Position numbers and translations under genes: made by a program. DNA of 64,000 nt. It comes from an uncultured Gammaproteobacteria bacterium (lineage in GTDB: Bacteria; Pseudomonadota; Gammaproteobacteria; JABCZS01). Shown here one piece after another: positions 1-64,000 of this stretch. Location of the stretch: contig CAWKDC010000003.1 in NCBI GenBank assembly GCA_963848305.1, positions 1 to 64,000 on the forward strand, given 5' to 3'. Under the pieces are notes generated by a model, which saw nothing but the letters and a program-made list of their open reading frames with translations, searched no databases and was not told where the DNA came from. Every line of letters starts with the position of its first letter. Position 1 is the stretch's first letter.

Positions 1-1
1 T

Positions 2-1145
2 CTAGGTGCTTTCTCCCATGTATTACGTGACTCTTGGGGTATTACTGGAGACCGACTTTTACTTGTTGTAGATCTCAAGTCACATAAAGTGCGCGAGATC
101 GGAGGAAACACCTTAACAGATGCTGGAATCAGCTCCGATTTTCTCAATCGAGAAGCTATTGGACACTATTTTGTTCCATACATGAAGAGAGGAGACCTCG
201 CAGGCGCGATTAGAAGCTCTCTAGACTGCATAAATACAAAATATGTGCGACTGTTCCCCACACCGGTCCAAGTTCCTATCATAGTAAGTCAGCCAGCAGC
301 CGCTCCTGCGGTTGTGGACTTTAACCCTATGCTAGGTGGAGGAATCTTTGTAGCTTTAGTAATTGGTTTGGGGTCTGCTATTTTAATGAAAATGAGAAAT
401 ACGGACTTGCATAACCAAATCAGCAAACTGAATGATCAGTTGGACTCCAAATATCTAAAAGTGTTAGAGCTGTTCGATTTATGGATCCAGCTACGCAGGA
501 TAGGATCAATAATTTCTCAAGTAACTGGAAACAGCTTGATGTAGATTTCTCTAAAATCGCAGGAGGCAATCTCTTCAAAAGAGCTATAATGCTCAAATCT
601 ATTTTAGATAATCAGAAATTTTGAATAAGACCGCTGATGAGTTTTTGAATGAATATGAGACCCGAAAAGTTCCAAAAACTAAACCAATAAAAGTAGAGCC
701 CCAAACTATCCAAGTTCCGATATCCCGCGAGCATATTACAACTCCTAAGATGACCAGAATCTCAGCTCCCCATGGTGGCAGCAATGTTAAACATGTAACT
801 CATGTTGAAGCTAGAGTAATTGGAAGTCCCTCACAGCCTCCGGTAATTATCAATAATTATCAAGCGCCGGACCCTCAGTTTACCGGTAGTTTATTTGACG
901 CTTTCCAGCCATCTAGAAATATCTATAGATCATCCCAAAGCACTTCAAATTCAGAGTCCAGTTCAAACAGCGATTCAGGCAGCTCGTCTAGTAGTGATTC
1001 AGGTAGCTCATCTAGTAATTCGAGCAGTCCATCTAGTAGTGATTCAGGTAGCTCGTCATGGGATAGTTCATATTCTAGTAGTGATTCAGGTAGCTCGTCA
1101 TGGGATAGTGGATCTAGCAGTAGTGATGCAGGCGGATCTTGGTAA
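2..1145 (+). CDS. TPM-domain (DUF477-like) membrane protein with Ser/Gly-rich tail; 5' partial, two apparent frameshifts (~480, ~620)
   Basis: Frame open from base 2 (WGITGDRLLLVVDLKSHKVREIGG...FVPYMKRGDLAGAI), then a TM helix and the typical ...SSSSDAGGSW end. Adding one T at each of two T-runs rejoins the ORFs. Confidence 0.65.
970..1130 (+). repeat. Coding tandem repeat (SSSDSGSSSWD), ~42-bp period
   Basis: TCTAGTAGTGATTCAGGTAGCTC occurs at ~987, ~1032 and ~1074. Confidence 0.85.
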
Positions 1146-1388
1146 ATGGCAAAATTCATAAGTGATCTGGAGATCCTGCGGGTCTATAAGCATGGCGAAC
1201 TGATTGAAGGTTATGGTGACACCATGACTCTGAATCTCGAAGTTGTTGAGTGTATTGTCAACAATTCTAGACCTGAAGAGCCTGGCGAGTTATCTTCAAT
1301 CATTTATTCAAAAACGGGCACTCAATGGGTGGTAAAAGGATCGGTCAAAATGGTCCACAACAGAATTGTTTCTGCTAAACAGTTATGA
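1146..1388 (+). CDS. hypothetical phage protein
   Basis: ORF abuts the upstream stop and has an ATGA overlap with the next ORF. Confidence 0.6.
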   Translation: MAKFISDLEILRVYKHGELIEGYGDTMTLNLEVVECIVNNSRPEEPGELSSIIYSKTGTQWVVKGSVKMVHNRIVSAKQL

Positions 1389-1558
1389 AGTTCCTCCGTG
1401 ATTTAAAACCCAACCTTCTTCACAGATATCCGACCAAATATCCAGATGGTCAGACTCCATGGGAGGCTCATTACAAATTGGTCGGGTCTACCTGCCTGAA
1501 GCTTAAGAAGCTTCACTCCTTCCAAGTTTGGGCTCTTTCCCTTCTTAATTTTTGTTGA
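1385..1558 (+). CDS. small hypothetical protein (57 aa, not in ORF track)
   Basis: ATGA overlap; MKFLRDLKPNLLHRYPTKYPDGQTPW... Confidence 0.5.
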   Translation: MKFLRDLKPNLLHRYPTKYPDGQTPWEAHYKLVGSTCLKLKKLHSFQVWALSLLNFC

Positions 1559-1567
1559 GGTAATTAC

Positions 1568-1756
1568 ATGCAATGGCATGAGAAATTGAGTTTTATCATA
1601 CTTACCTATTTTTGCGCATCTTGGTTATGCATCTATTGGGATAATATACAATTCGCATTAGAAGTAGAAACATATTCAGCTGCCGGGCACGCGATTGGTG
1701 AGTACCAAGTAAATTACCTGGAAAGGTGCGAAAAAAATGGAAAGATTAGAAGATAA
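1568..1756 (+). CDS. small membrane protein
   Basis: GAGGT RBS, hydrophobic N-terminus. Confidence 0.55.
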   Translation: MQWHEKLSFIILTYFCASWLCIYWDNIQFALEVETYSAAGHAIGEYQVNYLERCEKNGKIRR

Positions 1757-1842
1757 ACTGTTCAACCATGCTCGCTTCTTAACTAGATTTTTCCTTTATG
1801 GCGCAGATCACAATTCCACATGCTTGGATTTAAGGGAGCTTG

Positions 1843-2004
1843 ATGTTTTTCTACATCTTTTTCTCAACACTAATAATAGCTTTCAACATTTATTCATCTC
1901 AAGGTGTCACTCCAGAAAATTACTGGTCCTTCTTTTTTTGGTGCATCATCTCTGGCTTTGCATTTGGTGGCTTTGGTATCTACCTGGATAAACACTCGCG
2001 CTAG
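1843..2004 (+). CDS. small two-TM protein (53 aa, not in ORF track)
   Basis: AAGGGAG RBS; MFFYIFFSTLIIAFNIYS...WSFFFWCIISGFAFGGFGIYLDKHSR. Confidence 0.5.
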   Translation: MFFYIFFSTLIIAFNIYSSQGVTPENYWSFFFWCIISGFAFGGFGIYLDKHSR

Positions 2005-2151
2005 TCGACCAATTATATCTACGATATACACATCATCAAAAATTGTGTACTTTCTTTGAAAGATCGATATAAAAATTTCACCAATGCCTAGAAGATTAGG
2101 CTTCTAGTCATTTGAACACAAACAAACAACCCAACAACTTAGGAGACAGGA

Positions 2152-2691
2152 ATGAGACTAAAAGATAAGAATATTTTGTTAATCGTGGCACCAGAAGGTT
2201 TTCATGACGACGAAGTTTTTAAACCATCAGAAGCCTTCGCAAAAGAAGGTGCAAATGTTACAGTAGCAGCTAGTCGAACTGGCACTTTGACAGGTATGTT
2301 CCAGGGCAACATAGAAGTAGATACACTTTTCACAGAAATCAATCCTGATGACTTCGATTCAATCGTTTTGATTGGTGGCCAAGGTGCTCGTAAGCTTTAT
2401 TGGTTGAATAAAGACTTACATGCATTAGTTCAAGCTTTCAATGAAAAGAAAAAGCTAGTAGCAAGTATCTGTGTTGCGGGAGTTATTCTAGCCAACGCTG
2501 GTGTATTGAAAGGCAAGAACGCTACGGTATACCACACCTCCGAAGATCTCGACCTCTTGCAAAAAGGCGGAGCCAATTACGTCAACGAATTGGTTGTTAT
2601 CGATGGCAACATCATTACTGGAAATGGACCAGCTGCGGTAGCTAAATTTGTTGAAGCAATCACAGAAGCTCTGAGCGCCGTTCCTGTTTAA
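2152..2691 (+). CDS. DJ-1/PfpI family protein (type 1 glutamine amidotransferase-like)
   Basis: GFHDDEV, DFDSIVLIGG, ASICVAG nucleophile elbow, VIDGNIITGNGP; AGGAG RBS. Confidence 0.93.
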   Translation: MRLKDKNILLIVAPEGFHDDEVFKPSEAFAKEGANVTVAASRTGTLTGMFQGNIEVDTLFTEINPDDFDSIVLIGGQGARKLYWLNKDLHALVQAFNEKKKLVASICVAGVILANAGVLKGKNATVYHTSEDLDLLQKGGANYVNELVVIDGNIITGNGPAAVAKFVEAITEALSAVPV

Positions 2692-2716
2692 TCGACAGGA
2701 TGCATCAGTAAAAAGA

Positions 2717-2757
2717 CAGGGTTGGAGCCATGATCTCCTCCAGCCCTGTTTCTTTTT
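2717..2757 (+). terminator. Rho-independent terminator
   Basis: ACAGGGTTGGAG/CTCCAGCCCTGT stem followed by a T-rich tract. Confidence 0.75.
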
Positions 2758-2771
2758 GGGGGGATAAAAGA

Positions 2772-2945
2772 GTGTATTGTTTTAAATCACAACTGATGTC
2801 CCGAAAACATGGGAGTTTTTGGGGAGATTTAAATTTTAGATATTGGCTGGGTAGTTCAACCGGATGTTATTGGATGTTTAATGAAAACAATGCTACAGGT
2901 CAGCATCTGTATGCTTTTGTGGTGATGATCCCAAGTAAAATCTGA
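2772..2945 (+). CDS. small hypothetical protein
   Basis: GGGGGA RBS with GTG start; aromatic-rich. Confidence 0.4.
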   Translation: MYCFKSQLMSRKHGSFWGDLNFRYWLGSSTGCYWMFNENNATGQHLYAFVVMIPSKI

Positions 2946-3012
2946 GAATAGACGTGCTGCCCGTCTGCCTGATGATTCAGAGTCATCCATACTACTGTTA
3001 TACGAATTCTCA
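2942..3012 (-). tRNA. tRNA-Gln(CTG), atypical T-loop GGCAGCA
   Basis: TGAGAAT/ATTCTCA acceptor; GATGA-CT-CTG-AA-TCATC; AGACG/CGTCT T-stem; G73. Confidence 0.85.
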
Positions 3013-3018
3013 AGGAAA

Positions 3019-3089
3019 AAGAAGTAGGTTGAATTGAACAACCACCTCGGAGGTCAAAGCTCCGGGCACTACCATTATGCAATACTTCT
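3019..3089 (-). tRNA. tRNA-Gln(TTG)
   Basis: AGAAGTA/TACTTCT acceptor; CGGAG-CT-TTG-AC-CTCCG. Confidence 0.88.
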
Positions 3090-3090
3090 A

Positions 3091-3166
3091 TGGAGGGCTT
3101 TGGCAGATATGCGCTGCCGCATGTCGGGTTTGCAATCCGATGCTTTACTGTCTTAGCTAAAAGCCC
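3091..3166 (-). tRNA. tRNA-Cys(GCA), CCA encoded, T-loop CGCATAT
   Basis: GGGCTTT/AAAGCCC acceptor; TCGGA-TT-GCA-AA-CCCGA; U73. Confidence 0.88.
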
Positions 3167-3242
3167 ATTATTTGACTTGAATGATTATTGACTTGAATTA
3201 TTTAGAGGCTTTACCTGAATAAAGTGGACCTGGCTGGAAATT

Positions 3243-3557
3243 TTGAAATTCCGTCCTTTCGATTATCGAACCATCCATAAAGTTGATAGATTTTTCCCTT
3301 CATCCAAGACCTGTTCTGGCTGCGGTTACAAGTTAGAGAAGTTGGATTTAAAGGTACGAGACTGGACTTGCCCTGCTTGCGCAACACAACATGATCGTGA
3401 TATAAATGCAGCTATCAATATATTAGTTGAAGGACAGCGAAAGCTGTCCGCTACGGGGAGTTACCTCGGAAGTAACGCTTGTGGAGAAGAAAGCTCTGGT
3501 CTCAGTGATGCGACGAAACTAACTTCGAATGAAGCAAGAAAGCAGCTGGGAACCTAA
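3243..3557 (+). pseudogene. tnpB: TnpB C-terminal fragment (Zn-ribbon plus RuvC-III), IS200/IS605-type
   Basis: VDRFFPSSKTCSGCG...WTCPACATQHDRDINAAINIL; the N-terminal HTH and RuvC-I/II are missing. Confidence 0.9.
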
Positions 3558-3560
3558 ACT
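3440..3560 (+). ncRNA. Putative TnpB omega/reRNA scaffold
   Basis: TACGGGGAGTTACCTCGGAAGTAACGCTTGTGGAGA...TCGAATGAAGCAAGAA resembles the right-end RNA region of IS605/IS1341-type tnpB. Confidence 0.55.
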
Positions 3561-3650
3561 CCGTTGCAAAATAACGAAGAACGTTCGACCGATAATCGAA
3601 AGGACGGACAAAATTTCCAGCCAGGTCACTTTATTTAGGTAAAGCCTCTA

Positions 3651-3682
3651 AATCATGTGTTCTGCCTCTGAACTAAGCCAGG
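3651..3682 (-). pseudogene. 5' half of a tRNA broken at the anticodon loop by the inverted-repeat element
   Basis: CCTGGCT-TA-GTTC-AGAGGCA-GAAC-A-CATGA-TT, then the repeat; no 3' half on the other side. Confidence 0.6.
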
Positions 3683-3685
3683 AAG

Positions 3686-3771
3686 TGGTGCTGAGGGAGG
3701 GATTCGAACCCCCGTGCTTTTTACAGACATGGTCTACAGCCACGCGCAATCAACCGCTCTGCCACCTCAGC
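3686..3771 (-). tRNA. tRNA-Tyr(GTA)
   Basis: GCTGAGG/CCTCAGC acceptor; CGTGG-CT-GTA-GA-CCATG; long V-arm; CCA. Confidence 0.92.
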
Positions 3772-3779
3772 ATTGATAA

Positions 3780-3869
3780 ACCTCGTTCCCAGGATCGAAC
3801 TGGGGTCTTGCTGTAATCTACAGCTTGCAAGGTATAAGCTTGCTGCACTAACCACTGTGCTAAACGAGG
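3780..3869 (-). tRNA. tRNA with TAT (Ile) anticodon and long variable arm
   Basis: CCTCGTT/AACGAGG acceptor; GCAAG-CT-TAT-AC-CTTGC; V-arm GCTGTA-GAT-TACAGC; CCCAG-TTCGATC-CTGGG. Confidence 0.88.
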
Positions 3870-3941
3870 TGCTCTCAGCCTGACTCGAACAGGCGTCTTC
3901 TGGATTTCAATCAGAAATGGTTCCGACTCCACTATGAGAAC
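3870..3941 (-). tRNA. tRNA-Phe(GAA)
   Basis: GTTCTCA/TGAGAGC acceptor; TCTGA-TT-GAA-AT-CCAGA; canonical T-arm. Confidence 0.82.
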
Positions 3942-3946
3942 AAATA

Positions 3947-4018
3947 TCTGGATGGTTGGTGCTGACCCAACTACTCTCGACTTCCAAAGGCGAGCGTCTA
4001 CCGTTGACTTACATCCAG
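3947..4018 (-). tRNA. tRNA-Pro(TGG), T-loop GTCAGCA
   Basis: CTGGATG/CATCCAG acceptor; TCGCC-TT-TGG-AA-GTCGA. Confidence 0.8.
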
Positions 4019-4039
4019 TCATATTTAATTGCATAAAGG

Positions 4040-4114
4040 TGGTCTTCGGTCTAAGATTTGAACTTAGGACCTTATCTTTGTAGGAGATCTGCTCTACCAC
4101 TGAGCTAACCGAAG
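4040..4114 (-). tRNA. tRNA-Val(TAC), C33
   Basis: CTTCGGT/ACCGAAG acceptor; GATCT-CC-TAC-AA-AGATA; CCA. Confidence 0.85.
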
Positions 4115-4278
4115 AAGATCTTACGCTACAATTTTGACTTGATTTGTGACTACTGACTGACATGAACTTTCTATTCCTACAATATTTTCCTGACGCACAA
4201 CAATAAAGCAGCTAATCGGCTGGCTTATTGGGCAAAAATATTGTGGATAGCTCTTGTTCATTTCAGACTCATTAAACT

Positions 4279-4302
4279 AAAAAACCGGAGGAACCCCTCC
4301 GG
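4279..4302 (-). terminator. Rho-independent terminator
   Basis: CCGGAG-GGGTTC-CTCCGG-TTTTTT on the minus strand. Confidence 0.7.
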
Positions 4303-4340
4303 GATACATCAAATACAATAACACAGGGTATTTATTCGTG

Positions 4341-4889
4341 TCAAGCCTTTCTTTTCAAATTCTGGATTTTGGCTTTCGTCTCTTTAGAGATTTTTTTCAA
4401 ATAACGCAGACTGATCTGATAGTTCGCATTCATAGCTTGCAGATAAACTTTCTTTTGTTCTGGCATAGCTTCGATCTTTTCAGTAAGATTTTGCAGGCGG
4501 GATTCAAGACATATCAACTGAGCTTGCTCAATAGCCTTCCGATTCTTTTCAAGCCAATCGGTTACGACTTTTTTGATATATGAGACTTCATCTGTAGTTA
4601 ACCATAAGACTTCATGGTGTGTATTTTTCACTCTCAAATTATGTCCATTTATTAAAGGATAAAATTGATCTTTATCCAAAGAATACATCCACTCTACTGG
4701 ATAATATTTCTTTTTTTCTATCTTAAGACCCTTTTCAAAATACAAGCTCAACTCAAAGATTTCACCAAACTTGTAAAAGTAAAGTTTGAAAGTCAGCAGA
4801 CCCCAATTAGTCTTAACAGTGTTGTTTTCGATGGCAACTTCTGAATACATTCCACTTCCAAAATAGCTTAGGCATGCCCTGTTAACCAT
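4341..4889 (-). CDS. hypothetical phage protein
   Basis: 182-aa ORF in a co-oriented cluster. Confidence 0.65.
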   Translation of the reverse strand: MVNRACLSYFGSGMYSEVAIENNTVKTNWGLLTFKLYFYKFGEIFELSLYFEKGLKIEKKKYYPVEWMYSLDKDQFYPLINGHNLRVKNTHHEVLWLTTDEVSYIKKVVTDWLEKNRKAIEQAQLICLESRLQNLTEKIEAMPEQKKVYLQAMNANYQISLRYLKKISKETKAKIQNLKRKA

Positions 4890-5254
4890 GCGAGTAATTG
4901 TTTCTCCAATAAGGTTAAATCGTCTGATCCTGCCCTTTCTAGATCCTTTCTAAAACTTGTTAAGTGATCCGCCACATCGCCTAATAAGACCAGTGATTCT
5001 ACCTCACAAATAGTACCGTTTTGAGTAAGATTGGAGTTATTAGTCACATGTTCCCTAATTTTACCAATTATGCTTGCCATCGTTTTATAACCCCTTTTAC
5101 CTAGATTGGCAGTCTGTGATCTGTTGGCATTTCCAACATTTCTGGTGGCGGATGGTCTTGATTTCGTCAAAACTGGAGAGGGTTTTGGCGGATTGCCTTC
5201 ATTAATACGCGTTTTACCTGGTTGGTTCATCCGCTGGACCTCACTTTGATTCAA
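4868..5254 (-). CDS. hypothetical phage protein (start probably 5230)
   Basis: ORF; GAGGT RBS before the internal ATG. Confidence 0.55.
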   Translation of the reverse strand: MNQSEVQRMNQPGKTRINEGNPPKPSPVLTKSRPSATRNVGNANRSQTANLGKRGYKTMASIIGKIREHVTNNSNLTQNGTICEVESLVLLGDVADHLTSFRKDLERAGSDDLTLLEKQLLAWLTGHA

Positions 5255-5444
5255 TTATAAGGTGCCTTATGTTATTTGTCAAGAGCTTACGAATCCGAAT
5301 ATCCGAAGGAGGCTCTACTTCAACATACTCATTTGTTCCAAAGCTCTTCAAAGCTGAAGTGATTCTGTTGTACTCCTTCTCGTAATCAGCTTGATTTACG
5401 AGTTCTAATTGTGCCTTGAGTTCTTCAGGCGATGGATAGATCAT
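5241..5444 (-). CDS. hypothetical phage protein
   Basis: ATGA overlap with the higA-like gene. Confidence 0.6.
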   Translation of the reverse strand: MIYPSPEELKAQLELVNQADYEKEYNRITSALKSFGTNEYVEVEPPSDIRIRKLLTNNIRHLIIESK

Positions 5445-5791
5445 ATTCTCTCTACCATTCCCTGTTCATAGACTTGATCAGACTGAAGAGAGACTGACTT
5501 GACTTCGTCTAATAGCTTCATAAAAGCTTTGTTTTGCTTTATAGATGCGAGATCATAGTTTTTTTGAAGATTCAACCAGAACTCTGCGCTCGTATTGAAA
5601 GTTTTGCCTAAACGAAAGGCGTCTTCAGGACGAATCCTTTTTTCTCCAGAGATGATTCTGCTTATCCTCAACATCGCGACGCCTGACATTTCAGACAGCT
5701 GGATTTTAGTGAGGTTGTAAGGAACCATGAATTCCTCTTTGAGGATCTCACCTGGTGTGATCGGATCTAGATAATCGGTTTCAGGTTCCAT
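5441..5791 (-). CDS. higA: HigA-family antitoxin (XRE HTH), no cognate toxin adjacent
   Basis: PITPGEILKEEFM...RISRIISGEKRI...RLGKTFNTSAEFWLNLQKNYDL. Confidence 0.9.
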   Translation of the reverse strand: MEPETDYLDPITPGEILKEEFMVPYNLTKIQLSEMSGVAMLRISRIISGEKRIRPEDAFRLGKTFNTSAEFWLNLQKNYDLASIKQNKAFMKLLDEVKSVSLQSDQVYEQGMVERI

Positions 5792-6008
5792 GTTTCCTCC
5801 TTAGGTTGATGATTCGATTAGGCTCTCCAGATTTGTTCTGATCAACACAGACTTTGATGTCACAGTAATAAGCTACTGCTTGTATTTCTTCAGACATTTT
5901 GTAGACAGCACGATGCATGAGTTCTACCTGTTTTCTTTGGCCACACTCAACACAACGTGCTGTCTGTCTGTTATTTGGTTCTGGATTGCCGTTTTCGTCA
6001 ACTAACAT
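5781..6008 (-). CDS. small Cys-containing hypothetical protein
   Basis: CVEC...CDIKVC motifs. Confidence 0.5.
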   Translation of the reverse strand: MLVDENGNPEPNNRQTARCVECGQRKQVELMHRAVYKMSEEIQAVAYYCDIKVCVDQNKSGEPNRIINLRRKHGT

Positions 6009-6036
6009 CGTCCGATTATACCAACAAATTGATTAA

Positions 6037-6709
6037 TTACTCTAGCAACTCTAAGTAGCCCTTGAAGATATCTTTAATCTTCCGAGACTGCTTACCAGTA
6101 TCGTGTTTAGTGATGACACCTTCGTAAAGATTCCAAGTAAAAGATCGATCACCTCGATTCATGCCTTTCATTTGACTGCTCTTTGAATTATAAAGTTCAT
6201 TGTTATGATCTTCTTTTGCCCGCTGAAGTAACTTAGCGGTTAGAATTCTCAGTGCTATCTTTCGATTTTGGATTTGATCTCTTTCTTGGTCACATTTGAC
6301 AGAGATGCCGGTAGGTTTATGGACGATACGACAGGCGGAATTCACAGAATTCGAGTTTTGTCCTCCGGCCTTACAATTGCTGCCCATGAAGCTGATGTCG
6401 AGGTCTTTCTCATTGATCTCACATTTCACTTCTTTAATTTCTAATAGTGAGATGGATACAATTGAAGTATGGCGACGGTTACGTTTTTCAGTTGGAGGTA
6501 TCCGAGTTATCGTATGCTTGCCAGTATGATTTTTCAGCAAACCGAGAGACTGAACAGATAAAGCAATTGAACTTTTACTTGAATAGGATATTTTGAATGG
6601 AATTTTTGTCAGGCTAAAGATATCTGCAATAAACATCAGACAGAGTCGATACCAACAACTGGCTATCTTCCCCGCCCTCACCTGCATGTATCTCGAACAA
6701 GTATTCCAT
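6037..6709 (-). CDS. RF1-like peptide chain release factor (PxT and GGQ) requiring a +1 frameshift at CTT-TAG-C (~6613-6619)
   Basis: GAGGG RBS, ATG 6709 MEYLFEIHAGEGGEDSQLL...RYL*; the +1 frame continues to RIPPTEKRNRRHTS and AGGQNSNSVNSACRIVHKPTGI. Confidence 0.88.
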
Positions 6710-6737
6710 GATCTTTATCCCTCGTTTTTGTAATTTT

Positions 6738-6820
6738 CGGAGTAATGAGAATTCGAATCTCAGACCCTTTCAGGCAGAACGTTTAGCAAACGCCATCCTC
6801 AACCAAACCGGATTTACTCC
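6738..6820 (-). tRNA. tRNA-Ser(GCT)
   Basis: GGAGTAA/TTACTCC acceptor; GGCGT-TT-GCT-AA-ACGTT; V-arm; G73; irregular acceptor-D linker. Confidence 0.78.
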
Positions 6821-6970
6821 CCAACATAATAAGCTCTGTGAAAGCCTGAGAACGCTGCATAAAGTCTATAATCCCAACTTATTGAGATATCTTTTCCAGA
6901 CCGATAGCTAGAGTTTAACATATGTCTTGTTATAAGATTAGTTTTTATAGATCTCATTTAAGTTTTGAAG

Positions 6971-7150
6971 CTACCACAATTCTTTCCTCGCTTCCCTTCT
7001 CTTCTCTGTCAAAGAGTTTTGAGCCATAGCATAAAGTAAGGATAACAAGAAGGCTACTACGAGCACCACAGCTATGCCAAGAGTGCCTAACATGGTCCAA
7101 CCGAATGCCTTAATTACGAAGGCGATTGCAGATTGTAATTCGATACTCAT
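6971..7150 (-). CDS. small membrane protein (59 aa, not in ORF track)
   Basis: AAGGA RBS; long hydrophobic run followed by a basic tail. Confidence 0.55.
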   Translation of the reverse strand: MSIELQSAIAFVIKAFGWTMLGTLGIAVVLVVAFLLSLLYAMAQNSLTEKRREARKELW

Positions 7151-7158
7151 TTTTTCCT

Positions 7159-7512
7159 TTATGAAAACATGTGTGTAACCCGAAACTTCTTCTCTTTGAT
7201 CAATTTCAATAGTTCTAAGGTGCGAGCACGATCAGTTTTAAATCTCACTCTGAAAAACTCCCAATCACTTCTGTGACGGACGATGCAAGCGATGGTCTTG
7301 CCATTCTCTTGGAGTTCCAAGTTACCTATATCTGACATCTCCAGATGGAAGAGGCATAATGCAAACGATTTTAAAGCCTCTTCCAAGGTGTCGAACTCGC
7401 ACTTTTTACGCTTCTTACCCTTGTAGTAATAACGAAGCTCATTTGTGTCAACATCAACAATACGAAATCGCTTCGCAGGCTTATTCCTTTTCTCGCTAGC
7501 CCAGATAGCCAT
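7159..7512 (-). CDS. hypothetical phage protein
   Basis: ORF in a tightly packed cluster. Confidence 0.6.
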   Translation of the reverse strand: MAIWASEKRNKPAKRFRIVDVDTNELRYYYKGKKRKKCEFDTLEEALKSFALCLFHLEMSDIGNLELQENGKTIACIVRHRSDWEFFRVRFKTDRARTLELLKLIKEKKFRVTHMFS

Positions 7513-7513
7513 C

Positions 7514-7978
7514 TCACATTATACTCAGACAGATCCAAAAAGCGAAATATTCATCTTTCCAAATACCTAGTGGTTCGAGTGTGGCTTTCAACTTAGACCT
7601 AACCTCTTCAACATAAGTAGAGTCAGCGCTTAATCCTGCTGTTTCAGCCTCCTCGACTCTTATAAAATCACCAAGGAATGCCCATTTGGGGTCCATGTAA
7701 TTGGTATTGTCAAAGCTGATGTCGTAGTCACCAATCATTCGTTGAGAATTTTCATCTTCAATCACATAAGATTGAAGATATCTGTCTGTTCCTTGTTTGA
7801 TGGCAACTTTTATTCCGCATTTTGAGCAGAAGGTCTCAGTTGTGAATTCTGGTCCACATCCACAACTTGCATAATCATAAACCTCTTCTACCTCTATCAA
7901 GTTCCAGGGTAATCGAACGCCTAACCAGGCATTATAACTACGGCTTACTCCCACTTTTCCCCCAATCTGTCGGCCCAA
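7514..7978 (-). CDS. hypothetical phage protein with Zn-ribbon-like Cys motifs
   Basis: SCGC...FCSKCG. Confidence 0.65.
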   Translation of the reverse strand: MGRQIGGKVGVSRSYNAWLGVRLPWNLIEVEEVYDYASCGCGPEFTTETFCSKCGIKVAIKQGTDRYLQSYVIEDENSQRMIGDYDISFDNTNYMDPKWAFLGDFIRVEEAETAGLSADSTYVEEVRSKLKATLEPLGIWKDEYFAFWICLSIM

Positions 7979-8301
7979 TCATCATCTTCACAAGCAGCAA
8001 CTTCATTTAAGTAATCAAGCCATTTAGTTGCTAAGACATATTCCTTTTCATCAGGATGATCCTCCCAGTGCTTAAGACCAGCTACCGCTTCTGAAAGACA
8101 CTCTACCAAGTTATAACCTGTAAAGTAATAGCTATCAATATCACCCATTTCACAGGTAACTGTGCACACGTCATCTCTTATCAGGTAAATCGGATGTGGA
8201 AGATCTCTAGACCCACATTTGTGAGGAGCGCCGGTACAAAGAGCAAGATCAATGTTACCGTTCAACTTTAGATATTCAATTAAGAGATCTTCCACATTCA
8301 T
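7945..8301 (-). CDS. hypothetical phage protein
   Basis: ORF; ATG at 8301. Confidence 0.6.
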   Translation of the reverse strand: MNVEDLLIEYLKLNGNIDLALCTGAPHKCGSRDLPHPIYLIRDDVCTVTCEMGDIDSYYFTGYNLVECLSEAVAGLKHWEDHPDEKEYVLATKWLDYLNEVAACEDDDWADRLGEKWE

Positions 8302-8303
8302 TC

Positions 8304-8858
8304 CTAGCAACTCTCTGTATCGGAGTCCTTTTTAGCCATCTTGCGCTTCATTCCACGGCTTAGAGTAGGAGCTTTGTAGATTTCTGCACGAATTTCAGCT
8401 GTTTCTGCAATCTGTTCTTCGGTAAGACTTTCCATCGATTCAGGATAAGGCAGTGAGGCATCCAAATTGTACAGACCTTTTGCATCACGTTCTGCATATG
8501 GGGTATGTCTCGCATACAATCCAGATACAGTCATATCATCGAACGGGTGTGGAACTTCACTGGCTTTCTTGCCTGTTATTTCAATCTCAAAGTTGCGCAG
8601 TTGAATCTTGCAAGCGATGCAATCACAACCACTCCATTGAAGTTTTCCATCTTCATCAACAAATACGTTGGCATCAACATGTCTTACTACGGCGTCTGGG
8701 CACAATTTTGTTGTCAATTCGTTGTGAGTGCCCATGCGATCACGTCTACAGCCTACACAAGAGCAGTCACCATCATCTAAACGGTGAGTGTAAGATGTTT
8801 TATCACCAAGACGAGCATCAACATCCATGCGGCGCTCAAGCTCATCCTTCAAACTCAT
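8304..8858 (-). CDS. Cys-rich hypothetical phage protein
   Basis: Two CxCxxC motifs; start uncertain (8858-8963). Confidence 0.6.
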   Translation of the reverse strand: MSLKDELERRMDVDARLGDKTSYTHRLDDGDCSCVGCRRDRMGTHNELTTKLCPDAVVRHVDANVFVDEDGKLQWSGCDCIACKIQLRNFEIEITGKKASEVPHPFDDMTVSGLYARHTPYAERDAKGLYNLDASLPYPESMESLTEEQIAETAEIRAEIYKAPTLSRGMKRKMAKKDSDTESC

Positions 8859-8975
8859 AAACGAAACTTTGTCGGGTATGTTCAAATCCAAATCTCCTAA
8901 ATTGTACTTCTGAATGATTAGTAGTTTAAAGCACTTTTGAGTATTATAGCAAATGTTGAACAATAGTGCTGAAAG

Positions 8976-9006
8976 AAAAAACCCTCTTCGGTGAAAAAGA
9001 GGGTTT
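8976..9006 (-). terminator. Rho-independent terminator
   Basis: AAACCCTCTT/AAGAGGGTTT stem with a T-tract on the minus strand. Confidence 0.65.
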
Positions 9007-9041
9007 AGAGATTTAGAGGCTTAGAGAATTAATCAATCCTC

Positions 9042-9251
9042 CTATTGTTGTTTTCCAATTGCGTACATAAGACTCTCAGGAACTGCGGTGGCAGATTTCC
9101 AGATGTTATCGGTAGGCACGCCTCGGTATTCCCATTGGACGAACTGAACACCATCATCCTTTTGAGATCTGATCAATCTCCATTTAGCGTTCCAGATCAA
9201 ATCTGATTCTGAGGTCTCGAAGATTATGTCAGGCTTTTTTTCTTTTGTCAT
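9042..9251 (-). CDS. hypothetical phage protein
   Basis: TGATG overlap with the upstream gene; MTKEKKPDIIF... Confidence 0.55.
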   Translation of the reverse strand: MTKEKKPDIIFETSESDLIWNAKWRLIRSQKDDGVQFVQWEYRGVPTDNIWKSATAVPESLMYAIGKQQ

Positions 9252-9805
9252 CACTTGACTTCCTTGTATTTGAATGTCTGCTTCAGATTGAGGCTGTAGG
9301 CGATGCCCGTTTTGGTGTTCATCAGACACTCGCCCGTTCGCTGATAACTCCACTTATCATCTTTGGGTGCTGGTAAGGGTAATTTTGCGATTCGATCATA
9401 CTCACAAAAGTCGCTGTCGCAAAATGGATGTGCCTTTCTATGCTCCTTGCCAAACTTTTCTTGCTTCTTAATCAAAGCTTGTTCGGCTTCTTCTTTAGTT
9501 AGCCAAACATCTTTACCAGGTTCAATTGTATGAATAGATTCTTCAATGCCGCACTCATCTTCGTAATAACGGACTTCCGTTATATATGAGATATCTTGGT
9601 TGGAGTAAGACTCAATCTTACCATCTTTAGTTTTGATATAAGTTGTCGTTAGCTTGACTACTACATGGTCTATTGTAGTTTGGCTTAAACTCAACTTGAT
9701 ATGGAAGCGATTAAAACCTGATTGCATAGAAGCGACTTTCCAAAATGTGTCGCCGGGCATATAATCTGGTTTATCCACGTAAATTCCTGAACTTAGCGAG
9801 CACAT
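9251..9805 (-). CDS. hypothetical phage protein
   Basis: 184-aa ORF; start uncertain. Confidence 0.6.
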   Translation of the reverse strand: MCSLSSGIYVDKPDYMPGDTFWKVASMQSGFNRFHIKLSLSQTTIDHVVVKLTTTYIKTKDGKIESYSNQDISYITEVRYYEDECGIEESIHTIEPGKDVWLTKEEAEQALIKKQEKFGKEHRKAHPFCDSDFCEYDRIAKLPLPAPKDDKWSYQRTGECLMNTKTGIAYSLNLKQTFKYKEVK

Positions 9806-10211
9806 CTTCTAGATTTGAGAATTCAGAATCTAGTCTGGAGACAGCTCGGTTGAAAACATTGAATAGCTCTTTATTCTGGTTGGCTGAAATCTGTGCGCTC
9901 TTCCTCTGGAAGTCGTTCAGTTCAGCATCATCAGCTTGAGCTTGAAATTCAGCAGCATTCTTGTCAAAGCTGTTACTCACTTCAGTGAAACTTGCTGAAA
10001 GGGCTGAGTGCATCTTATCGACTGACTGCTCGACGTATGTGAATTGTGTCTCAATAACAGCTGAATAGCGCTCGAACCCAGTTGCTTCATTCATCTCTTG
10101 CGAAGCTTGTTCTCGTAATACGAGCATCTCTTCTCTAGTTGGCATGGAAAGTAAGACTTTCTCTGACTCATCCAGGTTTATCTCACCTAGTAATTTTTCA
10201 GCCTTGGACAT
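9771..10211 (-). CDS. coiled-coil hypothetical protein
   Basis: GAGG RBS before MSKAEKLL; heptad-like composition. Confidence 0.6.
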   Translation of the reverse strand: MSKAEKLLGEINLDESEKVLLSMPTREEMLVLREQASQEMNEATGFERYSAVIETQFTYVEQSVDKMHSALSASFTEVSNSFDKNAAEFQAQADDAELNDFQRKSAQISANQNKELFNVFNRAVSRLDSEFSNLEDVLAKFRNLRG

Positions 10212-10281
10212 TGTAAAACCTCTAGTTTGGAGATCATAGTCTATAAGATTTTCTCTCAACTGTCTAGCTTTTTCGTGAAAT

Positions 10282-10356
10282 TGGCACTTCCAGCGGATCT
10301 CGAAACCGCATCTTATCCGTGACAGGGATAAATCCTAACCTTTAGAAGATGGAAGT
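10282..10356 (-). tRNA. tRNA-Asp(GTC)
   Basis: ACTTCCA/TGGAAGT acceptor; TATCC-CT-GTC-AC-GGATA; G73; CCA. Confidence 0.88.
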
Positions 10357-10358
10357 AT

Positions 10359-10430
10359 TGGCACACCGCCGAGAAATCGAATCCCGTCCTGGAGTTTTGG
10401 AGACTCTGTGGACACCATGTCCTGCGGTAT
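10359..10430 (-). tRNA. tRNA-Trp(CCA) with minimal D-arm
   Basis: ATACCGC/GCGGTGT acceptor; GGAC-ATGGT-GTCC; AGAGT-CT-CCA-AA-ACTCC; CCA. Confidence 0.82.
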
Positions 10431-10439
10431 ATATGTAAT

Positions 10440-10679
10440 TTAGTCTACCTCTGCTCTGAGTCTGCTCTTTTCGACGCATCTTCTCCTGAATGTTCCTGTG
10501 AAATTAACAGTTTTAGTAGTCTCTGATGTGGCAGTAATTGTGCCTTTTTCCAAGATTTTATAATCTCCATTGACTACCTCTAAGGCTGCTTGTATAAGAT
10601 CGGTATCTCTAGTCTCAGTTAAGCGATACAAGGTTTTAAAATACAAAGAGTTCACGTTTATAGTTAGGGTTAAGTCCAC
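10440..10679 (-). CDS. hypothetical protein ending LRAEVD
   Basis: GAGGT RBS with GTG start. Confidence 0.55.
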   Translation of the reverse strand: MDLTLTINVNSLYFKTLYRLTETRDTDLIQAALEVVNGDYKILEKGTITATSETTKTVNFTGTFRRRCVEKSRLRAEVD

Positions 10680-10702
10680 TTTTAATCTACCTCTGCTCTG
10701 AG
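10444..10702. repeat. 17-bp direct repeat TCTACCTCTGCTCTGAG (10444-10460, 10686-10702)
   Basis: Exact match read from the sequence. Confidence 0.85.
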
Positions 10703-10995
10703 CGATGTTTTTCCGACTACCGTTTCATAATCAATCTGCTTATCCATACCTTTCTGCATCAGACCGATATACTTGACTGAATATTTGGACGCAATTATCT
10801 CTTTCCAGTCAGGGTCTTTTGCGACTTCTTTTCTCAGGTCTTCATCTTTTATCTGACGAGGAATGTTACATCTTCTGACAAGAATTCAAGAAGCACCTTT
10901 TTTCGATGATTAAATTGAATTCTTCTCTCCAAGCGATTAGCGAGATCCTTGATTTTTTCTTTTTGTTTAGCATCTACTGTAGCGTGTATAGCCAT
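10682..10995 (-). CDS. hypothetical protein ending LRAEVD; one apparent frameshift ~10865
   Basis: MAIHATVDAKQKEKI... joins IPRQIKDEDLRKEV...SLRAEVD. Confidence 0.5.
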
Positions 10996-11060
10996 ATCTT
11001 TTAAAATACCTCGGTCTGAAGTGTAGGCTTATTATCCCACATTTGATTCGATTTAAAAAG

Positions 11061-11135
11061 TGGTGCCCCATGTCAGGTGCGAGCTGACACTTGATAGTTT
11101 CTAAGACTATTTTCTCTACATTGGAATAATGGGGC
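11061..11135 (-). tRNA. tRNA-Leu(TAG), short variable loop
   Basis: GCCCCAT/ATGGGGC acceptor; ATAGT-CT-TAG-AA-ACTAT; CCA. Confidence 0.87.
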
Positions 11136-11136
11136 T

Positions 11137-11211
11137 TGGTACTCCTAGTCAGGTTCGAGCTGACAACTACTAATTTTTGAAATTAGTTCCTCTACATTGG
11201 GATATAGGAGC
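11137..11211 (-). tRNA. tRNA-Leu(CAA), short variable loop
   Basis: GCTCCTA/TAGGAGT acceptor; CTAAT-TT-CAA-AA-ATTAG; CCA. Confidence 0.87.
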
Positions 11212-11214
11212 ATT

Positions 11215-11293
11215 TGGTCTTCGACCCCAGGCTCGAACTGGGAGGTCACAAGGGGTTTAGGCCCTCGGCATTTACCGATTCTGCTAGTCGAAG
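11215..11293 (-). tRNA. tRNA-Leu(TAA), C33, 7-nt variable loop
   Basis: CTTCGAC/GTCGAAG acceptor; GAGGG-CC-TAA-AC-CCCTT; CCA. Confidence 0.8.
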
Positions 11294-11297
11294 AAAT

Positions 11298-11395
11298 TGG
11301 AGGAAAAGATCCGATTTGAACGGATGGAACCGGAGTGTTTACCGATCCAGCACTTTTCAAGAGTGCCGCATTAAGCCGGGCTCTGCCACTTTTCC
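11298..11395 (-). tRNA. tRNA-Ser(TGA)
   Basis: GGAAAAG/CTTTTCC acceptor; GCACT-CT-TGA-AA-AGTGC; long V-arm; CCA. Confidence 0.92.
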
Positions 11396-11399
11396 ATTT

Positions 11400-11474
11400 T
11401 GGGATGCAGTACGGGTAACGATCCCGTACGACGATCTTCACAAGATCGGATGCTTCCATTACATCAACTACATC
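11400..11474 (-). tRNA. tRNA-His(GTG) with encoded G-1:C73
   Basis: G-ATGTAGT/ACTGCAT-C acceptor; CGATC-TT-GTG-AA-GATCG; CCA. Confidence 0.9.
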
Positions 11475-11569
11475 ATATAACATACCAGATTTGCAGTCAT
11501 TTAGCGTGTATGTCAGACGCTGATGCATATAACCCTCAACATCATTGGGTCTTCCAACTAGGGAAGAAA

Positions 11570-11644
11570 TGGCTCCGGGAGCCCGGCTTGAACAGGCTCT
11601 CCATGAGTAACAGTCATGTTTGCTGCCAATTACAACATCCCGGA
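11570..11644 (-). tRNA. tRNA-Asn(GTT)
   Basis: TCCGGGA/TCCCGGA acceptor; CATGA-CT-GTT-AC-TCATG; CCA. Confidence 0.9.
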
Positions 11645-11686
11645 ATAATTTGAAATCCATTGGGTGAAAATTGCTTCGGAAAAAAA

Positions 11687-11757
11687 TGCATCTGGGGAAT
11701 CTTGCAATCCCATAGTTCAGTTTAAAAGACTGGTGCCCGCTTTTAGGCGTCAGATGC
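11687..11757 (-). tRNA. tRNA-Lys(TTT), degenerate D and T loops
   Basis: GCATCTG/CAGATGC acceptor; CCAGT-CT-TTT-AA-ACTGA. Confidence 0.72.
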
Positions 11758-11760
11758 ATA

Positions 11761-11833
11761 AGCTTCTGGCCTGGAAACGATCCGACAACTCTGCGATACA
11801 AAGGCAGTATTTTTCCGATTAAACTACAGAAGC
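11761..11833 (-). tRNA. tRNA-Thr(TGT), bulged T-stem
   Basis: GCTTCTG/CAGAAGC acceptor; CTGCC-TT-TGT-AT-CGCAG. Confidence 0.72.
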
Positions 11834-11882
11834 ATATTTTGAATGTTTCAGCAGCTTTCGCATATTTAGTTTTAAAAGATTT

Positions 11883-11953
11883 TGGAGCTAGACGGTAATG
11901 CTCCGTCGTCTCGAAGGTGCAAGCTTCGTATTCTGCTTTTAAACTACAGCCCC
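11883..11953 (-). tRNA. tRNA-Ala(TGC)
   Basis: GGGGCTG/TAGCTCC acceptor with G3:U70; CGAAG-CT-TGC-AC-CTTCG. Confidence 0.9.
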
Positions 11954-12176
11954 TTGGGCTATGCGGCTGCGCTTGTAGTTCGTTTTGTCGTTTCGTAGTT
12001 TTCATGATTCCTTATTCCAGATAGTTCAGTATGTGAATTTGACAATAAATGATTCGACCACAGTGAGCGGGAATCGTTATGTCTATTCAGACTATCGAGG
12101 AGGAATAACATGATAACTACACAGTACCTTTGATATCTGGGCTCTAGGTGGCTTGCAAGCAGCGGCGCCCTGGAGC
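11950..12176 (+). ncRNA. Rod-shaped RNA with central bubble, 6S RNA-like
   Basis: Nested pairings across ~225 nt with G-U pairs on the + strand; the 3' motif ACCTTTGA...GGGCTC...GCGGCG resembles 6S. Confidence 0.6.
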
Positions 12177-12189
12177 AACTATTTAAAAA

Positions 12190-12263
12190 TGGAGCGGGAC
12201 AAGAGACTCAAACTCTTATCTTTTGCTTGGAAGGCAAAGGCACAATCCTTATACCAGTCCCGC
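12190..12263 (-). tRNA. tRNA-Gly(TCC)
   Basis: GCGGGAC/GTCCCGC acceptor; TTTGC-CT-TCC-AA-GCAAA; U73; CCA. Confidence 0.92.
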
Positions 12264-12307
12264 GTATGTCGCTCACTTATAATACCCTGAGCAAAATAGG
12301 GATGAAT

Positions 12308-12383
12308 TGGTCGTGTGTACCAGATTTGAACTGGTGTTCACGAGGTGAAAGCCCGTTTTCCTTGACCACTAGAAGAACACACG
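12308..12383 (-). tRNA. tRNA-Glu(TTC)
   Basis: CGTGTGT/ACACACG acceptor; ACGGG-CT-TTC-AC-CTCGT; CCA. Confidence 0.9.
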
Positions 12384-12444
12384 TTATTTAGACGTTGCGT
12401 TCGCTCTCTCGTAGGTAGGAAGTTTGGGTGTTCATAGTTTTGTT

Positions 12445-12474
12445 ACTATACAACAGGTCAGTTCAGTCTGTCAA
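12445..12474 (-). promoter_or_regulatory. sigma70-type promoter heading the tRNA array
   Basis: TTGACA-N18-TATAGT. Confidence 0.7.
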
Positions 12475-12491
12475 CACTTTTATTTCAAAAT

Positions 12492-12644
12492 TCATTTTTT
12501 GGAAATTCCCAAATTGAAATACACACCAAAATTCAACCATTTAATATGATGTAACCAGCGATTGTCAGCTTCTCTCACACATGCGTGATGAAAACGCCAA
12601 GTAAATCCATATGGACACCAAAATTCTCGAAGCTGAAAGTACAT
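12492..12644 (-). CDS. small aromatic-rich protein
   Basis: AGGAGG RBS; MYFQLREFW... Confidence 0.5.
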   Translation of the reverse strand: MYFQLREFWCPYGFTWRFHHACVREADNRWLHHIKWLNFGVYFNLGISKK

Positions 12645-12652
12645 TACCCCTC

Positions 12653-12892
12653 CTACCCAGGAAACATTCTTGAAAACTGATCCCACATAGTATTCGTCTT
12701 ATCCTCCGCAAGCGTCATCCAATCTGGAACTTCGGAGTTGAATCTAAAGTAGCAATTTGCTATGCCTAAATGCCAATCAAGCCGATGGCGAAGATTCGTA
12801 GACTCTGAATAGTCTGGTGAGTGTGAATACTCAAAACCTGTATTCCAAACTGTGCTTAATGAAAGATAGAGAGGGTTTCGAAGTGAATTCAT
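12653..12892 (-). CDS. hypothetical phage protein
   Basis: ATGA overlap with the upstream gene. Confidence 0.55.
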   Translation of the reverse strand: MNSLRNPLYLSLSTVWNTGFEYSHSPDYSESTNLRHRLDWHLGIANCYFRFNSEVPDWMTLAEDKTNTMWDQFSRMFPG

Positions 12893-13092
12893 ACTCCCTC
12901 TAATTCAAACAACATATCTACTAAATTGGTTAAGGTTTTGAAACACACCTTAACTGCTTCCTCCAGCTCTATAGCATTTTTAGGAGGCTTTTGGGCGCCA
13001 TACATATCACCCCATTCAAACATCATTGAGCCATGGGCTTCTTTGTATTCTTCGATTGCTTCTAATAGTTGTTCTTTTGTTGGTTTCACCAC
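12889..13092 (-). CDS. hypothetical phage protein
   Basis: ORF with RBS. Confidence 0.55.
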   Translation of the reverse strand: MVKPTKEQLLEAIEEYKEAHGSMMFEWGDMYGAQKPPKNAIELEEAVKVCFKTLTNLVDMLFELEGV

Positions 13093-13288
13093 GAGACCCT
13101 TCTAAAAATGTATCCAAACTTATCATCCAATCCAAATATCCCTACATAGAAGTAGCTAAAAAAGCCTACGACTTCTCCGTCTTGTCTACGTTGATAAGTG
13201 AACTGAGTGGGAGATTTTGAACTGAGAGGCAATACATATGTTCTCTTTAGTTTCTTTTTGGGCATTGATTAAGTCCACGAAATTAGTT

Positions 13289-13317
13289 TTGACATTTACT
13301 ACAGAATCTTGTATATT
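13289..13317 (+). promoter_or_regulatory. phage early-type sigma70 promoter
   Basis: TTGACA-N17-TATATT. Confidence 0.75.
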
Positions 13318-13355
13318 GATTGTGTTGAAAGATTTTTAGCACAAATGGAGATAAA

Positions 13356-14300
13356 ATGAAAGACCATAGACACACTCAAAGAGGCGAATGCCAAGTTTGT
13401 GGACATTTTCAAGCTTGTGCAGTTGGAACCTATAAACTTGCTGAACATGGCTATACGACTCGTCATGGTTTCTTTGAAGGTCGTTGTTTTGGATCTTTCC
13501 ATCTTCCTCTCGAACTCGATAAGTCTATCATTGTTCAAATCATCTCAAATGTAGAAGAAGATCTTAAAGATATGAGAGCTGTTTATGAAGATTATACAAA
13601 ACGTAAATCTGGCTCCACTAAAGTTCTCAAAGATGTAGAAGCTAGCAAGATGGTCAAGAAAGCTTTTGGGGTCGAAACAGAATCAAAGTGGGTAGAAGTC
13701 GAGATTCGTGGTGATAACAAAGCTGAATGGGATGCCCCAACGCATTATTATCCACGTGGACGCTTTCCACAAAGCACAGCTGAACAAGCTTTTCCAATAT
13801 TGAATTTAAGATATCTGAATGTCCTCAATATAGGGATCGACCAACGAGTCACTTACATCAAATGGCAGAATGGAAGACTGAAAGCTTGGCAAGCGCGACC
13901 TCTCATTGATGTTGAAAAAACTGAACGCGCCAAACGAGATGAAATAGCTGCGCGTCGTGCTGAAAGATTAAGAATCAAGGAAGAGAAAGAAGCTAAGAAG
14001 AGAACAAATAAAACCCCCAAACCAGAAAATGTCGAACAAGCTCGTAAAGATGTGATGATTTTGGTTGAGCGCCCGCTATATAAGGACTACGACCTTCATC
14101 CAAATCATCTGAGAACTAATGAAAGATGGAAATGCGTAATAAACACAACATATGGGGGTTGTGCTTATATAGATAATCATGAGCAAGCTGAAGCTTTTTT
14201 CCAACAAATTGCAGACAATCCAAGTGGTAAAATCTCGGTAGAATGCAGATCTTGCTGCGCAGCCCTTAAAAAATGCAAATGTCGTCCCGTGGAGGTTTAA
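13356..14300 (+). CDS. hypothetical phage protein with N- and C-terminal Cys/His Zn-binding motifs
   Basis: GECQVCG...AEHGY...CFGS; CRSCC...CKC; GGAG RBS. Confidence 0.8.
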   Translation: MKDHRHTQRGECQVCGHFQACAVGTYKLAEHGYTTRHGFFEGRCFGSFHLPLELDKSIIVQIISNVEEDLKDMRAVYEDYTKRKSGSTKVLKDVEASKMVKKAFGVETESKWVEVEIRGDNKAEWDAPTHYYPRGRFPQSTAEQAFPILNLRYLNVLNIGIDQRVTYIKWQNGRLKAWQARPLIDVEKTERAKRDEIAARRAERLRIKEEKEAKKRTNKTPKPENVEQARKDVMILVERPLYKDYDLHPNHLRTNERWKCVINTTYGGCAYIDNHEQAEAFFQQIADNPSGKISVECRSCCAALKKCKCRPVEV

Positions 14301-14301
14301 A

Positions 14302-14628
14302 ATGCCCGGATACTCAAGTACAGATGAAGACCCTCTCTTTCAAAAATTCAGAAAGAGCTTATGTTACCGCGCTGAGTATCTTCTCTTAGATACTTTCGAA
14401 AAAACATCTCAACAAATAAAGCAACTTCGTGAAGACAAAGGACTTACACAAGAGGATCTGGCGACGGCTATGGAGTGCAGTCCGAGGAAAGTTCGATCAC
14501 TTGAAGATGAGCTTGATAGCAAACATAGCTTGCTGATTCTTGCAAAGGCTGCCGATGCATTGGGTTGCAGACTTGATATAATCTTTACTCCCATTCAAGA
14601 AGGAGAAAAGGATGAACCAACTACCTGA
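14302..14628 (+). CDS. XRE-family HTH regulator
   Basis: IKQLREDKGLTQEDLATAM...LAKAADALG. Confidence 0.85.
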   Translation: MPGYSSTDEDPLFQKFRKSLCYRAEYLLLDTFEKTSQQIKQLREDKGLTQEDLATAMECSPRKVRSLEDELDSKHSLLILAKAADALGCRLDIIFTPIQEGEKDEPTT

Positions 14629-14935
14629 GATACCAGGTCGGTCACGAGCGGCTGATGTGGAAACCTTGGCTACAGCATTTTTAAACGAACTTTACCACGA
14701 TACAAGCTGCTACGACACTTGGGCAGTAGATGACAAGAGAGTGTTCGGGAATAGTGATCTTTATGGAGATATCATCGAACTTTTTGATATCAAGATAGAT
14801 GAGGATGGGCTTTACGCTTTGTCTGATAAATCATTTATAAAAGGCGAGACAGTAGTTGATTACATAAAATCGCTTTGGTTAGATTTGGGCGACTATATCA
14901 AGTCTGAGTGGAAGAAAAGAAAAGATTTGACATAA
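14612..14935 (+). CDS. hypothetical phage protein
   Basis: AGGAG RBS; DDKRVFGNSD motif. Confidence 0.7.
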   Translation: MNQLPEIPGRSRAADVETLATAFLNELYHDTSCYDTWAVDDKRVFGNSDLYGDIIELFDIKIDEDGLYALSDKSFIKGETVVDYIKSLWLDLGDYIKSEWKKRKDLT

Positions 14936-14955
14936 CCTCTGAAATTTTGTACTAT
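14927..14955 (+). promoter_or_regulatory. phage early-type sigma70 promoter
   Basis: TTGACA-TAACCTCTGAAATTTTG-TACTAT. Confidence 0.78.
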
Positions 14956-14983
14956 TGTTCTTGTCAGAAGCGAGGGAAGAACA

Positions 14984-23498: not shown

Positions 23499-24561
23499 TA
23501 TCGTGATCACAGGTGGTGGCATGGTCGGCCATGCATTGCGCATTGCCTGCACGCAACTTGGTTTTTCTGTGTGTTTTGTGGATCCTAAACCTCAAGTCCA
23601 TTCATCAAGCAGTGACGGACGCGCAATGGCGTTGTCATACAGTTCTGTGCAATTACTGCGACAATTGGGCGTATGGGATGCATTATCATCGCACGCGACA
23701 CCGATTGAGCGTGTGCAAGTTTCTGCTGCCGGTCGATTGGGCACGATGTCGTGCTGTGCGCGTGATATCGATTTAGAATATTTAGGACAAATCGTGCCTG
23801 CACATGTATTGGGAAGCACTCTTGTAGGGGCGCAGCATGCTGCACCCTTGATATGCCCAATGCCTGCCCGCCTCCAACTCGTCTGCGACGGCACCGATTC
23901 TCCCACACGTGATGCCCTCCACATCCCTTTCATCGAAAAATCCGCAATCAAATCCGCGCTTGTCACCAATGTTTCAATCAACAAACCGCACGCCAATACT
24001 GCGTATCAACGCTTGATCCCCGGCGGTGTGTGCGCATTGTTGCCGCTGCATGATCATAAAATGACGATTGTTTTTTCAATGAACAATGAACACATCTCTG
24101 AATTAAATGCCTTAGATGATGCAACGCTTTCCCAAAAAATCAATGACCTTTGGGGCGGACGTTTTGGCAGCATGTCTGTGTCAGGACCACGTTTCATGTA
24201 TCCTTTGCGAGAAGTGTATGTGAAAAATCCCGTGAAAGATCGCGTGATATTGATGGGCAATGCTTCGCACACATTAAATCCTATTGCGGCGCAAGGGTTG
24301 AATTTAGCGTTTCGTGATATCGCTGTGTTGATCGATATTTTAAAAGATGCAAAAGCATTGGGTGTAGATTTGGGCGAATACGTGCCACCCATTTTTTTAT
24401 CACGCGCACAACCTACACATCAACGCATGCAACAAGTCACCGATGTATTGGTGAATGCATCTTATGCGCGCTATTTGTCACCCTTTCAAGGGTTCGGATT
24501 ATCTGTACTGCAGCATGTGCCGTTTGTGAAACAACAATGCGCAAAAATGTTTGCTTTCTGA
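23482..24561 (+). CDS. ubiH: UbiH/UbiI-family FAD monooxygenase
   Basis: GGGMVG, DGRAMALS, GNASHTLNPIAAQGLNLAFRD; pepP-ubiH synteny. Confidence 0.85.
   Translation: MNTPYDIVITGGGMVGHALRIACTQLGFSVCFVDPKPQVHSSSSDGRAMALSYSSVQLLRQLGVWDALSSHATPIERVQVSAAGRLGTMSCCARDIDLEYLGQIVPAHVLGSTLVGAQHAAPLICPMPARLQLVCDGTDSPTRDALHIPFIEKSAIKSALVTNVSINKPHANTAYQRLIPGGVCALLPLHDHKMTIVFSMNNEHISELNALDDATLSQKINDLWGGRFGSMSVSGPRFMYPLREVYVKNPVKDRVILMGNASHTLNPIAAQGLNLAFRDIAVLIDILKDAKALGVDLGEYVPPIFLSRAQPTHQRMQQVTDVLVNASYARYLSPFQGFGLSVLQHVPFVKQQCAKMFAF
23824..23850 (+). repeat. GTAG-family REP element inside ubiH
   Basis: GTAGGGGCGCAGCATGCTGCACCCTTG; related copies at 26201, 28943 and 61077. Confidence 0.75.
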
Positions 24562-24594
24562 TCTTGTCATCCAGTCAATCTCCAAGTGTGAGTC

Positions 24595-24623
24595 AAAAAA
24601 AACGCACCCGGAGGTGCGTTTTT
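24595..24623. terminator. Bidirectional terminator
   Basis: A-tract, CGCACC-CGGA-GGTGCG, T-tract between convergent genes. Confidence 0.85.
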
Positions 24624-24647
24624 GATAGCAATGACATGTTTATCACA

Positions 24648-26066
24648 TTACACTTTTAATTTCAGGGCTGTATTCGCCTTCATGTCATCCTTCGCACAGG
24701 TACCAGCGAGGACAAACCCTGCGCAGGCAACTGCGGCGAGTGCTTGGCCAACGATCTTGAGGTAGCCTTCAGCATTTTGATCCTGTGTGATCACATAGAA
24801 TCCCGCGCCCGAGATGGCTGCAAGTGCAAGCCATGCCCAGCTCCCTATCATATGTGACGAAGTATAACCCTGTTCGTCAGTCCTCATCTGACCGCCTTCA
24901 CGTCTGAACTCATCACGGCCTTCTTTTTGCATCTCGAAGAATTTCAAGAGGCCGCCGCCTATCATTAATGATCCAGACCAGATGATCACAGTTCTCATGA
25001 TTTCTAAGTAGCCTTTTGCTGCTTCTTGACTCGAAGAAGCATCAGTGTTAGCAAATTGTCCCATGCTTTCACCACTGTATAGCATCATGGCTAAGCCGGC
25101 CAATATCAGGGAAGCTGCAAGCCAGTTTTTCATGGCAACACTCGTGACGCTATCTTTATTTGTATCATACGTATTCTTGCTGAGATAGCATTCTTTCGTC
25201 TTGTCTGCATAGTGCATGTAGATAGACGCAGCAATCGCAGTAAATGGCGCGGCAATGAGATAACCAAAATTAAAGTCACTGCTGTCCATGAGATACATGG
25301 CTGTGGCTGAGCCAGCAAACGCTAAGCCAAATATCAGGGCGGCAGCCATGGCCATATCTGCTCTGTTTCCATATTTCTCTATGAGGGCATCATTATTTGC
25401 TGTCTGTTTCGATCCTGTCAGCAGTGTTTTTCTCAGTTCGCGGCTCTTGATAAAGGCTAGCGTACCAAACCCGAACGTCATGGCGGCACCCAAGCCTACC
25501 AAGATGACTTGTAACGCATCTTTGGCTTGTTGCTCAGCATCGGGTGCAGTCGCGTCCATGCCCGTTTTATCTGCCGCGTAAATCAAGAATGCGAAAGCAG
25601 CGAGACCGAAGAGGATATAGGTGGCTTTTTCGAAGGGATCTTTCTCAAATTTCTGAGCAACATATTGCTCTATGGCTCCAGCGCGGCCAGTAAAAAAAGG
25701 CTTATGTGACGTACTGCCGCTAGAGTCGCTGGCAGAGCCATAATTATAGTTATTGGTGATATTAACGACAGTTCCTCCACTTTCAGCAGCTGATGGGGCG
25801 GACGGCGGGGGTGCAAGAAAAGAAGAAGGTACTGGTGCGCTGCTAGAACTTGATGAGCTTGAAGAAAGCATATTGAATTGCTTCAAAACTTCATTAGGAA
25901 TGTATCTTCGCACATCTTTTTCTAGGATATACCATCCATGATTAGTATTGTCGTATTGGGCTTCAATGCCATTTTCCTTGATGACAGTCTGTTGATTGAA
26001 ATTCGTTGTAAGTGTGTATGTCGATCCATTATATTCATATGTAGTAGCAGGTGTAGCATTATACAT
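24648..26066 (-). CDS. orphan multi-TM protein with Ser/Pro-rich linker
   Basis: 472-aa ORF with ~8 hydrophobic helices. Confidence 0.75.
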   Translation of the reverse strand: MYNATPATTYEYNGSTYTLTTNFNQQTVIKENGIEAQYDNTNHGWYILEKDVRRYIPNEVLKQFNMLSSSSSSSSSAPVPSSFLAPPPSAPSAAESGGTVVNITNNYNYGSASDSSGSTSHKPFFTGRAGAIEQYVAQKFEKDPFEKATYILFGLAAFAFLIYAADKTGMDATAPDAEQQAKDALQVILVGLGAAMTFGFGTLAFIKSRELRKTLLTGSKQTANNDALIEKYGNRADMAMAAALIFGLAFAGSATAMYLMDSSDFNFGYLIAAPFTAIAASIYMHYADKTKECYLSKNTYDTNKDSVTSVAMKNWLAASLILAGLAMMLYSGESMGQFANTDASSSQEAAKGYLEIMRTVIIWSGSLMIGGGLLKFFEMQKEGRDEFRREGGQMRTDEQGYTSSHMIGSWAWLALAAISGAGFYVITQDQNAEGYLKIVGQALAAVACAGFVLAGTCAKDDMKANTALKLKV

Positions 26067-26200
26067 AACTCAGCCCTCAAATTTATTAACTGCCTCAGCA
26101 GCGGTATCGTTAAACTATCACCTACAACTCAGGGGTGTCAATACCTATCACCAAATATATTTATTAAAATGCGTTACAAAGATTCATCTGAGAGAGTGCT

Positions 26201-26228
26201 GTAGGGGTGCAGCATATTGCGCCCCTAC
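26201..26228. repeat. GTAG-family REP element
   Basis: GTAGGGGTGCAGCATATTGCGCCCCTAC. Confidence 0.8.
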
Positions 26229-26292
26229 ACCTTCAGATGACGGGGCAGGGATCCTATGCTATCTTTTTCTCACACAGAGAAGGACTTGCCAC

Positions 26293-27009
26293 ATGCTACG
26301 ACGCACTGTTTTGTTTGATACCCATTTATCTGCGCATGCGCACATGGCGCATTTTGCGGGATGGGAGATGCCGGCTCATTATGGATCAGTGGTGGAAGAG
26401 GCTCGCAGAGCCCAGCAGTCTGTTGGCATTGTTGATGTTTCTTACATGACCATTGTCGACATGGAAGGGCCTGATACGCTATCGTTTTTGAACGGATTGC
26501 TCACGCAAGATATTCGTTCGATTAGCCAACCCGGCGGAGCGATGTACAGCGATTTGTTAAACCCTATGGGGGAGGCTCTCGATCAGGTGCGCGTCTATTG
26601 TTTGTCCAAAAACCGTTATCGCATGGTGTCAAATGCGTCGACAAGGGAGATTGTTTGTGCATGGTTGCTGCTGCACATGGAGCAACGGCGTATCACCCTC
26701 ACTTTGCGGGATGAAAATGCGATGCTGCGGCTTCAGGGGCCACAAGCGCTTGGTTGTCTCAGCCAATGTTTGTCGTCGTCGCAAGCGGCAGTGTTGAACA
26801 CCTTGAAACCCATGAAAACATTGGCTGCCCAAGCGTTGTTTATTGCACGCACAGGTCACACAAATGGAATTGGTTTTGATATCATGCTGCCCGCGACGCA
26901 AGCTGTTGATTTTTGGCACCGCGCTGTAGCCGCAGGTGCAGTACCTTGTGGATTAAGTACGTTTTCCCATTTAACCAATATTTTAGAAGAGGAACAGTGT
27001 TATGAGTGA
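26293..27009 (+). CDS. gcvT: GcvT-like aminomethyltransferase, C-terminally short and divergent
   Basis: FAGWEMPAHYG, DVSYM, LQGPQA, GAVPCGL; upstream of gcvH. Confidence 0.8.
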   Translation: MLRRTVLFDTHLSAHAHMAHFAGWEMPAHYGSVVEEARRAQQSVGIVDVSYMTIVDMEGPDTLSFLNGLLTQDIRSISQPGGAMYSDLLNPMGEALDQVRVYCLSKNRYRMVSNASTREIVCAWLLLHMEQRRITLTLRDENAMLRLQGPQALGCLSQCLSSSQAAVLNTLKPMKTLAAQALFIARTGHTNGIGFDIMLPATQAVDFWHRAVAAGAVPCGLSTFSHLTNILEEEQCYE

Positions 27010-27397
27010 ACTGCCTGCCGATTTAATGTATACCAAATCCCACGCATGGGTGCGTGATGAAGGGGATGACGTTTTCACCGTGGGGATTACCGATATTGCT
27101 CAGGGGTTATTGGGGGATTTGGTCTTTGTGGAATTGCCTTCTATTGGTGACGCGATAGAGCAGGGGGATGAGTGCGGGGTGGTCGAGTCGGTGAAGGCCG
27201 CATCGGATGTGTATGCGCCGCTTGATGGCGACATTGATGCAGTTAACATGATTTTAATCCATCAGCCCGAGCATGTGAACACTGATCCCTACGAAACAGG
27301 TTGGTTGTATCGCATTCACGCGAGTGATCCGTCGCAGTTCAAACATTTGTTGACAGCAGATGAGTATGCGGAAATCATAGAAGAGATACTGGTATGA
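27002..27397 (+). CDS. gcvH: glycine cleavage system H protein
   Basis: VGITDIAQGLLGDLVFVELP, lipoyl-Lys motif ESVKAASDVYAP. Confidence 0.96.
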   Translation: MSELPADLMYTKSHAWVRDEGDDVFTVGITDIAQGLLGDLVFVELPSIGDAIEQGDECGVVESVKAASDVYAPLDGDIDAVNMILIHQPEHVNTDPYETGWLYRIHASDPSQFKHLLTADEYAEIIEEILV

Positions 27398-27521
27398 TTT
27401 GGGGCGTGTGACAACCCCAGGCTCATGCTTCGTCTGTAAGGGCGAAGGTTGTGACCTCCTTGCATTTTTATCCAATATATGCGAATGTACCCAACCCGCT
27501 CAACCATCTCAGGAGCTTTTT

Positions 27522-28935
27522 GTGGATTATATTGTTAATTTTGTCGATTTCCTTGCCAGCTGGGCTCGCAGCTATCCATTCATTTTATTGTTGATAGGCT
27601 CTGCTATTTATATCACCTTTCGTTTGCGTGGTATTCAATTCCACAAAGCGGGCTTGGCGTTTCATTACTTGGTGCGTCGCTCTGATGACCAACAAGGTCG
27701 TGGGGAAGTCAGCAATTTTGGTGCCATGGCAACCGTGTTGTCAGGCACGATAGGCACAGGGAACATTGCAGGGGTTGCGACGGCGATCACGCTTGGCGGC
27801 CCAGGCGCTGTATTTTGGATGTGGGTAACGGCTTTATTTGGCATGGCGTTGAAATACGCCTGTTGTTTATTGGGTCATCATTTCCGTCGCGTCGATGCCC
27901 ATGGCGAAATTGCCGGCGGTCCAATGTATACCCTCAAATATGGGTTGAACATGCCAAAAACCGGTGCTTTCTTTGCCATTGCCACATTATTGGCAGCAGC
28001 GACAACGGGCGGCATGGTGCAAGCACATTCTGTGGTTGATGGGATTATTTATGTGATGCCTGCTTTTGAAGAGTGGCGGATTGTCATTGCCTTACTGATT
28101 GCATTCTTTGTGGGTGTGGTGATTTTGGGTGGTGTGCAACGCATTGCGACGGTAGCAACAGTCGTTGTGCCCTTCATGGCCATTGCCTATTGCGGCGCAG
28201 CACTCGTGATTTTATTGATGAATGTCGCCAAAATCCCCCACGCTTTGATGATGATTTTTGATTATGCCCTCAATCCTTGGTCAGCAGGCAGCGGCATGCT
28301 GGGCGCGGCCATTCAATTTGGTGTGTTACGTGCGTTATTTGCCAGTGAAGCGGGGCTCGGCACTGCGCCAATTGCCTTGGCTGCAACCAAAACCAACTAT
28401 TCCGTTCGTGCGGGTTTAATCGGCATGATTGGCCCCTGGTTTGATACCATGTTGATTTGCACCATGACAGCCTTGGTGATCATCATCGCAGGCTTCCATG
28501 GCGATGGTACACCAGCTGGGCTCGTGGGGGCAGGTTTGTCTGCGGCTGCTTTTGAGCAAGGCTTGGCCAATGCTTTTGGTTCCACGGCAGGGGCATTTGG
28601 GGCGATTGTGGTCGGTGCAGGCTTGATATTTTTCGCCTACACGACGATGATTGCCTGGGCTTATTATGGTGATCGCGCCATTCAGTTTTTATTGAGCCAA
28701 ATCGGTCACGCCTTTCCGTTTGGCTTTTGTGGTATTAACCATGATTGGTGCTATCAGCTCCTTGGATCTGGTCTGGGCATTGGCGGATATTTCCAATGTA
28801 TTGATGGCCTTGCCCAATATGTTGAGTTTAATTTTACTCGCCGGTATGGTGAAGAAGGCCACGGATGACTACTTTGCGGATAAGCTGCATGTGGTGCCAG
28901 AGAAAGAGTGCGTGGATCCGCCCGCAGAGGTGTGA
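27522..28935 (+). CDS. alanine/glycine:cation symporter (AGCS family), frameshift ~28700
   Basis: GTGNIAGVATAI, GGPGAVFWMW, SEAGLGTAP, DTMLICTMT, LMALPN. Confidence 0.92.
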
Positions 28936-28942
28936 TTCTATT

Positions 28943-28978
28943 GTAGGGGCGCAGGTTGTCCTCACTTGCGCCCCCCTA
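28943..28978. repeat. GTAG-family REP element
   Basis: GTAGGGGCGCAGG...CTTGCGCCCCCCTA. Confidence 0.7.
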
Positions 28979-29026
28979 TTATTCCTGCTAAGCTTTATAA
29001 GATACACAACTAAAAAAAGGAAGCTT

Positions 29027-29659
29027 ATGCATAAGATTGACCCTGAGCGCTTAAACGCGCAACTCGCTTTTTTCAGAGAAGCCGATAAACTCAAAAGTAT
29101 ATTCCGCCAAACCCGCATTCTTGATAACTCCCGATTTGAAAATGATGCAGAACACTCCTGGCACTTGGCCATGATGGTGCTCACTTTCAAAGAATATGCT
29201 GTGACACCTGATCTTGACGTCGGAAAAGTGTTGAAGCTTGTGATCTTGCATGATGTCGTTGAAATTGACGCCGGGGATGTTTATACGTATTCTCATTTTG
29301 ATCCACAGGAAAAATATAATAAAGAGCTCGCCGCAGCCATCCGTATTTTTGGATTATTGCCCACGGATTTGGAACAGGAAATGTTATCGTTGTGGCACGA
29401 ATATGAAGACAAAAAAACACCCGAGTCTTTATTTGCCACTACAATCGATAAATTGCAACCCTTTTTACATAACTATTATGTTGATCATGCTTCATGGCGT
29501 TTGCATGATGTGCCTAAACACCGCGTCCTTGAAAAAATGTCAGTGATCGAAAAAGGAGCCCCAGCCCTGTGGGAATATGTGAAAGCATTGGTTGAAGAAG
29601 CGGATAGAGATGGATTGTTTGCTGACAGTCTGTCACGTCAATTCCAAATCGCACAATGA
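29027..29659 (+). CDS. HD-domain hydrolase (HD_3/YfbR-like)
   Basis: ENDAEHSWH, LHDVVEIDAGD, DKLQP. Confidence 0.92.
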   Translation: MHKIDPERLNAQLAFFREADKLKSIFRQTRILDNSRFENDAEHSWHLAMMVLTFKEYAVTPDLDVGKVLKLVILHDVVEIDAGDVYTYSHFDPQEKYNKELAAAIRIFGLLPTDLEQEMLSLWHEYEDKKTPESLFATTIDKLQPFLHNYYVDHASWRLHDVPKHRVLEKMSVIEKGAPALWEYVKALVEEADRDGLFADSLSRQFQIAQ

Positions 29660-32600
29660 TTATTTGCACATTGCACCTTTTGCGATATGCTCACCCAATT
29701 TCGCGGTTTCAGCGGGATTTTGTTGTTGTGCTCCCAGTTTATCAGGAGTGACTGTCACCACAATGTTATCACTGTTTGGATCTTGACTGCTGGGCACGGT
29801 CACCACTGTTTCAGTATTGCCGTTATTCAAATCAAGATCGGGAGGCGTTGGGTTACTGTTATTCAATAATGACTGTGTCGATGTCACTGCTGAATTGGAA
29901 GGCGGTGTTGGAGGAGGGGGTGGTGGCGATGCAAAGTTGATGATACAAGCGCTACCGCAGAAGCTGAGTGACGTGAATTGAAATGAAGTATTATTTTGTT
30001 GCCACAATCCATTCAATGGGCTGGTGAGCGAGGAAGAAGGCGAACCGACAATCGCACCACCAAAGTTAGGTACGCCCGTACCAGCATAGATACCTGGTAC
30101 AGATCCCCCATAACTTGTTGTTGAGTAATAAACGGGTGCAGACACTGTTCCTGAGTTACCACTGATGATGGCTCCAAAGCCGGGACTAGGTGAACCATTG
30201 TTTGTGAGGGTGCCCGCTGCCAACGCATTGCTGATACTACCATTGTTGAAACCAATCAGGCCCCCGATTTCAGATGCGCCGGCACCTTGTGCAATGACAT
30301 TGCCAGCAAACATGACATTGTTGATAGTGCCACTATTGCTGCCGACCAGTCCTCCGCCCAAATTCGTTATTTGAACGGTCGCATTGCTGAAGGCTTGGGA
30401 CAATGTGCCACTATTATTGCCGACAATACCACCGATCGAGCTTGAGCCACTCACACTGGGGCTGGCAGGTGTAGTGCTATAGAGTGCAATGTTGGTCATC
30501 GTGGTTGAAAAATTAGTGGTTCCGACAATGCCCCCTACATCACTGAAGCCACTCACGGTGAGATTAGTACCTGTCAAATTGTTCAGTGTAGAATTAAATG
30601 CAAATCCAACGATACCGCCAACGTCTGAATTCCCGCCGCCGTTGATGATAGAGTTGGTGAGCGTGACATCACTGATGGTTGCCCCATCAATCTGTCCGAA
30701 TAAACCGGTACCTGCCGTATTGGCAGCGACATTCAAATCGTTGATGGTAAATCCATTACCGAGAAAGTTACCGGTGAAATTGCTTAAGGCTCCAATCGGT
30801 GTAAAGCTGCCCAATAAGCTGCCATCAATATTTTGAGCGAGGACATAGTTGCCTCCCAAGTTGGCCGCGTTGATATTACTTAATTGACGTCCGCCCACCC
30901 CACTGTAAACCAGCGAGTACGCATTGGCTGTAGCGGAAGGATTGATGTCGGCAATGTCTGAATCGTTGGTACCAAAGACGGATGGGTTATAGTAGATTTG
31001 CAATGGGTTTCCACCTGCAATGGCTTGTGTGACACCCCCATTGAGCACCATCGTGCCAGCACCGGTATTTTGGCGACCAGTCCATAAGGTGATTTGCCCC
31101 GTGCCGCTGCCTGTGATGACATTGTTATAGTTCATCACAATATTATTCGATGCGTAGACATTGAAAGCATTGTTGCCGACACTCACGGTATCAGTGTTGT
31201 TGTTGAAAGTGATGTTACCGGCATCAGTCCCTGGGCAACCACCGCTTCCACCACAAGTATCCAATGTGACATTGGTCGTCGCCAGTTGTGAGGAGAGTGT
31301 GAGAGCCCCAATGGTTGAAGTGCCACTTGGAACGAATGTTGTTCCACTGAAGCTACCATTCGTGACACCTGAACCATTCACGACAGTGATATCCCAAGGG
31401 TCTAATAACCAGTTACCTGTTAAGCCATGGAGGGCTGACGTATTGACTTGAATGCCAGTCACATTCAACTGATCTCCAGATGTTTCAATCAAACCTCCAT
31501 TGCCGGATAAAACACCGCCCATGGCAGAGATTTTGCCATAGATATTGCTCAGCGCATCAGACCAGAATACGACATGTCCACCATTACCGGATTGTAATGC
31601 GCCCGCATCGATGCTGGCACCAGAGTCCATCGTCACCGTTTGTGCATGGGCCAGATGGGCCAGTGCCTTGATAGGCCGCCGCCGATTTCAACTGTACCAC
31701 CACCCGAATAACCTGTTGCATTGATCACACTATTGTTATTTAAGATAATCTGATCAGCGCTGACTTGAACCAAACCGCCAGTGAGACCCTTTTGGATGCC
31801 TGAAACATCCATGAGACCTGACATGTTCACTGTGGTGCCCATGCTACCTTGCAGAATAATTTTACCATCGTGTTGAGCCACACTTTGCGCGGAAATAATA
31901 CCAGACGTATTGATGGTGTTTTCAAGCAATGCACCAGCCGCCGCCGCCGTGAGCAAAACAGTACCGCCACGGTCGAAGATGGCGCCTGTATTATTGACCA
32001 AGAAACCATTTGACGAGACATCAAAGTTGATTAAACCATCCCCATATAAATCGAGTGTGAAAGCATTGCCTGCGCCGAGGATCACTTTGCCCAGTGTTGC
32101 ATTGATCACGCCATTGTTTTCAACAGTGGGTGCGACCAAGGCCGCAAGGCCATATTTAGCAACAGTGATAACGCCATCATTGATGACATAGGAGTTGGCA
32201 GGCGCTGCCATGAAATGGTAATTGCCATTCATGAAGTTATTGTTAGAGATATTGGCTGTTGAAGCCAGCAAGCCGCCGACATCAACGTGAGAGCCTTTAC
32301 CAAAGACAATACCGTTAGGATTCATGATAAAGACTTGGCCATTTGATAAAAGGGTGCCCATAATGAGGGAAGTGTTGTTGCCTGTGACACGGTTTAGCGT
32401 GATGGCACTGGCAGAAGGGTCGATGAACTGGGTAGTATGACCTTTGCCAATTGAAAAGCTGTTCCAGTCAATCACAGCTTTATCAGTGCTCTGGCGTATG
32501 GTGGTCATGTTGCCGGTGTTATTGATGACGGCGCCGCCTTGGGTGACGTTGCCACCTCTGGGGTTACCGGTGTTACTTGGGGCGCTGGCTAAAAGGGGAG

Positions 32601-32697
32601 AGGCGGCCAATAAAAGGCATATAGAGGCACCGCGCCTGATAAGGCTAAACTGGATGTCGTTGATACGGCGACTATTTTGACTGCTTCTGAACAACAC
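29660..32697 (-). CDS. filamentous haemagglutinin/TpsA-like secreted protein with GLUG-like repeats, frameshift ~31640-31690
   Basis: AVIDWNSFSIG, NPNGIVFG, GGLIETSG, WLLDP, repeated VGGIVG. Confidence 0.9.
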
Positions 32698-32795
32698 GGT
32701 ACACCTTCTTTAATATACGTATGCAGATGACTCAATATAAGTATAGACGTGATTTTAGAATAGGCAAGATGGTAAAATTCATGCAAAAGAAGGAG

Positions 32796-33167
32796 TTACA
32801 AAACGATAAGCCCAGCAGATACCTTCCGACCCTCATTTACCAAGAGGTTGTACGTCTTAGCGGCAGATGCGGTTGTCATGGTTTCCACCCCAATATGCTG
32901 TTGCCAGCAGAGGGCCAGCAGGTCTGGGGGTAGCCTGAGTGAGGCGTTGCCAGTGCCAATGATGATGATATCAGGGTTGGATGTCAGCAAGAGGGCGAGG
33001 GTGGATGCTGTTAAGTCATTGAAAGCAGGAACTGGCCAATCAGCCAATACCTCATCGACGTCGATCATCACGCTGCGTTTATATAAAGTGTCATTGATCA
33101 ATACGCCCTGTTCATCAACACGGCGGATGACATACTTTTGGTGAAAAGGTTCTTCAGAAAATTGCAT
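32796..33167 (-). CDS. Mth938-like (DUF498) protein
   Basis: PDIIIIGTG, IGVETMTTASAAKTYNLLVNEGRKV. Confidence 0.92.
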   Translation of the reverse strand: MQFSEEPFHQKYVIRRVDEQGVLINDTLYKRSVMIDVDEVLADWPVPAFNDLTASTLALLLTSNPDIIIIGTGNASLRLPPDLLALCWQQHIGVETMTTASAAKTYNLLVNEGRKVSAGLIVL

Positions 33168-33553
33168 TAATCCACCGATTGTAATTTAACATAAGCCTTT
33201 TCAAAAGCATGAATATAGTGCTCCTTAATGCGTGTGAAAATTTGCTGTGCAAGCATTTCATGATAAGTGTGAGTTGTCATGTTTCTATCGTTTAATAAAT
33301 CAATCCACACATCTTCATTATCAATGAAGCCTGCTTCAAATGCGAATGAAAAAGCAGTTTTTGGGCTGCCGATCATGACCCCTTGTGATTGTCCTATCTT
33401 CTGAAATGTTTTCCAAAAAACTTCGAATGTGAATTCAAATGCTTGTATACAAGCTGCTTGTGTATAGTCCGCTTGAATGCTGACAGCGATATCCATAAAC
33501 TTTTTTAATTTAATGAGTGTTTTTTGGCAATTTTCCAGAGATTGCTTGTTCAT
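33167..33553 (-). CDS. HI0074-family HEPN protein
   Basis: IQAFEFTFE, SPK, DRNMTTHTY (RxxxxH). Confidence 0.9.
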   Translation of the reverse strand: MNKQSLENCQKTLIKLKKFMDIAVSIQADYTQAACIQAFEFTFEVFWKTFQKIGQSQGVMIGSPKTAFSFAFEAGFIDNEDVWIDLLNDRNMTTHTYHEMLAQQIFTRIKEHYIHAFEKAYVKLQSVD

Positions 33554-33557
33554 ATAT

Positions 33558-33866
33558 TTATTCCTTTTGATAAATAGTAATACCTTCCTCGCGAATTTTT
33601 TTGATGAATTCATCTGATACTTCATTCAAATTAACCAAATCAAACGACAGCAATGTAGGTGCATTTTCTTTAACATCCAAACAAAAGCGACCCCAATGTT
33701 TTTGATATTGGCCTGCATTAAAGTTGAATGCTAAATCATAATCAGATGTTTGTCTAGCATTGCCTCGTGCCCGTGAGCCGAATAATATAATTTCATCCGG
33801 ATGTAAATGTTCATTTGCAAGTTTGATTACAAAATCAAACACTTTTTGAGTTGAGCGATCAATCAT
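33558..33866 (-). CDS. minimal nucleotidyltransferase (MNT)
   Basis: LFGSRARG...SDYDLA. Confidence 0.92.
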   Translation of the reverse strand: MIDRSTQKVFDFVIKLANEHLHPDEIILFGSRARGNARQTSDYDLAFNFNAGQYQKHWGRFCLDVKENAPTLLSFDLVNLNEVSDEFIKKIREEGITIYQKE

Positions 33867-33947
33867 GAAGACACCAGATGTTTTGCATAAAATTCAAACC
33901 AGTACTAATGTTATATGAAGACCGACCTCATCACGCAAGGAACGCGT

Positions 33948-34760
33948 ATGTCCCATATTACATGGATTATTCCCGACCTCCCCATGCTTGATAAGCATAC
34001 CACAGATTTTCCGCAGGATATTCCAACTGCACTTTTTCATCATTTGGGCGGTGAAGGGGAGTTGCCTCGCGCCGCGCTGCTTGCGTTGCACCATGAATTG
34101 CCGCCAGCGAATGCATGGGTGCTGTGTGAACCGGTTGAATGCATGGCATCGAAAAAGGATGTTGTTTGCCTGGGCAACGCACATCTGACCGTCACCCTGG
34201 ACACGGCGCGAGCATGGGTCGCCAAATTCAATGACTATTGGGCAGGGACCGGCAGGGTGATGTATCTCATTTCACCTTTGCAATGGCTATTGGCCTTGCC
34301 TGAACCGCTGTCATATCATGCACAGCCCCTGCGTAACATTCTGAATCAACCCATTCCCAAACAATTGCCCCTGTTGTTTTCAGAAGCGCAAATGCTGATG
34401 CAAGGTAATACACTCAATGCATTGTGGTTGTCGGGTGAAGGCGAATTACCCGTGTTTGATAAAAGACCAGACTTACATGTCATGACCAACCATCTTGAAG
34501 CGATAGCGCTCACACGCAGTGTGATGGGACATGTGGTGCCATTTTGTCAAACCTTCGACGATTTTTGGACGCATTATGGTAAGAGTCAAGATGAATGGAT
34601 CATCGCATTGTCCGCTGAAAGTTTGGGCGCAAAAGATGAAGATGAATATGTGTCGATGTTTGAACAACATTGGTTGAAAAGTTATTTGATGCATGCGAAA
34701 ATGCCGCATGACAGAAATGATTCGAAGACGCGATCCACAAACACCGCCACTGACGGATAG
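33948..34760 (+). CDS. conserved protein upstream of recJ (phosphoglycerate-mutase-like family)
   Basis: WVLCEPV, LFSEAQMLM, NALWLSGEG; synteny. Confidence 0.6.
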   Translation: MSHITWIIPDLPMLDKHTTDFPQDIPTALFHHLGGEGELPRAALLALHHELPPANAWVLCEPVECMASKKDVVCLGNAHLTVTLDTARAWVAKFNDYWAGTGRVMYLISPLQWLLALPEPLSYHAQPLRNILNQPIPKQLPLLFSEAQMLMQGNTLNALWLSGEGELPVFDKRPDLHVMTNHLEAIALTRSVMGHVVPFCQTFDDFWTHYGKSQDEWIIALSAESLGAKDEDEYVSMFEQHWLKSYLMHAKMPHDRNDSKTRSTNTATDG

Positions 34761-36428
34761 CACACTGCCGCCATTTCTTGCGCGCATTTATGCAAACCGT
34801 GGCATCACGCAGGCCAAAGAATTATCTTGTTCGTTGAATGAATTGTTGCCGTACGATACATTGAAAGGCATTGAAGCAGCCGTTGATATGCTCGCGAACA
34901 TGTTGATTGCACAAAAACGTTTTCTCATCATTGGTGATTTCGACGCTGACGGTGCAACGGCCACGGCTGTTGCTGTGCGCGCGTTGCGCATGTTGGGCGC
35001 AAAACAAGTTGATTTTTTGGTTCCCAATCGTTTTGAATATGGCTACGGTTTAACACCTGAGATTGTTGTCGAAGCACATAAACGTTCACCCGATGTGATC
35101 ATCACCGTAGACAATGGTATTTCCAGCATTGAAGGCGTGGCTTGCGCAAACGCATTGGGTATTCCAGTGGTGGTGACGGATCACCATTTGGCAGGGCGCG
35201 TGCTACCGGATGCGGCTGCGATGGTTAACCCGAATCAACCGGGGTGTGATTTTTCAAGTAAAGCATTGGCCGGTGTCGGCGTGATTTTTTATGTGATGCT
35301 TGCGCTGCGCGCGCGTTTGCGTGCGATGCATTTTTTTGAATCATCAGCACCGAATCTCGCATCGCTACTCGACATTGTTGCATTGGGTACGGTGGCCGAT
35401 CTCGTTCCCCTCGATCACAACAACCGTGTGTTGGTGCGCCAGGGCTTGATGCGCATGCGGCAGGGCGTTGCTTGCCCTGGCATTCAAGCGTTGCTCGAAG
35501 TCGCGCAGCGTGATCCTGCTCGTGTGCAGGCGCAAGACATGGGTTTTGCCTTGGCCCGCGTCTGAATGCGGCTGGGCGTCTTGAAGACATGGCGATTGGC
35601 ATTCAATGTTTACTGAGCGATTCGATAGAAGCGGCGCGTCCACTGGCGGCACAGCTGGATGCTCTGAATGCGGAGCGCAAATCTATTGAAGGGGAAATGC
35701 AAACACAAGCCGACGATCTCATGCGCCGTTTGCCAGATGAACACAAAATATTGCCGCGTGGATTGGCACTGTATGAACCGACATGGCACATGGGAGTTGT
35801 GGGCATTCTCGCGTCGCGCGTGAAAGAAAAATACCACCGTCCGGTGATTTGTTTTGCGCAGGGAGATGAGGGTCAGCTGAAAGGTTCTGCACGTTCTGTG
35901 TCAGGTGTGCATATCCGTGATGTGCTCGATCGTATCTCAACGCAGCATCCGGGCATCATCATCAAATTTGGTGGGCATGCGATGGCCGCGGGTTTGACGA
36001 TTGTGGCAGATCAATACGCGTTGTTTGTTTCATTATTTGCTGAAACAGTGAGTGAATTTCTGAAGGAAGAAGATTGCTTAGGCATTCATTGGAGTGATGG
36101 TGAATTGGCTGCACATGAGATTTCTCGTGAAACAGCTTACCTGCTTGATGCAGCTGGGCCATTCGGGGCGCAGTTTCCACCACCCATGTTTGATAATGTC
36201 TTTTCTGTCGTTTCCCGTCAACCCATGGGTGGGGATAAACACATGCGCTATCGGCTCGCTTTGCCGGAGGGTCGGGCAGTTGAAGCTGTTCATTTCAATG
36301 CCTCCCCAGAGACCTGGGCAGAGCCGGGTCAGGCTGTCCGACTTGCCTATTCAATCGATTTGAACTATTTCAGGGGAGAGGAGCGGCTGCAGTTGAAAAT
36401 CAATTACATAGATGCTCAAAATGCCTGA
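34708..36428 (+). CDS. recJ: ssDNA exonuclease RecJ, frameshift ~35555
   Basis: GDFDADG, TVDNG, TDHH, LGTVAD, GSARS, GGHAMAAG. Confidence 0.96.
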
Positions 36429-36496
36429 TTTAAACGTTGACATTTTTCTTCATTCTCGGTACCGTTCTATATGATCATTTGTTGAGGTTTTCTCCT

Positions 36497-37820
36497 ATGT
36501 CTACACACCCACGCTCTTTAGGGCTGGTCATGCTCATTGCGTTGGTAGTGGGTAACATGATTGGTTCAGGTGTTTTTCTGCTGCCGTCTGCGCTGGCGCA
36601 ATATGGTTCCATCAGCCTCTTGGGTTGGGGGTTCACGGCAATAGGCGCTATTCTCCTCGCCCTCGTTTTTGCCCGTTTAGGTGGTGCTATGCCGGCAACG
36701 GGCGGTCACTTATGCATTTTGTCGAGAAGCTTTTGGGGATTTTATTGGGTTTCAAGCCGCCTATTGTTATTGGGTGTACGCCTGGATTGGCAATGCTGCC
36801 ATCTGTGTGGCTTTTGCGGGGTATCTCGGGTATTTCTTTCCTGAATTGGCATCTGATCAGGGTTTGCGTTTGGGCGTGATGTTGACGACTGTCTGGATTT
36901 TCACGGGCATTTCCATGCTCAGTATTTGGTATGCCGGTATTGTGCAGGTCGTGCTGACGATCATTAAAATTTGTCCGTTGTTGTTCGTGGGTGTGATGGG
37001 CTTGTTTTTCTTCAAGGCTGAACATTTTCTGCCCTTCAATGCTTCAGCGTTGCCGGATATGGATGCGCTCATGGCTGCTGCCACGCTCACATTGTGGGCA
37101 TTCATTGGGATGGAATCAGCGACCATTCCCGCAGGGAGCGTGGATCAACCCCGCAAAAATATTCCGCGCGCCACAATATTCGGCGTTTTGGTTGTTGCAT
37201 CGATCTATTTGTTGGGCAGTTTTTCTATCATGGGTGTGTTATCAAACGATGCATTGCGCTTATCGCACGCGCCTTACGCCGATGCGGCCTTGCATATGTT
37301 CCCAGGTCAAACCTGGATTGCGGGATTCATCGCATTGGGTGCGGTGGTCTCTTGTTTGGGCGCATTGAATGGTTGGATCATGGTGCAGGCGCAAGTCCCC
37401 ATGGCTGCCGCGCGTGATGGTTTATTTCCCGCTATTTTTGGTAAAACCAACAAACAAGGCGCACCCGTGTTTGGTTTATTGATTTCCAGTGTGCTTATTT
37501 CTGTGTTATTGATCATGAGTCAATCGGAATATTTGGTGAAACAATTTGAATTCATCATTTTATTGGCGACCACTGTGGTGTTGATCCCTTACGCTTATAG
37601 CACAATTGGTGAAGTCCTTATTTTCGTCCATCATCCAGCCAAGTTTGAAGGCGCACGTTTTGCCCGAAATGCCGTGATGGCATCGTTGGCGTTTGCCTAT
37701 GTGATGTGGGCGATTGCAGGCAGTGGTTTAGAGGCTGTGTTTTATGCCGTCATGCTGCTACTCGTTGGCACGCCGTTGTATGTTTGGTTGAAGGCATGTC
37801 CCCCGCTTTCGCGGGGGTAA
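36497..37820 (+). CDS. APC-family amino acid permease (AdiC/PotE-like), frameshift ~36705
   Basis: GNMIGSGVFLLP, TLWAFIGMES, AARDGLFP. Confidence 0.92.
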
Positions 37821-37850
37821 ACTCCTATCACCGCTTTCGCGGGGGTAACC
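37800..37850. repeat. Tandem palindromic repeat CCGCTTTCGCGGGGGTAA (x2)
   Basis: Two copies at the convergent gene boundary. Confidence 0.7.
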
Positions 37851-37871
37851 GCCTACTTAGCGATTATTCGA

Positions 37872-38570
37872 CTAGCAATAGGGTTGATCGGGCGACTCTT
37901 TGCACAGATATTCCCTGACAGCCTCTTGAGTAGGGCAGGATATATTACCAGCTGTGTCACAAGTGATAGCAGCAGCGGGTTGGGCTTTCCCGGCGGGCAG
38001 GGCAACTGACGTGTTGCCAAATGTATACATGCATTCAACCAAGGCAGATGTACCGTTTTTAAAGGAGCAAGAAGTGAGAGAGGTGGAATTTTTTTGTATA
38101 CAAACAGGTTTCTTGGTGTTCTGAGTATCGCATTTGGCCTCACATGGGGTTGTGGTGATGTAAGGGGGTGGACATACGGCTTGAGGCGGTGCAGGAAAAT
38201 TAGGTGCGGCCGTTTCATTTTTTGTGTTATTGTCAGGTAGGTCGACGCCGGTATTTACATTTTTTGCTTGACAGTGAAGTCCTTTCGAATTGCACTTGAG
38301 CGAAAAAGAATAAGTGTAATTGTTTGATGCAGCCAATACTTCTGTCGGGCTACATGTTGGCTGAACGGTTGTTAGCTTCCCGAGCTTTGTGATTGTGCAG
38401 GCGTCTTGAGTGTCTGTTTTTTGACAAACTGGACTCCCGCTTGAGCAAGTGGCGGAACAACTCGAAGCGCCCTGGCACTGAGGTGTAGATGAAAGAATGG
38501 CTGCAAAAGCGCTACTGCTCAATAGGCAAGATAATGCCAGCATCATCTTGGTGTTGTTCAACGTCATCAT
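37872..38570 (-). CDS. secreted Cys-rich orphan protein
   Basis: Signal peptide; many Cys in two similar clusters. Confidence 0.7.
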   Translation of the reverse strand: MMTLNNTKMMLALSCLLSSSAFAAILSSTPQCQGASSCSATCSSGSPVCQKTDTQDACTITKLGKLTTVQPTCSPTEVLAASNNYTYSFSLKCNSKGLHCQAKNVNTGVDLPDNNTKNETAAPNFPAPPQAVCPPPYITTTPCEAKCDTQNTKKPVCIQKNSTSLTSCSFKNGTSALVECMYTFGNTSVALPAGKAQPAAAITCDTAGNISCPTQEAVREYLCKESPDQPYC

Positions 38571-38611
38571 AAGCTCCTTTTGTGATGATAAAGTATAGGC
38601 GAAAAAGTGAA

Positions 38612-39076
38612 TTATACCCCAGATTGTTCGTAATTTTCCAACCCGATACGGTCTATCAATGACAGCTGCGTTTCAATCCAATCCACATGATCTTCTTCGC
38701 TGACCAAAATGGCTTCTAACAATTCGCGTGAACCAAAATCTTGCACGGATTCGCAATAGGCAATAGCTAAGCGCAGATCGTTCAACGCTTTGTGTTCAAT
38801 GTTCAGATCGGATTCCAAGATTTCTCGGGTGTTTGAACCAATGTGCAGCTTTCCAATATCTTGCATATTGGGGCGGCCATCTAAAAATAAAATGCGATTG
38901 ATGAGGGAGTCTGCGTGTTTCATTTCATCAATCGATTCAGCATGCTCTTTCGCGCCTAACTTTTTGAGACCCCAGTTATCCAACATGCGTGCATGCAAGA
39001 TGTACTGGTTGATCGCAACGAGTTCATTGCCAAGAATGGTATTCAAATGCTTGATGACGGTCGTATCGCCTTTCAT
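38612..39076 (-). CDS. bfr: bacterioferritin
   Basis: ELVAINQY, ESIDEMKHAD, EEDHVDW. Confidence 0.97.
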   Translation of the reverse strand: MKGDTTVIKHLNTILGNELVAINQYILHARMLDNWGLKKLGAKEHAESIDEMKHADSLINRILFLDGRPNMQDIGKLHIGSNTREILESDLNIEHKALNDLRLAIAYCESVQDFGSRELLEAILVSEEDHVDWIETQLSLIDRIGLENYEQSGV

Positions 39077-39166
39077 GTGCAGCTCCTAACAAGAGTGAAG
39101 AAAGAACGAGTATATCAGAAAGTCATCAAGGCGCACTATGCGAGTGCGCCTTTATTGATGATGTCT

Positions 39167-40838
39167 TTATTGAAAAGACGAGTCGTGATGACCTCTACTT
39201 GCAGGTTTGCGATGCGAGGTGGGTGCTTTGCCGGCATAAGCAGGTTTGCGGCTACGTCCACTATCAGCACGACCGAATGAACGGCCTTCACTGCGTCCGC
39301 CTTCAGCACGACCGAATGAACGGCTTTCACTGCGTCCGCCTTCAGCACGACCGAATGAACGGCCTTCACCACGAGGGGCGAATCCGCCTTCAGAACGACC
39401 GCCGAATGAACGGCCTTCACCACGAGGGGCGAAGCCGCCTTCAGAACGACCGCCGAATGAACGGCCTTCACCGCGAGGGGCGAAGCCGCCTTCAGAGCGA
39501 CCACCGAATGAACGGCCTTCACCACGAGGGGCGAAGCCGCCTTCAGAACGACCACCGAATGAACGGCCTTCACCGCGAGGGGCGAAGCCGCCTTCAGAAC
39601 GGCCACGTCCGCTGCCACCAAATGACTTCTTAAACCCGCCGCCGCTACGACTGCCGCCTTGACGGGGTGCGCCCATGCCGCCAACAGATTCTTTACCATT
39701 TTTCAGGCGCTGAATCGCATCCCACTTGGATTGATCTTGTCTAGAGACCATGCACAATGAGAAACCAGCCGCGCCATTACGCGCTGTGCGGCCCAAACGG
39801 TGGATGTAATCTTCAGGAGATTGGGGCAGATCGTAGTTGATCACGTGCTCGATATGGGGCACATCCAACCCCCGGCCTGCGACGTCAGTCGCGACCAGGA
39901 TGCGGAACTTTTGTTCCCGGAATTGTGATAACACCCGTTGACGTTGGCTTTGACGCAAATCACCGTGCATGGCTTGGGCATACACTTTTTCGGCGGATAA
40001 GCGCTGTGCCAGCTTTTCTGTCTTCATGCGGGTACTCGCAAAAACCAGCACTGAACCTTGGCGTGCACCCAGTTCTTGCATCAGCTTGTTGAATTTAGCG
40101 TCTTCTTGCAAATAGACAACTTCTGAGGTGAGGTTCACGTTGGGCTTGTTCTTCGTCCCAATCGAGATGCGCTCAGGGTTGCGCAAGAAGCGGTCTGATA
40201 ACGCTTTGATATTGCTCGGAAAAGTAGCCGAGAACATCAGGGTTTGGCGTTCTGCGGGCATGTGTTCCAAAATGGCATTCAATTGAACGCCGAAACCCAT
40301 GTCGAGCATGCGATCCGCTTCGTCGATCACCAGCATGCGGGTTTGCTTGAGGTTCAAGCTCTTCCGTTGTAAATGGTCGTTGATGCGGCCTGGCGTGCCC
40401 ACGATCAAGCGAGCGCCGCGTTCCAAACGCGAAAACTGCTTCCAAATCGGCATGCCGCCAATCAGCAGCGCAGAATGTATGTGTCTGTGTTTGCTGATAA
40501 AACTGAATAACACCGTCATGACCTGCTCCGCCAATTCGCGGGTAGGGGTGATGATGATGGCTGTCCCTTCTTCGTTCTCCAACAGGTAATTCACGACGGG
40601 CAAGGCGTAAGCCATTGTTTTGCCTGAACCTGTTTCAGCAGAGCCCAGAATATCGCGGCCAGATAGGGCCAGGCGGAATCGTTGCTGCTTGGATGGGGGT
40701 AGGGGTGGTGAACCCGAGTTCCGTCAAGATAGGCTTGAGGCGCGCGGAGAGTGGAAACGCGTCAAACCCAGTCTTGATTTCTTGAGAAATCAATGTGTTG
40801 TCGCTTTTCACGGTTGTATTTATCGTTTCGATTGTCAT
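39167..40838 (-). CDS. DEAD-box RNA helicase with RG-rich repeat tail, frameshift ~40670
   Basis: PTPIQ, ETGSGKT, PTRELA, DEAD, SAT, HRLGRTAR. Confidence 0.95.
39265..39605 (-). repeat. 51-bp (RSEGGFAPRGEGRSFGG) and 36-bp coding tandem repeats
   Basis: About five long and two to three short units visible. Confidence 0.92.
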
Positions 40839-40994
40839 GGTATATTTATCCTAAAGCACCGCATTGTCGCGGATCATAAGGCATAGTATACTAACTGGAG
40901 ACCGAAAACAAATCTTTTTTCATGATAGTAGGTCAGCTAGGTCTCTATGTATCCTGGCTATACTATATAACATAAACAAAGGTGAGGGGAACTG

Positions 40995-43361
40995 ATGAAA
41001 ACGCCAGCAGCTGTCCAGGATTTGGTGCGGAGTATCGCCGAACTTAAAAAGCAAGCAATCGATTTGGGCGTTGAGCCTACCGATATTGATGCCGTCCAAA
41101 AAAACACAGCAGCATTCAAAACGGCAGAAGCCAATCGAGGAAAAGCCAAGAAAGCAGCAGAGCCTGGGAAACAAAAGGCTCGAAACGAATTATATAAACA
41201 GCGACTTGATAAAGGCGGTAAAAACAATAATTGCATGTTACTGTCATTGAGTGATATTGATGTCAAGGAAAAGGAAAAATTAGACAAAGAAGCGACAGGG
41301 ATGCGTAATCTTCTTTATCGATTGTACGATGCCATGTTGGCTGAAAACAACGATATAATGAAAAAACAACTTAAGTCTTTTTTAGCGAAAGGAGAAAAAG
41401 TATCTGATAATCAGGTTCAGGCTCTTTTACAGTTAAAAGCACAGTTTAAAACGGTTGTGGTGGATCTGGATAATCCTGGTCAGACCTCCTCTGAAAGGGA
41501 TGAATTTCGTCTGAAAAGAAATCTACAAATTTGCGCAAATGCGCAACCGCAGTTAGCGAGCGGTAACCCTTATAAAGGTAAGGGTACTGGGGAACTGTTA
41601 GCCTTGGTTGATGACAGAAGAGCCAATCCCACTAAAAAATTCAATCTAATGGAAGAAGAGGCTTTGGCAGCTTTCGAGAGGGCTGAAGATCAGCAGCTTC
41701 TCAAAGAACGAAAACGGAAAGTGAAAGAGGGTTCTGGGACACCCCAAGAAAGATACCTAGACACGGCCGATATGCTCGTCATGTCTACCTTGATAAATAC
41801 CCCGATTGAATGTTTCAAAATGGAACAGGGTGTGATGGGGGCTCCCCAGGCATTCAAACCTAATCCCATCTTGGGGGCTGTATTCGTTCCTATTAAAGAA
41901 GCAAGGGCAACCAAATACCTGTTGAATGTGGGGGAAGCGCATTTTCAAACCTTCGAGGCTGAAGCTGTTGTTGAATATCGTAAAGCTGTAGCAGCCCTGG
42001 AGACGGGTGTCGAAAAGGCAGAAGCTAAATGTGAAGCTGCAAAAGCTGAGATAGATACTTCTATTGAAACGGCGGTTGCTGCGATCAAGCCCGAAGCTAA
42101 ACAAGTTGAGTCATTCCAGTTGTTGAGTGATTATTCTGGTAACATTGCTCGTTTGATCGAGATTGAGAATAATGCCACGGCTGCTGCTCCTCCAGTAGCG
42201 GCTGCTGCAGTGAGTGCGCCGCCATTGCCAGCAAAGTATACACAAGTCGTTCAGCCCAAGCCTATGTTGAATAAAGAGGAAAGAGCACAGGCGCTTCGTC
42301 ATGCTGCTGCTCGCCAGCTGTTTGATGTGATGTGGGTACTCTGGACTCAGGGAAGAAGGGATGACAGAGTGAGATTATACAAGCAGTTACGCAAGGCTAA
42401 AGCTTATGGTGTGATTGTGCTCAATTCGACGGCTGGTTATGGTGAACCCTTTGCCTCTACTCCCAGTTATATTTATTTGACTGATAATTTTAAAGCGCCA
42501 GTGAAAGAAAATTATGGTGCTGAGACCTATATAGCTACCATGATAAACCACATAAGGCCCTTTTTGATAGCAAAAAAAGTCGGATTAAATAGGGATTATG
42601 AAAGTCTGATAGAAGCTATCAATATTGAGGGTGTATTGGAGGCAAATAAAACAGCGATGACAGATGCTGCGTACGAGCAAAAATTGAAAGCGAGTGCGTC
42701 GACCACGGAGTCATTGGAATCCATCGGCTGGCGCATCCACCAAAACACCCGCGCGAGTGCAGGGTATTTGGCGTCAGAGATTGAAAGGCAGGAAGAGGAT
42801 GGTGGAGCGGGGTTGGATGACGCTAAACTCACAGTCATTCGTCAACATATTCATGATTACCGCATGGCCAAAACTGCTGCAGAAAATAAAGCGGCAGAAG
42901 AAGCGTGGAGTAAAGATCCCAAGAATAGGGGTAAAGCATTCGTTGCTCCAAAATCGGCACCAGTCGCATACGATCCTAAAACGGCTGGAAAATCCCCTAT
43001 CCAAATCAAAATGGAAAAATATGTCGTCGAGAAAAAAGGCGGCCTGATGGAGCAACAAGTGCTCTTCCGTGCGAAGGGGAATGTGTCCGTTCAAAAATTG
43101 ATGGCAGACTTTAACGAAGAGATGGCTGCTTACTTCAAGGTGGACTCACATTTGATTGACCATCAAGGTGAGAAATACGCAATACGCTTGCATGCTGAAG
43201 GAGGAAAAATCAACCTGCGCATGTTCAAGGCCGGTGATAAAGACGCTAAACCGGTTGAGATCCCGACGGCGATTTATCAACGCTATGAAAGTGATATTCT
43301 TAAAGCATGGGAGAAGGTGTCGGGAGGGGTAGAGGTGAAGCGACATGTGTCAAGACCGTAA
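40995..43361 (+). CDS. large effector-like protein with putative OTU-like cysteine protease domain
   Basis: NNNCMLLSL...YLDTADMLVMSTLINTPIECF...LLNVGEAHF; coiled coils. Confidence 0.6.
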   Translation: MKTPAAVQDLVRSIAELKKQAIDLGVEPTDIDAVQKNTAAFKTAEANRGKAKKAAEPGKQKARNELYKQRLDKGGKNNNCMLLSLSDIDVKEKEKLDKEATGMRNLLYRLYDAMLAENNDIMKKQLKSFLAKGEKVSDNQVQALLQLKAQFKTVVVDLDNPGQTSSERDEFRLKRNLQICANAQPQLASGNPYKGKGTGELLALVDDRRANPTKKFNLMEEEALAAFERAEDQQLLKERKRKVKEGSGTPQERYLDTADMLVMSTLINTPIECFKMEQGVMGAPQAFKPNPILGAVFVPIKEARATKYLLNVGEAHFQTFEAEAVVEYRKAVAALETGVEKAEAKCEAAKAEIDTSIETAVAAIKPEAKQVESFQLLSDYSGNIARLIEIENNATAAAPPVAAAAVSAPPLPAKYTQVVQPKPMLNKEERAQALRHAAARQLFDVMWVLWTQGRRDDRVRLYKQLRKAKAYGVIVLNSTAGYGEPFASTPSYIYLTDNFKAPVKENYGAETYIATMINHIRPFLIAKKVGLNRDYESLIEAINIEGVLEANKTAMTDAAYEQKLKASASTTESLESIGWRIHQNTRASAGYLASEIERQEEDGGAGLDDAKLTVIRQHIHDYRMAKTAAENKAAEEAWSKDPKNRGKAFVAPKSAPVAYDPKTAGKSPIQIKMEKYVVEKKGGLMEQQVLFRAKGNVSVQKLMADFNEEMAAYFKVDSHLIDHQGEKYAIRLHAEGGKINLRMFKAGDKDAKPVEIPTAIYQRYESDILKAWEKVSGGVEVKRHVSRP

Positions 43362-43389
43362 CCATAAAAATCGCGCTGCATTTGATTTA

Positions 43390-44343
43390 TTACAATTGAG
43401 ACAGCCGTTGCTCAAACACATCCACGCGATCGGTTGGTAAGAACAACCGGTGGGGACCGTCCGGGCGAGGTTTGCGCTGTTTGTAACCAGGATTCAGCGC
43501 ATACAATTCATCCAATGAAATGCCAGCCAATTTTGCCGCAACAGTGACATCAATTTGCTTGTGAAGTTCAACATAATCGATCACGGGTGCGGCCGGGGTG
43601 TGCGGTAATTCAATCCCATATCGAATAGGTTGAGACACTAATTCTGCGACAGCCAGCAATTTAGGCACATGCTGTTTGGTTTCTTGCGGCAAAGGCAATG
43701 ACCAGAAATCAGTCGGTAAACCAGCCGCTTCATTTTGCTTGATCGCGCGCATCACCGTGCCTTCACCGGCATTATAGGCTGCAATGACCAGCAGCCAATC
43801 TTGATCAAACAATTCGCCGAGATATGATAAATAATCAAGCGCCGCTTCCGTAGAGGCCACCAAATCCAAGCGGCCATCATACAGGCCTTGTGCAGGTACA
43901 CCGTAATCGTTTGCGGTGGCGGGCATCAGTTGCCACAGTCCCAAGGCGCCGGCGTGTGATAAGGCTTGCGGATCGTAAGCGCTTTCAACCACAGGTAATA
44001 ACGCGAAAGCCAGGGGCAAGTTGCGTTTCTCGAGTGCGGTGACAATATGGTACAAATACGGTTCGCTGCGCAGTAACGCAATTTCCAATGTGGCAGGATG
44101 CGCTTGATAGGCACGGATTTGTTCGGCAACAGCAGCGTTTTGTGATAAGGTATAGCCCATGGATTGTTGGATGTGGTCCCAGAGGTTGGTGGCGTTTGAA
44201 TGGGATAGTGTGGCCGTACGGGGGGGGGGCTCTGGCTGAACTTGTTGTTCAGAAGGGAATTGTATCCACACGGGTACAAGCAGCAACGAGATGACGATGC
44301 CTGTGATAATCTTTTGTTGATACTGGTCTATGATTTTTATCAT
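43390..44343 (-). CDS. mltD: MltD-like lytic transglycosylase
   Basis: LPVVESAY, GLWQLMP, AAYNAG, LNPG; divergent from rnhA. Confidence 0.88.
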   Translation of the reverse strand: MIKIIDQYQQKIITGIVISLLLVPVWIQFPSEQQVQPEPPPRTATLSHSNATNLWDHIQQSMGYTLSQNAAVAEQIRAYQAHPATLEIALLRSEPYLYHIVTALEKRNLPLAFALLPVVESAYDPQALSHAGALGLWQLMPATANDYGVPAQGLYDGRLDLVASTEAALDYLSYLGELFDQDWLLVIAAYNAGEGTVMRAIKQNEAAGLPTDFWSLPLPQETKQHVPKLLAVAELVSQPIRYGIELPHTPAAPVIDYVELHKQIDVTVAAKLAGISLDELYALNPGYKQRKPRPDGPHRLFLPTDRVDVFEQRLSQL

Positions 44344-44366
44344 AAGTTAATGTGAGGTTCCTTTTA

Positions 44367-44813
44367 ATGAAAGAAGTTGAAATTTACACCGACGGTGCTT
44401 GCCGTGGCAACCCAGGCCCAGGGGGGTGGGGCGCTGTGTTGCGCTATAACGGACACATTAAAATGGTCTCTGGTTCTGAGTATAACACGACAAATAACAG
44501 AATGGAATTAATGGCTGCAATCGAGGGATTAAGGGTGCTAACTTCAAAATGTAAAGTTAGCTTAACAACCGATTCTCAGTATGTCAAAAATGGCATCACG
44601 CAATGGGTGCACAATTGGCAGCGCAATGGGTGGAAAACTGCTGCGAAAGAGCCTGTTAAAAATGCGGATTTATGGAAGTTGTTGGTGGCTGAAGTCGAGA
44701 AACATGACGTATCTTGGCATTGGGTGAAAGGCCACAATGGGCATCCTGAAAATGAGGAAGCGGACCGTTTAGCCACGGAAGCAATCGATCTACTATTGGA
44801 GAAAGATTCATGA
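44367..44813 (+). CDS. rnhA: ribonuclease HI
   Basis: [29 protein letters not shown]. Confidence 0.98.
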
Positions 44814-45475
44814 GGTATATTTTTTTAGACACGGAAACAACCGGTTTAAGTCCTGCACAACAACACCGGGTGATCGAGCTCGGGGCTATCGAAATGGTGG
44901 ATCGCCGTTTAACCGGCAACACCTTTCACCATTATTTGAACCCAGAGCGCTCGATCGATCCTGGCGCGCAAGCGGTTCACGGCATCACCAGTGCATTTTT
45001 AGCAGACAAGCCTGTGTTCAAAGACATTGTCGATGATTTTTTAGCTTTTATAAAAGATGCAACGTTGATCATTCACAATGCCCCGTTTGATATTGGGTTT
45101 TTGAATCATGAATTGTCGTTATGCAAAGGCCGCAAACGCGGCGTTGTGGAAGATCATGTGGAAGACATCATTGACACATTGTCCCTCGCGCGCAACATGT
45201 ACCCGGGGCAGAAATGTTCTCTCGACGCATTGTGCAAGCGTTTGAGTGTGAATAACAGCCGTCGCGATTTGCATGGCGCATTGCTTGACAGTGAAATTTT
45301 ATCAGAGGTCTATTTAGCGATGACGGGCGGTCAACAAGCGATGGCGTGGGAACGCGACATTGTGGCCGTTGAAACAACCACCACGATACGCGAGACATTG
45401 GCTTTGACCGAAGTGGTGATTGTGCGCGCGACCGATGAAGAGACGAAGCAGGATGAGGGGTATTTATTGCGCTGA
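44810..45475 (+). CDS. dnaQ: DNA polymerase III epsilon subunit
   Basis: LDTETTG, HNAPFD, HGALLD, MTGGQ. Confidence 0.97.
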
Positions 45476-45552
45476 GGGATGATTTAAATGCAGATACGTG
45501 ATCGTTCAACTGTTTTTAAACGTGACCAGAAGCGCGCAAAATCAATGCCACG

Positions 45553-46719
45553 TTACTGAGTATCCGTCATAATCTCATTCCATGGAACCAGTTTAATATT
45601 TTTTCGATGTTGCAAGAGATTACCTGCATAGACTAATTGCATGTCATAAGAGGTGCCATTGGGTAACAAAGCTTCCCAGGTTTTAAGGTTATCCATGAAA
45701 TCGCTCGAAATGGTTTTAGCTGATTTAATTTCCATTGCTGTTAAATGTTGATCGGATTCAATAATGCAATCCACTTCAATTTTACTTTTATCTTGCCAGA
45801 AAGAAAGATTGGGAACTTGTGCAAGGTTAAGATAATATTTTTTAATTTCTGAAATAACAAAAGATTCGAAAATACCCCCTCTCAAATAATGCGTTTTTAA
45901 ATCATCTGGATGTCGCATGCCTAATAAATGACAGACAAGACCTGTATCGTAAAAATAAAGCTTAGGTGTTTTTACTAATCGTTTTGAAAAATTCCGATAA
46001 TAAGGCTGTAAGCGGTATGCAATAAAACTTGATTCCAGTATGCTAATCCAAGCTTTCGCGGTGTTGTGGCTAATACCACAATCATTACCCAATGCGGATA
46101 AATTGAGTAATTGACCGCATCTTCCTGCGCACATTTTAAGGAAATGCTGAAAGGTTGATAAATCACTGACATTCTTGATGAGGCGTATATCTCGTTCAAG
46201 ATAGGTGCTGATGTAATTAGGGTACCAATCATTAGGATCCATTGGCGTACTATAGATGCGCGGATAACCACCATTGAATAACAGTGTTTCTGGATCAAGT
46301 GGTAATAAACCTGCTCCCTTAAGTTCAGATACGCTTAACGGTAGTAAATTAAATAGTGCAACGCGACCCGCCAAGCTTTGACTGATGTGTTCAGACAGCA
46401 AGAAGTTTTGAGAGCCGCTTAAAATAAATTGACCCGGTGCATTAGTTTCATCAACCATGGTCTGAATATATGAAAATAGTTCAGGAACGCGTTGTACCTC
46501 ATCAAGGATACAACCATGGCGGTGATCAGCCAAAAAAGCTCTGGGGTCTTGGCTTGCATACAAACGAATATCGGGATCTTCTAGGGAGGTATATCTTTTT
46601 TCAGGAAAAAGCTGTTTTAGCAGAGTTGTTTTCCCTGATTGGCGAGGTCCTGTCACGGCTAAAACAGGGAATTGATGGCTAAGCCGTTGAATGTGTGTTG
46701 AGAGTAACCTATTGATCAT
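45553..46719 (-). CDS. AAA_14 ATPase with DUF4143
   Basis: GPRQSGKT, LDEVQ, LSGS, KLYFYDTG, EVD...EIK. Confidence 0.92.
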   Translation of the reverse strand: MINRLLSTHIQRLSHQFPVLAVTGPRQSGKTTLLKQLFPEKRYTSLEDPDIRLYASQDPRAFLADHRHGCILDEVQRVPELFSYIQTMVDETNAPGQFILSGSQNFLLSEHISQSLAGRVALFNLLPLSVSELKGAGLLPLDPETLLFNGGYPRIYSTPMDPNDWYPNYISTYLERDIRLIKNVSDLSTFQHFLKMCAGRCGQLLNLSALGNDCGISHNTAKAWISILESSFIAYRLQPYYRNFSKRLVKTPKLYFYDTGLVCHLLGMRHPDDLKTHYLRGGIFESFVISEIKKYYLNLAQVPNLSFWQDKSKIEVDCIIESDQHLTAMEIKSAKTISSDFMDNLKTWEALLPNGTSYDMQLVYAGNLLQHRKNIKLVPWNEIMTDTQ

Positions 46720-46739
46720 AAGGGGATTATAGCATGTTT

Positions 46740-46772
46740 AGACAAATTGGCAATAGGATTGCCAATTTGTCT
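46740..46772. promoter_or_regulatory. Perfect 15-bp-arm palindrome upstream of the AAA gene
   Basis: AGACAAATTGGCAAT-AGG-ATTGCCAATTTGTCT. Confidence 0.6.
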
Positions 46773-46823
46773 GCTTTTTTCATCATTGATAGACCCTCTC
46801 GAGCCTATCAATGATACAACAGC

Positions 46824-47045
46824 TTACTTCTTCGGCATCACCTTCCCCCCACTTTTCAAACACTCGTCCAGCGTTTTATAGCTTTGAAAATGTTTGATGC
46901 GTGAGTAGTACTGCGTGCCTGGTGCGTGACATACGTTTTTATCTGTTTTCTTTACCACTGCAGTATTCGCGACTGGCACAAGCGCTTGTGCGAACACAGG
47001 CGTTGTAGCAGCAATGAGTGTCAAGGTACAGATGAGCTTCTTCAT
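46824..47045 (-). CDS. small secreted protein
   Basis: Signal peptide; VCHAPGTQYY...ECLKSGG; GGAG RBS. Confidence 0.75.
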   Translation of the reverse strand: MKKLICTLTLIAATTPVFAQALVPVANTAVVKKTDKNVCHAPGTQYYSRIKHFQSYKTLDECLKSGGKVMPKK

Positions 47046-47135
47046 ATGATTATCTCCAATTGTTATTATTAATAGGGTGTATTAAACCCTGGCGCCATCA
47101 TACCGAACATTCTACCGTTTGACAAGAGAACAGTT

Positions 47136-47178
47136 AAAAAAAAGCTGCTGATGGCGCGAGCCGATCAGCAGCTTCTTT
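47136..47178 (-). terminator. Rho-independent terminator
   Basis: AAGCTGCTGAT/ATCAGCAGCTT stem with a T-tract. Confidence 0.75.
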
Positions 47179-47187
47179 CAGTGTGTG

Positions 47188-48548
47188 TTAAGGATATTGA
47201 TAGAGCAGCACATCATTCGGTGTATTGAATAATTCGCTGGTCTGATTGTTACAAGTCGATCCTACAACCCCACCTGACACCGGACACACAGAAACGGTGT
47301 TATTGTTGTTGTTGGAAACATACGCAAATGAAGGGCTAATTGACGCGCCTCCAGGTGCTGACAACACTGTTGGGATTGATTTCGCGCAGGGCGAGCCTAT
47401 TGAACCATCTGAATTCAATGGGCAAGAGGCGACTGAATTATCAATCAAGTTTGTTATGTAGATGTTTGAGTCCGTTGGATCCACTTCCACATCGATCGCA
47501 CCATTCAAGTTGCCTTCAGCATCGTTGATTGTGCAATCAGAGAATGTGCCATCTTCATTCACATCACACACCGTTAATTCATTGGTGTAGTAACTAACGA
47601 TGTAGGCCACGGCTTGTGTGCTGTTAAGCGCGATACCATTGGGGCCGTTTAATGTGCCACCTGCATCATCGGTGACACAGACATCCAAGGATGTGCCAGA
47701 TAAGATCGGACAAATGCTGATGTTATTGGTGCCTAATGTGCCGCCATTCGCGACATACAGATAGGTGCCCGCGGCATTTACCCTCACGCCATTGGGAGAA
47801 ACAAACGTGCCCGTATCTGTGTCGTCTGGCAGGTGCTGTTAACACAAGGTGTGCCAAAAGAGCCGTCGCCATTCATGGGGCAAATTGTGACAGAGTCTCC
47901 GTCAAAATTACCAAAATTGCTGATATACGATACCGTTTGGTCTGGGTTGAGTGTCATATTGGCAGGGCCATTCAGCACGACATCTAGGGAAGCGGTGTCG
48001 CAGCTTGACAAGTTCAGTGATCCATCTGTGTTCAGCGGACAGGTTAACACTGTGCCTGATCCATCTGCGAACCCACTGCCGTAATTAACGACATAAGCCA
48101 GTGCTGGTTCACTGACTGGCGCGCTGATCAGCGTGGACGCAATTGTCCTGTTTTCAATTGATCCTCCCGCCACTTTCAATGTGCGGTTCAATGTACCTGT
48201 TTCACAGGGTTGAAGGCTGACGGTGATGTTGCAAGATGCACCCTGTGCCAGGCTCTCACTCACGATGCAGCTGTTGGAGGAAGAAGGGACGATGGTTGCT
48301 GCGGAGCTACCTCCTAAATTTCTCCCACTGAGTTGTATTGTCTTCAAAGTGAGGGCGCCACCCGTTCCCACGTTTTCAACAGTGTAAGTGACCAGCGCAG
48401 GGTTTGTGCAATTGCTGGTGCTTAAATTGCTGACCTCGGGGGTGGACGTGAAGGCCAAGCCTGGGGTAAGTGTTGCTGCCTGTGCCGCGCAACACAACAG
48501 GGTTGTTGCTGCCAAGGTCATACCTGGACGAACGCAATGATACAACAT
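47188..48548 (-). CDS. secreted Ig-like plus beta-propeller (lactonase-like) protein, frameshift ~47790
   Basis: Signal peptide; repeated AYVxN...VxxCPxNxDG blades. Confidence 0.8.
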
Positions 48549-48768
48549 ATCTCTTCTCCTTAAGTTTACTAAACAACATGTTATGTGACTTCGCTTGAAT
48601 CAAGCCCCTATACATTATTTCCAAAAGAATATTTTGGCAAGCCTTTTCGGTATATTATTTGAAAATTGTTTAGTTAACTTTTATCTTTGGAAAAAACATG
48701 AAGATTCGCGCCTAGAATTATGCTACACTACCGCCTTACGCCCAATAAAATGTTGCGGAGAAAATCGT

Positions 48769-49722
48769 ATGTCATTGAATCATCTGGATTTTGAGCAGCC
48801 CATCGCTGAGTTGCAGGCCAAAATCAATGAACTCAAATTGGTGGGTAAGAGCAGTGATATCAACCTGAGTGATGAAATTGCCACACTCGAAAAAAAAGTC
48901 ACCGAGATGACGCGCACGATTTTTTCAACGTTATCCCCTTGGCAAATCGCGCAAATGGCGCGTCATCCACAGCGCCCATATCTGCTGACTGAATACATCC
49001 CGCTGATTTTCAAAGACTTTGATGAATTGCATGGAGATCGTTGCTTCGGGGATGATACCGCCATTGTCTGCGGCACCGCCCGTTTCGACGATGAGCCCGT
49101 GATGATCATTGGCCATCAAAAAGGGCGCGATACCAAAGAAAAAGTCCGTCGCAACTTCGGTATGGCTGGCGCGGAAGGCTACCGCAAGGCTCAGCGCATG
49201 TTCCAGCTGGCTGAGAAGTTCCATCTGCCCGTGTTCACCTTTATCGATACGTCTGGTGCTTATCCCGGTGTGGGCGCTGAAGAGCGCGGTCAAAGTGAGG
49301 CCATCGCTAAAACCCTGCTGATGATGTCTGATCTCAAAACCCCTATTATTTGCACCATCACAGGCGAAGGTTGTTCCGGCGGTGCATTGGGGATTGGCGT
49401 GGGCGACCGCTTGTTGATGCTGCAATACAGCACGTATTCCGTGATTTCCCCTGAAGGCTGCGCTTCCATTCTATGGAAGAGTGCCTCCAAAGCGCCTGAA
49501 GCGGCGGCTGCGATGAACATGACGGCTGATCGCCTGCTAGATCTCGGCATTGCGGATAAAGTGATCCCCGAGCCACTGGGCGGCGCGCACCGAAATGTCA
49601 CCGAAATGGCGGCGAATATCAAAAAGGCCCTCATGCAAGAATGGCTTACCCTCAAGCGTTTGCCCATCGATGAATTATTAGAGCAACGCTACCAACGGTT
49701 ATGCGCCATCGGCAGGGTTTAA
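48769..49722 (+). CDS. accA: acetyl-CoA carboxylase carboxyltransferase alpha
   Basis: [37 protein letters not shown]. Confidence 0.97.
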
Positions 49723-50915
49723 ATGCGTGTGCACATTGCCCTTAGCGGTGGGCAAGACTCCATGGTTTTGCTCCACATGTTGCACACCGCAGGTGTTTCA
49801 ATTCACGCATACCACGTCAACCATCAACTCAGCCCGCACGCGAATGCCTGGGCAGAAACAGTGCAACAACATTGTGCATCCCTTCAAATTCCTTATACTT
49901 GTTTAGTACTCAATGGGCAACCCCAGAAAGGCGAGAGTGTCGAAGCGTGGGCGCGAGAAGCGCGATACACTGCACTGATCGATGCGTTGCCCAATGACAG
50001 TGTGCTAGTGACAGCGCATCATCAAAGCGATCAAGCCGAAACGGTATTGTTGCAATTATTGCGGGGCGCGGGCATAAAGGATTATCGGGTATTGCGGCCA
50101 AGAAACGGGTGGGTGGCGACAAAAATATCACCTTGTATCGCCCCTTATTAACAACGTCTAAACACGAAATAGAAACCTATGCGCGTGAGCATCAATTAAC
50201 CTGGATTGAAGATGAATCCAATCAACAGTTGCGCTTTGATCGCAATTTCATTCGTCATCACGCATTGCCTTTATTGCAAAGCCGTGAACCCGCAGCGATA
50301 GACACCATTGCGCGTGCTGCGTCACACTTACAAGAACAACAAGCGGTTTTGTCGATGTTGCTTGATCAAAACATGCCTGCCTATCAAGGCAGTGTTGCGG
50401 GTACATTGTCCGTGAAAGCATTATTGAATGCACCTGCCCCTGCGCATTGCTCAGCAGAGGTGATGATGAAGGCAGTGCTGCGACATTGGCTCTCTTCTCA
50501 TCATGTGGCCATGCCTTCGCAAAAAATGTTGGGATCGATCATCAATGATGTTTTATCAGCGACGTCGGACGCGATGCCACGCGTGTGTTGGGACAATTGG
50601 GTAGTCACACGTTACCGCGATGATGTGTATGTGTTGCCGCAAGAGGCGATGATTTCATTGAGCGGCTTTGAATGTGTATGGGATCCTCGTGAAGCGTTAA
50701 TATTGCCGCATGGAGCCGGTACATTGTGTTTAGAAGATTTAGTGAAGCAGGGTATTGTCGTGAAAGCGGGTGATACCGTGTTGGTTCGTTTCCGTTCTCT
50801 CGGTGAAACCATTTGGGTGGAAGGTGTGGGCCATCAATCCTTTAAAAAATGGTGCCAATCTCGGGGTATTCCACCATGGGAGCGGGGGAGAGTGGCGGTG
50901 ATATGTATTCGCTGA
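49723..50915 (+). CDS. tilS: tRNA(Ile)-lysidine synthetase, frameshift ~50080
   Basis: ALSGGQDS, AREARY, TAHHQSDQAET, RPLL, RNFIRH, IPPWER. Confidence 0.94.
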
Positions 50916-50948
50916 TGAGGTGTGCCATGGTGCAACATCTCATGCTAT

Positions 50949-52748
50949 CTATGTGTCGGGCTTTTGCTTTGAAGGTGGCTGACGATTTTTTTCAACGCTT
51001 TCATGCAGTAATTTTTTAAGTTCGTCGAGCTTTTCACGCTCGCTCTCCTCCCCATCTGCCGTGCTCAGAGAAGAAGTGCTAGAGTTTGATGCTGGGCTTA
51101 CGGTGCTGCCGGCTTGTACGCGGCGGGAGATATCATCCCTCAACGATGATATCTCCTTCACAATTGCTTCAACTTTCGTAACAGCTTCCAGTGTGGCCGC
51201 ATTATGTTGATCCGTCCCGGCTTTTGCAGGAGGTCTGTTTCGTATGTTTTGTACACATATAAGTTGGTACTTGGCTGCTGTCGCCAAACTAGTAGCGAGC
51301 TGCTCTAGCTGCTCTAATTGCTTGGGAGTGGATATGTCCGCTCTAGTTTGCACAACGTCGTGTGTCTGCCCCATCCTTGTTAGTAGCCTATTCACAATCT
51401 CAAGCGCTTCAGTCACCCTTGGATCTGCTTTGATGGCCACTGTTGCGGCGGCGACACTGGGGATACTTGAGGTTGCATCTTCTTCATCTTCTTCATCTTC
51501 TTCAGCTTGAGCAGGAGCAGTATAATATAGGACCTCTTTATTATCGCCTTTAGATGCGGGTTTATTCGAGTCTTCTTCTTTACGTCTTGTTGATAAGTTT
51601 TCAGCCACTGCCGTCACGGTACCCTCAACTGCTGAGCTGACAGCCCCCACTGCCCCGGTTGCTACCACAGCGGTCGTAGCGATGGCGACAGGTGTGGTGG
51701 CCACCACGGTTGCTGCGGTGGCAGCGCTCACGCCAGCGGCAATGGAGCCGCCTGCGATGGCGCCAGATACGAATTGTGCAATGACGGGGATCAGCGGGAT
51801 AGTGATGCCTCCAAATCCAAAGCTGACAAACGTGAGTGTCCCCACCGCTACTATAGCCACTGCGTATCCGAAGATTGTCGACCCTGAGGGGGTTGGAACG
51901 GGTTTCGGCTCAGGCGGTTTACCACTAGTAGAATCGGCAATGGCTGCATTGCTTGCGAGGGGAGCGCCCATCTCAGATGAAAAGGGGAAAACCATGTCTG
52001 CGAACGTCGCGCGGGCAATTTTAGTGTAACTGCCCAGATCAGTGTTGTTGCCGGTGATGAATTTGATGGCGGCCGTGGCCAAGCCCACAGTGAAGGCCAC
52101 GCCGATATTGGCGATATTCAGTAGCAGTCCAAAACCATCCGCGATGAATTTAGTGATAAAAACACCAATACGACATGCAGTCGCAAGCATGCCGCATGCA
52201 GCAAAAACGATAGCTGTGAAAAACAAGGCGATAGGGTTGGTATAGGGTGTATTGGTAGTGAAAACGCCCAATGCTCTGCCGGATCGCACGTACAATGCTT
52301 CAAATCCCAATTGGAAGGCTGCCAAGATCATCGACGGTGAATAGATCAGTGTATCGGCAAGCTGGACAATGCCAAGCAATACCGTACGGATAACTCGGCC
52401 AATCCGTAATCCCCATGAAGGGCTTTCGCTAAAAGAACCATACATATCATCAAAGGGATTCGGGTCTCTGGTAGAGGCAGCTCTCAGGTCAGCCCGCATG
52501 CGGCCGTGTGACAGCTTGACAAGACTTGCCCATAGGTTCGGTTTGTAATTTAAAGATTTCGGTAATGCGTTGGTTTGTGGCGTTGATGGGACTTTAGATG
52601 TCCTGAAGCGTGGAGTACGTCCTGCTCCCTGTGCAGTTATTTGCGGGCTAGGAATTTTTTCGAGAGTGAAACTCTCTTTTCCGGTTCTTAGCCAGTCTAA
52701 AAACCCGTTGTTTTGCTGCTTCCATTTAGGTTCATTTCCAGCCATCAT
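50949..52748 (-). CDS. orphan membrane/coiled-coil effector-like protein
   Basis: 599 aa; hydrophobic Ala/Thr/Val core, acidic patch, charged C-terminus. Confidence 0.7.
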   Translation of the reverse strand: MMAGNEPKWKQQNNGFLDWLRTGKESFTLEKIPSPQITAQGAGRTPRFRTSKVPSTPQTNALPKSLNYKPNLWASLVKLSHGRMRADLRAASTRDPNPFDDMYGSFSESPSWGLRIGRVIRTVLLGIVQLADTLIYSPSMILAAFQLGFEALYVRSGRALGVFTTNTPYTNPIALFFTAIVFAACGMLATACRIGVFITKFIADGFGLLLNIANIGVAFTVGLATAAIKFITGNNTDLGSYTKIARATFADMVFPFSSEMGAPLASNAAIADSTSGKPPEPKPVPTPSGSTIFGYAVAIVAVGTLTFVSFGFGGITIPLIPVIAQFVSGAIAGGSIAAGVSAATAATVVATTPVAIATTAVVATGAVGAVSSAVEGTVTAVAENLSTRRKEEDSNKPASKGDNKEVLYYTAPAQAEEDEEDEEDATSSIPSVAAATVAIKADPRVTEALEIVNRLLTRMGQTHDVVQTRADISTPKQLEQLEQLATSLATAAKYQLICVQNIRNRPPAKAGTDQHNAATLEAVTKVEAIVKEISSLRDDISRRVQAGSTVSPASNSSTSSLSTADGEESEREKLDELKKLLHESVEKNRQPPSKQKPDT

Positions 52749-53000
52749 TCACCTCTTCAGTATCTACTGCTCAGTACTCTATCTTAACTATAGCTTAAGT
52801 GTACCACCTTGCACAGTGTTTGTAACGTCGAGATGATGCGCTAAGTGATTGATATGTCGTCGATTGTGTAGCAAATTGTCAATAGAGAGAGGGGGATTGG
52901 TGCTGGGTCGTTGTGATGTGCGGAGCACATCAATCTAAGAATCGTACCCATACAGGTGTTGGCTGATTTTTAATGATTCACACCCCTTGCTTTTTCAATT

Positions 53001-53019
53001 GAGAATGATTATCATTAAC
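53001..53019. promoter_or_regulatory. Fur box
   Basis: GAGAATGATTATCATTAAC matches GATAATGATAATCATTATC at 16/19. Confidence 0.8.
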
Positions 53020-53042
53020 GTTCTGTAGTAAACACAAGGTAA

Positions 53043-54068
53043 ATGATGGCAGAGAATTTCAATATATGTATAGGTACGCAGGCAGCTCAGTCCAAGGTGG
53101 AATGCGCTGGCCACATGACCCAATTTGGTTTAGAGAACACAAATGAGATGGCCGTCGAAACCCTAAATGATTTTTTGTACTTGGTATCGCGCACGGATGA
53201 TACTGAGGTGCTGCATCGATTTTTAACTGAATTTTTAAATCAAAATCCCTGCAAAGGCGATCGCATCGCTGCCATCCAAGCGTTGTATCAGATAATCCGC
53301 CCCCAGCAACGCTTTGTATTTTTATCCCTCATTGACGCACACTACCCTGACAAAAGTGAATTCGGCTCGGTATCATCAGATAATCCAAAAGACATGGCGC
53401 ACCTTCCCAATGCCCTCCAAGCCTTGACAGTCACGCACCGGAAAATGGAACAAAAAACCAAATGGCAATCCTATGGCATGATGCTGGGCGGGGTTACTTT
53501 CGGGATGGAAGTGGTGATGCTGGGATTGGAACGGGTGGCCTGGAGTGACAATGCGGCTCACCCCGAAGTGATTTTGGCCCTGGTTTTTGCCGGATTCCTG
53601 GTGCTTGGTTACCCAATGGGGCGTTTTTTCAAATCTGCACACCACGATGCCCTCGACAAACAAAATAAAGAGCTTTTTTTTGAGGCGCAATATGGGCAAG
53701 AAGCAGGTCAATCACAGTTAGTGCTATTCAGGGAGCGTATGAAAGTGCGCCCAGGCTACGCGGTGGCCGCATTCGGTGTTTTGGCGGAAGGGTTATTAGT
53801 ATTCCGTGGGATTTTGTCGGGCACCGGGTTTGTGGCAGATATGTTTACCTTGTCGATTGACAATGGCGATTATGAAAATAAAATCCCTGGTACCTATTTC
53901 ATGGATGCACATCCCGTGATGGGCGGTATTTTTTGCATGGTGGCTACGTTGTTTGCATTAGCGGTGTCGTATTCATTAATGAGTGGACATTTTGCGCTGG
54001 ATGGGCGGGAGTGCTGTGAGCATGAGGAGAAGAAAGGACGGGGCTCGGCATCACCGCGCCACGCATAA
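53043..54068 (+). CDS. orphan membrane protein, probably iron-regulated
   Basis: ~4 TM helices; Fur box immediately upstream. Confidence 0.7.
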   Translation: MMAENFNICIGTQAAQSKVECAGHMTQFGLENTNEMAVETLNDFLYLVSRTDDTEVLHRFLTEFLNQNPCKGDRIAAIQALYQIIRPQQRFVFLSLIDAHYPDKSEFGSVSSDNPKDMAHLPNALQALTVTHRKMEQKTKWQSYGMMLGGVTFGMEVVMLGLERVAWSDNAAHPEVILALVFAGFLVLGYPMGRFFKSAHHDALDKQNKELFFEAQYGQEAGQSQLVLFRERMKVRPGYAVAAFGVLAEGLLVFRGILSGTGFVADMFTLSIDNGDYENKIPGTYFMDAHPVMGGIFCMVATLFALAVSYSLMSGHFALDGRECCEHEEKKGRGSASPRHA

Positions 54069-54120
54069 CAATCCTTGTATCCTTTCATGATATAATCCCC
54101 CCTTTTTGAGGGACACCCGA

Positions 54121-56028
54121 ATGCCAATCATCACTTTGCCAGATGGAACACAAAAAGCATTTCCCGAGGCTGTGTCAGTTCATGACGTGGCCCAAAGCAT
54201 TGGCGCTGGCCTTGCCAAAGCAGCCATTGCCGCCCGTGTGGATGGGCAGCTTGTTGACACGTCTTTTATCATCACACACGATTCAAGCCTTGCCATCATC
54301 ACCGAACGCGATCCTGAAGCGATCGACATCCTCCGCCATTCGGCCGCGCATTTATTGGCTCAAGCCGTGCAGCGCTTATTCCCCACGGCTCAAGTCACGA
54401 TTGGCCCTGTGATTGAAGACGGTTTTTATTATGATTTCGCTTTTGGCCGTCCCTTCACGCCTGAAGACTTGACGCAGATTGAAGCCGAAATGGCCAATAT
54501 TGTGGCGCAAGATTTACCTGTCACGCGCGAAACGTTATCACGCGAAGAGGCGATTGCGCTCTTTAAAAAAATGGGTGAACATTACAAAGTGCAAATCATT
54601 GAAGACATTCCTGCGGCGGAAACGTTATCGCTCTATCGTCAAGGTGAGTTTGTTGATTTATGTCGCGGTCCGCACGTACCACGCACGGGTTTCTTAACCG
54701 CAGTCAAACTGACCAAGATGTCTGGCGCTTATTGGCGTGGTGATGCAAAAAATGAAATGCTTCAGCGTATTTACGGTACGGCATTTGCGAAACCGAAAGA
54801 CTTGAAAGCGTATTTAACGCAAATTGAAGAAGCGCAAAAACGCGATCACCGCAAAATCGGTAAAGAACTCGATTTATTCCATTTGCAAGAAGAAGCACCC
54901 GGCATGGTGTTTTGGCATCCCGCAGGGTGGCACATTTACCGTCAAGTCGAGCAATATGTGCGCGACAATTTGGCGGTGGCCGGCTATCAAGAAATCCGTA
55001 CGCCGCAAATCATCGATAAATCACTCTGGGAACGTTCGGGTCACTGGGCGAATTTCCGCGATGAAATGTTTGTCACAGAATCCGAAGATAAAACCTACGT
55101 GATCAAACCCATGAGTTGCCCCGCGCATATTCAAGTATTTAATCAAGGATTGAAAAGTTACCGTGATTTGCCCTTGCGCTTGGCAGAATTTGGATCGTGC
55201 CATCGCAATGAGTTGTCCGGTGCACTACATGGGTTGATGCGTGTGCGCAATCTCACGCAAGACGATGCCCATATTTTTTGCACAGAAGATCAGGTGGAAG
55301 ATGAAGCCCGTCAATTCATCGTGCTGCTGCAAAAAGTGTATCAAGACTTTGGCTTCACCGATGTGTTTATCCGCCTGTCTACCAGGCCGGCTTCCCGCGT
55401 GGGGTCAGATGCTTTGTGGGATAAGGCCGAGGGTGCACTGGAAGCCGTGTTGAATCAGTCTGGGTTAGCCTGGCAGCTGAACCCTGGGGATGGCGCATTT
55501 TATGGACCTAAAATCGATTTTACCCTCAAAGATTGCTTGGGTCGAAGCTGGCAATGTGGTACACTGCAGCTGGATTTTGCCTTGCCTGAACGGTTGGGAG
55601 CGAGTTACATCGCTCAGGACGGCTCTAAGCAAGTGCCTGTGATGCTTCATCGGGCCATTTTGGGGTCGTTGGAACGGTTTATTGGGGTGTTGATTGAGCA
55701 TTATGCCGGTCACTTCCCCTTGTGGTTGGCGCCGACGCAGGCTGTCATTCTCAATATAACCGATGCACAGGCGGAGTATGCACAGCAATGTGCAGAAAAA
55801 TTGCAAAAAAGCGGTTTTTTTGTCAAGTTAGACTTGAGAAATGAGAAAATAGGCTTTAAAATCCGTCAACACACGTTAGCGCGTGTGCCGTATTTATTGG
55901 TGGTGGGCGATCGCGAGGTCGAGACCAACACCGTGGCGCTGAGAACCCGTGCCGGGGAAGATTTGGGCCACCTCTCTCTAGAGGCTTTGGTGGCAAAGTT
56001 CTCCGCTGAGGTTGCTAGCCGACATTAA
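54121..56028 (+). CDS. thrS: threonyl-tRNA synthetase
   Basis: TGS domain, RHSAAH, DLCRGPH, RDHRK, WQCGT, HRAILGS. Confidence 0.98.
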
Positions 56029-56047
56029 TGGATTGGGAGATACTCGT

Positions 56048-56596
56048 ATTAGTATTATCAAGAAATCTCAGGACAGCAAGTACCGTGTGGATGAGGAAAT
56101 CCTCAAGCGCCGGGAAGTACGACGTGTTTTGGTCGTAGACGAGGAAAGGGTAAGCCTCGGTGAGATGAATGTTTTGGACGCGATACATTTGGCAAAAGAG
56201 CAAGGCTTGTCCTTGGTCGAAATTTCGCCGAATGCGTCGCCTCCTGTGTGTCGCATCATGGATTACGGTAAGTTTTCCTATGATGAGAAAAAGAAACAAG
56301 CTGCGGCTAAGAAAAAGCAAAAGCAAGTGGAACTGAAAGAAGTGAAGTTCCGTCCCACGACTGACGAAGGCGACTTCCAGGTCAAACTGAAAAGCATTTT
56401 GGGCTTTTTAGAGGACGGTAACAAGGTGAAAATCACCATTCGCTTCCGAGGTCGCGAAGTGATGCATAGCCAACTCGGTGATGTCTTGTTACAGCGTATT
56501 GCGCATGCCATATCGGAAGTCGGTGTGGTTGAGCAGCAATATCGCTTAGAAGGCCGCCAGATGGGTATGATGCTCGGTCCGAAAAAGACTGGGTAA
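56048..56596 (+). CDS. infC: translation initiation factor IF-3, ATT start
   Basis: PPVCRIMDYGKF, KEVKFRP; GGGAGA RBS 7 nt before the in-frame ATT. Confidence 0.95.
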   Translation: MSIIKKSQDSKYRVDEEILKRREVRRVLVVDEERVSLGEMNVLDAIHLAKEQGLSLVEISPNASPPVCRIMDYGKFSYDEKKKQAAAKKKQKQVELKEVKFRPTTDEGDFQVKLKSILGFLEDGNKVKITIRFRGREVMHSQLGDVLLQRIAHAISEVGVVEQQYRLEGRQMGMMLGPKKTG

Positions 56597-56699
56597 AACA
56601 CTGTGCCACTTGTGCTACCGTCTGTGCTCTGCGCAACGGTTTAACGCCTGTGCCGTGGTTTGTTGATATTAACCCCAAACAGGCGAAGAGGTAAATGAA

Positions 56700-56906
56700 A
56701 TGGCAAAGATAAAGATGAAGTCACATCGAGGCGCTGCCAAGCGTTTCCGTGTTACAGCGAAAGGCCGGGTGAAATTCCGTGCTGCCAACCGTTCACATAA
56801 TTTCTTGGGCGATAACGGCAAGAAAAAACGTGGACGTCGGTCTCCAAAACCCATGTTGTGTAAGAGCAACGAAAAGGTGATCAGAGAATTGTTGTTGGCA
56901 CAGTAG
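56700..56906 (+). CDS. rpmI: 50S ribosomal protein L35
   Basis: KMKSHRGAAKRF; operon position. Confidence 0.95.
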   Translation: MAKIKMKSHRGAAKRFRVTAKGRVKFRAANRSHNFLGDNGKKKRGRRSPKPMLCKSNEKVIRELLLAQ

Positions 56907-56915
56907 GAGTACATC

Positions 56916-57272
56916 ATGTCAAGAGTTAAAAGAGGCGTGACGGCTCGACAACGTCACAAAAAAGTATTAGCACGTGCAAAGGGTTACTACGGCGCCCGTT
57001 CACGCGTGTTCCGTGTGGCCAAGCAAGCGGTGATCAAGGCGGGGCAATATGCTTACCGTGATCGTCGCACCAAAAAGCGCGAATTCCGTCGCTTGTGGAT
57101 TGCCCGTATCAACGCCGGTGTGCGTCAATGCGGCATGACATACAGCGCCTTCATCGATGGCTTGAAAAAAGCCTCGATTGATTTGGACAGAAAAGTGCTG
57201 GCTGATTTGGCGATCTTCGACAATGTGGCGTTTGTTGCATTGGTTGAGAGAGCGAAGACGGCTCGCGGGTGA
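56916..57272 (+). CDS. rplT: 50S ribosomal protein L20
   Basis: [23 protein letters not shown]. Confidence 0.98.
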
Positions 57273-57277
57273 TGCTG

Positions 57278-57320
57278 GATCCCGGATAAGCGCTACGCTA
57301 TGCTTCGCGCTTTCCGGGAT
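57278..57320. repeat. Intergenic palindromic (REP-like) element
   Basis: ATCCCGGATAAGCGC...GCGCTTTCCGGGAT. Confidence 0.6.
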
Positions 57321-57355
57321 GCGCTTGATCTCGCTGACAGTTGAGGAAACAATGA

Positions 57356-58444
57356 ATGGTAAAATGCGGCATAGTAGGTCTCCCCAACGTCGGCAAATCA
57401 ACGCTCTTCAATGCGCTCACACAAGCAGGCATTGAAGCAGCAAATTATCCTTTCTGTACCATTGAACCCAATAAAGGCATTGTGCCAGTCCCCGATCAGC
57501 GGCTGGATGCATTGGCTGCCATCGTCAAACCTCAACGTGTTCTCCCCACCACCATGGAATTTGTGGATATTGCAGGCTTGGTGAAGGGCGCGTCAGAAGG
57601 CCAAGGATTAGGCAATCAATTTTTATCGCACATCCGCGAAACAGATGCCATCGCGCATGTTGTACGTTGTTTTGAAAACAATGACATTATTCACGTCGTG
57701 GGTCGCATCAATCCCCTTGACGATATTGATATTATTAACACTGAATTATTATTGGCTGATTTAGAAGTCATCAACAAACGCATTCAACGCGTGCAAAAAG
57801 TCGCGAAAAGCGGCGACAAAGCCGGGCGCATTGAACTCGCGATGCTGGAGCGGCTGCAAGCGCATTGCGACAAAGGTTTGCCTGCACGTACTTGTGCGAT
57901 CAGCCAAGAAGAAAAACCTTTTTATGACGGGTTGCATTTTATCACTGCCAAACCCATGATGTACATTGCCAATGTCGATGAAAATGGTTTTGAAAACAAC
58001 CCACATTTGGACGCGGTTGAAGCGCTGGCCAAAAAAGAAGGTGCGATCGTGGTGCCTGTGTGTGCTGCCATTGAATCTGAAATTGCGGAATTAGATGAAG
58101 CAGACAGAATGTCCTTTTTAGAGTCCATGCATTTGGATGAGCCAGGCCTTAACCGTGTGATCCGTGCAGGCTATGCATTGCTCAATCTCCAAACTTATTT
58201 TACCGCAGGTGTGAAAGAAGTGCGTGCATGGACGATGCCAGTCGGCAGCACTGCACCGCAAGCGGCGGGTGTGATTCACACAGATTTTGAAAAAGGTTTT
58301 ATCCGTGCTGAAGTTATCAGCTATACTGATTTCGTTCAATACAAAGGCGAGCAAGGTGCGAAAGAAGCCGGTCGCTGGCGTTTGGAAGGAAAAGATTATA
58401 TCCCCAAGGATGGCGATGTGATGCACTTTAGGTTTAACACTTGA
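57356..58444 (+). CDS. ychF: redox-regulated ATPase YchF
   Basis: [38 protein letters not shown]. Confidence 0.98.
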
Positions 58445-58462
58445 TAGAGCGAGGGTAATAGA

Positions 58463-58996
58463 ATGAATGAGTCACACAGAGCGAGATGGTATGCATTGTT
58501 CTCAGTAGCCAGTTTGGGGGGCGCTGTGGCAATAAGCAGGAATTTGTTAGAACCTTATATGAACACCGATCCCTTCTGGGATACTGACACCTTTGATTTT
58601 GAAAGTATCCTGTTGCCTGTGGCGGGTGCTTTATTGTTCTTCGGCAGTGCGATGCGTGCAATTGCTGCTGCACGGGGCAACGCAAATACGAAACAAGCTC
58701 AGGAAGTAGATGATAAAATTGTCTCCCCTTGTTTTATACTGGGTTTTGGTGCGCTGGCCATATCTGCATTCATCGCATTTGAGGATACGTTTGATCACTT
58801 GACGCTTGATAACCATAGCACTGCGATGATACGAGGCGCGCGTGCAGTGGATGGCATCGTGGGCTTGGCGTCGCTGATGTTAATGCTCGCGAATACCCCT
58901 AGCATTCGGGAATGGGTAAGATCTACGTTCTTCCCTTCTAGCACATCAATTTCGCGCAAGGCCCCTGTAAAAGCGGAATTCGAACCATCAATTTAA
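58463..58996 (+). CDS. orphan 4-TM protein (paralog 1)
   Basis: Hydrophobic helices; motifs shared with the next gene. Confidence 0.7.
   Translation: MNESHRARWYALFSVASLGGAVAISRNLLEPYMNTDPFWDTDTFDFESILLPVAGALLFFGSAMRAIAAARGNANTKQAQEVDDKIVSPCFILGFGALAISAFIAFEDTFDHLTLDNHSTAMIRGARAVDGIVGLASLMLMLANTPSIREWVRSTFFPSSTSISRKAPVKAEFEPSI

Positions 58997-64000: not shown

Follow-up and report, generated by a model that had tools for sequence, protein, structure and literature searches.

A candidate prfB-like +1 frameshift site with a UAG stop in a domain-1-less RF1-like gene on a tRNA-rich bacterial island

A release factor-like gene is interrupted early in its reading frame by the sequence TAT CTT TAG C, and the most probable reading of this arrangement is that a programmed +1 ribosomal frameshift, gated by the decoding of UAG, yields a 223-aa RF1-like factor without domain 1. 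The gene is located in the window, by which we mean the whole stretch of 64,000 nucleotides analysed here. The window corresponds to the first 64 kb of a contig of 243,006 bp (C3), which belongs to an assembly of four contigs with a total of 1.89 Mb.

All elements of the gene are present on the minus strand. Direct reading of the sequence revealed a Shine-Dalgarno (SD) element, GAGGG (6719..6723), located 9 nt 5′ of an ATG at 6709, and the 3′ tail of the host 16S rRNA contains CCTCC. The ATG opens a 0-frame segment of 31 codons, MEYLFEIHAGEGGEDSQLLVSTLSDVYCRYL (6617..6709), which encodes the RF motif EIHAGEGGEDS and covers strand 1 of RF domain 2 together with most of its first helix. It runs into the shift cassette (6613..6622), which consists of a Tyr codon (TAT, 6622-6620), a slippery CTT-T (CTT at 6619-6617), the RF1-specific stop TAG (6616-6614) and a C (6613). 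Readthrough of the TAG in the 0 frame leads to a TAA twelve codons further on. The +1-frame segment, SLTK...LELLE, comprises 192 codons plus a TAA (6037..6615, with the TAA at 6039-6037) and contains the Pfam PCRF and RF-1 domains. After the junction it reads SLTKIPFK..., it contains RIPPTEKRNRRHTS and KAGGQ, and its motifs include PPT (6498-6490), RRHTS and GGQ (6366-6358). An earlier note on this DNA had described an SD-linked ATG at 6709, the motif EIHAGEGGEDS, a stop at CTT-TAG, and a slip from CTT to TTT that enters the frame carrying PPT and GGQ; all of these are present in the sequence, and the slip results in a 223-aa read that extends to the TAA at 6039-6037. That note had also considered the start of the listed ORF (6037-6687) to be in the wrong frame. 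In agreement with this, the ATG at 6687 is in the +1 frame, and the first 24 codons of this ORF are thus out of frame with the RF homology. The head that they encode, MQVRAGKIASCWYRLCLMFIADIF (6616..6687), has no RF homology and is not part of the protein.

The 10-mer TAT CTT TAG C is not rare in itself, as it occurs twice in the 1.89-Mb assembly when both strands are counted. Judged from the sequence, what is above chance is its placement exactly at the frame switch of the RF homology. As had been pointed out before, an internal SD of the prfB type is absent: none of six SD-like tetramers was present in the 41 nt 5′ of the site. In addition, RNA folding of the region 6530-6660 gave no stable structure at the site (z = +1.06).

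When TAGC is read as a single +1 step, the two segments join into one protein of 223 aa, P0001. This protein matched the NCBIfam RF1 profile with an E value of 3.2e-46 and 158 bits, its residues 4-220 aligning with profile positions 107-332 of 347; since only these positions match, we conclude that domain 1 is absent. Scores for other families were 131 bits for RF2, 60.5 for PrfH and 25 for ArfB, so that the gene is RF1-like, as the earlier note had it, rather than RF2-, PrfH- or ArfB-like. All NCBIfam scores were under the curated cut-offs, and those for RF1 (NF001859 / TIGR00019) were 158 bits versus 400 and 149 versus 423. The RF1 alignment is a single stretch that spans domains 2-4, in which the 0-frame residues 4-31 align too. 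In the joined protein PPT is at residues 71-73 and GGQ at residues 115-117. Among PDB sequences the best match was Thermotoga RF1 (108 bits), with an alignment that runs without a gap through the junction (...dvycrylsltk...), compared with 88.6 bits for the best RF2 and 46.6 bits for PrfH. An AlphaFold2 model of P0001, built from a 44-row alignment, had a mean pLDDT of 93.6 and a pTM of 0.80. In this model residues 2-9 form a strand and residues 14-33 form the first helix, which crosses the junction (31|32) and whose start (tip) we take to be the reader of the first stop-codon base in RF1. Because the 0-frame part provides a strand and most of a helix that spans the junction, its 31 residues appear integral to the fold. 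Foldseek placed the model on ribosome-bound E. coli RF1 with a TM score of 0.92 and an rmsd of 1.9 Å, and the best RF2 and PrfH matches had TM scores of 0.87 and 0.66, respectively. Together, these predictions indicate that the two segments, once joined by a +1 step at CTT-T, make up a single continuous release-factor fold. A normal prfA is present on host contig C1, so that the gene described here is not the RF1 gene of the cell, and it is best described as a predicted domain-1-less RF1 paralogue.

The frame switch in the host prfB gene is the canonical one, at GGGGG TAT CTT TGA C, and the host encodes a tRNA-Leu(GAG). This indicates that ribosomes of this host already slip on CUU-U. By analogy with RF2 at CUU UGA C, the proposed mechanism would be as follows. 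Translation would start at the ATG at 6709 and, at codon 31, bring peptidyl-tRNA-Leu onto CUU with UAG in the A site. Quick decoding of the UAG, either by RF1-type termination or by an amber suppressor tRNA encoded on the same island (see below), would result in a short dead-end peptide, the suppressor route past UAG running into the TAA 12 codons on. When decoding of the UAG is slow, the tRNA would re-pair on UUU, AGC (Ser) would enter the A site and the full factor would be made. Output of full factor would consequently fall as the UAG-decoding capacity of the cell rises. Shifting of ribosomes at this site, its efficiency, and reading of UAG by the product itself are what we infer from sequence. 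The efficiency may be low because the site has neither an SD-like stimulator nor a notable RNA structure; about 6% shifting is described for Mycobacterium smegmatis, and a similarly low level for Flavobacterium johnsoniae, which seldom makes use of SD sequences (Prince et al. 2025, PMC12421855).

Homologues of P0001 were searched for among 5.8 billion proteins, the close clusters coming from JGI, Logan and ENA. The closest ones, all of metagenomic origin, were P0003 (75% identity), P0004 (69%), P0006 (56%), P0007 (51%) and P0061 (49%). They span about 73-87% of P0001, and in all of them the first ~30 residues are not covered. Distant relatives, with 30-40% identity, cover 97-100% of P0001 and are uninterrupted. 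In place of an RF-like sequence, the five close homologues have called N-termini similar to the out-of-frame head of the listed ORF in the window. Moreover, all five heads join the homologous frame at [I/T]-F-S (VNIF|S, RNTF|S, GSIF|S, RFIF|S and VIIF|S, compared with ADIF|S in the window). P0005 starts further downstream, and was left out of this count as uninformative. Back-translation of the heads one base to the left permitted [Tyr/His]-[Leu/Ile/Phe]-stop in five out of five cases, and the stop at the junction can only be TAG, because Ser follows Phe (TGA would give Asp/Glu, and TAA would give Asn/Lys).

The heads were then compared with the 0-frame segment by counting the positions that permit the 0-frame residues of the window, and comparing this number with that of 5000 shuffled heads. 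For P0004, 13 of 17 positions were permitted, a value reached by none of the 5000 shuffles, and for P0003 5 of 6 positions were permitted (26/5000 shuffles). The head of P0007 permitted 13 of 20 positions (0/5000) at an offset that was picked post hoc, after seeing the data, and that requires the cassette to be located upstream by three codons, where the invariant Tyr27 is. For P0006 (3 of 7 positions; 1531/5000) and P0061 (4 of 9; 804/5000) the result was no better than chance. The residues flanking the junction were also informative. Among 43 uninterrupted relatives none has Leu at position 31, where 34 have Ala, and just three have Ser at position 32, which indicates that the Leu-Ser pair goes with the cassette.

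The site is known from one nucleotide sequence, and conservation of the cassette rests on protein heads instead of codons, since DNA of the close homologues was not found in the collections searched. Thus, searches of viral, metagenome and genome contigs with P0001, an alignment and P0003 gave no DNA of a relative. A degenerate DNA pattern (cassette plus GKHT motif) was found at 24 viral and 119 genome loci, which we consider chance hits because tblastn with P0001 found no RF-like match among them. The 106 plasmid and 57 phage records obtained by tblastn were all below 60% identity, and 60 relatives of the host genome contained ordinary RF1 and RF2 only. A search for separately called N-terminal fragments, limited to residues 1-40, gave no candidate.

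A tree of 89 rows was constructed from the seven clade members, whose out-of-frame heads had been trimmed, 55 of 64 short relatives (random choice), 25 random long relatives, the host RF1, and the post-shift part of host RF2 as outgroup; the method was "quick" and support values are SH-aLRT only. In this tree the seven members group together as one clade (SH-aLRT 96), whose sister group consists of 41 short PPT proteins (joint support 96) and which is set apart from canonical RF1; the remaining 14 short rows are placed elsewhere.

The gene is located in a region with a composition of its own. The first ~21 kb of the contig have a lower GC content (0.39-0.43) than the part beyond (0.46-0.50), and contain mostly ORFs without family matches, besides a HigA-like HTH protein, a transposase fragment and a DJ-1/PfpI protein. 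ARAGORN detected 15 tRNA genes in this region and Rfam two more, all on the minus strand. A block of them (3019..12383, minus strand, composed of 3019-4114 and 10282-12383 according to ARAGORN, with 3094-3166 and 11883-11953 added by Rfam) flanks the RF-like gene. An Rfam scan of 1-21,000 gave tRNAs only. The best score in that scan, 65.3 bits, was for a tRNA with anticodon CUA, an amber suppressor, which ARAGORN also found (17572..17647, minus strand), and which is the only tRNA with a stop anticodon among the 56 of the assembly. The tRNA(CUA) and RF-like genes are thus within one low-GC stretch, and may be functionally linked. Housekeeping genes (pepP-like, thrS, accA, ychF and recJ) follow from ~22 kb onward. 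The region is a tRNA-rich island of the mobile-element type, cut by the contig end. We do not call it a prophage because PHROGs found no phage hallmark gene in 1-32 kb. Contig C2 was considered as the remainder of the island and rejected, since it is chromosomal (gdh, pepN, obg and the L21 gene). Recoding of TAG, TGA or TAA on C3 was rejected as well: the coding fraction is 0.904 under code 11 and 0.901 with TAG as sense, ORF pairs that would be joined by readthrough are no commoner on C3 than on C1, and eight of the 41 island ORFs end in TAG.

The earlier note had taken the site as a slip of the factor at its own cognate stop. Two parts of this claim stand, namely the RF1-like gene and the TAG cassette; that TAG is the cognate stop of the product, and hence that the gene is autoregulated, is put in doubt by two substitutions. 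The first is at position 68, three residues before PPT, which is Thr in six of the seven clade members and Gln in 42 of the 43 uninterrupted relatives; the matching residue in host RF2 is Val. The Gln is presumably the third-base reader of RF1, accepting G or A. The second is in GGQ, which is GGA in four of the seven members. Mutants in which GGQ is changed to GGA keep part of their release activity. Based on these substitutions, the product may not read UAG or release peptides like RF1 does.

True self-regulation, as part of the frameshift reading, is therefore put forward tentatively, as a possibility that we do not favour outright. Alternatively, the site may sense the RF1 of the host. According to this explanation, which we consider unlikely but which has to be taken seriously, the frameshift does take place but does not serve self-regulation: the factor has lost the ability to read UAG, and the site reports host RF1 activity and the level of suppressor tRNA, or else sets a low fixed output. 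Besides the distribution of Thr and Gln at position 68, with Val in host RF2, the amber suppressor tRNA 11 kb away on the same island argues for it. Against it, the proteins retain PPT, RRHTS and the N-terminal GEGGED element, and the apparent conservation of TAG, instead of TAA or TGA, is what self-regulation predicts. Moreover P0061, the first to branch off, retains the Gln and seems to have the cassette. A more elaborate proposal, which we regard as rather improbable, is that the amber suppressor tRNA and an RF1-derived factor gated by a UAG-sensing +1 frameshift form a two-part UAG switch on the island. The Thr in place of Gln resembles the Val of RF2, and the factor would terminate at UAA and no longer at UAG, so that the cassette would measure host RF1 activity and not the level of the factor. 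Were this the case, a mobile element could tune UAG readthrough in a host with the standard code, and the prfB frameshift would have in this cassette its first natural counterpart in the RF1 class, serving another kind of regulation.

The explanations above share a genuine frameshift. Another one is that an assembly or sequencing indel disrupts an ordinary, uninterrupted, short RF1-like gene, the true sequence being TAT CTT AGC (TATCTTAGC at 6622-6613). The window is prone to indels, as the earlier note had suspected: recJ (34,693-36,428) is split in two frames by the apparent loss of 1 nt in a G run near 35,560. Since the assembly contains such indels, the extra T at the site could, taken alone, be an error; it is positioned in a run of three T, and the more distant relatives, at 30-40% identity, are uninterrupted. 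Several observations nevertheless make an error very unlikely. Uninterrupted homologues had been named as the finding that would speak for it, but among the close relatives the five informative clusters, which come from other assemblies, all share the out-of-frame head and the F-S junction at the protein level. A random event would rarely put a stop exactly at the frame switch, and rarely recreate the prfB heptamer. In addition, an error-free TAT CTT AGC would still have the odd Leu at position 31 that is found in none of the 43 uninterrupted relatives. Part of the stretch is present in three public runs, none of them recorded as RNA. A 151-nt contig from one of these, a peat metagenome run, spans 6512-6662 without a single difference; we consider this weak support, as the sample may be the source of the assembly itself. 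A second run piece at the site was rejected as an unrelated match, since it has 6 differences over 42 nt and its flanks are unlike. Together these results indicate that the break is probably not an error.

The break could also separate two products, a 31-codon leader peptide and a protein whose synthesis begins within the +1 frame, either through internal initiation or because ribosomes restart after the TAG. This is how the gene callers read the region, and the +1 frame contains an ATG at 6687 and another one seven codons before the junction. There is, however, no conserved start in the +1 frame, the first Met being located 7 to 21 codons before the junction across members. Furthermore, there is no start codon at the TAG, and no SD before 6687. 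Moreover, a strand and a helix built from the first 31 residues are integral parts of the modelled fold, and the 0-frame head is conserved in relatives. Separate products are accordingly given very little credence, and a +1 frameshift that joins the two segments remains the preferred reading.

Finally, decay of the gene after one ancestral frameshift mutation, the clade consisting of pseudogenes, would explain the loss within the clade of two residues that are otherwise conserved in the family, Gln68 and the glutamine of GGQ, and is in line with the small size of the clade (7 clusters, out of several thousand relatives), but it is the least probable of the alternatives and highly unlikely, since +1 ORFs of ~190 codons are open in the six members called at full length despite 25-50% protein divergence, whereas neutral drift would have brought stops and indels, 48 alignment columns, including PPTE, RRHTS, GG and HKPxG, are invariant in the clade, and P0004 and P0007 show conservation of the 0-frame head too. 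End branches in the clade reach 1.13 changes per column. High divergence, open ORFs and the 48 invariant columns together indicate that the gene is under purifying selection while its frame break is maintained.

The frameshift in prfB is the textbook case of a translation factor that gauges its own activity. If a CUU UAG C shift is indeed conserved in a gene of the RF1 class, the same solution has arisen with the other class-specific stop, in another protein domain, without an SD stimulator and on a mobile element, and the comparison would be a natural test for the essential elements of prfB. The gene also raises the question of the role of domain-1-less, phage-type RF1 proteins in cells that already have RF1 and RF2. 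A possible use of the cassette is as a compact sensor for the activity of RF1 or for amber suppression.

The known bacterial release-factor homologue without domain 1 is PrfH (RF-H), which resembles the island product in this respect and in its similar length, and which is the subject of Baranov et al. 2006 (PMC1586002). The two differ in that the island product scores 60.5 bits against a TIGR03072 cut-off of 166.65, and in that its TM score is 0.66 with PrfH versus 0.92 with RF1. A Pfam scan of the neighbouring ORFs for an rtcB partner gave no RtcB domain. The release factor of a giant amoeba virus is of the eukaryotic type, with a different mechanism and in a different host domain. It bears a likeness to the island gene in that a virus-borne RF gene requires readthrough plus frameshifting (Atkins et al. 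2016, PMC5009743).

Resemblance to phage release factors is closer, as the sister group of the clade is a large family of ~220-aa PPT proteins without domain 1. Members of this short PPT family are encoded on contigs of up to 586 kb, and records of uncultured phages, 595-735 kb in size, contain homologues with 32-35% identity. The gene of one such record, LR756502.1, has a start that matches that of the gene in the window, and an in-frame TGA at a Trp position. The literature search, supplements excluded, gave no report of domain-1-less RF1-type phage proteins. Genes of huge phages include those for RF1 and RF2 (Al-Shayeb et al. 2020), and the available text of that paper and of the Borges et al. 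preprint describes phage-borne RF1/RF2 without mention of frameshifting. The code-change modules of phages (Borges et al. preprint) are similar to the island in having a suppressor tRNA near an RF gene. They differ in two respects: stop recoding is seen on neither the island nor the contig studied here, and the island combines an amber suppressor and an RF1-type factor, the reverse of the TAG recoding with RF2 that has been reported.

Bacterial RF1 (prfA) provides the best sequence and fold matches of the island gene, which has PPT (PxT-type), RRHTS and GGQ. The product differs from RF1 in the absence of domain 1, in the Thr instead of Gln three residues before PxT, and in an extra residue before GG (KAGG). 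The earlier note held that RF1 genes are not generally known to frameshift. This agrees with the available text of two papers: programmed frameshifting is not known for prfA, 34 of >12,000 genomes having prfA pseudogenes with no common site (PMC12421855), and RF2 genes with an early in-frame stop that is read through in the same frame are not known, a UAG/RF1 counterpart likewise being unknown (Atkins et al. 2016, PMC5009743). The latter, a review of recoding, describes no recoding for RF1 genes. A CUU UAG shift in a gene of the RF1 class did not turn up in our search of the literature, supplements again excluded.

The closest parallel is prfB, the RF2 gene. The Tyr codon, the slippery CTT-T, a class-specific premature stop and the C after the stop are common to both, as is the position early in a class-I release-factor gene, and the cassette of the host prfB differs in the stop codon only. 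The elements of the prfB +1 cassette have been described by Prince et al. (2025, PMC12421855), with TAG in 0 of 8,164 prfB motifs according to the available text. There are four differences: the stop of the island gene is TAG and that of prfB is TGA; the island gene is without the SD-like element 3 nt upstream of CTT; its site is in the first helix of domain 2, at codon 32, and that of prfB in domain 1, at codon 26; and its junction is Leu-Ser instead of the Leu-Asp of prfB. The prfB-type slip itself is thus already known, and what appears to be new here is the application of the prfB logic to the other release-factor class.

The GGQ motif was kept in all of the other aligned relatives (43 of 43) and is otherwise universal, but four homologues from the same clade as the product of the short release factor gene, which lacks domain 1 (P0003, P0004, P0005 and P0007), have GGA in its place, and two further short RF1-like proteins (P0070 and P0092) have GGM. 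A KAGG insertion is common to the short RF1-like proteins in which the glutamine of GGQ is replaced by Ala or Met. Directly 3′ of the release factor gene, and like it on the minus strand, lie a 75-aa Cys-rich ORF (window 5781-6008) without a family match and then a homologue of HigA-like HTH antitoxins (5441-5791; phrog_1381, E = 2.4e-23). The two could be a toxin-antitoxin-like pair.

The low-GC island that contains these genes carries 15 tRNA genes according to ARAGORN, all on the minus strand (3019-4114, 10282-12383 and 17572-17647), and Rfam adds two more on this strand (3094-3166 and 11883-11953). Two of the ARAGORN calls are odd: a tRNA-Cys whose anticodon, ACA, is unusual (4040-4114), and a tRNA-Ile(TAT) that, at 92 nt, exceeds the usual class I length (3779-3870). 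Each of them also matches the Rfam tRNA model. The island tRNAs include an amber suppressor (anticodon CUA, 65.3 bits); despite its presence, no TAG recoding was seen across contig C3.

The recJ gene (34693-36428) has a bearing on the reliability of single-base runs in this assembly (G000). It is split over two frames, with DHH in the first and DHHA1 and OB in the second. Past the break, near 35,560, GPRLNAAGRL picks up in a different frame, and the split looks like the consequence of one missing G in ...TTGGCCCGCG... Either the assembly has an indel here or the gene is a pseudogene. The final 300 bases of C3 have 74 identical 25-mers in common with the opening 300 bases of C4, in the same orientation; these contigs probably abut or overlap.

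An RF1-like gene lacking domain 1 is also present on a 642-kb uncultured phage (LR756502.1, locus 106352-108802, positions 874-1560 of the locus). It begins MKEIIIEIRAAEGG and contains an in-frame TGA. Because this codon aligns with a Trp of the relatives, the sequence suggests TGA-to-Trp recoding in this phage.

As for the release factor genes of the host, RF1 (C1:1,425,092-1,425,772) has the PET motif, and prfB (C1, about 377,590, minus strand) reads GGGGG TAT CTT TGA C, the canonical programmed frameshift.
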